A DNA stretch of 63,629 bases, counting the filler. It is 12 parts of 12 records of this genome, joined end to end, with 100 filler letters (N's around TTAATTAATTAA, not from the genome) between each part and the next. Parts side by side here need not be neighbours in the genome. Positions count along the whole stretch, not along the records: positions 1 to 3,360 come from SRR15195285_1471; 11 more parts are not named here. One strand, written 5' to 3'. Position numbers and translations under genes: made by a program. How positions within the stretch are numbered: the stretch's first letter is position 1; the number at the start of each line of letters is the position of its first letter. Positions 1 through 63,629 of this stretch are shown here, in pieces. The notes beneath the pieces were generated by a model. The model was not told the origin of the DNA and did no database searches. It worked only from the letters and a program-made list of their open reading frames with translations.

Positions 1-68
1 GCAATCCTGGGTGGCTGGCTGAGCTCTCGGTCAGGGCGCTGGCTCTCGCGCGGGCGCGCGAGAGGGCA

Positions 69-1418
69 ATGCCTGACGCCGACCCGCCAAAGACTGCGGT
101 CCCGGACCCAAAGGCAGCTGCAGCAACAACTCTGGCGGCGCCGGCGCCGGCGGCGACGGCGGCGAGCTCGACAAGTGCTCCGCCCAACCCTGCGGCTGCG
201 GCCGCCACCACTCTCGCGCCGGCCGCGCCGGCTGCCACGCTCCAGCCACAGGCATACGCTGGGTACCAGATGGCCGGCTACCAGATGAACCCGCAGATGA
301 TGGTCCCAATGCAGCACTTGCGGCCTGCAGTGCCCGCTGGGCCGGTGGTGATTCCGTTTGCAAACGCCGGCACGGTGAAGCTCAGCGGATTGGCGCGCGA
401 AGTGAACGAATACCTGCTGTGGATGCTGTGCCAAACTGCGGGTGAGGTCAAGAACTGCAAGGTCATATATGACGCCATGGGACAACCGACTGGCGAGGGC
501 ATGGTGGACATGGGCGACCGCGACCAGGGGCGCCGAGCGATCGACGCGCTGGAGGGGCGCGAAATTTACGGCTCGGTCATCTCTGCTGCGGCAGTGCCAG
601 TGAAGTACTCTACAAACGAAGACACAACGAATCACACGTGTTTGTTTGTTGGCAACATCGGCAACGAGATCGATGACCACTCGCTGCATGAGTTTTTCGT
701 GGGGCTCTACTCGTCGTGCTCTTCCGCACGCATCGCACGTGACAACAAAGGCGGAGGCGGCGAAGGCCGTCACGCCGGATACGGCTTCGTCACGTTCCGC
801 GACAAGGCGGATGCAGACAAGGCGGTAGATAACACCGGGGTGCAGCTTGGTTCGCGCTCTTTGCGTATCATGCACGCCAAGAGCCAGACAGTGAGCGCTG
901 GCCGTGCGTCATCGGGAGGTAGCTCTGCTGCTCCGCCAGCCGTAGACAGCACACTTACGGTCGAGCAAATAGCGGCGCAGACTGAGACTACGAACACGAC
1001 AATCTACGTTGCAGGAGCGCCCACAGGCTTGACGGAACCTGTTGTGCGAGCGCACTTCAAAAGTCTGCTGCCAGACCTCGAACCCACGGAGGTCCGTGTA
1101 TTTCCTGACAAGCAGTACTGCTTTGTGAACTATCCAGACCATCAGATGTGTGCCCGGGCGATTCACACCGCCAACAACACACAGCTGGACGGCCGGCCAA
1201 TCCGCTTGTCCTGGGGCAAGATGGACACACAGCGGCAGCGGGCACCGCCAGGCGTTGCGGGAGGAATGATGGGCGGAATGCAAATGATGGGCGGAATGCA
1301 AATGCCGATGGGTGGCGGAATGATGGGGGCGCCGCCTGGGATGATGGGAGGAGGCTATGCAGCACCAGCCGCTGGTTATGGTGCCAGTGTCGGCAACCAT
1401 CGGTATGCGCCGTATTGA
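69..1418 (+). CDS. Triple-RRM RNA-binding protein, TIA-1/Pub1/Nam8/UBP1-like
   Basis: Intronless 449-aa ORF with three RRMs (VKLSGL; LFVGNI...GYGFVTF; TIYVAG...YCFVNY...IRLSWGK), an Ala/Pro-rich N-terminus and a Gly/Met-rich tail ending HRYAPY. Confidence 0.85.
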   Translation: MPDADPPKTAVPDPKAAAATTLAAPAPAATAASSTSAPPNPAAAAATTLAPAAPAATLQPQAYAGYQMAGYQMNPQMMVPMQHLRPAVPAGPVVIPFANAGTVKLSGLAREVNEYLLWMLCQTAGEVKNCKVIYDAMGQPTGEGMVDMGDRDQGRRAIDALEGREIYGSVISAAAVPVKYSTNEDTTNHTCLFVGNIGNEIDDHSLHEFFVGLYSSCSSARIARDNKGGGGEGRHAGYGFVTFRDKADADKAVDNTGVQLGSRSLRIMHAKSQTVSAGRASSGGSSAAPPAVDSTLTVEQIAAQTETTNTTIYVAGAPTGLTEPVVRAHFKSLLPDLEPTEVRVFPDKQYCFVNYPDHQMCARAIHTANNTQLDGRPIRLSWGKMDTQRQRAPPGVAGGMMGGMQMMGGMQMPMGGGMMGAPPGMMGGGYAAPAAGYGASVGNHRYAPY

Positions 1419-1559
1419 TCGACAACTGACAATTGATGAGGTGTCTATGAAGGTCTCTAGCTCATCAAGCTCGTACCATTTGATTTTAGGAGTTGCGTTT
1501 GCATGTCTTGGCAGACTATACCCATCGCAACCGTTTCATATTGACAAAGTAGCGTTGCC

Positions 1560-3233
1560 TCACCACTGGTCGCCTGTCTTTGAAAACACTGCAAACATGT
1601 TGTCGTGCGCTGTTAATTCAAGCAAAATCTTCCCGCCTATAGCGATCGGCACATCCTTCTTGTTCCAAATATCACGAAATTGTTTTGCCGTCGGTCTTCC
1701 GGGGATATCTGTCTGCACCGACAGCTCAATTGTTGCGTTCTCTAGACCAGTGTTGAGCACAAGTACTGCGACTTCGTAATGCGGCAGTGGCTTTGCCCAT
1801 ACCTGTCAGGCACGGTCCAAAGAGACTTGGTGAGTCGTGCTTTCCTGTAGCCGGTCAAGATTTTGGACCATCAAGCAGCTGCTGATCCATTGGTTTTCTA
1901 ACGTGCAATACCTCGACAGTGTCGTTCTGCAGAGTCTTGTAAAGCATCCCTGGAGCTCCTGCCCACGCATGGTTGATAGCGATGGCCTCGGTATTCGTAA
2001 TTGTTTGCCAAACGCGGTCCATGTCGACGGAGTTGCTCATGTTAAATCCTAAGATCAGTGGGCTCGAAACCTGCCGGAGGATGAGACAGCCAGTTTCAAG
2101 TTGGGTTTGAGGTTAGACTCTACGGAAGAGAAAATATGCTGTTCGAGAAAAATGCAGAAATGTCCACCACGAAAGCTGCTCTATCACTTATCTGTGTGCA
2201 AAATGGATCTATCGTGATGAGTCTTACGATACACCACAGGCCCATGTGTGCTCGCTCTTCGTTTTCACACTGTAGGTTCCTCCCCGGCGCATCGCTGCAA
2301 AAGTTGCCAATTTCCATCACTGGACGCCCAAACGACAGTCTCATATTGTACAATCTGGGAAACACCAGTCTACCAAATGCACCAGCACTCAAGTACTTAC
2401 TGTCTGGGTAGCCCCAGCAGCCCGGCCTAGATATTGGAACCGCTCCCCATGGGTGTAGTGTCGACAGATTGTTTTTCGCAAACCACTGGTGTGCCTCTGA
2501 AAGTGCGCCACCGAAACCATTGCCGATGTCACCACCACTCCGCCACATATTTGAGTCGCAGACTGTCGCAGAATCTGGACCTGGGCTCCACCACGAGGGC
2601 AGGTTGTGACCTGTGTTCACCACGCAGGCAGCATCAGTAGATCACCTTCTGTCCCAACGGTTGACACGAAAATATCACAGGTCGAAAACTCTCGCACGCA
2701 CAATTTTCCATCATCATCGGCCGACCAGTTGCATTTATCAATGCAGCCCACAACGACATGTTCATTGCCGATCCACACTGATCAATCTTGACCTGTGCTC
2801 ACCACGCAGGCCGTGTCAGCAGGTCACCTTCTGCCTACAGCTGACTCAAAACATCACAGTTCGACAACTCTCGCACGCACTGCGTCAAACCCAATCTCGT
2901 GCATAAACGCAACGTCCTCCTCAAAATACGTGCGGCCCTTCTCCATGCAGATACATGTGTTCAAATAAAAACCTACTTGCAGGGATAAAGAGTGCCCGTA
3001 GTCTACCAGACCTTTGAGGTCTGGGAAACGGATAGTGTCAATCATCGGAGTACCATCACTTTGGTTGTGCCACGTGCATCTCCCAGCGCGGCAGTCATTG
3101 ACGGAGCAAGTTTCGTTCGTCAATGAGTGTGGGAACGGCCCTGTGGGATGCCACAACATCGCTCACTCCGTGCTTACAGATCTTGCAACGAACAGCCTAG
3201 CACATACCTTGTGGAGACGAGCAGTTGCACCTC
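1560..3233 (-). CDS. Glycoside hydrolase family 27 (alpha-galactosidase / alpha-N-acetylgalactosaminidase-like), multi-exon, 5' partial
   Basis: The spliced translation gives RFPDLKGLVDYGH, GFDA|VKIDQC, WRSGGDI, PGCWGYPD|MMEIGN, RAHMGLWCI|VSSPLILG and E|VWAKPL...RDIW. Inferred introns: 2793-2880, 2611-2701, 2320-2400, 2071-2227 and about 1803-1912. The 5' end runs into the contig end. Confidence 0.88.
2611..2880 (-). repeat. Pair of homologous spliceosomal introns (2611-2701 and 2793-2880) in the GH27 gene
   Basis: Both read GTGCGTGCGAGAGTT...CAGAAGGTGA...GCCTGCGTGGTGA(A/G)CACAG. They are about 82% identical by manual alignment and separated by a unique 91-nt exon. Confidence 0.9.
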
Positions 3234-3335
3234 TGCAAATCATATCGCCGAGATTAAGATGCACCACAGTTGGCACGGCAGAATGTAAGAGATCTACTCC
3301 TCCAATGACTGCGCACGCTGTGCGAACATGACAGT

Positions 3336-3360
3336 TGTGTGTGTGTGTGTGTGTGTGTGT
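3336..3360. repeat. (GT)n microsatellite at contig end
   Basis: Direct reading of the sequence; it abuts the spacer. Confidence 0.95.
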
Positions 3361-3460
3361 NNNNNNNNNNNNNNNNNNNNNNNNNNNNNNNNNNNNNNNN
3401 NNNNTTAATTAATTAANNNNNNNNNNNNNNNNNNNNNNNNNNNNNNNNNNNNNNNNNNNN
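3361..3460. other. Artificial contig-joining spacer (first of 11)
   Basis: Ns flanking TTAATTAATTAA, which puts stops in all six frames. The same spacer occurs at 14927-15026, 19802-19901, 26384-26483, 30593-30692, 34685-34784, 39593-39692, 44282-44381, 50529-50628, 54568-54667 and 59805-59904. Confidence 0.99.
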
Positions 3461-4099
3461 GATCCAGAACCACAGAAATGTAGGATCCTAAGGGCTGATC
3501 TTCGATAAAAATGCAGCGACTCGAGGTGGTCCACGGAGTGAACGGTATTGCTCAGTGAGTTCTCCGTATACCCAGCGAATCCAACCCAGTTCTGAGAATT
3601 GTTGGGCCCAATTGGGAATCAATCGTGAATAAACCACCGAGTTCGGCTCCAATCTCCGTTCTGCGGGAAGGAGACATTTGGAAAAATTTGCAATTTTGGT
3701 CATATTTACAGAATGCATTCTCATTCATGCAAATTCAAGCACCGAGGGACTCTGAATTCTCGGGGTCCTTATGTATACAGTCTGCACTACCCTTGAGATT
3801 CATCTTCAAATCTGTCCGCGATCAGCCGGTTCTCACACTCTAGGAATTCCTATGAAAAAATGCTGAGCGTACGTACTGTCTGTGAGTCAGCGTTTGTTTG
3901 GCATAACATGAGGATTATGGGCGTGGCTGCGACAGGAATTTCCCCTGGAAATCGCCACGTTTGAGCGCGCTACAATAGCCGAAATAGGGGAAACACACGG
4001 TGAGTAGCGCTGAGTGGCGCTGAGCCACCGTGTGCCGTGCCGAGGGGCTTGAAGCCGCAGAAGCTGAGGCACTGCAAGGCGGGGTGGGGTGGGGTGGGT

Positions 4100-7000
4100 A
4101 TGTCGGGTCCGGCCGTGCGTCGGAAGAAGGTGCCGAAGGGCTTCAAGCCGCAGAAGCAGGTGGAGGTCATCGACCATGACCAGGCCTGGCTGCAGCAGCA
4201 GGTGCGCGGATACGCAGCCTGCCCTGTCCTGTCCTGTACGGCGATACGGCGCGGCTGCTGCTGGGGGGAAACGCTGTCCTGGTCTGTCCTGTCCTGTCCT
4301 GTCCTGTAGGACACGTCCTGGCCTGTCTGTCTGTCTGTCCCATTACCATCACCTACACCGCGCCCGTCACCTGCCCAGCAAGGCGCGATGCCGCAGCGGC
4401 TGCAGGCAGAAGATGCCCAGTCTACGATAGGAGGAAGCTGATCGCCCGTGTGGTGTCTGGCGACGCAGGAGCAGCAGGAGCAGCAAGAAGGCGCTCTTGG
4501 GGACGGGACTGGGGCGCCGCCGCGGCAGCCGGGCTCCAAGCCGCGGGGCAAGAAGGCGCCGTCCATGTCCAAGCGCTCGCAGCAGCGCCAGGCGCTGCGC
4601 GAGGAGAACGGGAATACCGCCGAGGCCGAGGCCGCCGCAAGGGCAGCGCAGGCGGCGGAGGAGGCGGCGGCGGAGGAAGCCCGCGCGCGCGCCGCTGCGA
4701 TCGCGCGGCAGGAGGCACTCCGCCAGGCCGCTGCGAAGGACGAGGCGGAGGACGACGAGGACGATGGCTACGGCGAAGACGACTTTGATGACTACGACGA
4801 CGACGACGACTTCGAGGACGGCTCGGACGACGATGGCACCGGCGACAGCCCCGGCGGCGCCCGCGCGCTGCAGCGTGCCATGCGCGCAGAGAACGCCAGC
4901 GCTGCGCGCAGCCGCAGCCTGGCCGCGCCCGCGCCGGCGGCACCGCCCAAGATCACAATGCTGCCGACGCGCGAAGTCGTCACGATCGAGACCAAGGAGG
5001 CCACTCGCACCAAGGCGGACAGGAAAGCGCTCTCTCGCTCTCGAACGCGCTGGCGGGACCTGGTCACCGAGGGTAGAGTGACGCTGACGGAGAGCGACAC
5101 TGCCAGCCTGTTCGACCGGCCGCCGTGCACCCTGTACCAGGTGGAGTGTGCCCTGGGCACGACAGGACGCGCCAGGCGGTCCGTACAGACAGGCGAGGAC
5201 AACATCACGATGGAAACCCAGACTGAGCGGCCGCCGATGCGATCACACGGCATGCACGCACCCGACGACCTGGGCCTCGCACCTGGCCAGTCTCAGCCCC
5301 ACGGATCTGGGCTTGTGTCGCAGGGAACCGACGCGCAGCCAGCTAAGGGCCCGGCACGATTGCTGGTCAACCACGACAGGACTTCGCTCGACGCATTCCT
5401 CCAACGCGCCTTGCCAGTGGTGGAGTCGATGCTGCCGAACGCGTTGAGGATCGCAGCGCCGCCCGCGAGCACTGGGTCAGACGGCAATCTCAGTACCTGC
5501 TACGCGACGCTGCCGGCTCCACGACAAGACCTAGCAGTGCGCGATGTGCATTACTGGCGACGGACCAACGCTGGCGGCGAGGATCGCAGCACCCTTGCAG
5601 TCGCTTACGGTACATCGCAAACGCTTGATGGTCTGGACGGGTCTGGACTGGTGTGCGTCTGGAACGCACACGATTCTCGTGACCCACTGGAGGTCTTGTG
5701 CTGCGCCGGTGCTGCCACGTGTTGTTGGATGGGCCAGTTGAGCGAGAATAGAGCGGCCGGCATTGTGGTCGCTGGCACTGAAGAGGGCACCCTCGCCGTG
5801 TGGGATTTAGCGCAGCCCAGATTTGCGCACGGCAAGACCAGCATAGAGCGCTGGCCATCGTACAGCACTGATAGCTTGGTCTCAGGGAACCACACTGCAC
5901 CGATTGTCTGTGTGCGCGGAGTACCGGACGCAGACGACTCGGAGCTCGCCCAGGCACTAGCGATGTCGCTGATGGGTAGCGGCAACAGTCACCTGCAAGA
6001 ACAGGACAACGCGGACAAGGGCGAGAAGAGCGTACAGGTCGCCACGATGGATGCTCTAGGAACTGTCGTGATCTGGTCGCTCATACAGCTCGCCCCAGGT
6101 GACCCCGGGGCCGACCCGGGGCTCGGCATCGGGGGGCGCGTGAAAGCCTTGCGCATGACAGCTGTCGACTCACCTGCGCATCCTGATGCACTGTCAGCTG
6201 TATCCACTGCCGTCTCTGGTGGCCTGTTCGCTGGTTCCCTGCCGTGTTTCGACATGGCCATGTGCCCAACAGACTCCAACATGCTGCTTGTGGGCTCGAT
6301 CAACGGAAAGGTGCACCGCGCCGCACGCTACGGGTACGCCATTATGCTTTGTAGTTTGACACAACGATGCACGTCTCTTCGGCTCCATTCAGCGTCTTCT
6401 GCAACTGATGCGAGTGGAACGTCTGACTGTGCAGGGATCCGCCAGCTCCGCGGCAATACCACTCTCCGAATGCGATTGAAGGGGGCCATTTTCCGTCCGC
6501 AGAGGGCCCTGAGTTTGATGCCAGGGCAGCCTCACGGTATCGGGAGCGCGGAGTCGGAGCCTCGGAGGACGTGTTGTGCATCGACTGGTCACCCTTTTGC
6601 ACCGACTTCTTTGCTGTGGCAGTGGCAGACGGGACCGTTGCTGTGTACGGCATTGGCGCCTCCCGTCCACGATTGGTCCTCGCGGCGCCTTCAAACCTGC
6701 CCCTCCTGTCGGTGCGGTGGTCATGCGATCGTCCATCGATCCTGTTCGCGCTGGATGCCGGGTCCACAGTTTTTGCATGGGACCTCACCCAAGCGGCATC
6801 TGATGCAACGTACGAACTGAATGTTGTCGGCCGCTCACACCTGTTTTGCATTCACTTGCACCTGATGCGTCTTTGGTGCCAGTCTTTCCACCTTGCAAAC
6901 GACGCTGAGCGTGCACTCATTATCGCTGTGTCGCCGCTTGCAGTTCATCCACACTGGTCGGTGTCGAACCATTGCTCTCTAAGCGGCTAGTTGAGCCGCA

Positions 7001-7229
7001 GGAGCCGCAGGCTACCAAAATCGTTGTGCCATCAGGCCCGGCAGCAGGTATCGCTGGGGCGCCAGGTAACGTTTCGACCGCCGACCCACATAGAGGGTCA
7101 GTGCTCGCGGTCGCTTTTGCGAACGGGTCTGTGGACCTGCATTTCCTGGAAGGCCCACTCGCAGCAATGGGTGACGGCGACACAACGATCGAGCAAGCCG
7201 TGCTGGAGGAGAAGCTTTGCAGATCTTGA
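4100..7229 (+). CDS. WD40 dynein intermediate chain, most like cytoplasmic dynein-2 WDR60/DYNC2I1 (FAP163), multi-exon
   Basis: Charged/acidic N-terminus (YGEDDFDDY), QT light-chain-binding motifs (SVQTGEDNITMETQTE), then WD40 blades (VCVWN, GTEEGTLAVWDL, MDALGTVVIW, IDWSPFCTDFF, VRWSCDRPS, VFAWDL). Introns at 4202-4468 and about 6334-6434, plus one near 6820-6950 with uncertain boundaries. Confidence 0.75.
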
Positions 7230-7389
7230 ACGACAACACAGTTCCTTCAATACATTCTTTTTGGCTTAAAAGCTATACAGTGGTATTGGCCAGCCATGTG
7301 TTGAACTTTTGAATGGACGGGTCAATCCATCAAACATCATTGATTGCACCAAAACCTCTAACTGCGCTGTGCCTCACTCAGTGAAGAAC

Positions 7390-10300
7390 TCAGTAGTCGT
7401 CGACCTCTCCAGTATCCTCTCCAGTGTTGAGGCGAAGCAGGTACCTGATGTTGCACTGGTTGACATTGTACACGATAAACTCCTGACAACGGTCAATGAA
7501 AGTGTGGTACAGCGTCACTCGTTAGTGAACAGCGCAGAGTCTATTGCAAGGTTCGATCTGGCAGCACGAACAGACGTACATTCACATTCACGGACGACTT
7601 CTTGATTTCGGTTTTGGCGACTTTGCCTGTTCCGTCACAAAACAACCGCTTACGAACAACAACTCCCGATAAACTCCCGAGCAGAACCAACACTGAAATG
7701 GAAAAAGTCACTCGGATCACATACCAAGCGGCATCATGCAGTCGGTACCATCATCAACCATGCCTGACTCGAGCGGAGCAAACTTCCCCAGCGCGTGTGT
7801 GCACTGTGTTCCCGGCTGTGCACACACGATCGAGGTTATACAAGGTTGCGACTGTAACATAAGTGAAAAACACACCTGTGCTTTGTCCATGTATTTGTCG
7901 CGCTTAGTTTCAAACTCTTGTCCCAACGCGACATCACAAGCCATGATCAATATCTCCTCGGACCCTGATGTTCTGCAGTAACTCGCCGACTTGCCCTACA
8001 TGCAAAAGTGCATACACGACCGAGGTTATACAAGGCTGCTACTGCAACGAAAGCACATATTCGAATGCTAGTGGACGACAGCAACTGTAGGAACAACGGC
8101 AAGTAAGGCTGTACTTACAATAACGTCAGCAAAGTAGGCTCCTTTTCCCTACACGCACAATGAGTGCACTGTCGAGGTGACACAAGGTTGCGACTGCAGC
8201 GGAAGCACAGAGGTCGACAGCAACTGTACGAACGGCAGTAAGTAAGGCTGGACTCACGAAACGATAGCCAGTTTTCGGTGCCTCAGGCGGCGCAATCCGC
8301 ATACCCTGGGAGAGGATGCCCCCGAAATTTGATGTTCGTGAGCCATGCCACAACATCCGACGATTTCCGAGACTTTTCTGCGGCTCGAAGCGATCGCTTT
8401 CGCCTTCACGTGCGACCTCAAACACCTGAGCAGCAGCAATAGCGTACCATGAGTCTCCAAACCGTATTGTCGTGTAAAGATAGACTAGATAGACTAGTAT
8501 AGAAGATTGATAGTCTAGACTCACCGCTGTCAGCTTCATCTTAGGGAACTTCTCGTAGCTTGCGAGGCCCGTCGGCGCCTTACCTTCTTTTACGTACTTT
8601 TCCATATGCTTGTACGCCTCCGTTCCTGGTTCCACTGGCTTCAGTTTGCAGTGCAGTTTTTCGTAGTGCTGATCAACCTCTGCTTTTGGTCCGTCACTGT
8701 CACTTCCATTCCCACCGCTAGTATTTGAAAGCATCGTCACAGCAGCTTCGATATCCAGTAGCGCTTCAATCATCTTGACTTTCGCACGGAGATCGTCCAA
8801 CGAGTTGATGAGCTTCATGCGGCCCAGACCGAAGTCATGAGGGATTACAGTGTAGAAGTGGTTGGAAAGATCAGTCAACTGTTGCTCTCTGCGCAAATCT
8901 GCATCGTCACCTTCAGCTTCCAGAACAGCCTGAATCGACGTCAGGACCTCGTATCCACTCTGAATCTGGCTTTTTTTCAAGTTCCCGAGTGGCATCTTCT
9001 TCAGATCGATCTCTGTACCGTGGCGTGCGCACAGAGACAGGCACATTCAGAGTCAGTTCGCGCGATAGATCACTGCGAGGCGGGGCAGCGGTAGCACGCA
9101 CCCATCTCTCGGAGGCTGTCTTCCATCAACTTGACATCGAAGATCAGGCACATTAGGTCTTGGACTCGCGGATCCAGCTTTGAACGTGCGTCCGCGGTCA
9201 CCGTCGCCAGTTTGCTCGCATCCCCGCTATCCTCGTTCTCCAAGGCGCGCGCCACTGGGAAGAACTTGCCTGGGCGTTTCGCAAACGGCACTCCACCCAT
9301 TACGAACGACCAGTCGTTCCCTGTCTTTTCCAAGTACAGCTTTTCAAAATCTGCCTTCGCCGCCCACACGCTGTCGAATTCCTGCAACTTTGTTCCGCCA
9401 ACATCAGTACCGACACGTCCCCATTTCCGGAACACCCACCAGCTCTTTTTGCTGTCTGCTTCAATCAGCTGGAGACCGTAGTAACTGTTAATGTTGCTTG
9501 CCAGATTAGTTACGTTGCCTACAAAGTCCCAGATGAGCGGGGGATCCTCGCCGCCTTCGTCGAGCACGTGACACAATCGCTGCTTATCTTCGCCTGCCAG
9601 CGGGTCTACAGCTGAGCGCCCCTTGATGATTAGCTTCTGTTTGTCCTGCTTTCCGACCCTCGGTCTCTTGTTCGACGCAGCAGCACCCTCGGCTCTCTCG
9701 CTGGCCGAGAGGTCCAGCCGGTGAGCATACGAATCAACGCTCGTCTGCGCCTCGAAGGTTCTTTCGATCCAATCTGGCTCGACCACGATGCAGTCTGCGA
9801 GCGTCCCCGCCTTCTTCACCTTCGCGTTACCCTCGTTGAACTCTGCGAGGGTTGCGATCAGATGCGTGCAGTTTTTCGTGACGGACTTCTTGATAACACC
9901 ACCAAGCTTCTCGATCTTTTGCTCTAGGGCTTCGTTCGCCTTCCCAGCTAAGCAGAATACCATGTCAGCGAATGGCATAGCTGTACCTCCTGCGGCCTGC
10001 CGCGCTCGGCGCACGGCGTCCTTGCCGGCCTTGGAGCCGGCCTTATATTTTGCTGCCACTGCTTGCAGCTTCAACTGCTCGATGTTCTCGCTCGGATCAA
10101 CCGGCCGACGCACTCGCTTTCGACGTTTGAAAGAAAATTTGCTGAGGTACGAGTTGTTGGCGAGACTAGCGGGGATTTCGGGCGCATCAGTGGCGATCTG
10201 ATCCGCAGGACATTTGAACACGCACGAGCCCCACGCACCTTGTTGGCCGCACTTGTACTCGTGGGTGGAAGCGTCGTAGGAAAGCGTGCTGCCACGGTTG

Positions 10301-11004
10301 CAGCAACCGCCTTCCTCACCAGGCGACAGCGCGACGCCGTAGCACAATATGTCTTTTGCGCGCTGCTGAATATCCGTATCTCCGCCCATACTGTGAACGC
10401 CGTTGTGCTGCAACAGGTTTTTGAGGATCAATGTGTTGCACCGATTCGCAAGCGAGTCCTTGATCTGCCATGCATACTTGACTTCTTCGTCGTAAGCCGC
10501 TTTGTCCTTGGCGTACTGCACCTCCTCCGGAGACACCGCCGCCGCTGCTCCTGCCGCTACGCTCGCGCCGCCGCCCTTCTTCTGCTTCTTCTTCTGTTGC
10601 TTCGAGTCGTCTGCATTTTCGTCCTCGGCATCAGCGCTCGCTCGCTTGCCCTTTCGTTTCTTGCCCTTCTTCGCAGCGCCCTCGGCGTCGACGGCCGCGA
10701 CGACCTTCGCTGCGCTCGCGCCGCCCAGGCTTTTCTTTATCCACGCCTCGACCTTCTGCTGGTCGTCGGGCCGAATCTCGTCCCAATTATGCACCAGCGA
10801 TGAGGAGAGCAGCCCTTGGTTCCCGGACTTGAAGAACGCCGCGGCGCCGTGCCACTGCGGCATGCGCCCGTCAAAGTGGGGGCTCTGCACCATCTTACCG
10901 ATGCGGAGTGCGCCCTTCTCAATCTTCTGCTTCGTCGTGCGGCACATCGAGCGGTTCGACTTCGCGTACTCGATCGTGAAGCCGAACTCATCCGGCACCC
11001 CCAT
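7390..11004 (-). CDS. PARP1: Poly(ADP-ribose) polymerase, PARP1-like (zf-PARP, PADR1-like, BRCT, WGR, regulatory and catalytic domains)
   Basis: Motifs IEYAKSNRSMC, FRKWGRVG, M|EIDLKKMPLG, FYTVIPHDFG, WHGSR, GYRF|GKGAYFADVI|GKSASYC and N|EFIVYN; the H-Y-E catalytic triad is intact. Introns at 9013-9101, 8426-8524, 8149-8257, 7996-8118, 7816-7875, 7627-7724 and 7483-7579. Confidence 0.93.
7816..8257 (-). repeat. Three mutually homologous consecutive introns in PARP (7816-7875, 7996-8118, 8149-8257)
   Basis: All three share the plus-strand block CGAGGT(T/G)A(T/C)ACAAGG(T/C)TGC(G/T)ACTG. The two longer ones also share CGACAGCAACTGTA and AAGTAAGGCTG. Confidence 0.88.
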
Positions 11005-11734
11005 ATCCCCGTGCAGCGCCAGCCAGCGACGGACGGAGCTTCAGATGATCGTGTGGCGACGACCCCTCCAGTAGCCAATCCCGAGATCTCCCTCTCGTCA
11101 CGCCCTCCGTAGTACTGCAGATCCCCTCTCGCCAGGGGCAGGGCGAGGGAGGGGGCTCTCTCAGGGAGTATTTGCAGTATAGGAGGAAACAGGGTGACCA
11201 CTCCCTCGCAAACGGCCGATCGACGGAACAGCGCTCCGTCCCGCCTGCTGGAATTCTGAATCCAAATTTTCAATTGCATATGAATTATGGATCCCGTACC
11301 GCCGAGCAGGCCCCCGTGCAGTACGCATGTAGCAGCGCCACCGCCAGGATGCGCCAGCATTTTTGTTCCGAAAAGTGAGTCAAATCAGTCAATTCATTTT
11401 CAACCTGGGTACATGTACCGGCCGGTACATGCATTTCGAAGACCGGATCGTTGCTGCTGGCCACCTGGGGTGCCATCGTGCCAATGCATTGTTGGCGCGG
11501 CGGCGGGTCTATCTCATCGTATATCGCTATTAGTACGAAGTACGTGCGGGCGCGGCAGGCACGCGCGAGCTGTCGTGCCCGCCCCAGCCAGGAAGCCCCG
11601 CCCTATTTATCAATACACAATAGACGTGGAGCCGGGGGAGAACGCCGCGGTCGACGCGCTCTACAACTATTCGAATACATCATGTAGTTGTGGCATCATC
11701 GTATATATCACAAGCAGACTGAGGCTGAGACTGC

Positions 11735-14647
11735 ATGGCGCTCGCCAGGACTGCCAGTGGTGGCATCGCAGCGCCAAAGACCGCCAACGGCGTGAGCTTG
11801 GCTTTTCTTCACGCGTTCCGCGAGAGGGAGGCAGCGCAGGCCGTGGCGCGGCTGTCCGAGTGGAGCGCCGAGATGTGCTTCACGGATCCTGCGACTGGAG
11901 AGATATCTGCGACACCACGGCTGCTCCCAGGGTTTGGCTGGGCTGTGACGGCCTGGCTGCCCAAGGGCAGGTCCACATACATCACCCTCACTCTCGAGCG
12001 AACTGATCTCAACCACGCCCTCGCAGCACACCTGCCGGACTTCAACGGTGGCGACCTGAGCGCCTCTCAGCGCGAACAGGCTGTCGCCAGCTGGATGCCA
12101 TCGTACAAGGTCTCGACTCGCGCCGTGTGGGACGAGGCCGTCGATCCTCTCATGTTCACAGGGGCTGCGGGCTACGAACTCCGTGACTCATCTCTCCGAT
12201 GCTACGCGGACAAACTGCGCCGTGACGGCCACGTCGAAGCTGTTGGAGACGCGAGCATGTTCGTCAGTCATGCGCTGGACAACTCGTTCAGTAGCCTAGA
12301 TGATGCGTTGATGTCCTATGCCAAACGCGCAGGCCTCGATCCTGAGAGGACATTTGTGCTGCTCGATGGCTTCTGCGTGGCACAAGAAGATGAGGGGTCC
12401 AACCAGCACGAACACTTCGCCTCGACATTCATGCAGTCGATCGATGCGTGCGACAAGTTCGTGCTGGTGTCAGAGCCTTGGTCGAATCCGAAGCCGCTCA
12501 CAAGATGCTGGTGCGTGTGGGAAATGTGGTGCGCGGTGCGATGTGACGCAGCCTGGGAGATCATTATGGGACCCGACCACGAGGCTGAGTTCGGACGCAC
12601 ACTGCGCGAGGTTGGTGCCGAGGAGGTGCTCCAGGCGATACGTGATATGGACGTTACCAATGCGGTCGCATACCGGCAAGAAGATGAGAAACTAATCCAC
12701 GATGCGATTCGAAATGAGCCAGCGGTCATTGGTGACGACGACAACGGTTGGACAGGAACGGTGGAATCTGGTCACCAGCGCGTTAACTCAGCGATCAAGT
12801 TGATCTTGTAAGCAATCATCGCTGTTCATTTTGATCTGTTGGAATGGAGTGTACACAATGTTGTTTGGCTAGGAACACGCCCTGCTGTCCCACTAAGTTC
12901 CTGTCTCTGTGACGTCTGCAGGCGCAAAACACTAAGCGAGTGTGCGACGCGGCTAATGGCGGAGTTCGACGAAGAAGTCGGCAGATTGCCTGAGCCAACG
13001 ACTCTCGCGGAGAAGCTCAAACGCCAGCTGTTCTGTACCCGTGGCGAGGAGGTGACAGCCGACCTGTTTTATGAGCGCGGGGAGCAGATGCTGGACGAGG
13101 CTGAAATCCTATATCGTTCCATCCTGCAGAAGCGCAAAGAATTGGCGGCAGAAGTGCTTGCAGATCTAGGAGTGACGACGACGCAAGACGGTGATGGTTT
13201 GACAGAGGAGCAGGTTACGGCGTTGATATTCACGCAGCAAATGGTGGTCTCCGTGCATGGTAAGCTTGGGCGGCTTTGCTACGACAAAGGTGACTACGGT
13301 GGTGCAGAGGAGTGTTTCTGCAATGTGCTATCAGCACGCCCTCAGCTCCAGGCTTTCGAGAGTGCCCTCACAAACGCCAAGATGCCGGATGAGATCCGAA
13401 GCACGCTGCACCAAGACAGCGACGAAAACGAAGCTGTGTACACAAGACTGCTATTGGCCAGCGCGAAGGCTAGTATGCTCCGAGCAGAAAATGGTCTTGC
13501 ACTTATCGCCAGCGCAAAGGGTGATTTAAAAGAGGCCGAGCGCTTGCTCCGGTCAGTCATCACACAGCAAGAGGTGGCCTTGCGACAACATCATTCGGGC
13601 CAAGATGATGAAATGCACGAGGGCGATTCGACTGTAACCATGGACGAGGCTGCCGCGGGTGCTGCTGCAAGAGATGTGGTCGACTCGAAGTCGAATCTTG
13701 TAAGCCTCCTCCGCACGAGTTCTGCGCAACGCGGAGGTGTACCAGCGAGGACAGAAGATGGAGCAGTGCCGCCGGGGCTGGCAATGCTCGAAGAAGCGGA
13801 GGAGTTGCAGCTCTCCGTGATAAATTGGAGACTCCATAATCTCGGCCCAAGCCACCCTGCGAGCCTCGATGCGCAAGTGCAACTTGCAGTTTTGCAAGAG
13901 GAAAGCGGCAAGAAAGAAGCTGGCGAGGCACTGCTCAAAGAAGTCTTGAACAAGCAGACAGAGCTGCTGGGGGAATCACACATGGATACATTGGCGACAC
14001 ACAACAGTCTGGCGACGCTATACGCGAAGCGCAACGACTATACTAGTGCCAAGGCATCGTACGAGTCACTGTTGCCACGGCTGGAGCATGTCCTTGGCAA
14101 ACGGCACCCAAATACATTGAGCACCTGCCGTAGTCTTGGCACAGTGCTCGCCAGCATGGGGGAGCACGCCCGCGCAGTGGATCTGCTCTCAGGTAAATGG
14201 TTCGAAATCTGTGTACCAATTCTTCCATCCATGGTTTTTGTTACCTTTTCGTTATTGAATGCCTTCGATGCTGCTCACAAGGAAATTTCACATTTTCGTG
14301 GCGGAACAGGCGTTGTGGACGCACAGGCTACAGTGCTTGGGCCCACACATCCAGACTTAAAGCATTCCACAAAGTTGCTAGCGCAAGTGCAATCGATGCA
14401 AGCCTCGCACGTGGAGGCGACAGCAGTGTTTCGTGCAATCGACACTGACAACTCCGGATCGATCTCGATGAGTGAGCTGACGATTAGGCTCGGAGACTTT
14501 GGGCTCACCGATGAAAGTGTTGAGCTTGTTGCGACGCAACTGATGACAATGATGGATGAGGACGGTGATAACGAGATCAATGAGTCCGAATGGTTGCACG
14601 CGTATCCAGCTTGGCAGAAGCTAACGGCACAGATCGATGGCCTATGA
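11735..14647 (+). CDS. TIR/HET-like domain + TPR (kinesin-light-chain-type) repeats + two EF-hands
   Basis: Motifs FVSHA, LLDGFCVAQ and LTRCWCVWEM; TPR-like LGPSHPASL, LGESHMDTL, LGKRHPNTL and LGPTHPDL; EF loops DTDNSGSISMSE and DEDGDNEINESE. Introns at 12808-12921 and 14193-14309 join the ORF pieces in frame. Confidence 0.75.
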
Positions 14648-15026
14648 TTTTCATTCCAGGAGGTTGTCTAATGCCTGGATGCTGGCCCTTCACAATCACG
14701 ATGTTGCGAGCTTCCCAGCATAAAGCTACTTACTCATCCAGTTTCCACACCACTTGCCGTTCGGGCCTCCACCGCATAGACACTTCCGGTCGAAGGTCCC
14801 AGCAACTTTTTTGCTTGAGACGTAATTGGAACCGTAGTCGTCTGCCAGCCAATTACATGAACACGCACAAGTATTCGACCGCGCGCGCCCGCACACACAG
14901 CCGTCTTTCGCATCAGCTCAGCGCCANNNNNNNNNNNNNNNNNNNNNNNNNNNNNNNNNNNNNNNNNNNNTTAATTAATTAANNNNNNNNNNNNNNNNNN
15001 NNNNNNNNNNNNNNNNNNNNNNNNNN

Positions 15027-18000
15027 CAGCAACAGCAACAGCAACAGCAACAGCAAAAGCAGCAGGACAGACAATCAATGACGACGTTGTCATTGAGTCC
15101 GCTGGACGAGATGCAGCCTACGAGTAGTCGAAGCCCTCGGCCACAAGGAGTGCAACAACTCATTGGACATGACACAGAGAAAGCCCTCGCTGAAGCAAAA
15201 CTTGAGGTCGAAACGCTGCGAGAACGTCTAGCGGCAGCTGAGAAAGCCGGAGCCACGTACGCGTCCGAGGCACGAGCCGCGATGCAGTCGAACTTGCAAA
15301 CATCTTCACAAGAGCTGAACGTTCTGGATGAGATGACTCAAGAGCTAGCACACGTGCGTGCCCATCATGTCGAACGCTCCATGCAAGTTTCTGCTACCCT
15401 ACAACTTTTGACGAGTTCTGAGGACGAGAAGGCAAAGGCAGAAGAAAAGGCGCAAGAATTGGAGGCAGCAATTAACAGTTTACAGGAGCAGCTTCACCAC
15501 GCAACCGCAACCGCTGATGCTGCCAAACAGCAAGTTAGTGCCCTGGAGGGGTCTTTGGTGACTGAGGCACAGCGTGCAGCACAGCTAGCTGAGCAGCTCG
15601 GTACAACTGCTGAGAAGGCAGAACAGCAAGAGCGACTGTATACCCACCTGCAGCAAGCATATGAGAAGATAAAAACTGACAATGATTCATTGGCCGAGCA
15701 CCTAAAGACTACGCAAGACCAAAGCCGTGAGACAGAATCAGTTCTAGTCACGCTGAGGGCAGAGCTGTCAGCAGCGAATGCTGACAGAGAAGCGGAGCGC
15801 GGTCGTCATCTTGCGGTGAATGCTGAGCTCACAGAGGCTGGAGACCAGCTGACGGAAGTGCGAAAGCTTCACGAGGAAGCAGTAGCCGCTTTGGAACTTG
15901 AGCTGGTTGCGGCGAGAGGGCAACTAGCGGCATTGGAGGCAGCTGGTGCTGAGTATGCAGTGCAGGTTGCAGCATACAAAGAGGCTGCAGAAAAGACAAG
16001 AGCTGAGCTAGCTGAGCTGGCAGTTAAGAACGAAGCCTTACAAAGAGAGATCACGACCATGACAGACACAGAGCGAGCGACAGAGCGAGCAGCTCAGGAA
16101 CGATACACAGATTTATCTGCACGTCTTTCACAGGTCGAGGCCGAAGCTGAAGCACAAATAGCCAGCTCAAATCAGCAGATCGCCAGGCTGCAGAGCGATG
16201 CCCTTGCACAAGAGGAGTCTCGTCAAAATGAGATCCAGCAGCGGATCGCTGCGACACGAGAGGAGATGCTAGCGGAGTTTGAGCAGCGCCGGGCAGAAGA
16301 ACGCGCACAGCTCGCACAGATTGAAGGCAGCGAGCTGACGAAAACTGAAGCTCGCCTTGCTTTTGCAGAGCATACAGCAGCGGCAGCAGGCTCTACTGGT
16401 GCTGCCATTCAGGCACAGCTTTCCCGCAGTCAGGCAGAGCTGCTTGATGCCAATCGCCTGATGGCTCGGCTAAAGGAGCAATGTGAAGCCTGGGCCAATG
16501 AGAATGCCAGTCATCGCGCACGGCACCAGCGCAAAGTCTTTAGACTCCAGGCTGGGCTCGCGGGTCTAAACGCCGGCACACTCCGCCTAAAGTGCGTGCG
16601 GATGGCGTTCCTGCACTGGAAGAGAGCCTGGAATTTGTCAGGGACATCCGAAAGTCTCGGGTTGCAGCTGGCAGTCCTGCACGGGCAAAAAGGCAAGTTC
16701 AAGGCGATCAACACAGCATTTGCAAACTGGAAGGCCGAGTGGTCTGCAGGCATACAGCTTCAGGCGCGGACAAATAGGAGTGTGCGCGGCTGGCAGTGGC
16801 GTCGCGCTCTTGCCACGTGGCAACGCTGGAAGCTTTACCTGCATCTCAAAGCGAATGATGGAGTCTTCAATTCAGAATTATCTTGGAGCAGCGGTCATTC
16901 CTCGCCAAAGTTGCACATGTCACCACAACGGGTTGGGACCATGGTAGACAAGAAGCTGACGGACCATGCACTGACGTTGGAACAGCGGCTGGCTGAGGAA
17001 ACAGCACGTGCCGATCTTGGGACGGAAATTGCAGAGATAGAGCGCGCAGCTCGAGAGCGCATTGAGATCGAGAGGGATGCGACGGTGGCCTCTGCACTAG
17101 AGCGGGTTGCAGAAGCTGAGGAGGCGTTGGTAGCAGAGCGCCAAAGATCAGGGCGCGAGTTTCAAGGGGCGCGAGATGGCCTGCAGGAGCAGCTGAACAG
17201 CGTCATAGAGGCCTCTAGTGCCGAAATCGAAGAGGCTCACACAGCTGCTCGCAAGACGAAGGCGCACGCGGAGCGACGCGTCGTGGCAGCAGAAAAAGAG
17301 GCGGCTCGGTGTAAGGAGCAACTGCGAGAAATGCAACAGGAGATGGCTGCTTCTCGCAAGACACTCGGTTCGGGTGACCCGGAGAAGCTTAAGAAGGATC
17401 TACGGCGCGCGCGTAATGATGCACACAAGTTGCGAGAGAGCCTTAACGTGGCGGAGCAAGCGAATGTCCTGCTCGAACAGCAGAAAGCGGCCTTAGAGAA
17501 ACGCGTCAGAAACCTGGTCAAGACGACACGTACACCACGCCAACGACTGCGATCCGCAGCGCCAGTAGATATGGAAGGGTCACCAGTGGGTAAGGTCAGT
17601 GGGAGCGCCAGAAGTGGTTCTGCAAAGCGCACTGGACCGCTCGTCCTATCTCCCCCGCCAAGCCAGCTGTTGCACCCGGAGAAGACGCACGCCTGTGAGT
17701 AGCCTATGGTCATTTCTCTCCATATCCAATTCATTGTCATCACATTTGCAACCAGCCTCACTGGCTTGACTACGTTCAGTGGTCCCATAAATTCACCTGA
17801 ACTCTGTTGCCGTTGGTGTCGCACTACAGGGGGCAAAGCTCCACCCACGGGGCGTGAGTCGCCGTTGAAGAACAGGCCACGCACCGGCAGCGTCGGTAGC
17901 CAAGGCTCCCATAGCCACAGCTATGGGCCTAGCAAACTCCATGGGGCGGGCACTGATATGGAAGAGAACCCTCCCTCTCTACCTAAACAGTCAATGCCAC

Positions 18001-18416
18001 TCGCGGCACCCGCTGCGATACTGGGAGCGGCCACGCCCGGGACTATGTCCAGGGAACTGGGCGAGACGCCGATACAGACTCCACAACGTCCGAGCCGACG
18101 AGCGCGAGAACCTGGCCGTGGCGGCAACACAGCTAGCGGCCAACACGATAGCGTGGAAGCACCGAGCGCGATGAGTGAGTAGCCCGGAGTACCTGCAGCC
18201 GTAGACTTCTGGTCCATCCTCTTTGGCAACTTGCTGAGCACGCCTGGGCTTGAAATTGCGTGTAGGTCTCACGCTGTCTGTCGCTCAGCAAGAGCAGGAC
18301 CGGCTGCTAGTGGCAGCGGCGCAGTCAAAGCCGCACTCGCCCGCGGGATCATAAGAGCTGACCGCGAAATAGTGGTGGAGCCAAACGCTACTACTAGTCC
18401 ATACACCTCTGACTGA
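15027..18416 (+). CDS. Long coiled-coil protein with Sfi1-like Trp motifs, 5' partial; 3' exons uncertain
   Basis: In-frame (CAGCAA)n poly-Q at the contig start, extended E/A/Q/L heptads, and AFLHWK, AFANWK and ALATWQRWK motifs. Probable intron from about 17695 to 17830. Confidence 0.6.
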
Positions 18417-18568
18417 ATCTCTGTATGCCCTCAGTACGGGCGGGTGGTCCGATTTGCTTGCACTATGAAGAAAATGATTGAGAACATACAGTAATGTGTT
18501 CATTCATTCTTACATCTTAAACCATCTCACAGGTTGAACACCCAACACTCAGCCCGTACGGGGTGGTT

Positions 18569-19330
18569 TCATACGGCAGTCTCAGGCCTAAGGGCCGCCA
18601 GCTCGCACAGCGTGTTGGAAACATCGTGTTTGTCGTCGAAAGAGCTCGAGCGCTCCAGCTTCACCGATCGCAAGACTGAACCCGGAGTCATCGGCGGAGT
18701 GACGTAGTTGCTCTTACCGATGCTGCAGTCCAACTGGTTCGCTGGGGGCTTAAGCGTGGAGATGATGTTTTCGTCCGTTGGCAGGGTGGCGGTCTGTTCC
18801 TCCTGCGGAGGGGTTCCACCGCAGGTGCGCTTCGTTTGCTGCGGAGCGGCCGTAGAAGAGCTTGCCGCCTGAAGTGAAGGGCTGTTGTTTTGGCGCGCGC
18901 GCTGATGTGCGGCCACTTTTTCCTTCGCGCCGGGTTCTTTGAACCGAACGAGCGCCTTCATCACATTAGTACGAGTGCTGAAAGTTGTCTTCACGTGCCT
19001 GACCTCACCGTAGCGGGAGAAGTGTTCGACGATCTTATTTAGGGGCGTGGAGCTCGGAATGTTCGCCACCAGCAGGTCTGTGTCACAGGTGCGGTATCTC
19101 CGCAGGCGCTGCGCCGGCGGACCTTGGCGATCGCTCTCCTCCCCCCCGTTGTGCCGCTTCCTGCGGTTCTCGCTGCCCTCCGCGCCACGGCTGCTCGCCG
19201 CGTCACGTCTCCGATCGCCCAGAATGTCCCGCCGCTCGCCGCCCCCGTCCGTCCGCTCGCCGGCGTGCGCCTTGCCTCGGTCACTCATCTCGCCACCACC
19301 CCACCTCACCACACCACAACCCCGTACCAC
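18569..19330 (-). CDS. Single-RRM protein
   Basis: LLVANIP...IVEHFSRYGEVRHVK...ALVRF with low-complexity flanks. The true start may be the internal ATG (MSDRGK). Confidence 0.65.
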   Translation of the reverse strand: MVRGCGVVRWGGGEMSDRGKAHAGERTDGGGERRDILGDRRRDAASSRGAEGSENRRKRHNGGEESDRQGPPAQRLRRYRTCDTDLLVANIPSSTPLNKIVEHFSRYGEVRHVKTTFSTRTNVMKALVRFKEPGAKEKVAAHQRARQNNSPSLQAASSSTAAPQQTKRTCGGTPPQEEQTATLPTDENIISTLKPPANQLDCSIGKSNYVTPPMTPGSVLRSVKLERSSSFDDKHDVSNTLCELAALRPETAV

Positions 19331-20044
19331 ACGCCCGCAGCAGCGGCAAACAGCTCAAAGAAAACCCCTCGGCCGTTCAGGAGGCAAGGGCAAGGCAGCA
19401 GCAGCAGCAGCTCGGCAGTGGCGGCGGCGCTTGGGCGCTTCAACCTTGCGTTCGTTCGTCCCTGCGTATTACCACTGCGTATACCGTATTACCGGACACT
19501 GGACTACGTACTATACTGCTGCTACTACTAGCTGGTAGATCCCGGTACGGGGAAATAGTACTACCGCGGTATTTTATAAATCTAGCTAGCTATCCGGTAG
19601 GCCTATTGTAGTCCGCGTAGTTGCACCGGTACTCATTCCCGTAGTAGCGAGATGGTGGATCATCACAACATCAAATGGATGTAGACGAGGATGCGCCGTG
19701 CTCTCAGGCTGCACACTGAGCACACTCGGCATGACCATCGGTGCTCATTCGCTCATTCTGGCAGAGACCGTGCTCACGCACGCCTACAGCCGTACACAGT
19801 ANNNNNNNNNNNNNNNNNNNNNNNNNNNNNNNNNNNNNNNNNNNNTTAATTAATTAANNNNNNNNNNNNNNNNNNNNNNNNNNNNNNNNNNNNNNNNNNN
19901 NCGACGCCGGTGCGTCACGCGGAGGCACGCCCACCTGATCAAGATGACGCGGTGCACCCTGTCTGCCTGTCAGACAAGTGAGCTTGTCAAGGACGTGTCC
20001 TAGTCCGAGGAGCAGAAACTCTGAGACTGAGTCCAGGAACGAGC

Positions 20045-23000
20045 ATGGAGCCGGAGCTGTCCAAAGCCGAGCTCAAGCGCCGCGCGAAACTTGCGAAGGC
20101 AGAGGCGAAGGCCCAGGCACGGGCGGCGAAGGATCGCGCCGTGCTACAACAGCAATTTGAGAAGCAGCAGCGCGAGCAGGTGAAGGCAGACGAGAAGAGA
20201 CGCGCGGACGACCCGGAGTTTGCAGCAGCGGCTGAGAAGGCAGAGGCTGAAGACGACTGGCAGGTATTCAGCCTCCAGCCCGGCTTGGCTTTGCGAGTGG
20301 AGGAGGCGCGTGATCTACGTGAGAAAGGCAAATCCATCAACCCTTACATCATCGTTAAATGTGGCGATGAGACTTTTCGCACAGATGCGGCGAAGGACGA
20401 TGGCGCGAATCCTGCGCCAAACCAAAACCAGGTTTGGCGCGAGTTCTTCACCTTTCCCGACTGTCCAGAAACAGGACGTGTGGATCTGGAAGTATGGGAC
20501 CAGAAGTTTCTGGCTCGCGACATTCCGCTAGGAATGGTAGGGCTCAAGGCTCAGCAAGTGATGGACTTACAGAGCCAGAGCGCCGAAGGCCAGCTAGATA
20601 TTTGGCTGTACCTGCAGCCGCTCGCGAGCTGCTCAAGTCCGACAGGTAGCATTCGGCTCATAGCAACCATGGGGGATCGGAAGACGAAGCGAAAACTCAG
20701 ACACGGAGCGAAAAAGTCTAGCGGCAAGCAGGCGGCACACGATGAACCATCGGAGAAGCATTCACCTGGCAAGGACCAGCAGTTTCGCTCACGAAAAGAG
20801 CTGTCAAAAGTAACAGCAGCATCACGTGAAGCCGAAGCTCAAGCTCGGGCGACGCAGCAGATGGAGGCATATCTGCTTGAGCTTGACAGGCAGCGTATGG
20901 AAGCGGAGGCTGCAGCTGCAGTGGCTGAGAAAGAAGCTCAGGAGAAGCAAGAAGCTGAGCTGAAATTGATCGAAGCCAAGAAAGAAGCGCAGCTTGCGGC
21001 CGAGGCAGCCGCCCAGGAGGAGGCTGAGTTGCTGCAGGCTGAGGAGAGGGCCGCTGCCGAAAAGACAGAGCTGGATGCTGCGCGTGAAAAGGTGACGAAT
21101 ATCGAACAATCTCTTGCGGAGGCTAGGGAGAAGGGCACTGTTGAAGATCAGGAACGTCTGCTTCGCGAGCTGGAAAAAGCACGTCACACTGAGGAGGCTG
21201 AGCGAGCGGATTACCAAGCAGCGGAGGAGCGTCGCGCAAAAGAAAAGATGGACGCCGAACACGCACGCGATGCTCTTAGTCAGCAAAAAGCAGCCACCAA
21301 TGCCGCAGAACAGGCTTACTTTCAGGAAGCAGAAGAAGCTCTTGTTGCCGCCGAAGCAGCGCGGGTAGCTAACGCCGCGGCGGAGTACGCTGCCGAGATC
21401 CCGTCGATCATCAGGAGCGAGGAAGGTGAGGATGTAAATAAGCTAGAACAGGAAGACGATGCAGCACGGTTGCGAGCAGAGCAGGAGCCAGTACTGATTG
21501 ATTCCACTCAAGGACAGAGAAATCAAGATCAGCGGACCCAACGTGTACAGCTTCAACGTACGATTAATGATCCAAAAGAATCTACATTTTCGCGTGCTGC
21601 AAGAAGAAATGAAGAGGAGGCTGCTCGTGGAACTGATTGGGAGCGCACAAAAACTGCAGAGGGCAAAAGGAAGTGGCGACAAAAGCGAGCTATGCTCGCG
21701 GGGACATGGAGTCGAGGGCCCGGTACTCGCCTCACAAGAGGATTGTACAGTGCCGACCGGCTTGACCCGCGCTCAGCAACCCCTGGCATTGTACGAGAGC
21801 AGGAACAGAAGATGGTGGGGCGCGCTGCCCGGAGCAGAGAGTACCAGCGTCGTAGGAGAGCGATTGCTGCCACATACCCAACCCTTGCGAGACCGCTCGA
21901 GCCAGACATGGCGGCGTGGGGTAAGCGCGCTCCACCGCCGTTTTACACTCCGGGCAAACCAAGGATTGAAGGCAAATTGCTGAAGTGGCGCCCTGCCTCA
22001 CTGGAACACTCGAACACTGACGTTGCAGACGTGTGGAGGACCCGCTGGGTTGAATTTCGCGTCGAGGCAGAAGCACACCCAAAGTTCGAAACGCTGGCTG
22101 AAGAGCAGCAGTACCTGGTCACAGAAGTAGTAGACGACTTACGCAGCCTGGGCAAGTCACATGGCGAGATAGAAGCCGTCCTTCAGTCGATCAAACATCC
22201 ATTGCGAGAGCACAGGGCACCCGACAAAGATATTGAAGAACTGTTGTTCTCAGCAGAAGCCGAGGACCGGCGAAAGCGCCGAAGGCTGCGCCCGGTACTC
22301 AGCTACTGCCACAGCAGAGGAGGCAGGCAGCTCGGATGGCTTGACCTATGTGGTGCCACCCTGACCCGTAGCTATCGGCCAGAAGAAGCACAGCAAGTAG
22401 CACTAACGAGACCGTTGATGCCCTCTGATTTGCAATCGAACACAGACAAAATATGTGCGAGCAATTCAAGGTGGAGGCTACATACGTTGGTAGGAGAAGG
22501 GCCCCGAGCACATCTTTTGAAAGACTTGTGTCGTGCTTGCATAAAGGCTGGGTGGCAGCCGCGAGAGCTCTGTGAAGCGGACCGTGTTTTAGAATCTACA
22601 GGTCCTAGGCTGCCAGATGCAGCGTGCGGCCGGCCTTACTTGACAGTCACTGCCAAGGACCCGCACGGCGGACGTCCTCACGTACTTCCACCAGAACCAA
22701 GTTGGGAACCCCATGTCAAGCAATTGTGTGACGAAGTGGGTGGCAGCTCGCGCCTTGACGCTGCTCTCGCACTGGTGGAGACGCACGGCGACCCCAGGAA
22801 GGCAAAAGCCAGAATACGCGACCGTACGAGTTCCCCAAACCTTGAAGACGTCAAGGCGTTGCTCCAGACATCAATCGTGTTTACCACAACCTCAGCCACC
22901 TTCAGCTGCGACAAGACTGCCGCCGCAGCAGAGGAGTACCTACAGAGTTGGTTCGAGCAGTTCCGATATGCTGTCTGGGAGACCGATCTGTCTACGGGTC

Positions 23001-23440
23001 GCAGTCCCCTCGAAACAACATCCGCTGCCCCGAAGCAACAACCGCCGCCCCAAACAGGGCCGCTTAGCTTCAACCCGCCCGGTGGCCCGCAGGACGGCCC
23101 TGTTCACAAAGTAGTCAACCATCCAGCGTATTATCAACCGCCGCCAGCGAGTCTTTATGCAGTGCGAGCCAAGTTAAGGCAGGAGCTCGAGGTGAGTGCT
23201 CAGCGCTTTGTTCCTTCCCGAGGAGGGCTGTACAGGAACATGACAGATGAGATGGAAGCGGATGCTGCAACTAGGGCGGCGATGCAGTGGCGTGCTGGCG
23301 GCAAAGCCACCAACGGCGGCGTGCGCTGGGCTCCAAGGCTGGATGACAGAAAAGCAGCTGTGATGAAAGCGCTTGCCAATGTCTCGGAAGGCACTGCTGC
23401 TGGCAAAAGCGTCGGCGAAGTCGCTGCTGAAGCGGCGTAG
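20045..23440 (+). CDS. C2 domain + coiled coil + interrupted PH-like domain protein
   Basis: C2 motifs LRVEEARDL, NPYIIVKCG, WREFFTF and LEVWDQ; E/A-rich coiled coil; PH-like pieces IEGKLLK, WRTRWV, LSY...GWLDL and YLQSWFEQF. Confidence 0.7.
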   Translation: MEPELSKAELKRRAKLAKAEAKAQARAAKDRAVLQQQFEKQQREQVKADEKRRADDPEFAAAAEKAEAEDDWQVFSLQPGLALRVEEARDLREKGKSINPYIIVKCGDETFRTDAAKDDGANPAPNQNQVWREFFTFPDCPETGRVDLEVWDQKFLARDIPLGMVGLKAQQVMDLQSQSAEGQLDIWLYLQPLASCSSPTGSIRLIATMGDRKTKRKLRHGAKKSSGKQAAHDEPSEKHSPGKDQQFRSRKELSKVTAASREAEAQARATQQMEAYLLELDRQRMEAEAAAAVAEKEAQEKQEAELKLIEAKKEAQLAAEAAAQEEAELLQAEERAAAEKTELDAAREKVTNIEQSLAEAREKGTVEDQERLLRELEKARHTEEAERADYQAAEERRAKEKMDAEHARDALSQQKAATNAAEQAYFQEAEEALVAAEAARVANAAAEYAAEIPSIIRSEEGEDVNKLEQEDDAARLRAEQEPVLIDSTQGQRNQDQRTQRVQLQRTINDPKESTFSRAARRNEEEAARGTDWERTKTAEGKRKWRQKRAMLAGTWSRGPGTRLTRGLYSADRLDPRSATPGIVREQEQKMVGRAARSREYQRRRRAIAATYPTLARPLEPDMAAWGKRAPPPFYTPGKPRIEGKLLKWRPASLEHSNTDVADVWRTRWVEFRVEAEAHPKFETLAEEQQYLVTEVVDDLRSLGKSHGEIEAVLQSIKHPLREHRAPDKDIEELLFSAEAEDRRKRRRLRPVLSYCHSRGGRQLGWLDLCGATLTRSYRPEEAQQVALTRPLMPSDLQSNTDKICASNSRWRLHTLVGEGPRAHLLKDLCRACIKAGWQPRELCEADRVLESTGPRLPDAACGRPYLTVTAKDPHGGRPHVLPPEPSWEPHVKQLCDEVGGSSRLDAALALVETHGDPRKAKARIRDRTSSPNLEDVKALLQTSIVFTTTSATFSCDKTAAAAEEYLQSWFEQFRYAVWETDLSTGRSPLETTSAAPKQQPPPQTGPLSFNPPGGPQDGPVHKVVNHPAYYQPPPASLYAVRAKLRQELEVSAQRFVPSRGGLYRNMTDEMEADAATRAAMQWRAGGKATNGGVRWAPRLDDRKAAVMKALANVSEGTAAGKSVGEVAAEAA

Positions 23441-23552
23441 TCAAGTGCACGAAGCCGAGCAGCACGAAGCTGACGCATGCTGCTCGGTGCCCAGTTGGTG
23501 CAGAACTACTTGGTTTGAATAGTAGTTTATTTGAAAGGTGGTCACAATCGGT

Positions 23553-25583
23553 TTACTCCGGGGTTATCATGTCTCTGATTTTTGCAACCCACCGAACACG
23601 CTCCGACTCTTCATCGGCAGCAAGAATGTACTCTTTGTTCTTCTTTGTTTTGGTGATGATGGTGAAAGCAAATTTTCCCTCTTCGGTTGGATCCGGCGCC
23701 ATGGCGACCTCTGTGATGGTTGATGCATATAGGTTGCCCTTCAACTCCGGCTTCGCGGCCACCCGGTACCAGTTGATTCCGACATCATCCAGCACGAAGT
23801 AGCGTCGCTGCCACTTGCTCTTACGCTTCCCACCTAACTTGTACAGATCGCCTCGCATACCGGTTGTCGACCCACTCTGCGCTGTGAAAACATCTGCCAT
23901 TGCAGCGTCGACGGCTCCTTGATCAATGTGTTCTCGTCGAGTGTCAGTCAGCCGGTCCAGTGACCCAAAATACTCCTGCAGGTCACGCGAGTGTCTACAG
24001 GCCTCCATAAACTCCTCCTTATCCAAGGCACCGTCGCCATCTGAGTCGTAGTTAGCGAAACTACTCTGAAACTTCATCCGCAAGCCATCTTTGTGCGCAG
24101 CCGTGCCCATCATGAGCGACGAAACGAGCAGCTGAAATTCTGGCTCCTCGATGCTACCACTGTTGTCCACGTCGAACACTTTAAAGGCAAACCCGTATCT
24201 CTCGTCCGGACCCCCAACCCCCATCGTGCTCGCCAGTGCAAGGACGTATGCCTTGTAGTTCACAGTTTCCTTCTCGTTCACCTTGCAGAACCACTCGAAG
24301 TGTTCCTCGGCGCTGGAAGCTTCCACGCTGTCCCACGCTTCGGTTAGAGCGCCGCTGAACTCCTCCAAGTTTAGTTCATCCTTCCCCAGCTGCTTAAAGC
24401 CCTCGTCAAGCACTGACAAATCTTCAAATTCCTTACCTTGTGTGAGCTCCCGGACCATCCGCTCCACTCGCAGGGCAGCCATCACCCCGGCTAGCCGCTG
24501 CCCTACTACCAGTCCCCTGATCGCCGCTTTGAATTTGCGCTTGGCGTTCCACTTCCTCAGCCTCTTGGCCGCTCCGCTGAGCTCCTCCCGAGACGCCCCG
24601 CCAGTCAGCCACGGTTCTTCCATCAGCTCCTCGCAAGTTGGCCGCTCGGCCGATTCCTTGTTGCACATTTTCATGATTAGGTCCTTGCAGTCCTGCGACA
24701 CGTTGCTCCACTCCTCATCTGGGAAATCAATTTGGGCGTCTTTAACCATCTTCAAGATTTCTGCCTGCTCATCGCCGTAAAACGGCGGGTAGCCACACAC
24801 GAGAATGTACATGATGACACCCATGCTCCAGATGTCTACCTCTGTCCCGTAGCCTACGTACGGCTTGGTTATCACCTCCGGAGCAACGTAGTCCGGCGTG
24901 CCGCACGGATCTTTCAGCGTCTTCTCTCCTGGCGCGCACTCAGACGCCAGCCCGAAATCCGCCAGCTTGATGGGAGCGTTCGGATCGTCGTTGCCGTCCT
25001 CCGACGCAAGCAGGTTTTCCGGCTTCAAATCACGATGCACAATCCCGTTGGCATGGCAGTGTTGCACCGCGCTTACCAGCTGGACCATGATCGCAGCCAC
25101 CTCCATCTCCGAATACGGTTTCGGATCATCCCTCAGCTCATTCTTTTCCACCTTTTTGATAATAATATCGAAAAGCTCGCCCCCGCACATGTACTCGAGC
25201 ACGATATCGTACGTCGTGGTCGTCTCGTACAGCGCCTTGAACTCGATGATGTTCTTGTGCTTGCCGACCTTCTTCATGAACCCGCACTCCTGCACCAGCG
25301 ACTCCGTCGTGAACTCCGGGTGGTTCTTGTTGACCATCTTCACTGCGCACTTCTCACCCGTCTTCCGGTTCGTCGCTAGCTTGACCGCCGAGAACGCGCC
25401 GCTGCACCACGCAAAGCGCGCGGGCGACAAGGGTCAGTGTCACCAGGACAGGTGCGCAGGCGCTGCGAGCTTGGGCTGTTGGCTGCGGCATCGGACTCAC
25501 GTTCCCAGCTCCCGCCCGAGCTTGTAGTCGTCCGACACCTTGCCCGGCGACAGCAGTTCCTCCAGTTGACCCGGGATATCCAT
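23553..25583 (-). CDS. Ca2+/calmodulin-dependent-type Ser/Thr kinase with EF-hands and a C-terminal PH domain
   Basis: LG|TGAFSAV (intron 25402-25500), AVK, HRDLKPEN, DFG, GTPDYVAPE; CaM-binding-like helix KWNAKRKFKAA; EF loops DVDNSGSIEEPE and DSDGDGALDKEE; PH motifs RGDLYKLG...WQRRYFVL...ERVRWV. Confidence 0.92.
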
Positions 25584-26483
25584 GGCGGGCGCGCAGGCGA
25601 CGGCTCTTCCGGGTTCAGCGCGCGCTCGCGCGGCTGCACAGCGGCAACGCGAATTTGTTCAGCCACCCGCACACACACCTCCGACAATCACGTGCCAGCC
25701 TAGCGATGCGTGAACAGCGCGGCGCGGAGCCTACTCCCGCTGCGCGCAGCCGCGCAGCCACGAGAGCTCGCCCGGGCTCGCGGCACGCCCGCCAGAGCTG
25801 CGCATCGCAAGGCGCGGCGTGGCGTGTTGGGGCTGCGCACCAAGTGTCGACAAGTCGCGTCAATCCGACAACCTCCCCACCGCAGGCCCTCCCGCCCTTC
25901 ACGCTCCCTCCCCTCCCAGCTTCCCCCCACCCCCCCCGGCCTATCCCCGCAGCATCCCCTCCCCCCCTGGCTCCCTTCCCTCCTCACCCCGTGCCGTGTG
26001 GCTCGTAACCGCGTAACGTCGGGTGCTGTAACGCCGTGGGTGCTCCAGTAGGCGCTCCCGTCCCAGCCGATGGCGTGGCCTCCCGGGAGGCCTACACTAC
26101 CGCCCCTCTACCACTCTCAAACCCAATTTTATATAGAAATCCTAGTACTGTTCATCACTGTCCATCGATCGGTCTGGATGTAATGTCTAATGATGACCTG
26201 GCCGCACAAATGAGTGGAGGAATGAGTGGAGGAATGACTGACTTTCCACTGCAGTCTGCACTCGTGGCAGCCTTGCACTTGCAGTCTACCCCGGCGCTTG
26301 TAAAGTCAAAACAGTGGACACATGTTTGTTTCCAGACAACCAGCCGGCGGGACAGCCAGGTCGGCAGGCGCCTCCTCTTTTGGNNNNNNNNNNNNNNNNN
26401 NNNNNNNNNNNNNNNNNNNNNNNNNNNTTAATTAATTAANNNNNNNNNNNNNNNNNNNNNNNNNNNNNNNNNNNNNNNNNNNN

Positions 26484-29400
26484 AAGAGTGATGAAATCGC
26501 CCAAAGCATTGAAGCAAAAATTGATGCACTAGCAGCTTCTGACGATTTGAATCAGATTACAAAGGCGCTGACTGAATACGGTGATGCTGGGGATCGCTTC
26601 GTCCATTCCCTGGCTGCGCTGAAAAAGCGCCGGAATGAGCTCCTGGACGAAATTGGCTCTAAGTTCAAGGCGGTGATGAATGCTGAAAACCCACATGAAA
26701 TTGAGGCAGTGTTGGATGAAATTGCTGTTGACACTGGCGAAGACTTGCGGGTGGAGCGCGCCGCGTTAGTCAAGCGCAAGCGCGAGCTCATCGAGCACGC
26801 GAACGAAAAGATGCAGGTTCTGATGTCATCAGAAGATTTTCCAGCAATCTCTGCTGCAATCGACGCTTACGAAAGCTGGGGGGAGGCTACTGCGACCGCG
26901 TGGGCTCGGCTTCGCGAGCATTGGATGGGTCAGTTGGACCAAGTGAAGAAGAATCTTCGTGATCTATGCGCAGAGACTCAGCCGACGGTGATCGATGACT
27001 TCCTCAAAAAGCTAGACGGTATGGATCTGGAAATGCTGTCCCGAATCGAGACCGAAATGCAAGCTGCTCAGGCTCGACGTGAGGGTCTCATTGAGTCTGC
27101 TACGGACAAGATTCGTGCTCTCAGCGCGGACGATCGTGCCTCAATCCTGCAGATCGAAGAGGCACTGCAAAAGTATGCTTCCTACCCAGGCATTGAAGCT
27201 GCTCTCAGTGGTCTCGAAGGTGCCAAGGAGCAGGCTATTACCCGAGGACAGGAGGAGCTCAGGGCTTCGATAGAGTCCGAAGACGTAGCAGAAATCGACA
27301 AAATGATTGCAAAGCACAAGAAAGAATCAGGCTTATACTTGGACGACTTGGTTGAAGATGTGGTGGATCGTCGGAGAACGCTTATGCAAAGGCTCTTCGA
27401 CCAAATTGACGAAGTTTCCTACAGCGAGCAGGTTAACAAAATGGCTGAGTTGATAATTGCGGCGGAAGAGTTCGGAGCAGATGCTAGTGAACAGATGGGA
27501 TTCATGCAACGTCGCAGGGAAGAAGTTATCGCCACTGTCGTCCAAAGGCTGCAGATGTTGTCCCGTTCAAATGACTTTGGTGCAATCGCCGCCGCTATGC
27601 AGAAGTACGAAGATTTCTGTCCAGAAACCGCTTCTGCTTACGAGGCTGTGAAAGACCGCTGGGACGGACTGGTTGAAATGGCGAAGACGCAGTTAGAGGC
27701 CTTGGCCATGAGCGATAACCCCGCACAGATTGCTGCTGGTCTCAAGACGTATGATGGCTGGGGTGGAGACCTGGAAGCAGCAAAAGACAATGCTATACGC
27801 AGACTCACTGACCTTTTGGAGCAGGCGCGAGAGAGCATCAAAGAAATTTGCGAGAATCCTGACGTTGCTATAAAGGATGTTGAGGATGCTATCGTGAAGC
27901 ATGCCGCATACCCAGACATCGACGATGAAAATGCTGCCCTCGCAATGCACCTATCAAAGAGAGTTGCTGTCGTGCAAGATCAGCTTGCTATTTTGCGCGA
28001 GTCCGATGATATCTCCGAGGTCGGTGCGGCATTAGCTCAGCATAAGGGAACTTCAGATCGGATCGAGACAGCCGTTCGAGACCTCGAGCACCACATGGTT
28101 GGGCTAGGCCGGCGCATGGCGGACAGACTTCAGAGGCTGCTGAAGACGCAGGATCTTGACGATATTGATAAGGTCATCGCAGACTCGGTAGTGTATGGAG
28201 AGTCAGTTGAGGATGCTCGGGATAAGCTCTCTGACCATCGGCGGAAGATCCTACGTTTGGCTGCAGAAGAGATCGCAGAGCTTACTCTATCTGACGATTT
28301 TTTGGCTGTACAAAACGCCCTGTTTAAGTATAAAGACTGGCCTGAGGAGACTCAGCAACACGTGGAACGACTCGAGAATCACCGAAAGATGCTAATCGAC
28401 GGCGTGAAAACAACCTTGAGTGGGTTGCGTTCCGCAGTAAGCATCCAGGAAATTGATTCGGAGCTCGCAAGATTCGAGCCGTATGGACAAGAAATAGCCG
28501 AAGAAATTGAAGCTGCCCAGAGGCGCAAGGACGAGCTGTTCGAGGATGCAACAAAGGAGATGGAGACCTTGGCAAAGGATGATAGCAAAGACATTGTCCA
28601 AATTGAGGAAATGATTGCGAAGTATGAACACTATCCGAATGATGTTCGACGCGCGCGTGACCAGTTAAAGACAGAACTAGCAAAGCTGGTGGCAAAGGTA
28701 CGAGAGGAACTGCGCATCGTCGTCAGGTCGAACGACTTCAAGGCCGTTGCACAACAGTTGGACAAGTATGCAAAAACGCCTTCTGCGCAAATCGCTGGAG
28801 TTGTCGCCGAGCTGCGCCAACGCCAGGATAATCTTGTTGTGGTTTTCTGCCAAGAACTCGAGAAAGGCAAGAGTCTGGAGAGTCCTGTGCAGATTGATGA
28901 GCTACTGGATAGGGCCCAGGCGTACGAGGGTATGCCTGGGATCAAGCAGGGCATGAGAGCTTTGCAAGAGCGGCGCGTAGTGCAAATGCGCGCCTGTCGT
29001 CAGCACATCAAGAAAATGAGCCGCTCAGAGAATTTCAGAGAGATCTGTGAAGCGGTAGAGCTGTATGAAAAGTATCCCGAAGACATCAAGGTTGAGTGGG
29101 AAATTCTGCAGTCTTACCGAGACCAGCTTGCAGAAGAAGCGAAGGCGAGGCTGAAAGAACTGGCCGCGTCCGAAGACCCTAGCTACCTGCAGTTTGAGCT
29201 CGAGAAGTACGAGGCTTTCGGTGATCTGCTTGGCAATGAAGTGGACGAAGTGCAAGATCGAAAATCAGAGCTGATCAAAATGGCACTTGAACAGCTTGAA
29301 ACAATCATGGCCGATGAGGCAACGGACATGAAAGTGATTGGCGAAAAGCTCGTCGAATACGGTTCATATCCTGGGATTGACACGATGCGAATGAAGCTGC

Positions 29401-30592
29401 AAACCAAGCTGGACGATTTAGTTGCCAGTGGAAAAGCTGAAATCATAAAAGCCATGGACAGCATCGACGTTGAGCTGGTGTCAAAGGTACTGCAAAAGCA
29501 CGAGAGCTCGGGAGAATACCTGGATGCGGCACTGCAGACGCTGGAGCAACACAGGGACCGCCTTGAGTCCAAACTGCTTGGTCGGCTTGCTGACACAATG
29601 TCTGAGCAAGACCTGGCCAAAGTGAAGGCAGAGCTGCAGAAAGTCGAACACTTGAAGGAGAACCCAGCCTTCGCATCTATGATTTCAGAGGTCCAAACAC
29701 ATTTTGATAGTCTGCGACAACAGGCGATCTCCAAGCTTGATGAGGCGTTATCCCAGGAGAGACCGAAGGACGTTGCTAGTATGCTCTTGGATACAACCCT
29801 AGCAGAGGTGGACGAAGACATCCGGGTGAAGTTCGATGAGTTACGTGCTCGATATGTGGAGCTGACAGACCTTGCCAGAGACAAGCTTGTAAGTGCTTTG
29901 GGCGAGGAATCGCCGGACCATATGAAACAAGCTTTGGACGATACAACTGACTTCAAGGTGGATTTAGAACACGAGCGCAAAAGTGTTGCAGAACGGCGTG
30001 CTAGCTTAATAGACGGTGTGCAAAAGGAATTACGTGCAATTGGCATGCAAAGTGATTTTAAGGCCCTTGAAGAGGCCCTGGAGAAGTACAAGAATTACGC
30101 GGCCGAGACGCAGCGCGACTGGAATGCGCTGCAACGTAGAAATGAGGACTTAGTTGAGAATGCGAAGAAATCGTTGCGCAATCTCCAAGGGTCCAAAGAT
30201 CCTAGCTACATCGATGACCAAGTCAAAATCTTTGAGCAGTTTGGCGATCTCGTGGAACAAGAGCGTACTGCAGCATTGGCCAGACGAACCGAGCTCATCG
30301 AAGGAGCCAAGTCAGAGATGCAAGCGTTGGCAGGTGCAGATGTCGCTTCCAACGTAAAGAAAATTGCTGAGGTACTGAATCGGTTTCGGATGTTTCCAGA
30401 GGCGGACAGCGATCGCAAGCTGCTCGACGAAATGCTCCGCGGTGTTGTGAAAGAGCACGACGAGCTCTTGCGCCACGCACTGCGGTCAGACGACGTCCAA
30501 GAAGTCGACAATGCACTTGCGAAATGCAAAGCTGTGGGGTTAGATGAGTACCTTGGACAACAGATAGAAGACACGAAGCGATATCGATTCAA
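26484..30592 (+). CDS. Fragment of a giant alpha-helical repeat protein (about 48-aa repeats), open at both ends
   Basis: One uninterrupted frame spans the whole contig, with recurring S-x-D-[FPVI]-x-x-I...Y-x-x-[YFW]-[PG]...R-x-x-L units. Confidence 0.85.
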
Positions 30593-31131
30593 NNNNNNNN
30601 NNNNNNNNNNNNNNNNNNNNNNNNNNNNNNNNNNNNTTAATTAATTAANNNNNNNNNNNNNNNNNNNNNNNNNNNNNNNNNNNNNNNNNNNNGGGCATAA
30701 GGGCCCCTTATGCCCGGTGTCAACGTCACCGTCGAATCGCATGCTGCTACGCTGGAGACAATCAATCGTGGAGTGGACGGCTGGCGAGCAGTGTGGATGG
30801 CAGTGTCATTCCGCAAGGCAAAGGCACAGGTGGCTGCTAGATGGGAATGCGTGCAATGCGCTGTAGCGTGCAGCTGCGAACCGGACCCAATGCCACTGGG
30901 ACTGATGAGTCACCGAATGCTGAGATCGAATGTTTCATGATGCCCATTCTGCACCCCGGGCTTAAAAGCGGCTCGAGAGTTTACAGGGCGTGCTTGCGGC
31001 AACTCTCCCTTGTGCAGGGTCCAATCTGGGGTAGAGGGTAGGTCAGACTCGCCACATGGAGTACATTCGCTGTGCACGCCATGTCATTTAGCCCACGCGT
31101 CGTGCAACAACAGTACTAAGATTGTGCTGAA

Positions 31132-34100
31132 CTACAGCTCATGCTGTGGGTGCACAACTAGCAACCGGTCGCCTTGGGTTTCGCCAGCCGCTTTGTCAGG
31201 TTCGCGCACCGACAGAAGCACACGATCTTTCGTGTGCAGTCGCTTGATGACCAACGTCACGACAGTGCGTTCCATTTTTAGGTCTTCCTCCCCGCCATCG
31301 CGCGCAGTGGCTTGACCCTTCGCAGTCGACACATCCCCACCCACGTCGCCTTCCTCCTCTTCCTGCAAATGTTCGAGATACCAATTAATTAGGTCCTCCT
31401 GTCGCATGCCGTCCCTGGCTGCGCTGTCGCGACGTAACCGATGTACCAGCAGCGTTGAGATGGTTTCGTACTTCGCGTGTGTAAGCTTTAGCTTCTTCTT
31501 TTGGCGGGGCTGGGCCGAAGAAGCACTTGCCTCAGCAGCTGCAGCTGGACCATCTGCGCTCGCTGCAGGGCCACTATCGCCCGAAACATGCTGGTTCGCG
31601 TCCGACGCAGAACTGGCAGCAGACTCGCCACCAGCCACCTCATCTGTGCTGTCCTCAGATTCGTGTTTTGACCCTTCCGCTTGGTCTGCCTTTGCAGCGT
31701 CACCCTCAGTGCCACCCTCATCCTGTCCGTCGGCTTGCCCGTCGGCACTATCACCACCGTCACCCTCATCAGGAGGCTGACCCGCACCACTACCAATGTC
31801 CACCTCGTCGTCGTCAGCATCGTCAAGGCTGATATCTTCGGAGTCTACAGTAATGTGTGTCTGCTTCAGCAACCGAAACGCTTCGCGGACATACTTTGGC
31901 TTCACTTCGTCATCGCAGTGTAGCTTCGCTAGTGCCTCTGCAAGTCGAATCATTGATTCAAGCTGCCGCACTGTGATACGATACGCAGATTTCCCTAGTC
32001 CGGACATGTCGGTTTCTCGCAGCTTTCTATAGTTCTCTATCAGGAGACGATAAGCTGGGCTATCCGTTTTCACCTCTGGCGTAAACCGTTTCGCGTACTT
32101 GAGATAGCGGCTCAGTTGCTCGCTGCTGTAGATGGCCTTGTTTGGGACGTCGTTGCCCTGGTGCAAGGAGCAGATTTGGTCCGCAATGCACCTGTCTATG
32201 TCCGCGTTGCACTCGTCAACGCAGATGAAAAACAGGTCAAACCGAGACATGATAGGAGCAGATATGTCGACGTTGGAGCGCAGCGTCTTGGACGTGTCGT
32301 AACGACCATACACAGGGTTGGCTGCTGCCAGGACTGATGCGCGGGCGTTGAGAGTAGCCTGTATGCCAGCTTTCGCAATTGAAATCGTTTGCTGCTCCAT
32401 GGCTTCGTGAATCGCCACCTGATCGGTAATGTCCATTTTGTCGAACTCATCAATGCAGCAAATGCCGTTGTCAGCCAGCATCAAGGCACCGGCTTCGATA
32501 CAGAATTCGCCAGTCTCCGAGTCTTTCATAACAGCAGCAGTGAGACCAGCTGCACTACTTGCACGGCCCGACGTGTAGATTGCGCGTGGCATGAAGTTGA
32601 CCACCCATTTTAGGAACTGGCTCTTCGCAGTAGACGGGTCGCCGACGATGCAAACATTGAGGTCGCCGCGCAGGTTGATGCTCTCTTTTGTTTTCTTGTG
32701 CACTCCGCCCAGCAGCATGAGCAGGATCCCACGCTTAATCTCTTCGTGCCCGAAGACATTCGGGGCGATACTTTTGTAAATCTGCTCGTAGATTCTAGGA
32801 TGGTCTTTCATTGAAGCGATCTCTTGCCGCTCTTCAGCTGTGAAAGTCTGCATGATCGTCTCTGGCATTTCGCCCTCCGATGACTCCTGTGGCGACTGCC
32901 AGTCGAAGTTGGATTCTACAGGGTGCACGCTGCTCGCCATAAAGCACATCCGGTAGTGCAGGTCGCGCACGCCTAGGGCCTTTAGCCCTTGCACGCCATC
33001 GCGCGCCGTGTTCGCCTCGCTGCTACTCATAGCCTCGGCGCGATCACCGTACATGGAGCTAGGTGCCACCTCTGGCATGACGGTCAGCATGCCAGTGAAG
33101 ATGCACTTGTCCCCCGCTTTGCACTTCTCAACAGCTTCGTGCCGGAGAATGATGTCCATCGATCGCGGCATGGATCCGGCCGGGATCTCGCTGCTGTTCT
33201 CTTGTACCCGAACCTTTTGGAAATCCACGAACGAGCTTTTGTCCATCTGCAGCTCCCACTTGTTGCGGTTGCCGCAGGTGGGATTGGTGCAGATTTGTGG
33301 CTGCGCAACATTCGCGACAAGGTGCTTAGTCCAGTGGCAAACTACGGCCGAAGACGGCGCGAAAGGAAGGAGATCGCACCTCGGTGTACTTGAACTGCTG
33401 CACGATGCCGTCGATCGTGGTTCCACACGCTTGGCAGTCGAACGACGCATCGATCAGCTCGGGGCGCACCTCGGACGTCCGCGTCACCGTGGCAGAGATG
33501 GTCAGCAACTTGCCGACAACCGCAGTTTTCAGCTCCCGCAGCCTAGTGAGAACGCACCGTCAGCGGGTCAGCGAGCCGCGGCGCATCCGAGCTGGCGCAC
33601 AATATGCAGAGGGCGCGCCTCACTTTTCGACTTGTGGGAGGTCGTAGATGGACAGCCAGAATTTCTTGGCACCGTTCTCAGCCAAGCTCCCCGCCGTCGT
33701 GGCGTGGTAAAACTGAGGGTTGGCCTGCTTGATGTAGCTCGTGACGGCATCCCGCAGGAAAGGCTCATAGCTGCGTGACGCAAGCAGCAGCGTGAGGAGG
33801 TAGACTCACACAGCGTTGTCGATTGGGCGCAGAGCGCTGCTGGCGGGCGCACCGGTAGTACTCGGACGTGATTTCCGTCGCCATCGCCGGATCAAACTGA
33901 ACAATTGCGCGCGGGTGTGACCAGGGTGCGGACGGGCGAACAGGCGCTGAGCGGGGGCGGGGGCGGCAGCGCAGCACGCAAACCATGGGCTCACATCCAG
34001 CAGGTGGCTATAGTCGACGTTGAGCGTGGTGTACCACGTATCCTTCATGTGCTGGACCCGTCCCGCGTACTCCGTACTGAATTGTCGCGCCGGGTCCCCT

Positions 34101-34405
34101 TCCTCGGCGTCACGCGGCCGTTCGTATCTGCAGGAGCCCAGCAAAACACACCCCGCGGACCCTCAGTCGTGTACACGGAAAGCCACCCGCTCTGTCCGTC
34201 GGTCTGCCTCTGTGAGACTGCGCCGCGTGCCGTGTCCCGTGTCCCGTGCGCCGTGCGACGTGTGTTGTGGGGTGGGGCTACGGGTATGAGGGACTGAGTG
34301 GGCGCAAGCTTACGTCTGCAGGAAGCGCAGGAAGGAGTTCTTGACGAACATCTCCTGGCTGTCCGGGTCATTCGGGTTCACCCCGACCGCCTCCTCCTCC
34401 GCCAT
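31132..34405 (-). CDS. MCM6: DNA replication licensing factor MCM6, multi-exon
   Basis: VTRTSEVRPEL, FKYTE|PQIC, FVDFQKVRVQENSSEIPAGSMPRS, Walker A GDPSTAKSQ, IDEFDKM, arginine finger SRFD, ITVRQLES and a C-terminal winged helix. Several short 5' introns lie between 33300 and 34315. Confidence 0.95.
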
Positions 34406-34784
34406 CTGAACCCCGCACTCAGCTTGTCGAGCTCGATACAGCCTACAGCTTTGGGATCAGCTGCAGCCCCCCGCCAGCCCCCAGTATATCGTCTACAGCC
34501 ACCCCTCCACTAAGCAGGGCGAACGGCCCGCCTTGCCCTCTTCAGCACTCAACTCAGGCCACCGCCCCCCTCCCACTCTATAACCGACAGCTCTCGCCGA
34601 GCCCGCCCCGACCTCCCCCCACCACCCGAATCGAAAAGGCAACGGGACTGCGGACCTCTCCCTCTCCCTCTCCTTCTCCCTCTCNNNNNNNNNNNNNNNN
34701 NNNNNNNNNNNNNNNNNNNNNNNNNNNNTTAATTAATTAANNNNNNNNNNNNNNNNNNNNNNNNNNNNNNNNNNNNNNNNNNNN

Positions 34785-36305
34785 CTGCTGCTGCTGCTGC
34801 TGCTGCTGCTTCGTGGTTTGCCGATACTAGGTTTTTGATGTTCAGCTGTTTCCAAAGCCACCGCTTGGCTTCGAGCGTGACGGTCGGCTTCAACTGCATG
34901 TTCAAGTGTTTTCAGTTGGCCTCTAGTTTCTACGCCAGCGTGCAAAACGCCGAAAAAACAGCCGTCCGGGTACGATAAACGCAGCCGAAGGCACGCAAGC
35001 AGCCCAGAAGCTGTAGACACTTCTCCTCCAGCTGCCGGCCCAACGCCGGCAGTTCCAGCTGCCGATGCAGCATGAACAATGTTGTGACTACTGTTGATGT
35101 GCTGTCGAAGCCATCCGGCGCCGCCGAGAATGAGGTCGTAGCGTGGCTCAAGCCCAGGCATTCCAGCTGCAAGCCCGTAATCATCATGGAGCTGCCGCCA
35201 GCGCTGGTGTCGGATCCAGCCAGTTGTCATCGGCTCGCGCTTCTGGTTAAACGTTAGGCTTGGAGGGTATGATGGCGCCTTTTGCTCTCGCCTATACAAC
35301 AGCATATAGACCAATGATAAAAGAGCTGGTGGCGCAATAGCCAGCGTTATCGTCCACCTACCTTGCTTCAGCACACCGACTGCCGGGCCCATGCAGTCGC
35401 GCACCGTCCGCAACTCGGCTACGGATACCCGCGGCTCTATTTGTTCCGTCTTTACTGGCATTGCGCCGCTGGCGGCAAAGACCCAGAGTCTGAGACCGTG
35501 GGTATAATTTCCGCCTGGCATTTAGCTCAACCTCAACTGCCCAATCGATTCTGTACACGCGAATTGTTGGCAAGTTGGTGCTTTCGCCGGTGCCGAACAG
35601 CGCGCTGTTCAAGCGAGCATTGTTGCGCTGCCGGCGGCTAGTCTCACACGCGTCATCCCATCGCAACAGCCGAAGCAGCAAAGTAATTCTCTCAGTCACT
35701 CAACTGTTCGGCTCTATCAAAATGGTGTTGTTTGACGTCTGTGAGTGAATGGCATCGACTCACAGAGGCTGTTGCGACTCACGGCGGCCTGCGAGGTGTG
35801 GTGCGCTGAGAACGACAGCCTGTACACTATCTCCCAAGAGCGCTGCGGTACCAATGGCGGCAATACCGTCGCCGCTAACCTGCAAGATTCTTCGTGGCGA
35901 TACTGCAGCCGCTGGCGGAACTGCATGGTTTGAAGTCGACCATGGACGCGTTGAAGCCAGCCAACTCAATAGCACTAGCTCGTCGGCATGCGCTGAGCTC
36001 TCGCTGTCGACCGCTCCGTCCGGAACCGTCGTCAACACGCAGTTGGCAGCGCCATCCACGCTGACAGGCACTGCGGCCAGATCGCTGCGGCACGGCAGTG
36101 CCGTCCCGTCCGTCACCTCTGCCTCCTGCGCTTGAGAGGTGTTCGACAGCCTTGCATCTTCCGCTGAGCCGCCGGCCTCGTCGTCTTGCTGCACTGCTGA
36201 GACGAACGCGAGCCGGCGACGTTTTACAGCGTGCAGCCAGTCATCTGCTGCTGGCTCTCGCTTCCCGCCACCGAGCCTGGCTGTAGCGCCTAGATCTGCC
36301 GCCAT
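34785..36305 (-). CDS. Hypothetical protein (one spliced gene or two), 3' partial
   Basis: Successive minus-strand ORFs start at the ATG at 36305 and run into a (CTG)n repeat at the contig end. No recognisable domain. Confidence 0.35.
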
Positions 36306-37138
36306 GCACCCTGCAGTTGATTATTGCCAGAATCTGCGCCAAGCGCCACGATCGTGCAACCCGCTCGGCGGCGCCCACGCCCTCTATCTAGCTAGTCCGT
36401 CGAGCTAGCTGCTGCTGGCGCCACGCACGCGCGCGCGCGCATGCATCGCGATCGCATGGCGTGGCCACGCGCTCGCTGGCCACGCGCCCCATACTTTTTG
36501 GGAATGGAATGGAACCAAGCGCCGGTATTCATTCCGATGGGGACCAGGTCCACCTGGGTGAGGCTGACGGGTGATTTCTGATTTGAGGTCCTGAACCAGC
36601 AGTAAAATCGAAAATGCTCAGCCGACACAAGCAAGCCGCACATGATGCACAGCCCAGGCGGTCATGCGCTGCGCCAGCCGCCATTATCGGACTGTTGCAT
36701 CAATCCTCAATGTTGCATCATTCATTGTCAGACGATTATAGGCTAATGAATTCCTACTGTAAGTACGCGGGGGCGCCATCTCCGCGCGATGCGCGCTCGA
36801 TACGCCTACGTAGACTGTAGCGCGCGCCTCGTTGTAAACACTTCGTTACAAACCGAGTAGCAGCTAACGCGCCGCCGGACGACGGACAGGGGTGCGCCTG
36901 GGCTCTGCCATCGGGTACATTGCTGCGCTGGTACGTAGCAGCACCGCGCCAGGGGCGCGCCTGGCTGAGCCCTGAGGTTTCCTCGTGCCAGAATCGCTCG
37001 ATTTTGGGAGCTTAGCGAAGCAGGGAAGTTGGATTTGACTTGACTGCGAGCGACTGGTTTGCTGGGTTCTCGGGGGGACAGCTCGTCAAAAGGGAGTCCC
37101 CTGTGCGGAACCGACCTCAACAAGGTGGGTCCAGCAGC

Positions 37139-38614
37139 ATGGGAAACCTTTGCTCCTCCGATCCTGGCACGGCCTCCGCAGCGGCGGCAGCGCCAGCATC
37201 ATCTGCTCGGCCAAACGAAGGCGAGCCGCCATCAACAGAACGCAAGGGACAGGCACCACCGGACTCAGATCGAGAGCAGATATTGGTGCCGATGGAAGAC
37301 GGCGTGCGCATGATCTCGATGCAGGAGCTTTCGCGGCATACAGTTCGCGGCGATCTGTGGATGGCAGTCTATGGCGATGTTTATGACGTATCTGACTATG
37401 CGCCGACTCATCCTGGAGGAGACTTCTTCCTGTTGCAATATGGTGGCAAGGTGGCGGACGAGGCTTACGACAGTATATCTGGACATACACCTGAAGCACT
37501 ATTGGATGGGTTCCCACCGCCAAAAAAGCTTGGTAGGCTTGAGGGCTCGAAGCCAACCGTGCAGCCACAGACGCAGCACACTCCGACTCCACCCATGACA
37601 CAGGATCATCGCGCTGTGAAAAGCAGCGTAGTTCGACCACGACCACGCACCCCATCGCCTTCCGCACCGAGAAGCCGCCGCACGCCATCATCTGCCATGC
37701 CACAAAGTCTCGCAGTGGAAGCTGATGATGCAACCCCTGCACACTATTTGACCGGCGCCAAAGGCGAAATGCAGCAAGCGGTGCTAGTGTCCCGGACCCA
37801 GATCTCGGAGCATACTGTTCGGTGCAGATTCGAATTGCCGGATCCTACAGCCATTCTTGGTCTGCCTCATGGACAGCATATGCTCATTGCGGCCCCAAAT
37901 GCACGGGGAGTCAATGCTGGAGATTGGAACGGCGCGCCTGATAAAGAGTATGCGAAGGGGCTTCATGCCGATGTGTTTCGGAAGATGGCACCAGCGACCT
38001 TTCGCGTTGATAGCGAGGAGCAGCGTGACGACGATGAGCTCTCAGCACCAGTTGGATATTTCGAGCTGTCCGTGAGACTTTTCGATCGTACACAGGGGCA
38101 CTGTGATGGCGGAAAGTTATCACAATACCTATGCGAGGGGCTCCCACTTGGTGCTATGTTGAGCTTCAAGGGGCCACGCGGGCCACACGAGTACATCGGC
38201 ATGGGCAGCATCTCTACCACCGCCGCAGAGCAACCTCTAGTTGCCACGTCGATGGGAATTATTGCTGGTTCCACCGGGATGCCGCCGCTGTTGAACATTG
38301 TGGTTGCGGCTCTACACGACAGCACAGATAAGACGCGCTTTGCGCTGGTATGTGCAGCTGAAACTGACGAAGAAATTCTTTACAAAGATACACTAACTTC
38401 CCTCGCCCGGCGTTTTCCAGACCAGATCGCTGTTGCGTTCATGATCGGAGACCCCGCGACTGTAGTGACTGGTGACGAGTTGCGGAAGCACCTGCCTCCA
38501 CCTGATGAGGATCCACTGTTGCTTTTGTGTGGCCCGGGACCGAAGCTTGCAGAAGCTTGGCGACGACAGCTTGCTGAGCTAGCATACGCGTCTTCCAGAC
38601 AGCTGCTGTTTTGA
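37139..38614 (+). CDS. Cytochrome b5 + NADH-cytochrome b5 reductase-like (FNR family) fusion
   Basis: Start MGNLCSS; b5 motifs W...GDVYDV, HPGG and GHTPEA; reductase motifs LGLPHGQH, GGKLSQYL, KGPRG, IAGSTG and LCGP. Confidence 0.85.
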   Translation: MGNLCSSDPGTASAAAAAPASSARPNEGEPPSTERKGQAPPDSDREQILVPMEDGVRMISMQELSRHTVRGDLWMAVYGDVYDVSDYAPTHPGGDFFLLQYGGKVADEAYDSISGHTPEALLDGFPPPKKLGRLEGSKPTVQPQTQHTPTPPMTQDHRAVKSSVVRPRPRTPSPSAPRSRRTPSSAMPQSLAVEADDATPAHYLTGAKGEMQQAVLVSRTQISEHTVRCRFELPDPTAILGLPHGQHMLIAAPNARGVNAGDWNGAPDKEYAKGLHADVFRKMAPATFRVDSEEQRDDDELSAPVGYFELSVRLFDRTQGHCDGGKLSQYLCEGLPLGAMLSFKGPRGPHEYIGMGSISTTAAEQPLVATSMGIIAGSTGMPPLLNIVVAALHDSTDKTRFALVCAAETDEEILYKDTLTSLARRFPDQIAVAFMIGDPATVVTGDELRKHLPPPDEDPLLLLCGPGPKLAEAWRRQLAELAYASSRQLLF

Positions 38615-38806
38615 GAATCTTCGTCTTCCTCAGAATCGCCTACTGCCGCTGCAGTTCCCGCGCAAAGTGTGCAAGGATGGCGTTCTCAAGAAAATGGAGA
38701 TTTGTACGGTAGGCATCATAATTCAGGACACAGAACGGTTCATCTTGTTTTATTACTTACGACTCTCAATTTTAGCAGTGTCCAACGCACTTCTGATCCA
38801 AAGTGC

Positions 38807-39535
38807 TTAAAAAGTGTCGACCACCAGCCCCTTTCCAAACGAGCTCAGATCGATCAAATTGCGCTTGCGGCCGTGACCCAGTGCCTCTGGACCTGCTTGC
38901 ACAGACTTACGGCGCGCTCGCATCCTCTCCTGCACAGCCGGCGTCAACAAGGAGCTAGCTGCTCCGGTTGCCGAGACGTCAAGCGGGGTCCCTACCAGCA
39001 CCAACACCACGGTTGGACACTCGCACGGCTCGAAAGTCTGCTGTATCAGCCAGGGTAACAACTGAAGCAAGTATTTTGAGCACGCACCATCATCTGCAAC
39101 CATCGTGGCAAAGCGCGCCACAAAGCTTTGTCCTCCATCGCCTTCTTCGACATCGCCAGGCGGCGCTCGGCGGAGAAGATTGGCCATCGATTTTCGAGAG
39201 GCATGCCGCGAAGAGATGACCGGCTGGGTCATCAGCCGCAACTCTGCGTTCGATATAGCCGATTCAGTGTCCAATTTTGCCACAGACTTTCCCCGAGCTT
39301 CCATGCGCTTGTGCTCCTTCAGAATTTCTTCCTGTTGCGTGGACAGTGTCTGACCTTCATCTTGAGCAAGCCGCAGTTGATCAAGTTTGGTGGTTGAGAT
39401 GCTGTTGTAGTCGGGGTAGCGGTCACTGAGTCTCCACCAAGAAGGAGTGCGAAGCCTGTGTTGTCGGCACAAAAGTCTTCGATGGGCATCTCCGAGTGTC
39501 GAAACGAGCTCGCACCTCCATAGAGTGCCCAACAC
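38807..39535 (-). CDS. Hypothetical protein, probably 5' partial
   Basis: 242-aa ORF converging on the b5 reductase gene. No recognisable domain. Confidence 0.4.
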   Translation of the reverse strand: MLGTLWRCELVSTLGDAHRRLLCRQHRLRTPSWWRLSDRYPDYNSISTTKLDQLRLAQDEGQTLSTQQEEILKEHKRMEARGKSVAKLDTESAISNAELRLMTQPVISSRHASRKSMANLLRRAPPGDVEEGDGGQSFVARFATMVADDGACSKYLLQLLPWLIQQTFEPCECPTVVLVLVGTPLDVSATGAASSLLTPAVQERMRARRKSVQAGPEALGHGRKRNLIDLSSFGKGLVVDTF

Positions 39536-40080
39536 ACGAGGTCAAACTACGGCCCCACCATCTGTTTGGCGTTTTCGGCCCGGGGGGTGGCGNNNNNNNN
39601 NNNNNNNNNNNNNNNNNNNNNNNNNNNNNNNNNNNNTTAATTAATTAANNNNNNNNNNNNNNNNNNNNNNNNNNNNNNNNNNNNNNNNNNNNTTTCATGG
39701 ACCCGCCACCGGCCAAAAGGCTGTGAATTCGCAGATCGCACTGGGCGATGTTCATCGTCGATGTTCGTTCGATTCGTGACAATTTCGGAGCAGGGGGTTT
39801 CGCATCACAACACTCCTTAGGTGCCTCCGATCAATTCATTCTCAGCGCCGTCAGAACACCCCTAATTTCAGTATCAACACGCAGCGACCGAGGCGGTCAT
39901 CACACACACTGCCGGCGCCACTGTATTTCTCAGTGATTTATCCGTACCAACCGCAAACGAACCCATACACCATTCAGGTCCTGAAATTGCCCCTGGGTGG
40001 TCGCCCTCTTTATCAGCACAGCCGTTACTTCGTGGACCGTTACGTGGTGGAGCGTGTGAACCGTTACAAGTGGCGTGGAG

Positions 40081-42658
40081 ATGTCGGACCGTCCAATGCC
40101 GCGGCCGCCGGGGAGTGGCAATCAAGAGAGGCCGTCCTCCTCGGGGGGGCAGCGTCCGGCCCGCCCACGCTCGGCCATCCGCATGCTGCCCAACCAGCAG
40201 GGTACCGGAGGAGGAGGTGAGCGCAGAGCAGAGCAGAGACACACGCACGCACGCACGCACGCACTCGCATAGCCAGGCAGGCGTAGGCGTGCCTCTGTCG
40301 TTTTGTGCTGTCTAGTCGGGCGGCTGATCTGATCGCTGTCGGGTTGGGGCAGCGCGGACGGGAGGGTCGAGCGATCTCGAAAGCACGCTGGGCTTGAACG
40401 CGGGGTCGCGGACGACGATTGGAGGGACGGCGGCGAAGATGGACCGGGTGAGGGATCGGATGGTGGTTGCGCCGGGGAGTGCGATCTCCGATAGTGACTC
40501 CGACTCGGACTCCAGCTCGGACGGCGGCGCGGCGCCGGTGCCGCAACGCGCGGCGGCGACGTACCTACTCCACCCAATCGCTCTCGTCTTGCCGCTTGCC
40601 TTGTCACTCGTCTTCCCGGCTATGTTGACCGTCGAAGCTGCTTGGTCGGAACAGGAGGCCGGCGCGGCGACGGGTCTTGCCGCAGAGCCCCGGGGACGGC
40701 CTGACGGGCGGCTCGCAGTTCAGGATGATGAAGGTGCAGACCAGGGTCAAGCCCCGAGAGGAGCCGGCCCCGCCTCGCACGCCGGCGGGACGCGCGGGCG
40801 CGGCAGCGGCGCAGCGGGGGGCGACCCCGGACGGCTCGCGCCGCGGCTCCGACGCGTCCTCCGTCGCGATGCGCGGCGCGGAGACGACGCGCCAGATCTC
40901 GGCCAAGCCGACCGAGCACGTGGACTTCTCGGCGACGCCGATCGCTCCGGCGTCGAAAGGGCAGCTCAAAGGCAGCAAGGGGCTCGCCTCGCCGCACGAG
41001 TTGGCCGATTACACCAAGCGCAAGGTGGCCGAGATCATGCAGCGCGAACGCCAGACCCTCACGCGCGACGCGGGTGGCCGCACCTCGCGCATGTCGGACG
41101 CCTCTTCAGTAGGCAGTCTCGACATGGATAAGATCCGTGCGGTACGCGGCACGAAGGACACTCACGAAGAGTCCGAGTCCTCCGAGGAGGAGGACGAGGA
41201 GGACGATGCCGACCAGCTCTTCATGATGGAGCTCAAGAAGGAGGACCTCTCGCGCAACACCAAGTTCGTTTTGTGCCTCGGCTTCACAGGCCTTATCCTC
41301 GGTTTCCTCGCTATCTTCCTGCTGCTGATCCAGGCCTCGATCACGCGCGAGTGCGACGCGCCGTGGTTCCGCGACACCCAGCACTTCTCCTACTCGGCGG
41401 CCCCGCGGTGTGGCTGGATGAAGCGTTGCGGCAATATCGGAGGCGTGACGTGCAGCTCGGAGCCGATCGAGTGCTGGCTCGAGGAAATAACTGTCACTCA
41501 CTTCCGCGGTGCCGTTACGCTGCAGCTGCTGCCACCTCCTGTGGAGGGCGAATCACAGGACAACCTGACCACCACGATCACGCACTTTGGCGCTACGCGC
41601 AAGGGAATCAACGGCATCCAATCCTTCGTCGAGTCGGAGGACAAGAGTCTCGACATCTTCTCCGCAGACACCAACGTCATGACGCAGGACACCACCATCG
41701 ACAAGATGATCAACTGCCGCAAATCTGACATTACCGTCAACCTTCCTGGTGACCTTGGGACCAACCAGTGCGGTGCTGATGACCCTGACTGTGGAAGAAG
41801 GGTTGCGCGTACCCTCGATGAGTTCCCATCTGTAAAGGTAACGACGAAGTATGGCTCAATTGTTCTGCCCAAATCAGACGATTTCTACTTTAAGGGGATC
41901 GATCTCACAACGGAAGAGTCTGACCTGGAGTATGATGCAATTTCCTCGAGCAATCTGGCGTTTGCATCGACAAACGGTGCTATTCAGCTCACCGGGCCGT
42001 CGGCTCACCACATAAAAGTCGATACTGTCGCTGGACCAGTGTATGCCTCGGCGTACGTCCCGCGGCCTCCTACTCGACTATTCCGGATGCGTCGTACCTG
42101 ATCAAATTGCGCCGAAATGTACTGCGCAGGGTGAATTTGATGAACGTGACCGAGCAGGACCCGCTGACGGGCGTTAACGTGGTCCTTGGATTTGGTGTCC
42201 TGAACGCATCGACCACCTCGGGTTCGATGGAGTTTGGAGTCATATCGCGCGGGTTGATCGAGATAACAACAGACACAGGGGACGTGCAGCTAACCGTCTC
42301 GAACTCCTTTGCGGTAAGCACACACGAGGCTCCACCAAGACTCCACTAGGCGCGTCAGCTGCTTGGCCGCCTAATTCCACGTGATGCCGCGTCGGTGGCT
42401 TCCTCGCGCGCGCTCGTGTTGGTTCTGGCCTGTTGCCTACTAACGTCTCGCGTGTTCATTTGTGCCCACTGACAGGGTACGTACGAGATGGTATGCCCAG
42501 GCTGCGGGCTGTCCATCTCCGGTGCAGAAGGCACAATCATCAACGAAGCGCTCAGAGAAAAGGGCCGCCTCACAGGCTCGATCGGCGGCTACCAAGGTGG
42601 GGCGAGGATTTACATCAAGTCAAACACAGGGGATGTGACGGTTAAAGTCATACAGTAG
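40081..42658 (+). CDS. Single-pass membrane protein with a C-terminal DUF4097/adhesin-like beta-repeat region, multi-exon
   Basis: Disordered N-terminus, TM helix FVLCLGFTGLILGFLAIFLLLI, then repeats VTTKYGSIVL, ASTNGAIQL, VDTVAGPV, ASTTSGSM, ITTDTGDVQL and IKSNTGDVTV. Confidence 0.65.
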
Positions 42659-42784
42659 TGCTACGTGGCGGCTCATCTGGAGACGTGTGGAGTGGTACAA
42701 AAAGTCTCACTTGTTAATCACTCCGTGCACGCATGCCGACTAGCTGGCTCAGCGTGCACAGTGCGCGACAGGCAGTAAGTAAGA

Positions 42785-43809
42785 CTATCTGGCATACTTG
42801 GCCCTCATGTCCGCAGCCGTGGTGTTCGCCTTATCTCGCTTCATCTGTTTTGTGCGCATGTTGGACGCAAACCGGTCGGCCTGCTCCGCCTCAGCGCGTG
42901 CGTCGTCGCGCTGTGCAGTCTTCATCCTCTCCGCCGCCTGGGTAAATCGTTGCCCCTGGGTGTGCCTCTGCCATGGCACTACCGAAGCATCTGCAGCCTT
43001 CTTCCATGTTTCGTAATCTGCCTGCGACGTGGCGCAGAGCATGTAATGGCGTCCTGGACCCCCACCGTCTGCGTCTGGCTCGTGGACAGCGAAGACATAG
43101 CGCCGTGACTCATTCGCCGGGGGCAGCTGCACCACCCGCCCGCCCTGCAGGTGGAGGACTCCCTTTGGCATCGGCAAGGTCTTGCTATCCGCCTCCGTCT
43201 CCCAGTAGAACAGCTTACCGAACTCAAGCCTGACGTATCGCGGTCGCCACTGCCCAAGGTGATCGCTGCACTTGAACACCATCCCAGACTTGTGAGGCAA
43301 GCTCGCGAGGTAGACCTGCCCCATCCACTCCTTGCACTCCCGATCGGACCCAGCATTGAGCGTAAACGATTCGTCTTCGCTGGTGCCACGCACGCGGAAC
43401 TGGTGTGGGTAGTCCAGCGAGCTGCGTGAGCCCGCGGCGTCGCTCACCTCCTCCACAAACCCGCCAATTAGCGGTACGGACGACTTCGGTGGTACATTTC
43501 CCGCCTCCGACTCGAAGTCCCAGTAGTCGAGCTTGTGCCCTGCGGCGTCGAGCCGGAAGTAGCGCTGTGCGGGTGCGGGTGTCAGTGGGCGGCACGACGA
43601 CGGCGACGAGGCACGAAGGGGCTTAGGCGGGCATCGCCTACCTGACGCCAGGCCTTTACATGGTCACTTTGCTTATCCAGAACGCCGTCCACCTACACGC
43701 GCGGCGGATGAGTGTGGGTCGGAGCAGCCCAGCTGCAATGCACTCAGTGTGGCGCGCTCACATGCGGCGGAGCCACGTCTCTGTCGGTCACTGACTGTGA
43801 GCCACCCAT
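42785..43809 (-). CDS. Tandem PH-domain protein with a putative N-myristoylation start (MGGSQS)
   Basis: Spliced translation VDGVLDKQSDHVKAWRQ|RYFRL...ECKEWMG, then KSGMVFKCSDHLGQWRPRYVRL...YETWKK; two short 5' introns. Confidence 0.8.
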
Positions 43810-44186
43810 AGCGTTCCTCGTGTGCACCGACACGCCGTCCACCCTCGTCCTTCCCGCTCCCTCCTCCCTTCCCAAGCCAGCAGCCACTCCCTGCAGGGGG
43901 CGCTCCGCCCCTCAGCACGCACGCACGTCAGCTGCACTACTGCTGGCCGAGAGGTGGATGGACGGTAGGCGCCGGTCCGAATCGAATTCGATTGGGAATT
44001 CCGGAATTGGTCAATAAACCAACTTTAGTAGTGGTGCCAGAGCTTGCTCAGCAAGCAGAGGGCGAAGGTGTGGAGCGGGGCGACTGAGCTGGTGGTGTGG
44101 CAGCCGGGGGTGGCGCCCGACGAGGCTGCCACGTGGCACACCCTCGCCACCGTGTACGGTGGCGAGGTGCTGATGATCCCGCTCCA

Positions 44187-44270
44187 CAGCGTGAGACTCT
44201 TTTTAAAAAAAAGAGTCTCACAAAAAGAGACTCTTTTTAAAAAAGAGTCTCACAAAAGAGTCTCACGCTG
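44187..44270. repeat. 84-bp nested palindromic element with 17-bp perfect terminal inverted repeats
   Basis: CAGCGTGAGACTCTTTT ... AAAAGAGTCTCACGCTG, with internal GAGACTCTTTTT/AAAAAGAGTCTC hairpins. Confidence 0.85.
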
Positions 44271-45025
44271 CGTACTCTTGANNNNNNNNNNNNNNNNNNN
44301 NNNNNNNNNNNNNNNNNNNNNNNNNTTAATTAATTAANNNNNNNNNNNNNNNNNNNNNNNNNNNNNNNNNNNNNNNNNNNNGTACCTAGAACGTCTCTTA
44401 ACCTAGAGCGCTTACACCTTACAGTACATTGTCTCATTGACGGTGCCCAATTTCAAAACTGTCCATCAATGATATCCGGAGCAGGTGTATCAATAGCTGC
44501 ATCTTCCTAAGCTCCTTCGCGCTCCGTTCCCGGTACTAGTACGCCTACTAGTACCTGGCGTGATTGCAACCCGCTCCGTATACCGCGGGCACATGTATTC
44601 GAATACAGGCCGTGATTCAGATTGCATAATAATGCATTATATATATAATACAAGCAGTCATGAATGGGAATGCAAGCGGGCGGGGCGTGGCGCTACGTCA
44701 CCGCAGCGGGGCCTAGGGGAACCTTCGGAGGGGAGTCGCTTGCAGCTTGGGCTGGGCGGTCGGAGGCGCTGCTCCTTCTGCGGCTAAGGAGAGGTGGTGC
44801 GAGCGCGCGCTGGATGAGAGGGAGGGTGCTTGGCTGATTTCCGGCGGCGGTGCGGGGCATTTGAGCGTGAGCGAGGCCGCGCACGAGGCACCTGGAGCCA
44901 CCTGGTGCCACGTCAGAAGAGACGCCAAGTCGTGGCTCAGCATGGGCGTGCAGCCGTGAGGGTCTGATTACAGCATACGCACGCAGTACTGGGGGTAGCA
45001 CGCACGCAAACGGGAGGGGGCAGCA

Positions 45026-47186
45026 ATGAGTGATGAGCTCTCCTTCACGAATCCGATGGAGGCGAGTGCCGCCGCCAGCGAGCCGAGCGTAGACTCCGAC
45101 GACAGGGAGAACGTGGCGGCACGCGTGCACGAGTACGAATCCAAGGGGATTATCGAACCAGTGTTCGTCAGTGTCAGTAGTGAGCCGCAGGGCACGGACG
45201 CCCAGGAAGATGGCCAGGGGGAATATGTGGAAACCCACAGTATCCCCGCGGCGTTCGCGCACAACTTCCTTGGGCACAGTCCGGGCTGGTACAAGGTGTG
45301 CATCGTCACGTTCCTGGTGGCGAATGTTGCCATTCGACTCGCGCTCCCGGCTGTTTTGGGACTGGACAAGGCCAAAATGGTTTGCGCTTGGGCGGTGCTC
45401 CTGGAATTCATCTTCACGCTGGCCTGCGCTCTGCACTGCTACCCGCTGCAGCCGGGCGGGCTGATCGTCATACAGGCCTTTGCTCTGGGGCTGGCTAAGC
45501 CCTACACGATGAAGCACGAGGTAGAAGCGAACCTCAACGTGCTGCTGCTCGTTGCATTCATGGTGGCCTGCATCCACTTCCTCAAGAACCTGCTTCTTTG
45601 GGTCTTTACACAGCTGCTCATCAAAATCGAGTCCAAGACCACCTTGTCTATGCTCATTATGCTCGTGACTGCAGTCCTGTCGGCGTTTCTGGACGCGCTC
45701 TCAGTGGCCGCTGTGCTCGTCTCCGTTTGCACCGGCGCTCTCGGCGTGTACTTCCATGTCGTCGCTGATGCCGACCTACCGATGCTGGATTACATGCACC
45801 ACGAAACGATGTCATTCGAGCTCGTGCCTCATGCCGACGCGTCAGCAAGACGCACCGTGCCAACGAACGACCAGGAAGTGGGCGATATCCTGTCCGGAAT
45901 TGTAGAGCAGACCCGGCAGTCTAAAGAGGCCCAGTCGGCTGCACGGCCGGAAAAGACACTGGCCAGCGCTGACTCACCCAAGATGACGGCCAGCACGGAC
46001 GAGGCAGTGCTCAAGCAGTCGCCCAAGCTGGATACGGTGCTGAGTAGCAACATCGCAGAGCCAGTGGATGCAGATGCATACGAGCTGCACAAGCAGGACA
46101 TCCACGACTTCCGCTCGTTCTTGCGCTCACTATTGATGCATGGTGCCATAGGCACCACGCTCGGTGGCTGTTCCTCGGGCGTTGGCCAGCCGCAAAACCT
46201 CGTGATTGCGCGATATCTGGGTTGGGACTTCCTCCAGTTTTTTGCAAAGATGCTGCCCGTGTCTGGTCTTGTGCTACCGCTGGGCCTTATCACGTGTGCG
46301 ATCGTGGAATCCTCCAAGAAGTTTGGGTACGGCCAGGAGATGCCGCCTCACGTGCGGAAGGTGCTGTCAGCGTTTGCGGATGACGAGTACGGCAAAATTC
46401 ACAACCTCGAGAAGGCCGAGCTGTCCATCCAAGCGCTGGGTGCGCTGATTCTGATCATTGGTCTGGCGCTGCACGTCACTGAGGTAGGGTTTATCGGCCT
46501 GGGCATCATGGTGTTCCTGACCTCCTGCAATGGGATCACGGAGGAACACGAAGTCGCGCATGCCTTTCTTGAGGCCATGCCCTTCGTATCGTTGCTCGTG
46601 GTCTTCTTTGGTATTGTTTCCGTCATTCAGGACCAGCAGATCTTCACCCCCATCATCAATGGCGTGCTTAGTCTCGACGAAGGCAGTCAACCAGGCGTAC
46701 TCTTCTTCACAAATGGTTTGCTTTCCATGGTGTCAGACAATGTCTTTGTCGCGACGGTCTTCATCAAGGGCGTAGGCGAGTGAGTCTCATCTTTCCAAGA
46801 GGCCAGCGTGCACTGCAGTGCCCACCAGAAACACTTTAACTCAGAACAAGAGCACTGCCTACGCGCCGTGCCGAAACAAATCCCTCCTTTTCCCGGCTTT
46901 TGACCCCGCACAAACTTTGTTGGTCTGCAGGGCGTACGAAGAAATGCGCCTCACAAACGAGACAATGTCGCGTGAACACTACGAACACCTCGCAGTTTCA
47001 ATCAACATGGGCACAAACCTTCCCTCTTGCGCGACACCAAATGGACAAGCCGCGTTTCTGTTCATTCTGACGTCAGCGATCGCGCCACTGGTGCAGCTCT
47101 CGTACGGTCAAATGGTCTTGATGGCTTTTCCGTACACATGTGTGCTTGCAATCGCTGGCGCGATAGGCGTCGTGTACTTGGTCTGA
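45026..47186 (+). CDS. nhaB: Na+/H+ antiporter NhaB (bacterial type) with one spliceosomal intron
   Basis: [60 protein letters not shown] and [21 protein letters not shown]; intron 46780-46930 (GTGAGT...CTGCAG). Confidence 0.92.
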
Positions 47187-47343
47187 TTAGAGCAATGTCG
47201 AAAACGTAAGGACACAAGGGCGAAAACGCACGGGCTCTCTACAACCTGCGTGGATTGACACATTTCAATACATTGTTTTTCGTCGAGCGTTTAGATCAGT
47301 ACCGCACTGCACTGCCGTGCTGCCGCCATCAACTAGCCTCTGC

Positions 47344-50300
47344 TCACTGGAAAATAACAGCTCCCTCGCCTCTGTCATCCGCGACCATGCTCTGCGTATG
47401 AACCACGCCTGCTTTCCACGCTGCCACTGTCACATTCTCACCTGGCGTTCCACCGGTCAGCTTCGCTAAAAATCCTTCCGCGAGATCGAACATCCAGCCT
47501 CGCTGCACAGACACAGGTGTAAGCTTCCCGACCTCCCCAAGGAAAGCCCAACCACCAGAATCACTCAGTACAGGAGAGCAGACCACGTATTTGTAGTCGC
47601 CATCTAGCGGTTTCATCGCTGTGAGCACACCTGCCTGCTCGCTAGTCCCACCACTCTTGGTACCTTTAACGAGCGTGGCACTCGCAGCAGGATCGCTGTG
47701 CTCCCAGATCACAACGTCAGCTTCGGGTGATAGAGGCGGGTAAAGGTCTGTGCGGAGAAGATTGGCACCGTTCAGGGAACCAGGAAGCTCAGCAATGCCA
47801 AGGGCGTAGTACCAGACATTCCCAGCAGTTGCGGTGTGGGTCGCCAAGATCTGCGCGTGAGATGGGAGGGAAGGCCGGCCTTGAACACCGCAGGTTGAAT
47901 TGGAGCGGCAGAACGAGCGATCAATCGCCGCTAGCGGAAGAGAGGGCTTCAAGATCAAGCCATCCGACGCGCAGGTTGCCTGAATCAGACTAACATTGTT
48001 GTACCCAAGCGCGTCAGAAAATCCGACTGGTCCTGTGCTAAGTGTGGCCACCAAGGCGTGAAGAAAATTGTCAGAGGCATTGCGGCTGCCCCCATCGCAT
48101 GCTGGCGCTCCATCTGGTGATTGACTGCGTCGGTGTGGCTGGTTGGCAAGCGACTGCCAGTTGTCCTTAGATGGTGCGATGCCCACGCTGCTAAAAAAGG
48201 GCGCGTTGCTCCCGTACTCCAAGAGATTTCCAGTCGGGATCTGGTAGTCACCACTGGCTCTGCCGTTGGTAACAGCAGGAAGTGAGAGCGCGTTTAGAAA
48301 CGCAGCCGGATGAGACATGCAGTATTGCACAGAAATGTTGTTTGCTGCGGCAGCGTCTGCCATTCCATCGAGCCATCCCTTGCTGCCTTCAAGCTGCTCC
48401 ACAAACGGAGCAAACCACTGCGTCTGGTCTTGCAGAAAGTCGACCTCGTAGTTGCTCATCCTATGCGCAGCATTGGTACCATCAAAATGAAGATTTAGTC
48501 AAGCTCTGAAGCAATGGGGCTGGCTCTGAATCTGAATCTGCATACGCTCAGAACTTACGGCACACCCTCAGCGTGATGATGTAAAAATATGTCGGAATAA
48601 AGCTGACGTGACGACTCGTAGGTGGCCGGGTCCGCATCATGCTCCTTCTCCAGAGTTGAATTGACGAAGCTAATGTTTGTCTTTGCGTACACATTATCTT
48701 CACAGAAGAATGGCCCATAGAGATGATAGGTGATCTCTTTTGGCAGACTGGGAAGCCCGCTGGGAAATAATGCTGGCTTGGGTGAAAGCTCCTTCACGCA
48801 CATATGGTCGTGCGAAGCTGTTTCATCGCCGACATACCACCAATCGTCGCTTTTGTGATGCCAAACACACACCACGAGCGTGTTAGGTGCAACTGTGCAC
48901 AAGAAGCCAGGGGGCTGCGGGATAGACGCACAGTTGTATGGTGTGAACTGGTAGCTGGAGCGCTTTCCAACTCTCGATGAGCTGCACCAGGAGCTCATCT
49001 ATCCTCCCGTGCGCCAATTGATCACACACAGGATTTTTCGCGCCATACATGTAGTAGTACGCGCCGCTGCGTTTTTGCAGGTACGGTACAGCAAGGCATA
49101 CAGGAACGAATAATCGCACAGACAACACTTACGATGATGCACACAAAGAAAGAAGTGCTTACTTGTCAGTCCAGTACGACAGATGACTCAGGGCCTTGTC
49201 CGGGTTGCGCTTAGTCTTGTATGCAGTGCGCATCGAGTGTCCCCAAGACTGTAACGTTCCTGTCACGCCACTCCCAACTCGTAGAACTGTGGAGTGATTA
49301 AATCCGCTGGGCAGTTCGAGTACTTGCGAGCTAATCCCAACAGACCACTGCCACGACGACGTTATGTCGCCATTACTGTGGCCGTCGCTGCCGCTGTTAT
49401 ACAGTGGGCTGTGCGATGGGCATCCAACCTCTCGGTCGGAAGAGTGAACATACCCAGTCACACCACCCACAGCCCAGCACGTAGTGCGCTCGCCGGGCAC
49501 ACGCGCCCACGCCTCACAGGCCTTGCCATGCGTGGAGCACAGTGCGCAGCACTCTGCGCGGGTAAGATTATCCTTGTGGCCGAGGTCGACCTTCGGATTG
49601 CCGGTGACGTCGGTCTGTTCCTTCACCTCTGCGCAACCTGCAGAAGCCGAGCACACGAACTTGGGGCCTGGCGGTGGAGCGGGCGGCGGGCCGGTGGTCG
49701 TGGATTGGGAGGTCGCTAAGAAATTTTCGAAGGGCGAGACAACCAACGAGCGGAAGGCTTGCTGCTCGTCGATCACCAGCACCGGCCCACCGTTCGCTCG
49801 CGACACAGTAGCACTGCGGAGGTCGCCCAGCGAGCTCAGAGAGTGCTGGCTGAATGAACCACTCCAGGTCAGCGCTCCCAGCTGCTGCTCGCGCCCTCCA
49901 GCGCCAAACAGGGGAAACGCCAGCAGCTCGTTCGAGCGTGCTTCGCTGGCCCCACAGCGGGCCAGACCATCCGGCCAGTGCTGCGCAAACAGCGCAGTTT
50001 CGCCGTCCGCAAAGGTCTGGATGGCTGTCTCCACGCGGTCGCCTGCCGCTGACCAGAAGAATCGCACCTCGCTGTACTTTCCAAGCGTGGGATGCACCAA
50101 ACCGTCCGTCGTGGTGTGCTTTGTCAGCGTAAGCGGCGTCGGTGAGCCGGAGCAGCCGGCCAGCACAGGCGGCTGGCCGAGCAGCCAGAGCTCTGCGTCA
50201 GCAGCGGCAGTTGCTGGACGGTAGTCACCCACGCTGACGTTAAAGGCTCCCGTGGCTGAGTCGACTGACACGGACAGTCGGCTGCTGGGCGCCGGTGCGG

Positions 50301-50394
50301 CTTCAGGCGCGGTGCTCAGGGCGCCGCCACAGTGCAACAGCAGGGCCGTCGCCGAGAGCGCGTGCCTCAGGGTGGGGGTCAGCGAGCCCACCAT
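47344..50394 (-). CDS. Secreted glycoside-hydrolase-like protein (clan D / GH36-like TIM barrel suspected) with an inserted PAN/Apple-like module, multi-exon
   Basis: Signal-peptide-like N-terminus; spliced motifs YWTD|NGAYYY, IQL|DDWWY, YEVDF, QYCM, RASGDY and LSTGPVGFSD; Cys module ECCALC...CEAW...TCW. Confidence 0.6.
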
Positions 50395-50780
50395 CGCCGC
50401 TCGCTGCGGCAATCGCGCGATTTCGCGTCACAGTGCACGCGCACGGCGCGCGCACGCACGCCGCGCGCACAGCATGCATTGCCGCGAAAACGGGACCCCG
50501 TGCACTCAGACCGGCCGCGCGCCGCCGGNNNNNNNNNNNNNNNNNNNNNNNNNNNNNNNNNNNNNNNNNNNNTTAATTAATTAANNNNNNNNNNNNNNNN
50601 NNNNNNNNNNNNNNNNNNNNNNNNNNNNGCATGTATACATACATCTATTCTCCCGTGGGGGCGGCTGCTCATGCATATATAGGCTGTATACCAGGTAATC
50701 AAGGTGTGTGTGGCGCGCGCGCGCGCGGACGCTCGCCGCCGCGCGCGACGGAACCGTATCGGACGCGGACCGTTCGTGCG

Positions 50781-53700
50781 ATGGGCTGGTGTAGTACGGC
50801 AGTTGGGTCTCGTCGGCCGATTGCGATCTTCGGGGGCCAGGGTGCGCCAGGAGGACAGCTCAAGGAGCTGCGGACCGTCGTCGCGGGTGCGTGCCCGAAG
50901 TTGCATGATTATGCACAGTTCTGAACTCACCCTCCAATTTCCCATACTGATTTCAACTTCGAATTGATTTCCTGTACTTATGCTCCAGCGAGGTGCCAAC
51001 ATCCGTCGCCTTGAGTCCTAGCTCGTCTCCTTAGAGTCTGCCCTGTCTCCAATATCGATCCAGTGCTTTTTTGTCAGCGCTGAACGTGTGTCAACTTTTC
51101 CACGACAGGGAGTGCTGTGGTGCGGCGTTTCGTGTCCGTCGTCGCGCAGGAGCTGGAAATCGAGGCAGCAGCGGTTCGCGCGCAGATTAGAGCAGCGCAG
51201 TCAGCGACTCCGGGTAGTTTAAACGAAGGGGCGTCTCTGTTTGAGCACGGGTTTGATGTCCTGCGATGGGCACAGGGCTCAAAGGAAGATGGGATGCCTT
51301 TGTCGTACCTCAATAGTGTTGCTGTCAGTATGCCGCTGACACTGGTGATCCAGCTCGCGACGTACCTGTTTTGCTGGGAAAAATGCGACAATGATTTCGG
51401 GCTGAATGGCGAAACGTTTGTTGATGGCGCCACGGGACACAGTCAGGGTCTAGCCGCAGCAATGGTTGTTGGTCTTGGGTGCACGCTGGACAACTTCCAC
51501 AAGGAAGCGATACGCTTTGCCAAGGTGCTTCTGCACTTCGGCGTGCGTGTCTCTGCTCAGGTTCTCGCAGCGCCGCTGTCAACGCCAGGAGATTCCTGGA
51601 TGTTGGCGGTGCTGAAGCTGCAGCGCGCCAATTTAGAGCACGCGGTTGCAGTTCACAACGCTGATCTGACCAACTGCGAAGCCACGACTCGCGGCGCTGC
51701 GTCGGGCATGACGCGCGAAACAGACGGGGTATCTGATGCCAGGCGCGACCGACGGCCTCCAACTACCGGAGCAGGGGGGCAGCTGGATGTTGCCGTGTAT
51801 AACGGACCAGCAGCACACGTTGTGGCAGGCCATCCAGCAGCACTGGTACAATCTTGCCCAAACTCTCGAGACCATTTGAAATCAATCTCATTCTGAGCAG
51901 TAGTGTACCGTTGTGACAGGCGTCGCTGTCGAAAACGCTGTCTCGAGATTATCGGGGAGCATCCGTGCGACTCCTGCCAATACAGGCACCGTTTCATAGT
52001 GCAAGGTGGTTGAGATGTGTGCCGGCTCAAACCATGGACATTCTGAGAGCGCATGGCTTGTTGAGCAGCCGAGAATCTCTTTCGACAAATCCAGGCAACT
52101 TGCCGATGGCTGCTGCCTCTAATGGAGTGATCACCAGCAACTTACAACGCTCGATACCAGTGTGGTCCTGTGTGAGTGGAAGACTGCTCGGAGACGCAAC
52201 TAGTTCAGCGGGAACAGTCGCAGGGAGGGTGGTAGCACAACAACACGATCCAATTGAAGATCTGGTGCTTCATCTACTCGACTCACTTGCCCTGCAGCCT
52301 GTACAGTGGGAACAGACAGTGCAATGTGTAACATCTACCACCGGGCAGAGGGATGAGCAGGCTTGGGCGCTCGTGGATTTTGGACCTGGCGGAGGTTGTA
52401 ATTTGCAGGCAGTGACGGTGCGCCTACTGGGCAACGAGTCTGTGGCGTTGTATTTTGTCGAAGCCTTGGCTCTGGGTTCGAGCTGGCTGGACTGGGTACG
52501 TGGTATTGAACCGTCCGGTGGCAAGAGTCACGAAGCAGTACTGGATAGCAAAGCGCAGACAAAAGCTGCCCAGCAGTCAAAGAATGCACGGCGGCAAAAG
52601 ATGGCAGCGCGCGCTCTGGTAACAATTGAAAGCGATCACGATGGTTCAGGCGCACATTCATGGTGGGCGTGTTCTTTGGTCTGCGGTGCAATGGGTCGCC
52701 CACAACCTTTGCGACTAGAGTCGCTACACGAAGCTGCAGCTGTGATTTACGCGTCTGCATTCAACGATAGCACTCAACAGGTAGATGGCGTTGACGTGGC
52801 ACGTGCCGAGCGGTGCCTGCAGGCACAGCCGTCGCAAGTCTTCCTGCTTACACCATATCAAGCACATTGGATGGGCCTCCAAATCAGAACTTCGACGGCA
52901 CTGGCAGCAGGTGATACTATGAGCAGTAGCGTTGTCAGTGCAACAGATGGTCAACCGCGTGGGTTTGAAGAGCAGCCAGCTGCAGCAGACGTGGATCTGG
53001 ACAGCCAAGAAGCTACGACGGACCAGACCAGGCCATTAGCTAGATTAGCAGTTCCTGCAGAACACTACTCTGACGAATACGTGTATTCAGTCCAGGCGCT
53101 TATGGAGCGTCGTGATCGGTCTTTCCGCAAGGCTTGCCGCAGAATGGACGCCGTCCTCCTAAAGGAAAACCTACAGCTTTCTGTGCATACTGGTGCAGCA
53201 GTGACAAAGGCACTAATCGGGAGTTGCATGCGATGCCGCAATGTATGGGAGCGCCTGCGGGCTGCAGACAGGTTGAACGATGATCACGGGCAGCAAGCAG
53301 AGGATGGGTCAGGTGACAGCACACATGGCAACGATGCAGGCAAACGGTCTACGAAGCCGCCTCCAAAGCGTAACTACTATCTAAGCTCGCTGATGAGCAG
53401 GCGGCTACTGAAAGATGGCCGGCCCAACCCAGACGTGGCGATCTTTGTGATATTGCGCTCCATGTCGCGATCGCCAAACGCAGCAACGTCGGAGGCACAG
53501 GAGAAACAGGCTACCCCTACGGAGCTTGTCGCAGCCTATTTGCTCACCGAGCGGGTCGGCAGAACAATCGTGTCTGTTGACGGTGTGCACGACTACAGCG
53601 TAGAGGATTCGCGCGCAGACCCGTCCGCATGGTTGCTGCATGTTGCTTCAAAATGGTGGAGTGAGAGTTGCGATGACGCTGCCACCAAGCCAGTGTGGTT

Positions 53701-53812
53701 CAATGACGGGCCGGTGCCTACCCCAGGACTTCTAAGATACAAGTCACAGTATCATGGACAATTGCAGCACCTGCTTTCACTGAAGCTGGTTCACGGTAAA
53801 ACCGACTCGTAG
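50781..53812 (+). CDS. Type-I-FAS-like starter acyltransferase (SAT/AT) fused to a C-terminal DUF2156/GNAT-like domain
   Basis: AIFGGQG, SMPLTLVIQLATY, GHSQG, NGP, APFHS, PVQW and DFGPG; C-terminal EYVYSVQALM...FNDGPVPTPGLLRYKSQYH. Introns at 50887-51108 and 51846-51919 join the three exons in frame. Confidence 0.75.
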
Positions 53813-53915
53813 TCATCAACGGATACATTTGACAATTCTTGTAAACCGGTACATGACTGTGCTAGGCGTGATGTAATGATGACGAGGATGGTGCCACGAT
53901 GGCCTCGTGTGTCAT

Positions 53916-54390
53916 TCAGGGGCTGTTCGGGTTGCAGTCGTTCGGCATCGGCAATGAGATAGCGTCTAGGCTTGCCATCTCTTCGTCCGTTAAAGCGAAA
54001 TTGAAGAGGTCGAGGTCCTGGTGTAGAGAACGTTTGTTATACCAGCATTTGGCAAGACGCACTGGATGTCATTGCACTGTAGCCATGAATCGTATAGTAT
54101 TGTAGGCTTCGTCCTTACCTCTACGATGTAGTCCTCTCGGCCCGTTGCTGTGGTGAACGGGTGCCCATGCTGCACCAACCAGCGCAATGCTATCTGTGCA
54201 GTTGACTTCCCTGCGTGCTGAGCACAAGGAAACACTTAGCCGTTAGACGGATAGGTAGAAGAATGGACAGCAGACAGGACTCGCCACCTTGGTGCACGTA
54301 CCGCGTGGGCAATGGCCTTGAGCTGTGGGTAGTCCAACACCGACTTCCCACCAATGTCTTTCCCACCTAGAGGAGAGTACTGTCGATTGC
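53916..54390 (-). CDS. Aldo-keto reductase, 3' part only
   Basis: YSPLGG, KSTAQIALRWLVQ and DLFNFALTDEEM; the 5' end is lost at a (CCTG)n contig end. Confidence 0.85.
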
Positions 54391-54667
54391 GCATACACAT
54401 CCCACAGTAAAGAAGAATCACGAGGGCTGATTCATGTGTGCGCCGATGCACGGCAGCCACAAGCGCAACAACAACCTATTCTTCTCTCCCTCTCTCCCTC
54501 CCTCCCTCCACCCGGTTGGCGTGTGTGTCTGGTCTAGCTTCCTGCCTGCCTGCCTGCCTGCCTGCCTNNNNNNNNNNNNNNNNNNNNNNNNNNNNNNNNN
54601 NNNNNNNNNNNTTAATTAATTAANNNNNNNNNNNNNNNNNNNNNNNNNNNNNNNNNNNNNNNNNNNN

Positions 54668-54696
54668 AATCAGAATCAGAATCAGAATCAGAATCA
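54668..54696. repeat. (AATCAG)n hexamer repeat at contig start
   Basis: Direct reading, about 5 units. Confidence 0.9.
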
Positions 54697-55241
54697 GGGA
54701 TGGAACTTTGTGCGAACACAACTTTGCCGGGACATTACAGTCTCGTACGCACGCTACTGACCACCCTCTGAGTACAGCTGTAGGAAGTTCCTACCACGAG
54801 CTTGGCTCATCATGCCCGGCTTGTTCATACTCTAGTAGGATAAACAGACAGTAACAGGATCCATACCGGGTAGGATAGACAGTAACAACATCATATTACA
54901 GACGGAGTCGGGAGTGTCGTCATGAACAGTTCGCGAGTTCGGACAGTTAGGAATTCCTACTATTATATGATACCGGATAGTACTGTACTGTAGTTGAGTT
55001 GCGCGTGGAAATGGCGTTCCCATCCACGCGCCGCTGTTGAGTGCCCTTGGGGTTACAAAGTGCTCGCCCTCTTTTTGCTGCGCCCCGGCTCGCAGAGCTG
55101 CGTGGGGAGCGAAGGGGAGGGCGGTGTGGCGGCGCTGGCAGAGGCTGGATTGGCGGCTGTGCTTGGAGAGGGTGTGCTGTTCGTGACCGCGTGTCTCGGT
55201 GTTGCGAGGGAGAGTGCGGTCGGGGCTTCGTAGAGCGCAGG

Positions 55242-58200
55242 ATGCCACGGCAGCCACCGTCGTTGGATGACTTGAGGCCGCCGCCGCAGCTGGATGGGCC
55301 GCCAGCGCCGATTGCACGGCCGAGCACGCCGCCGAGGAGGGCGGGGCTGATGGCGCCGCCGCCGCTGGATGGACTGGCGCCGCCAGGTGAGATCTTCCCC
55401 CGGGGCAAGCCTCTCTGTCTGTCCTTCCGCCCGCCTGTCCGTCCGCGTCTGTCTGTCCGTCTGTCCGTCTGTCCGTCCGTCCGTCCGCCCGTCCGTCATT
55501 CTTTCCAGACTTGTGCACTCACGCCGCGCTGTTGGAATGGCGGGCGCACTGGCAGTCGCAGCCGCAGCCGCCGCCCCGTCGCTGGCTCCGGTGGATGAGA
55601 TCGATCTGCCGCCCCCAGTCCTGGCGGTGCCCGAGAACCTCGACGAGTTCAAGGGCATGCCGGACCCGGGCGGCACGCTGGCAAGAGCGCTGGTTGTGAT
55701 CGGCCACAACCCGGTGATGAACGTCCCCGAGCACCAGATACAGGTCCGCGTACGAACAATCGTTGACGTGGTGGCGTACAAGCCAAGCCCCGGTGGGCTC
55801 GGGGACGCGAGCTGGTACAACTCGCCGGAGTCGCAGTGGTGGACGGTCCGCCGCGACGACGGAAGGGTCGGAAAAGTGCCGATGACGAGCCTCGAGCTGA
55901 TTGAGGAGATGCAGAAAGACGGCGAGTTGAAGCCCGTGGCACAAGTGGGGACGGGCTACGGCAGCGCCGACAGCGACAAAACCAAGAACGCGTCTTCCCA
56001 AGGGGAAACTTGGGTCATGCCGCCCAACGAGTGGAACGTCGGCTGCTGCGGTCGGATCAAGAAGATACTTGGCTCCCTCAAGTACAACGAGTGGAGTAAA
56101 TGGGCGCAGCTGTTCGCGTTCTACGTGGTGCTGTTTGAGGGCCTGGCCGTCATTGTCTGGGACTTCAACGAGAACAATCGACTGGAGGATCATTGCAGCG
56201 TTGAGGGCGGCACCTGTGAGGATAACGGCACGATGCCATGGGACTACGGCTACTGCGGCTATAGCACTGCGCTGCTTGCAGCTGCTGATGGCGGCGCCGG
56301 CGCTGATGGCGGCGACGCAGGTGGTAGGCGCCTGCAAACAGACGAGTTCTCTACTGCGCAGTTTGTTTACTGCGGCCACGAAGTCGGCTCTATCCATGTG
56401 CTCATCTCTCTTGTCACGATGGGAGGATACGGCGGTTTCATCTTCATCGAGCGCAGTTTCTTTGGCGCTCCTGATGACGCCACATGGGCGGAGAAAATGA
56501 AGGCTCCCGGCCCTCCCAAGGTGCTGCGCTTCTTGGTAAATGTCGCAGTCTCGGTGCTGCTCATGTTTCAGCCTTCTCCCGGCAGGCTGGCGGGTTGCTG
56601 CACTACTGCAGTGGCGTTGCTTTCGCTCGGCGCAGTGGCACGCGGCAGCGCCGATCCCTCCGTAATGTACACGATTGAGCAGAACCCGGTGCCGCTTTTT
56701 TCGTTCCTTCGCTCGCTGTGTCTGAAGGACAACAGTTCTGAGGACAGCAAAGCCGCTGCTGCGGACGCGGTGCAGCAAGAGAAGGCCCTCACGACCATGC
56801 AACAGTGGAAGGCGCACGATCGTTTCTCGAAGATCATATTTATGATGGTTTACGCTGCGATCAACGCTGTGCTCTGGTTACACTGGGCGTATAATGCCTG
56901 GGTGCAAGTTACGATCGGCTCTCCGCACGGTACGGCAGAAGAGAATAGCAGACCGGGCTGCGTGTACCCCGATTCCGATACTCCCTGTCTGAAGCCAACA
57001 CGCCTGAGCAGCCTCTGGATTCCCATTGCCAAAGGATGCGGCCAGTTGCTTAACTTCAATTGCGCCCTAATTGTCATTCCGGTGATTACGGAGCTGCTGC
57101 ACTATCTGCATGACGTCAAGGTCAAGTCTGCCCGCGACGTCGATCACACTTCGACGCACGCTACCAGTGAGACCACAATCAGCAAGTACGTGCCTCTCGG
57201 CAAAAACATCACTTTCCACCGTTACATTGCATACATGATCGCGGGCAACGTCTTTGTGCACACCCTGGCACATTTCTTGAACTACAGCATCCACCCGGGT
57301 GAGACGCGATCTGCATACGACATCACGAAGCTGCAGTTTCTTCCAGAAAGTTTAGGCGTCATCCGCGCGTTGGAGGCGTGGTACACCGGAGTGATTATCA
57401 TCGTGTGCATGATCTGCATGTATAGTGCTGCGCAGGAGAGCGTGAAACGAGGCTGCTTCAATTCTTTTTGGTTCTCGCACCACCTGTTCTGTGTGTTCTG
57501 GGGATGCCTACTGATTCACGGTCCTCGCTTCTGGTATTGGTCGGTGGTTCCTTTGTTCGCCTACTTTCACGGTCGCATTCAGCGTGACCGGTCCCAAGTC
57601 GATAAAGTGGTCCTGGAGGAGGTTGTGATCGAACCGCCGAACGTTATTAAGATTGTCATGAGAAACCAGCTTGACCAGGCTACCGACACCCGAACCCTGT
57701 GGAAGTACGGTTCGGGCATGTACCTGAAGCTGTCTTGTCCCTTCGTTTCGCCATTCGAGTGGCACCCCTTCACGATATCTTCTGCCCCGGAAGGCCCCTG
57801 GCTCACCTGCCACATTAAGGTCACGCGCCCTGGCTCCTGGACGAGCAACCTCAAGAAGTTTCTGTCAGCGTTCAACCCAGAGGGCATGAAAACGCACGTC
57901 TTCTACACGAAAGACAAGTCCGATATGGGCATATGGCGTGCGCCCCTGAACAACATCGAGATGCCAATGCTGAAGGTCGACGGCCCGCACTCCGCCCCGT
58001 GCCAGCACATCTCGGAGTTTCAGCACGTGATATTGGTAGGCGCGGGAATCGGGCTCACACCTTTCGCGTCAACCCTGATGAGTCTCATCGATTATAGGTG
58101 GATAAAGAAGACGCCAGAGTTTCCACAATCATGCTACCTGCACTGGTCCTTCCGCATGACAGAGTTCTCCAATTTTGCTTGGTTTGTTCGGCTTCTAGCA

Positions 58201-58947
58201 GAGGTGAGGGCGCGCTACATATCCCAAATGGTCAAGGCCCAGCGAGATGGATCCGCGTTTCAAGCGACGAGGCTCCAGATATTTTTGTACGACACAAGCC
58301 GCCCGAAGGATGACGAAGCCAAGCGAAAGAATGCGACAGAGATCATGGGGTGTGCGACATGTGTTGTGCCCACAGCAGACTACGACCGGTACGCAGAGAG
58401 GAGAGTCAAAGCCGTCCGGAATTACCATCCGAAGGACCCGATGGAGTCGGCTCAACTCAGATTTGATGCGGGTGATGTGATTGACTTGATTTCATCTACT
58501 CGCACCAGCGCGTTGCTTGAGAAAGATCCGTACCTACACGGCCAGCTGCTCGTTTCGCCAAACAATTTACAGTTCCTCCAGAAGAAGGGTTGGTTTGAGT
58601 CTGAGTACGTCAAAGAGTGCTGCGTCGACCACAGCGATATCGATTGCAAACTATGCAAGATGGTGCGCTACGCATCCGTAGCGCCCAGACACGAGTTGGA
58701 GATGGCTGAAGTCCAGGGCAAAAGGGGCTTAGACGGTTTCGACCAAGGCGTGATGAAGGTCCGCTTCGGCCGTCCGAACTGGGACATCATCTTCCCTCAG
58801 GCAAAGCAAGACCACGCTGGGAGCCCGATTGGAGTGTTCTGCTGCGGGCCCATGGGCAAAGCGCTGCGTGCCGCATGCGTCAAATGGTCCGAAGTTGGCC
58901 CCGACGGCAGCGACACAATCTTCAAGCTGCACGCCGAAGTCTTCTGA
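55242..58947 (+). CDS. NADPH oxidase (NOX family) with Pro-rich N-terminus, SH3, extra TM block and an inserted second SH3
   Basis: Haem histidines FHRYIAYMIAGNVFVH and SHHLFCVFWGCLLIHG; FAD motif EWHPFTISS; NADPH motifs VDGP, GAGIGLTPF, FGRPNW, GVFCCGP and terminal HAEVF. Putative exon 1 is 55242-55386 with intron 55387-55555; an alternative start is the ATG at 55537. Confidence 0.92.
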
Positions 58948-59339
58948 GGACGATCCTTGCCTGCTCGGAACCCAGAGCACTGTAATAAATATGTACAGCC
59001 AGGCTTGTAGACGCTTGATTAAACAGCCTCTTGCAGCTTCACCACATTTGGACAATACAACATGATGCATTGCAGTGAAGGTTACAACCAGTTGGATAGT
59101 CCAGCTAGCTGTGGTTCAGCGAAGGGCCTCAAGCATCTTCGTTCATCTTGAGTCGCAGGAGGTATCGCATGCGCATCATCCTGCCTGACGTCGCAAACAA
59201 TGAATTCGTTGACAGTCACCGACGTCTTTCCAACCTTGGTCTTCGCCCAACGGAACGACGAAACCGGGCGGATGTTAGAAGTTGAGACAAAGCGATGAGT
59301 ACGAGTGCCACATCGCTGTGATTGCATTGATTGCCTGCA

Positions 59340-59699
59340 CTACACATCGTCATGACCAATACGGTTTGGCTTCTCCTGATCAACGGTTGGCTCCGCGGCT
59401 GCCATAATAGTGCCGGAGCTATCAACCGTACTGGCTCGCAATGGGTTATCCATGTGGTCGTGCTCGCGCACATCGCCAGGTAAAGAGTCGCCTTCCGTAC
59501 TGCAACCAGTACTCCGAGCATCACTATCTCCATCAATATCTCCATCACTGCAAAGCGCCTTGGCCAACACCACCAGTTGCGTAAGCACGATCCCCAGCCC
59601 AATCAGTGCTGCGAAGAGCTGTACGCCTTCACTTTCGTCCATCAGACAGATCGCAGCTACCGCGTAGCTTAGCAGTTGCAGGGCTTGCGCAAGCACCAT
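59340..59699 (-). CDS. Small hypothetical membrane protein
   Basis: 119-aa ORF with two N-terminal hydrophobic segments and an acidic tail. Confidence 0.4.
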   Translation of the reverse strand: MVLAQALQLLSYAVAAICLMDESEGVQLFAALIGLGIVLTQLVVLAKALCSDGDIDGDSDARSTGCSTEGDSLPGDVREHDHMDNPLRASTVDSSGTIMAAAEPTVDQEKPNRIGHDDV

Positions 59700-60297
59700 T
59701 TGGCGACCAACGGTGCCAAACCATCTCGGCGTGCTGCCGCTGGCACAATCTGATCGGCCGCGCGACTCACCGATTCAGTGAGAATCGGACGCTAACCAAA
59801 ATCANNNNNNNNNNNNNNNNNNNNNNNNNNNNNNNNNNNNNNNNNNNNTTAATTAATTAANNNNNNNNNNNNNNNNNNNNNNNNNNNNNNNNNNNNNNNN
59901 NNNNGAGCGACGCCTTTGAATTCCTACCAGGACGAAAGCAGTCAGGATACCGAAGAGCGCCCCGAACAATTGACCCAAAATATCATAGTTTCAGTACCGG
60001 GTACGTTGTTACGGTAATTGTCTGATTTTCAATTATCGGAATTGACCCGCCCGAGGATGCGTATTCGACGTATATGGGTTGTGCGCGGCCGCCAACTTAT
60101 TAGCCGCAGCTAGTACGACGCGTACCGACGGTACTGATCTGCCAGTGCGTGTGGCGTGGCGCCCCGCTGCCGCTTGTGTGATGGACCCGCGCAGCCTAGC
60201 ACATGGTTCGACTTTGCCGAGCAGGGTGCACCACCGCCTGCAGCGAATCCATGCTCACGTCGAGTTCATCGAACCTCGCCATGTAGTTCTCCAAGCC

Positions 60298-61362
60298 ATG
60301 GCGACGGCGACGGGCGCCAGCCGCAGAGATCCGTATGAGGTCTTAGGCGTCGCGAGAGATGCCGACGAGGCGACGCTGAAGAAGGCCTACCGACGGCTAG
60401 CGGTACGGTACCACCCAGATAAGAATCCAGACAATCCAGAAGAAGCTGAGAGACTGTTCAAGGAGATCGGAGAAAGCTATGCCGTCCTGTCGGACCCGGA
60501 CTCTCGCGCCGCATTCGACCGGCTTGGCTGGGCGGGTGTTGACGCGGCTGCGTCTGGTGGCGGCAGACCAGCGGCCGGAGTGTTCGGTGGTGGTCCCAGT
60601 GGCACAACATTTCACTTCAACGGTGCCAACATGGGAGGCGGTGATTTTGACGCACGGAAGCTCTTTGAACAGTTCTTTGGCGGCAACAGTCCGTTCAGCA
60701 GCAATGGTCCATTTGGTGGTGGTCGTGGCAGTCCATTCGGCGGTGCCCATCCGTTTGGCCGTGCCGGGCCATTCGGCAATGGTGGTCCGTTTGCTCAACA
60801 TGGGATGCGCCCGGAACCAGAGCCAGAGCGAGTTGACGTGATCCCACCAGATACGCGCGTGCGAGTGCGTGGTCTTCTGCACGCAACAGAGCACAATGGG
60901 AAGGACGGGAAAGTAGAGTCGTTCGATGGCGTCCGGTACACTGTCTGCACAGATGATGGCTCCACGCGGCTCCGGCTCCGACCAGAGAACTGCCAGCAAC
61001 TAATCTCAGACGCTGAACTCATTGGGATCGTCTCGAATCCTGAGCTGAACGGCCAGCGCTGCACCATCATTGGCTTCGACGAACCAGCTGCAGGTGGCTC
61101 CACAGCAGAAGGTGGCCTTGCGACAGCAGGGCGTTTTCGCGTCGAGCTGCCGAACGGTCGACCCGCATCGCTCCCTGTGCGGAATATCATCCTCCCGAAT
61201 GGCTGTAGAGCGTGGGTGGTTGGGTTGGAGAGCGCCACAGCAGCGCAGTGGAATGACAGGTGGGGCAAGGTTGCGGGTTGGGACAACACGTCGGAGAGGT
61301 ATCTGGTGGCAGTGGAAGATGATAGACTACTCAAAATACGGCCGGATAACTTGCGGACCTAG
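60298..61362 (+). CDS. DnaJ/Hsp40 J-domain protein with G/F region and three small C-terminal beta-barrel-like repeats
   Basis: [11 protein letters not shown] and G/F-rich linker; repeats VRVRGL...HNGKDGKV...RYTV, LIGI...LNGQRCTI...RFRV and WVVGL...WNDRWGKV...RYLV. Confidence 0.88.
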
Positions 61363-61568
61363 TCCGAAATCCATGGACTTCTGCGCTTGGGTACACCCAA
61401 TAACCAATACAGTGGGTCTTTCAATCACTCGAAAGAAAAAACTACTCCACACTGCGCACAACATCATGGCAGCGAACTTTGGATACGCTGCTTGCAAATC
61501 GAGTGCTGCCGAGCAGGAGATTAGTTCCTGTGCTAAACTGGGTTACTGGTGCAGCCATTCCGCAGACC

Positions 61569-63449
61569 CTATCGGCGTGCAAGCACTCGCACACTCTCTT
61601 CACGCAGCTCAGCTGCCACAATCAAGTTCCCAAGCACCGGATCTCCCACGGCATGCTGCACCCGTAGCTCCAATTCACATTCGAGCCGGGAGTTTGGGGC
61701 GCAAATTACGTCCCGCAGGTAGATCGCACCAACACCTAAAACTTCATCGACAGCGAGGCCACCATACCCAGGCATCGTGCTTGCCTCGGGGCGCACGCCG
61801 CGAACCACGAAGGCAAGCTTTGCCAACCCCCACCACTCCGCTCCAACCCCACCACCTGCCCCAGCACTGTTGTAGCCACAGCGTGCACCGCCCACGCTCA
61901 CCACCGCGTTGCATGCAAAGTCAATGGAGCCGCCGTGCGAGGCTAACGTGCCAGCAACACAAGTCTCCTTGGGCTCCATCCAAGAGGGAAACTGGCACGA
62001 GAGGTAGTAGAATGGAGCCGAGGCAGTGCCGACCGAAGTACGATGCTTCAGCTGCAGTTGTCCGCTGACAGATGAAAGTTGCAGCAACCAGAGAGTCAAG
62101 TTAGCGAAGAGCTTGCCTGAAAGGCAACTGACGGAATGGCAGGCAACGATCCGACGCCAGCACGGCATCAGTCATGAAGTAAGCGGGTTGACTAAGCTGT
62201 GTCTTACGCATACAGCCGCAGTGATCTGAGAGAACCCAGCATCGACTCCAGCGCCGGTGGAAATGTATACCTTTCCTGCGGTGCATCCACGGGGTTGAGG
62301 AGCTGACTCGGAGCCCAAGATCCGGCTGGAGATTCTGTGCCGCTGCCAGCAGCGTTTGGGCTCCAGGTTGGGGCGAGGCTGGAAACGAGCGGCCCGGGAA
62401 GAACCGAGCGCGACGCCCACGAGGACGGTGGCAGCGTTGCCTCGACCGCACCGGTATCTGCTGCCTGAGCAATCCGGTCGCGCAGCTCCTCTGCGCGGCT
62501 TAGCACGCGAGCCATGTTGTCTTCTTGCGTGCTGTAGGCGCTCCGCGTGCCGCGGGCCGACTCTCTGCTAGCAGGTCTAGGTCCGGCTGGTTGCTTCCTC
62601 GTGAAAGGAGCACCTGACCCGGACGGCGAGAAGAGCTCGTTGGCGCTGCGCGGACGTGCCAGCGGGAGCGGTGGCTCACCGCCCAGGATTCTGCTCAGAT
62701 CGATCGAACCTCCGCCTAGCCCTGCCTGTGCCAGCTGCTCGTTGGCAACGAACGCCGCAGTCGATTCAAGGCCGGCATCGAGGAGGATCTCGGCGTCAGA
62801 CTTGCGCGCAGCGTCAGAGCTGCCGGGCACAGCTGCTCGCGCGTTGGGTGCCGGTGCCGGTTGCTCCAGCGTCAACTGCACCTGGAGCGTGCCTATGGTC
62901 CTTAGGGACGCATCTTGCACATCAAACTCGCCCTCCGACATAACCGCGCCCATCACCGCCGTGGCCACCTTGAAGGGAACCTTGGCCCGTCCAACCGTGC
63001 GCTGTGTCTTCGCGTCGACAACATCGAGCACGAGGTGGCGGGCATCGCTGAGGTAGTGCACCAGCTTTTTCAGCGGGCACCGCACCGGGAAGCTCACATC
63101 GCCCGCGCGCCCAATGTTCGGGCTGAACGGCACGCCGGCCACCTGCGAGCACCCCCGCGATCGGCACGCCTCGTCAGCAGGCAGCCAGGCCAGCCAGAGT
63201 CCAGCGCCTCTGTGTCAAGCCAGAGATAGCATATCTATGAATAGAGAGAGAGCGAGCATATTGGCGCCTCACCGGCGGCTTGACGAGCGTCCCCCCGTCG
63301 GTCTGCCCCCACCACTTCGCCCTCACAAACCCATCCCTGCCCCTGCCCGGGAACTGCCTCGCCCACGCCAACCCCCGCACTGACAAGTGGACCACCGCGC
63401 GGACTCGACCCTCCACTGCGGGGGGCAGCGACGGACCGACCGACGCCAT
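61569..63449 (-). CDS. C2CD3-like centriolar C2-domain protein (N-terminal region); 3' exon structure uncertain
   Basis: SLPPAVEG, VRAKWWGQ and VRCPLKKLVHYLSD resemble the C2CD3 N-terminal C2 as I recall it; intron 63143-63272; a second C2-like piece DEVLGVGAIYLRDV. Confidence 0.65.
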
Positions 63450-63629
63450 CCCAGTCAACTGAGTGGGGTCAAAAAACGGCGACCAGCCTGCTGCACTCAA
63501 CTGTATTAGCTGAATTTTGTCACCTGCACGTGCACGCGCGTGTACGCGAGCGCTGTCTATATAAATATGACGGTCAGTGAGAAGTCGTCACCAGGATTTT
63601 CTGAGTTCAGGGGCCAACCTGGGCACATC

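What the first reader, a model, noticed from the sequence alone, without database searches (positions are those of the whole stretch)
2611..2880. Twin introns: two adjacent GH27 introns are near-copies while the exons are unrelated
Introns 2793-2880 (88 nt, phase 0) and 2611-2701 (91 nt, phase 1) align end to end with 13 mismatches and 3 gap positions by hand count. Homology spans exactly from GT to AG, and both are followed by exonic GTCA. Removing both restores GFDAVKIDQC...MENCHN, and the exon between them is unique, so this is not an exon-intron tandem duplication. No terminal inverted repeats are evident. Inference: recent intron gain by copying a whole intron into a nearby site, either by an introner-like element or by reverse splicing into the same transcript.
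Basis: partly seen in the sequence, partly recalled or inferred. Interest (0 to 1): 0.82.

Follow-up and report, generated by a model that had tools for sequence, protein, structure and literature searches.

The report
Copied intron pair in protist gene
Two neighbouring introns of a sugar-cleaving enzyme gene in an uncultured marine protist are copies of one another, a known but rarely caught trace of an intron being copied to a nearby site in its own gene.

Summary
On the minus strand of a 3.36-kb contig, introns 2880-2793 (88 nt, phase 0) and 2701-2611 (91 nt, phase 1) of a GH27 gene are 84% identical from GT to AG. The exons around them are unrelated. An independent metagenome assembly carries both introns.

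No third copy was found in the 63.6-kb window, in 15 related loci, or in two metagenome assemblies that hold the locus. There is no target-site duplication, no terminal inverted repeat and no unusual fold.

Site B also holds an intron in several relatives, and one lineage has a twin-like intron start there. Site A is empty in 13 of 13 related loci and in the closest relative. Two other lineages have a different intron at site A.

Best reading: a non-segmental same-gene intron duplication, probably B copied into A, possibly by reverse splicing. Splicing itself was not seen in RNA.

The same pattern recurs. Three PARP-gene introns in this window share sequence, and five intron 3' modules in a relative's GH27 gene share sequence.

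This kind of event is known from fungi, and this scan noted similar cases in Naegleria. It is a new member of a known kind, in a probable picozoan.

The parts
2793..2880 (-). Intron B, 88 nt, phase 0, GT-AG, between ...GFDA and VKIDQC...
   Evidence: P0028, the window's own open reading frame, runs into it.
2611..2701 (-). Intron A, 91 nt, phase 1, GT-AG, inside the Cys codon of ...MENC|HN...
2702..2792 (-). Exon b, 91 nt (VKIDQCGSAMNMSLWAALINATGRPMMMEN + 1 nt). It is unique and conserved in all relatives.
2881..3140 (-). Exon a, 260 nt
2401..2610 (-). Exon c, 210 nt
2789..2792 (-). GTCA, the first four exon bases after intron B. The same four bases stand at intron-free B sites of relatives.
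2607..2610 (-). GTCA, the first four exon bases after intron A. The same four bases stand at 4 of 11 intron-free A sites of relatives.
2676..2683 (-). Internal 8-mer of intron A, perfectly complementary to its own 3' junction (last 5 intron bases plus first 3 exon bases)
Evidence: 36 of 20000 shuffles reach this.
2855..2862 (-). The same 8-mer in intron B; 7 of 8 bases are complementary to its 3' junction
2633..2637 (-). CTGAT in intron A, a branch-site-like motif with its A 23 nt before the 3' end. The motif consensus is recalled, not tested.
2815..2819 (-). CTGAC in intron B, at the same distance of 23 nt
3141..3207 (-). Upstream intron, 67 nt, unrelated in sequence to the twins
3208..3232 (-). 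25-nt mini-exon (RCNCSSPQ + 1 nt). The gene continues 5' into an intron that is cut by the contig end at 3360.
2320..2400 (-). Intron 3, 81 nt. Its position (GYPD|M) is shared with the close relatives P0001 and P0044.
2228..2319 (-). Exon d, 92 nt
2071..2227 (-). Intron 4, 157 nt
1912..2070 (-). Exon e, 159 nt
1803..1911 (-). Intron 5, 109 nt
1560..1802 (-). Last exon with stop codon TGA at 1562-1560; Melibiase_C domain
   Evidence: PF17801, E 2e-09

Best explanation
Introns A and B are paralogous U2-type spliceosomal introns made by a non-segmental same-gene intron duplication. The intron at the older, widely used site B was copied, without any exon sequence, into site A, which lies 91 nt downstream in the mature message.

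The route I think most likely is through RNA. The excised intron B was reverse-spliced into the same transcript in front of a GUCA identical to its own 3' flank. The product was then reverse-transcribed and recombined into the gene.

Shown: the two introns are copies. The copy ends exactly at the splice sites. There is no target-site duplication and no terminal inverted repeat. No third copy exists in the DNA to hand. Site A is empty in near relatives.

Inferred: the direction B to A, the RNA intermediate, and splicing itself.

My odds: local copying of some kind about 0.7; direction B to A about 0.6; RNA route about 0.45.
For: The copy relation is statistically clear.

The boundaries are exact. 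Upstream flanks share 4 of 20 bases. Downstream, only GTCA is shared. The exons on both sides are conserved, non-duplicated GH27 segments.

Intron-free sites in relatives already read ...ACG^GTCAAG at B (7 of 10 carry GTCA) and AACT^GTCAC at A (4 of 11). Nothing was duplicated or added on insertion, and both targets shared four bases.

No terminal inverted repeats were found. Fold z-scores are +1.62 and +0.64, so the introns are ordinary. Their lengths, 88 and 91 nt, lie within the gene's range of 67-157 nt.

No other copy was found. A profile search of 94,008 bases (the window plus 15 loci) finds only the two, and the next best hit has E 0.18. In runs X1 and X2, which were read whole, depth over the introns equals that of the single colinear contig.

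Site A is empty in 13 of 13 loci that cover it, in P0044 (95.6% identity), and in 24 further read-through open reading frames.

Site B is occupied in L001, L005 and the distant L014. In P0038/P0050 the intron at B begins with the same four codons as the twins.

Local copying recurs. Three PARP introns on another contig share sequence. Five intron 3' modules in the relative L008/L009 also share sequence.
Against: No whole genome was held, so a dispersed family cannot be excluded.

The pattern scans that found nothing did not even recover the source locus, so they have no power.

Site A is not unique. P0045 and P0046 lack an intron at B but have an intron at A with another 5' sequence. Site A may therefore be old or a hot spot, and the direction could be A to B.

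The state of site A in the P0038/P0050 lineage is unknown, and so is the state of site B in P0044.

The intron states of P-numbered proteins are read from where open reading frames leave the alignment, not from DNA. Some of those contigs may be RNA.

The 4-base identity of the 3' flanks fits microhomology-guided DNA copying as well as it fits reverse splicing.

The PARP intron P3 shares only the 3' 45 nt of P1 and P2. A whole-intron RNA copy does not predict that without later deletion.

No spliced RNA was seen. The RNA-run contigs that touch the gene are colinear with the genome across other introns, and none covers 2611-2880.
Confidence: 0.45

Rival explanations
1. Local copying at the DNA level. 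A break at site A was repaired by copying the nearby intron B as filler. The repair was primed through the GTCA microhomology at the 3' flank. Only a copy with exact splice-site ends survived selection.
For: The four identical bases at both 3' flanks existed at the sites before insertion. The copies lie only 182 nt apart. The PARP intron P3 is a partial, 3'-sided copy, and the L008 family shares mainly 3' modules, as expected if copying starts from the 3' side and stops early.
Against: The 5' end of the copy coincides exactly with the first intron base and shows no microhomology there. A DNA process has to get that by chance plus selection. Uneven decay, with splice signals conserved, can also explain the shared 3' modules.
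Confidence: 0.22
2. Introner-type mobile family. A and B are two independent insertions of a dispersed intron-generating element that has further copies elsewhere in the genome.
For: Intron positions differ strikingly among close relatives. At least 8 DNA-verified positions fall within about 190 codons, as in lineages with bursts of intron gain. A relative has five similar intron modules in one gene, with shared 5' and 3' ends. Introner families can lack target-site duplications and inverted repeats, according to passages of PMC9860276.
Against: There are 0 further copies in 60 kb of the same assembly and in 30 kb of related loci. No extra contig lies on the introns at 80% or more likeness in two whole metagenome assemblies that hold the locus. 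Two unrelated families in the window (GH27 and PARP) are each confined to one gene, which random dispersal does not predict. No target-site duplication or inverted repeat was found.
Confidence: 0.2
3. Gene conversion. Both introns are old and were made alike by conversion between them.
For: Both sites carry introns in some relatives. At window position 2686, the contigs of X1 and X2 carry the base that intron B has. This could be a small conversion or just a mutation.
Against: Conversion needs prior homology, and the flanking exons are unrelated. Tracts that end exactly at both splice sites of two unrelated introns are not expected. Conversion can only keep alike what a duplication first made alike. 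Differences are spread over the middle of the intron rather than forming a tract.
Confidence: 0.06
4. The likeness is kept by a function inside the introns (for example an intron-borne small RNA), or it is an assembly artefact.
For: There is a weak Rfam match to a C/D-box family at 2632-2721 (19.3 bits, E 0.0066 in 331 bases).
Against: That match is far below the gathering score of 45. It puts its C box in the exon's Met-Met-Met codons and exists for A only. Folds are no better than shuffles. An independent assembly from another study spans both introns.
Confidence: 0.04

Closest known systems
Same-gene duplications (SGD) of near-identical introns in fungi, non-segmental type (Collemare, van der Burgt & de Wit 2013, PMC3609843; passages read)
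   Same: The similar introns occur only within one gene. Their length and folding energy are like those of ordinary introns. The flanking exons are not duplicated. [quoted passage not shown]
   Different: In fungi SGDs are rare: 82 introns in 24 species, at most 16 per genome, and half are segmental. Here two such families (5 introns) lie in 63.6 kb, and a third lies in a relative's 1.9-kb contig. The organism is a probable picozoan, not a fungus. The copies are 84% alike, not near-identical.
Introners / introner-like elements (Micromonas, Aureococcus, fungi; Gozashti et al. 2022, PMC9860276, passages read; PMC3609843)
   Same: New introns arise as copies of existing intron sequence. Intron positions differ between close relatives.
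   Different: Introner families have 5 to more than 2000 copies in different genes, and many have 3-9 bp target-site duplications or inverted repeats. Fungal ILEs are longer and fold stably. None of this was found here.
Similar introns in Oikopleura dioica and gained introns in Caenorhabditis resembling others in the same gene
   Same: Near-identical introns are taken as traces of intron propagation, with reverse splicing proposed. This rests on a review passage in PMC4122922 and a mention in PMC3609843 that C. elegans has 'only three gained introns' that are SGDs.
   Different: These are animals. I did not read the primary papers, so details beyond those passages are recalled.
Duplicated short introns in Naegleria gruberi genes noted earlier by this scan (e1-672953, e1-671734, e1-673023, e1-645246; AI notes)
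   Same: Two look-alike introns lie 89-203 nt apart in one gene and are read as local copying.
   Different: Those are 43-47-nt introns in a heterolobosean. I did not check those claims.

Membership tests
Same-gene intron duplication (SGD), non-segmental | Two or more introns of one gene are alike in sequence | tested here: met
   84% identity end to end; score 57 against a shuffle maximum of 19
Same-gene intron duplication (SGD), non-segmental | No similar intron in other genes | tested here: inconclusive
   None in the window, 15 loci or 2 metagenome assemblies, but no whole genome was held
Same-gene intron duplication (SGD), non-segmental | Flanking exon sequence is not duplicated | tested here: met
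   Flanks share 4 of 20 and 6 of 16 bases beyond GTCA. The exons are distinct conserved GH27 segments.
Same-gene intron duplication (SGD), non-segmental | Length and folding energy like ordinary introns | tested here: met
   88 and 91 nt against 67-157 nt for the gene's other introns; z-scores +0.64 and +1.62
Introner (criteria as in PMC9860276) | Family of 5 or more copies in different genes | tested here: inconclusive
   Only 2 copies were seen in all DNA to hand. The complete genome was not available.
Introner (DNA-transposon type) | Target-site duplication of 3-9 bp | tested here: not met
   Intron-free sites of relatives show no duplicated bases. At most the GT is ambiguous.
Introner (DNA-transposon type) | Terminal inverted repeats | tested here: not met
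   only internal or junction complementarity, none between the two ends
Fungal introner-like elements (ILE) | Longer than regular introns and with a stable predicted structure | tested here: not met
U2-type GT-AG spliceosomal intron | GT...AG ends, and removal restores the conserved reading frame | tested here: met
U2-type GT-AG spliceosomal intron | A spliced transcript is observed | tested here: inconclusive
   RNA-run contigs are colinear with the genome, none covers 2611-2880, and no spliced joint was seen
Segmental (exon plus intron) tandem duplication | Neighbouring exon sequence is repeated with the intron | tested here: not met
Intron-borne C/D-box small RNA | Match to a curated model at its gathering score, lying inside the intron | tested here: not met
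   19.3 bits against a gathering score of 45; the match starts in the exon; intron A only
Glycoside hydrolase family 27 (host gene) | Melibiase domains | tested here: met
   PF17801 on the last exon, E 2e-09. Full-length homologues carry PF16499 and PF17801. The spliced product is 69-89% identical to them. The catalytic exons alone gave no Pfam hit.

The most novel reading that the evidence does not exclude
In this (probably picozoan) lineage, introns multiply mainly in cis. An excised intron is put back a few dozen to about 200 nt away in its own transcript. It is guided by an internal 8-mer that pairs with the intron's 3' end and the first bases of the target exon (GUC). This short-range copying, rather than dispersed introners, would then drive three things seen here: the clustering of introns in a few genes, the same-gene intron families, and the mosaic of intron positions among close relatives.
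Probability: 0.12. Interest if true: 0.85.

Novelty: new member of a known kind. Interest (0 to 1): 0.55.

Why it matters
How new spliceosomal introns arise is still debated. Clear source-and-copy pairs are rare outside the introner families.

This locus gives a clean pair with exact ends, no insertion scar, and a target that shares four bases with the source's flank.

The lineage looks unusually active. Two further same-gene intron families turned up in under 100 kb of DNA. Relatives at 80-95% protein identity carry introns at many different positions of the same gene.

The organism is common in marine metagenomes: 13 DNA runs hold at least half of the sampled words. The timing, direction and frequency of such copying could therefore be measured from existing environmental data. 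I found no paper that describes intron duplication in Picozoa (searches; passages of one preprint).

Tried and rejected
Whole-genome search: no genome is held for this window.

Exact-pattern scans for the conserved intron ends found 0 hits in metagenome, prokaryote-genome and viral contigs. The source locus itself was not recovered, so these scans say nothing about copy number.

A protein-guided scan of prokaryote genome contigs matched 46 patterns, and none encoded a relative.

RNA support for splicing: two metatranscriptome runs were laid. Their contigs are unspliced and colinear, and they miss the twin region. This gives no verdict either way.

Diplonemid lead: I took the tag 'Hpha' on one homologue, from memory, for a diplonemid and read diplonemid intron literature. 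I dropped the lead when the names of cluster mates pointed to Picozoa.

An Atlas look-up of the MCM gene for taxonomy was uninformative.

An intron-borne snoRNA: the weak Rfam hits are spurious.

A tandem repeat explanation for 7818-8257: TRF finds no array there.

The exact look-up of the window's 43-aa 'exon b plus intron A' open reading frame found it absent from the collection. Lineages with introns at both sites therefore cannot be seen through exon-b reading frames.

Earlier scan notes for this genome or sequence: none.

Supplements of the papers were not available. The intron tables of PMC9860276, which covers Tara Oceans genomes, might already list such families.

Full report
WHAT THE WINDOW IS

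The window is not one molecule. It is 12 short contigs (3.4-11.5 kb) joined by N44-TTAATTAATTAA-N44 linkers. The finding lies on the first contig (1-3360). No whole genome is held for it.

Homologues of the gene sit in 90% clusters with proteins that a public collection labels Picozoa single-cell genomes. The window's own open reading frame (P0028) is in one of these clusters. I therefore treat the organism as a probable picozoan. This is a lead from names, not a phylogeny.

The stretch 1560-3340 occurs in 13 marine or seawater DNA runs at half or more of its sampled words.

GENE MODEL

The gene is on the minus strand. I set the splice sites by hand and checked them against homologues. In order along the gene:
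- mini-exon 3232-3208
- intron 3207-3141
- exon a 3140-2881
- intron B 2880-2793
- exon b 2792-2702
- intron A 2701-2611
- exon c 2610-2401
- intron 2400-2320
- exon 2319-2228
- intron 2227-2071
- exon 2070-1912
- intron 1911-1803
- last exon 1802-1560

The 5' end is cut off by the contig end.

The last exon matches Melibiase_C (E 2e-09). Full-length homologues carry the GH27 domains. The spliced product (350 aa) is colinear with them at 69-89% identity.

THE OBSERVATION

- Introns A (91 nt, phase 1) and B (88 nt, phase 0) align end to end with 74 identical positions, 14 mismatches and 3 gap columns.
- They are the strongest local repeat in the window (83% over 95 nt, E 3.4e-19).
- Their alignment score is 57, against a maximum of 19 in 2000 shuffles. 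Of 55 pairs among 11 annotated introns, only this pair and two PARP pairs stand out.
- Similarity begins exactly at the GT (upstream flanks share 4 of 20 bases). It ends four bases after the AG, at GTCA in both copies, and then drops to 6 of 16.
- The first 15 and last 18 bases are nearly invariant, and the differences lie in the middle.
- Both copies have a CTGAY 23 nt from the 3' end.

REAL DNA, BUT SPLICING NOT SEEN

A 1034-nt contig from a different study (X2) is colinear over 2243-3276 with two differences and no gaps. A 2770-nt contig of X1 covers the whole stretch with four differences, although X1 may be the source sample.

The three listed differences for these contigs (positions 2344, 2686, 3184) all lie in introns. 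At 2686, X1 and X2 carry the base that intron B has.

The RNA-run contigs (X14, X16) that touch the gene are colinear with the genome across other introns. None covers 2611-2880, and no spliced joint was listed.

Splicing is therefore inferred from three things:
- the GT-AG ends;
- the in-frame stops if the introns are retained;
- the gap-free match of the spliced product to homologues.

OTHER COPIES

None was found.
- blastn-short and a profile search (nhmmer --max) over the window plus 15 related loci (94,008 bases) return only A and B. The next best hit has E 0.18.
- In X1 and X2, whose contigs were read whole at 80% likeness, depth over the intron interiors equals that of the one colinear contig. 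Pieces as short as 64-97 nt at about 81% identity were laid elsewhere on the gene, so the search was sensitive enough.
- Pattern scans of three public collections found nothing, but they did not recover the source locus either, so they carry no weight.

RELATIVES

Fifteen metagenome loci encode relatives.

Site A:
- It is intron-free in all 13 loci that cover it. Three of these (L002, L003, L006) have no introns at all and may be RNA.
- It is also intron-free in a contig at about 81% nucleotide identity that is present in both a DNA run and an RNA run.
- P0044, 95.6% identical to the window over 91 aa, reads through site A but runs into the next intron at the same place as the window.
- P0045 and P0046 lack an intron at B but leave the alignment exactly at site A, with other sequence.

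Site B:
- It carries an intron in L001 (about 194 nt), L005 (about 180 nt) and the distant L014 (75 nt), at exactly the same phase-0 position.
- A relative's contig in X2 has 178 letters in place of the 89 window bases skipped at that joint.
- Several groups of open reading frames run into an intron there.
- One of those groups, P0038/P0050 (89.5% identical, seen on 21 contigs), starts the intron with the same four codons as the twins and stays similar for about eight codons.
- Site B is empty in 11 loci.

Within about 190 codons, relatives show at least 8 intron positions verified in DNA: KGLV|, B, VKI|, SLWA|, A, SPGP|, GNGFG|, GYPD|. More are inferred from reading-frame tails.

One relative (P0043, 79% identity) has 366 uninterrupted residues on a 10.3-kb contig.

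INSERTION SIGNATURE

Intron-free sites in relatives already read ...ACG^GTCAAG at B (7 of 10 with GTCA) and AACT^GTCAC at A (4 of 11). The insertion therefore added nothing but the intron. There is no target-site duplication beyond an ambiguous GT. The shared GTCA is a property of the two target sites.

No terminal inverted repeats were found, and there is no stable fold (z +1.62 and +0.64).

An internal 8-mer of intron A is perfectly complementary to its own 3' junction, including the first three exon bases. In intron B, 7 of 8 bases are complementary. 36 of 20000 shuffles reach this. I noticed this after the fact, so I give it little weight.

THE SAME THING ELSEWHERE

On the second contig, a PARP gene (PF00644 E 2.4e-20, PF02877 E 3.3e-16) has three consecutive phase-0 introns that share sequence:
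- P1, 8257-8149;
- P2, 8118-7996;
- P3, 7875-7816, which shares only the 3' 45 nt.

P1 and P2 flank a 30-nt exon. Their scores are 48 and 26, against shuffle maxima of 19 and 16. A profile finds no fourth copy in 94 kb, and the family is unrelated to the GH27 twins.

In the relative's GH27 locus L008, five stretches share a 60-nt module that ends at a 3' splice site (E 9e-15 to 9.5e-10). Four of these sit directly in front of verified exons. Several of the introns also share a 5' start. L009, from another sample, repeats this.

Much of the window is intron-poor: 12 stop-free stretches of 500 or more codons. Introns therefore cluster in a few genes.

MECHANISM

That one intron was copied from the other is well supported.

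Conversion between two unrelated old introns cannot produce homology that ends exactly at both splice sites, with unrelated exons around. At most it keeps copies alike after a duplication.

A dispersed introner family is not excluded without the genome. But two unrelated families that are each confined to one gene, with no third copy in the same assembly or in two metagenome assemblies, argue for short-range copying.

Direction B to A is favoured for three reasons:
- site B is widely used;
- the twin-type sequence at B is shared with another lineage;
- site A is empty in the nearest relative.

It is not settled, because site A is occupied in two other lineages.

An RNA route (reverse splicing into the same transcript, reverse transcription, recombination) gives the exact intron ends for free. 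A DNA route (repair synthesis primed at the GTCA microhomology) explains the shared flank and the partial, 3'-sided copies, but it needs selection to explain the exact 5' end. I put these at about 0.45 and 0.22.

COMPARISON WITH WHAT IS KNOWN

The closest description is the 'same gene duplication' class of near-identical introns in fungi (passages of PMC3609843):
- 82 introns in 24 species;
- half of them segmental;
- the rest suggested to be intron transposition within the same transcript;
- length and folding energy like ordinary introns.

The present pair meets those features. It fails the tested features of introners and fungal ILEs: copy number, target-site duplication, inverted repeats, length and structure (passages of PMC9860276).

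Earlier notes of this scan describe similar pairs in Naegleria. I did not check them.

I found nothing on intron duplication in Picozoa (listings; passages of one 2026 preprint). Supplements could not be read.

VERDICT

It is an ordinary kind of event in the sense that it has been described before. Here it appears in a little-known lineage where it seems unusually frequent and where environmental data could date it.

Noticed in passing
window 7816-8257 (minus strand), contig 3461-14926: A PARP-like gene has three consecutive phase-0 introns that share sequence: 8257-8149, 8118-7996 and 7875-7816. The third shares only the 3' 45 nt. The first two flank a 30-nt exon (8148-8119). The family is unrelated to the GH27 twins, and no fourth copy exists in 94 kb.
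   Followed up: partly
L008 326-395, 498-562, 945-1008, 1425-1481, 1750-1814 (the same in L009): A relative's GH27 locus has five copies of a 60-nt module that ends at a 3' splice site. Four lie directly before verified exons. Several of the introns also start alike (GTACGG...). The module is not found in the window or in the other loci.
   Followed up: partly
GH27 relatives: L001-L015 and P0001-P0073, aligned to window residues 1-190: Intron positions form a mosaic among relatives of 80-95% protein identity. At least 8 positions are verified in DNA, and about as many again are inferred from reading-frame tails. One relative (P0043) has no intron in 366 residues.
   Followed up: partly
window 2686: The independent contigs of runs X1 and X2 carry C here (G on the gene strand), the base that intron B has at the matching position. 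In those samples the twins differ by one base less.
   Followed up: no
window 2676-2683 with 2608-2615; 2855-2862 with 2790-2797: An internal 8-mer of each twin is complementary to that intron's own 3' splice junction plus the first three exon bases: 8 of 8 in A and 7 of 8 in B. 36 of 20000 shuffles reach this.
   Followed up: partly
window 1400-3335, RNA runs X14 and X16: Metatranscriptome contigs that match the gene include intron sequence (1882-2160, 2240-2390, 2927-3237). They may be DNA carry-over or unspliced RNA. No spliced form was seen.
   Followed up: no
window 3361-3460 and ten further places: The window is a chain of 12 contigs joined by N44-TTAATTAATTAA-N44 linkers, so neighbouring 'genes' across a linker are not neighbours in the genome.
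   Followed up: yes
window 3208-3232: A 25-nt mini-exon of the GH27 gene lies between two introns. The upstream intron is cut by the contig end, which follows a (TG)n run.
   Followed up: partly
window 44191-44253: A 63-nt palindromic stretch, A/T-rich around AAAGAGTCTC, is repeated in tandem (32-nt units). It lies at the end of a contig.
   Followed up: no
whole window: There are 12 stop-free stretches of 500 or more codons (up to 1402), so most genes here have long exons. Introns cluster in the GH27 gene and at the 3' end of the PARP gene.
   Followed up: partly
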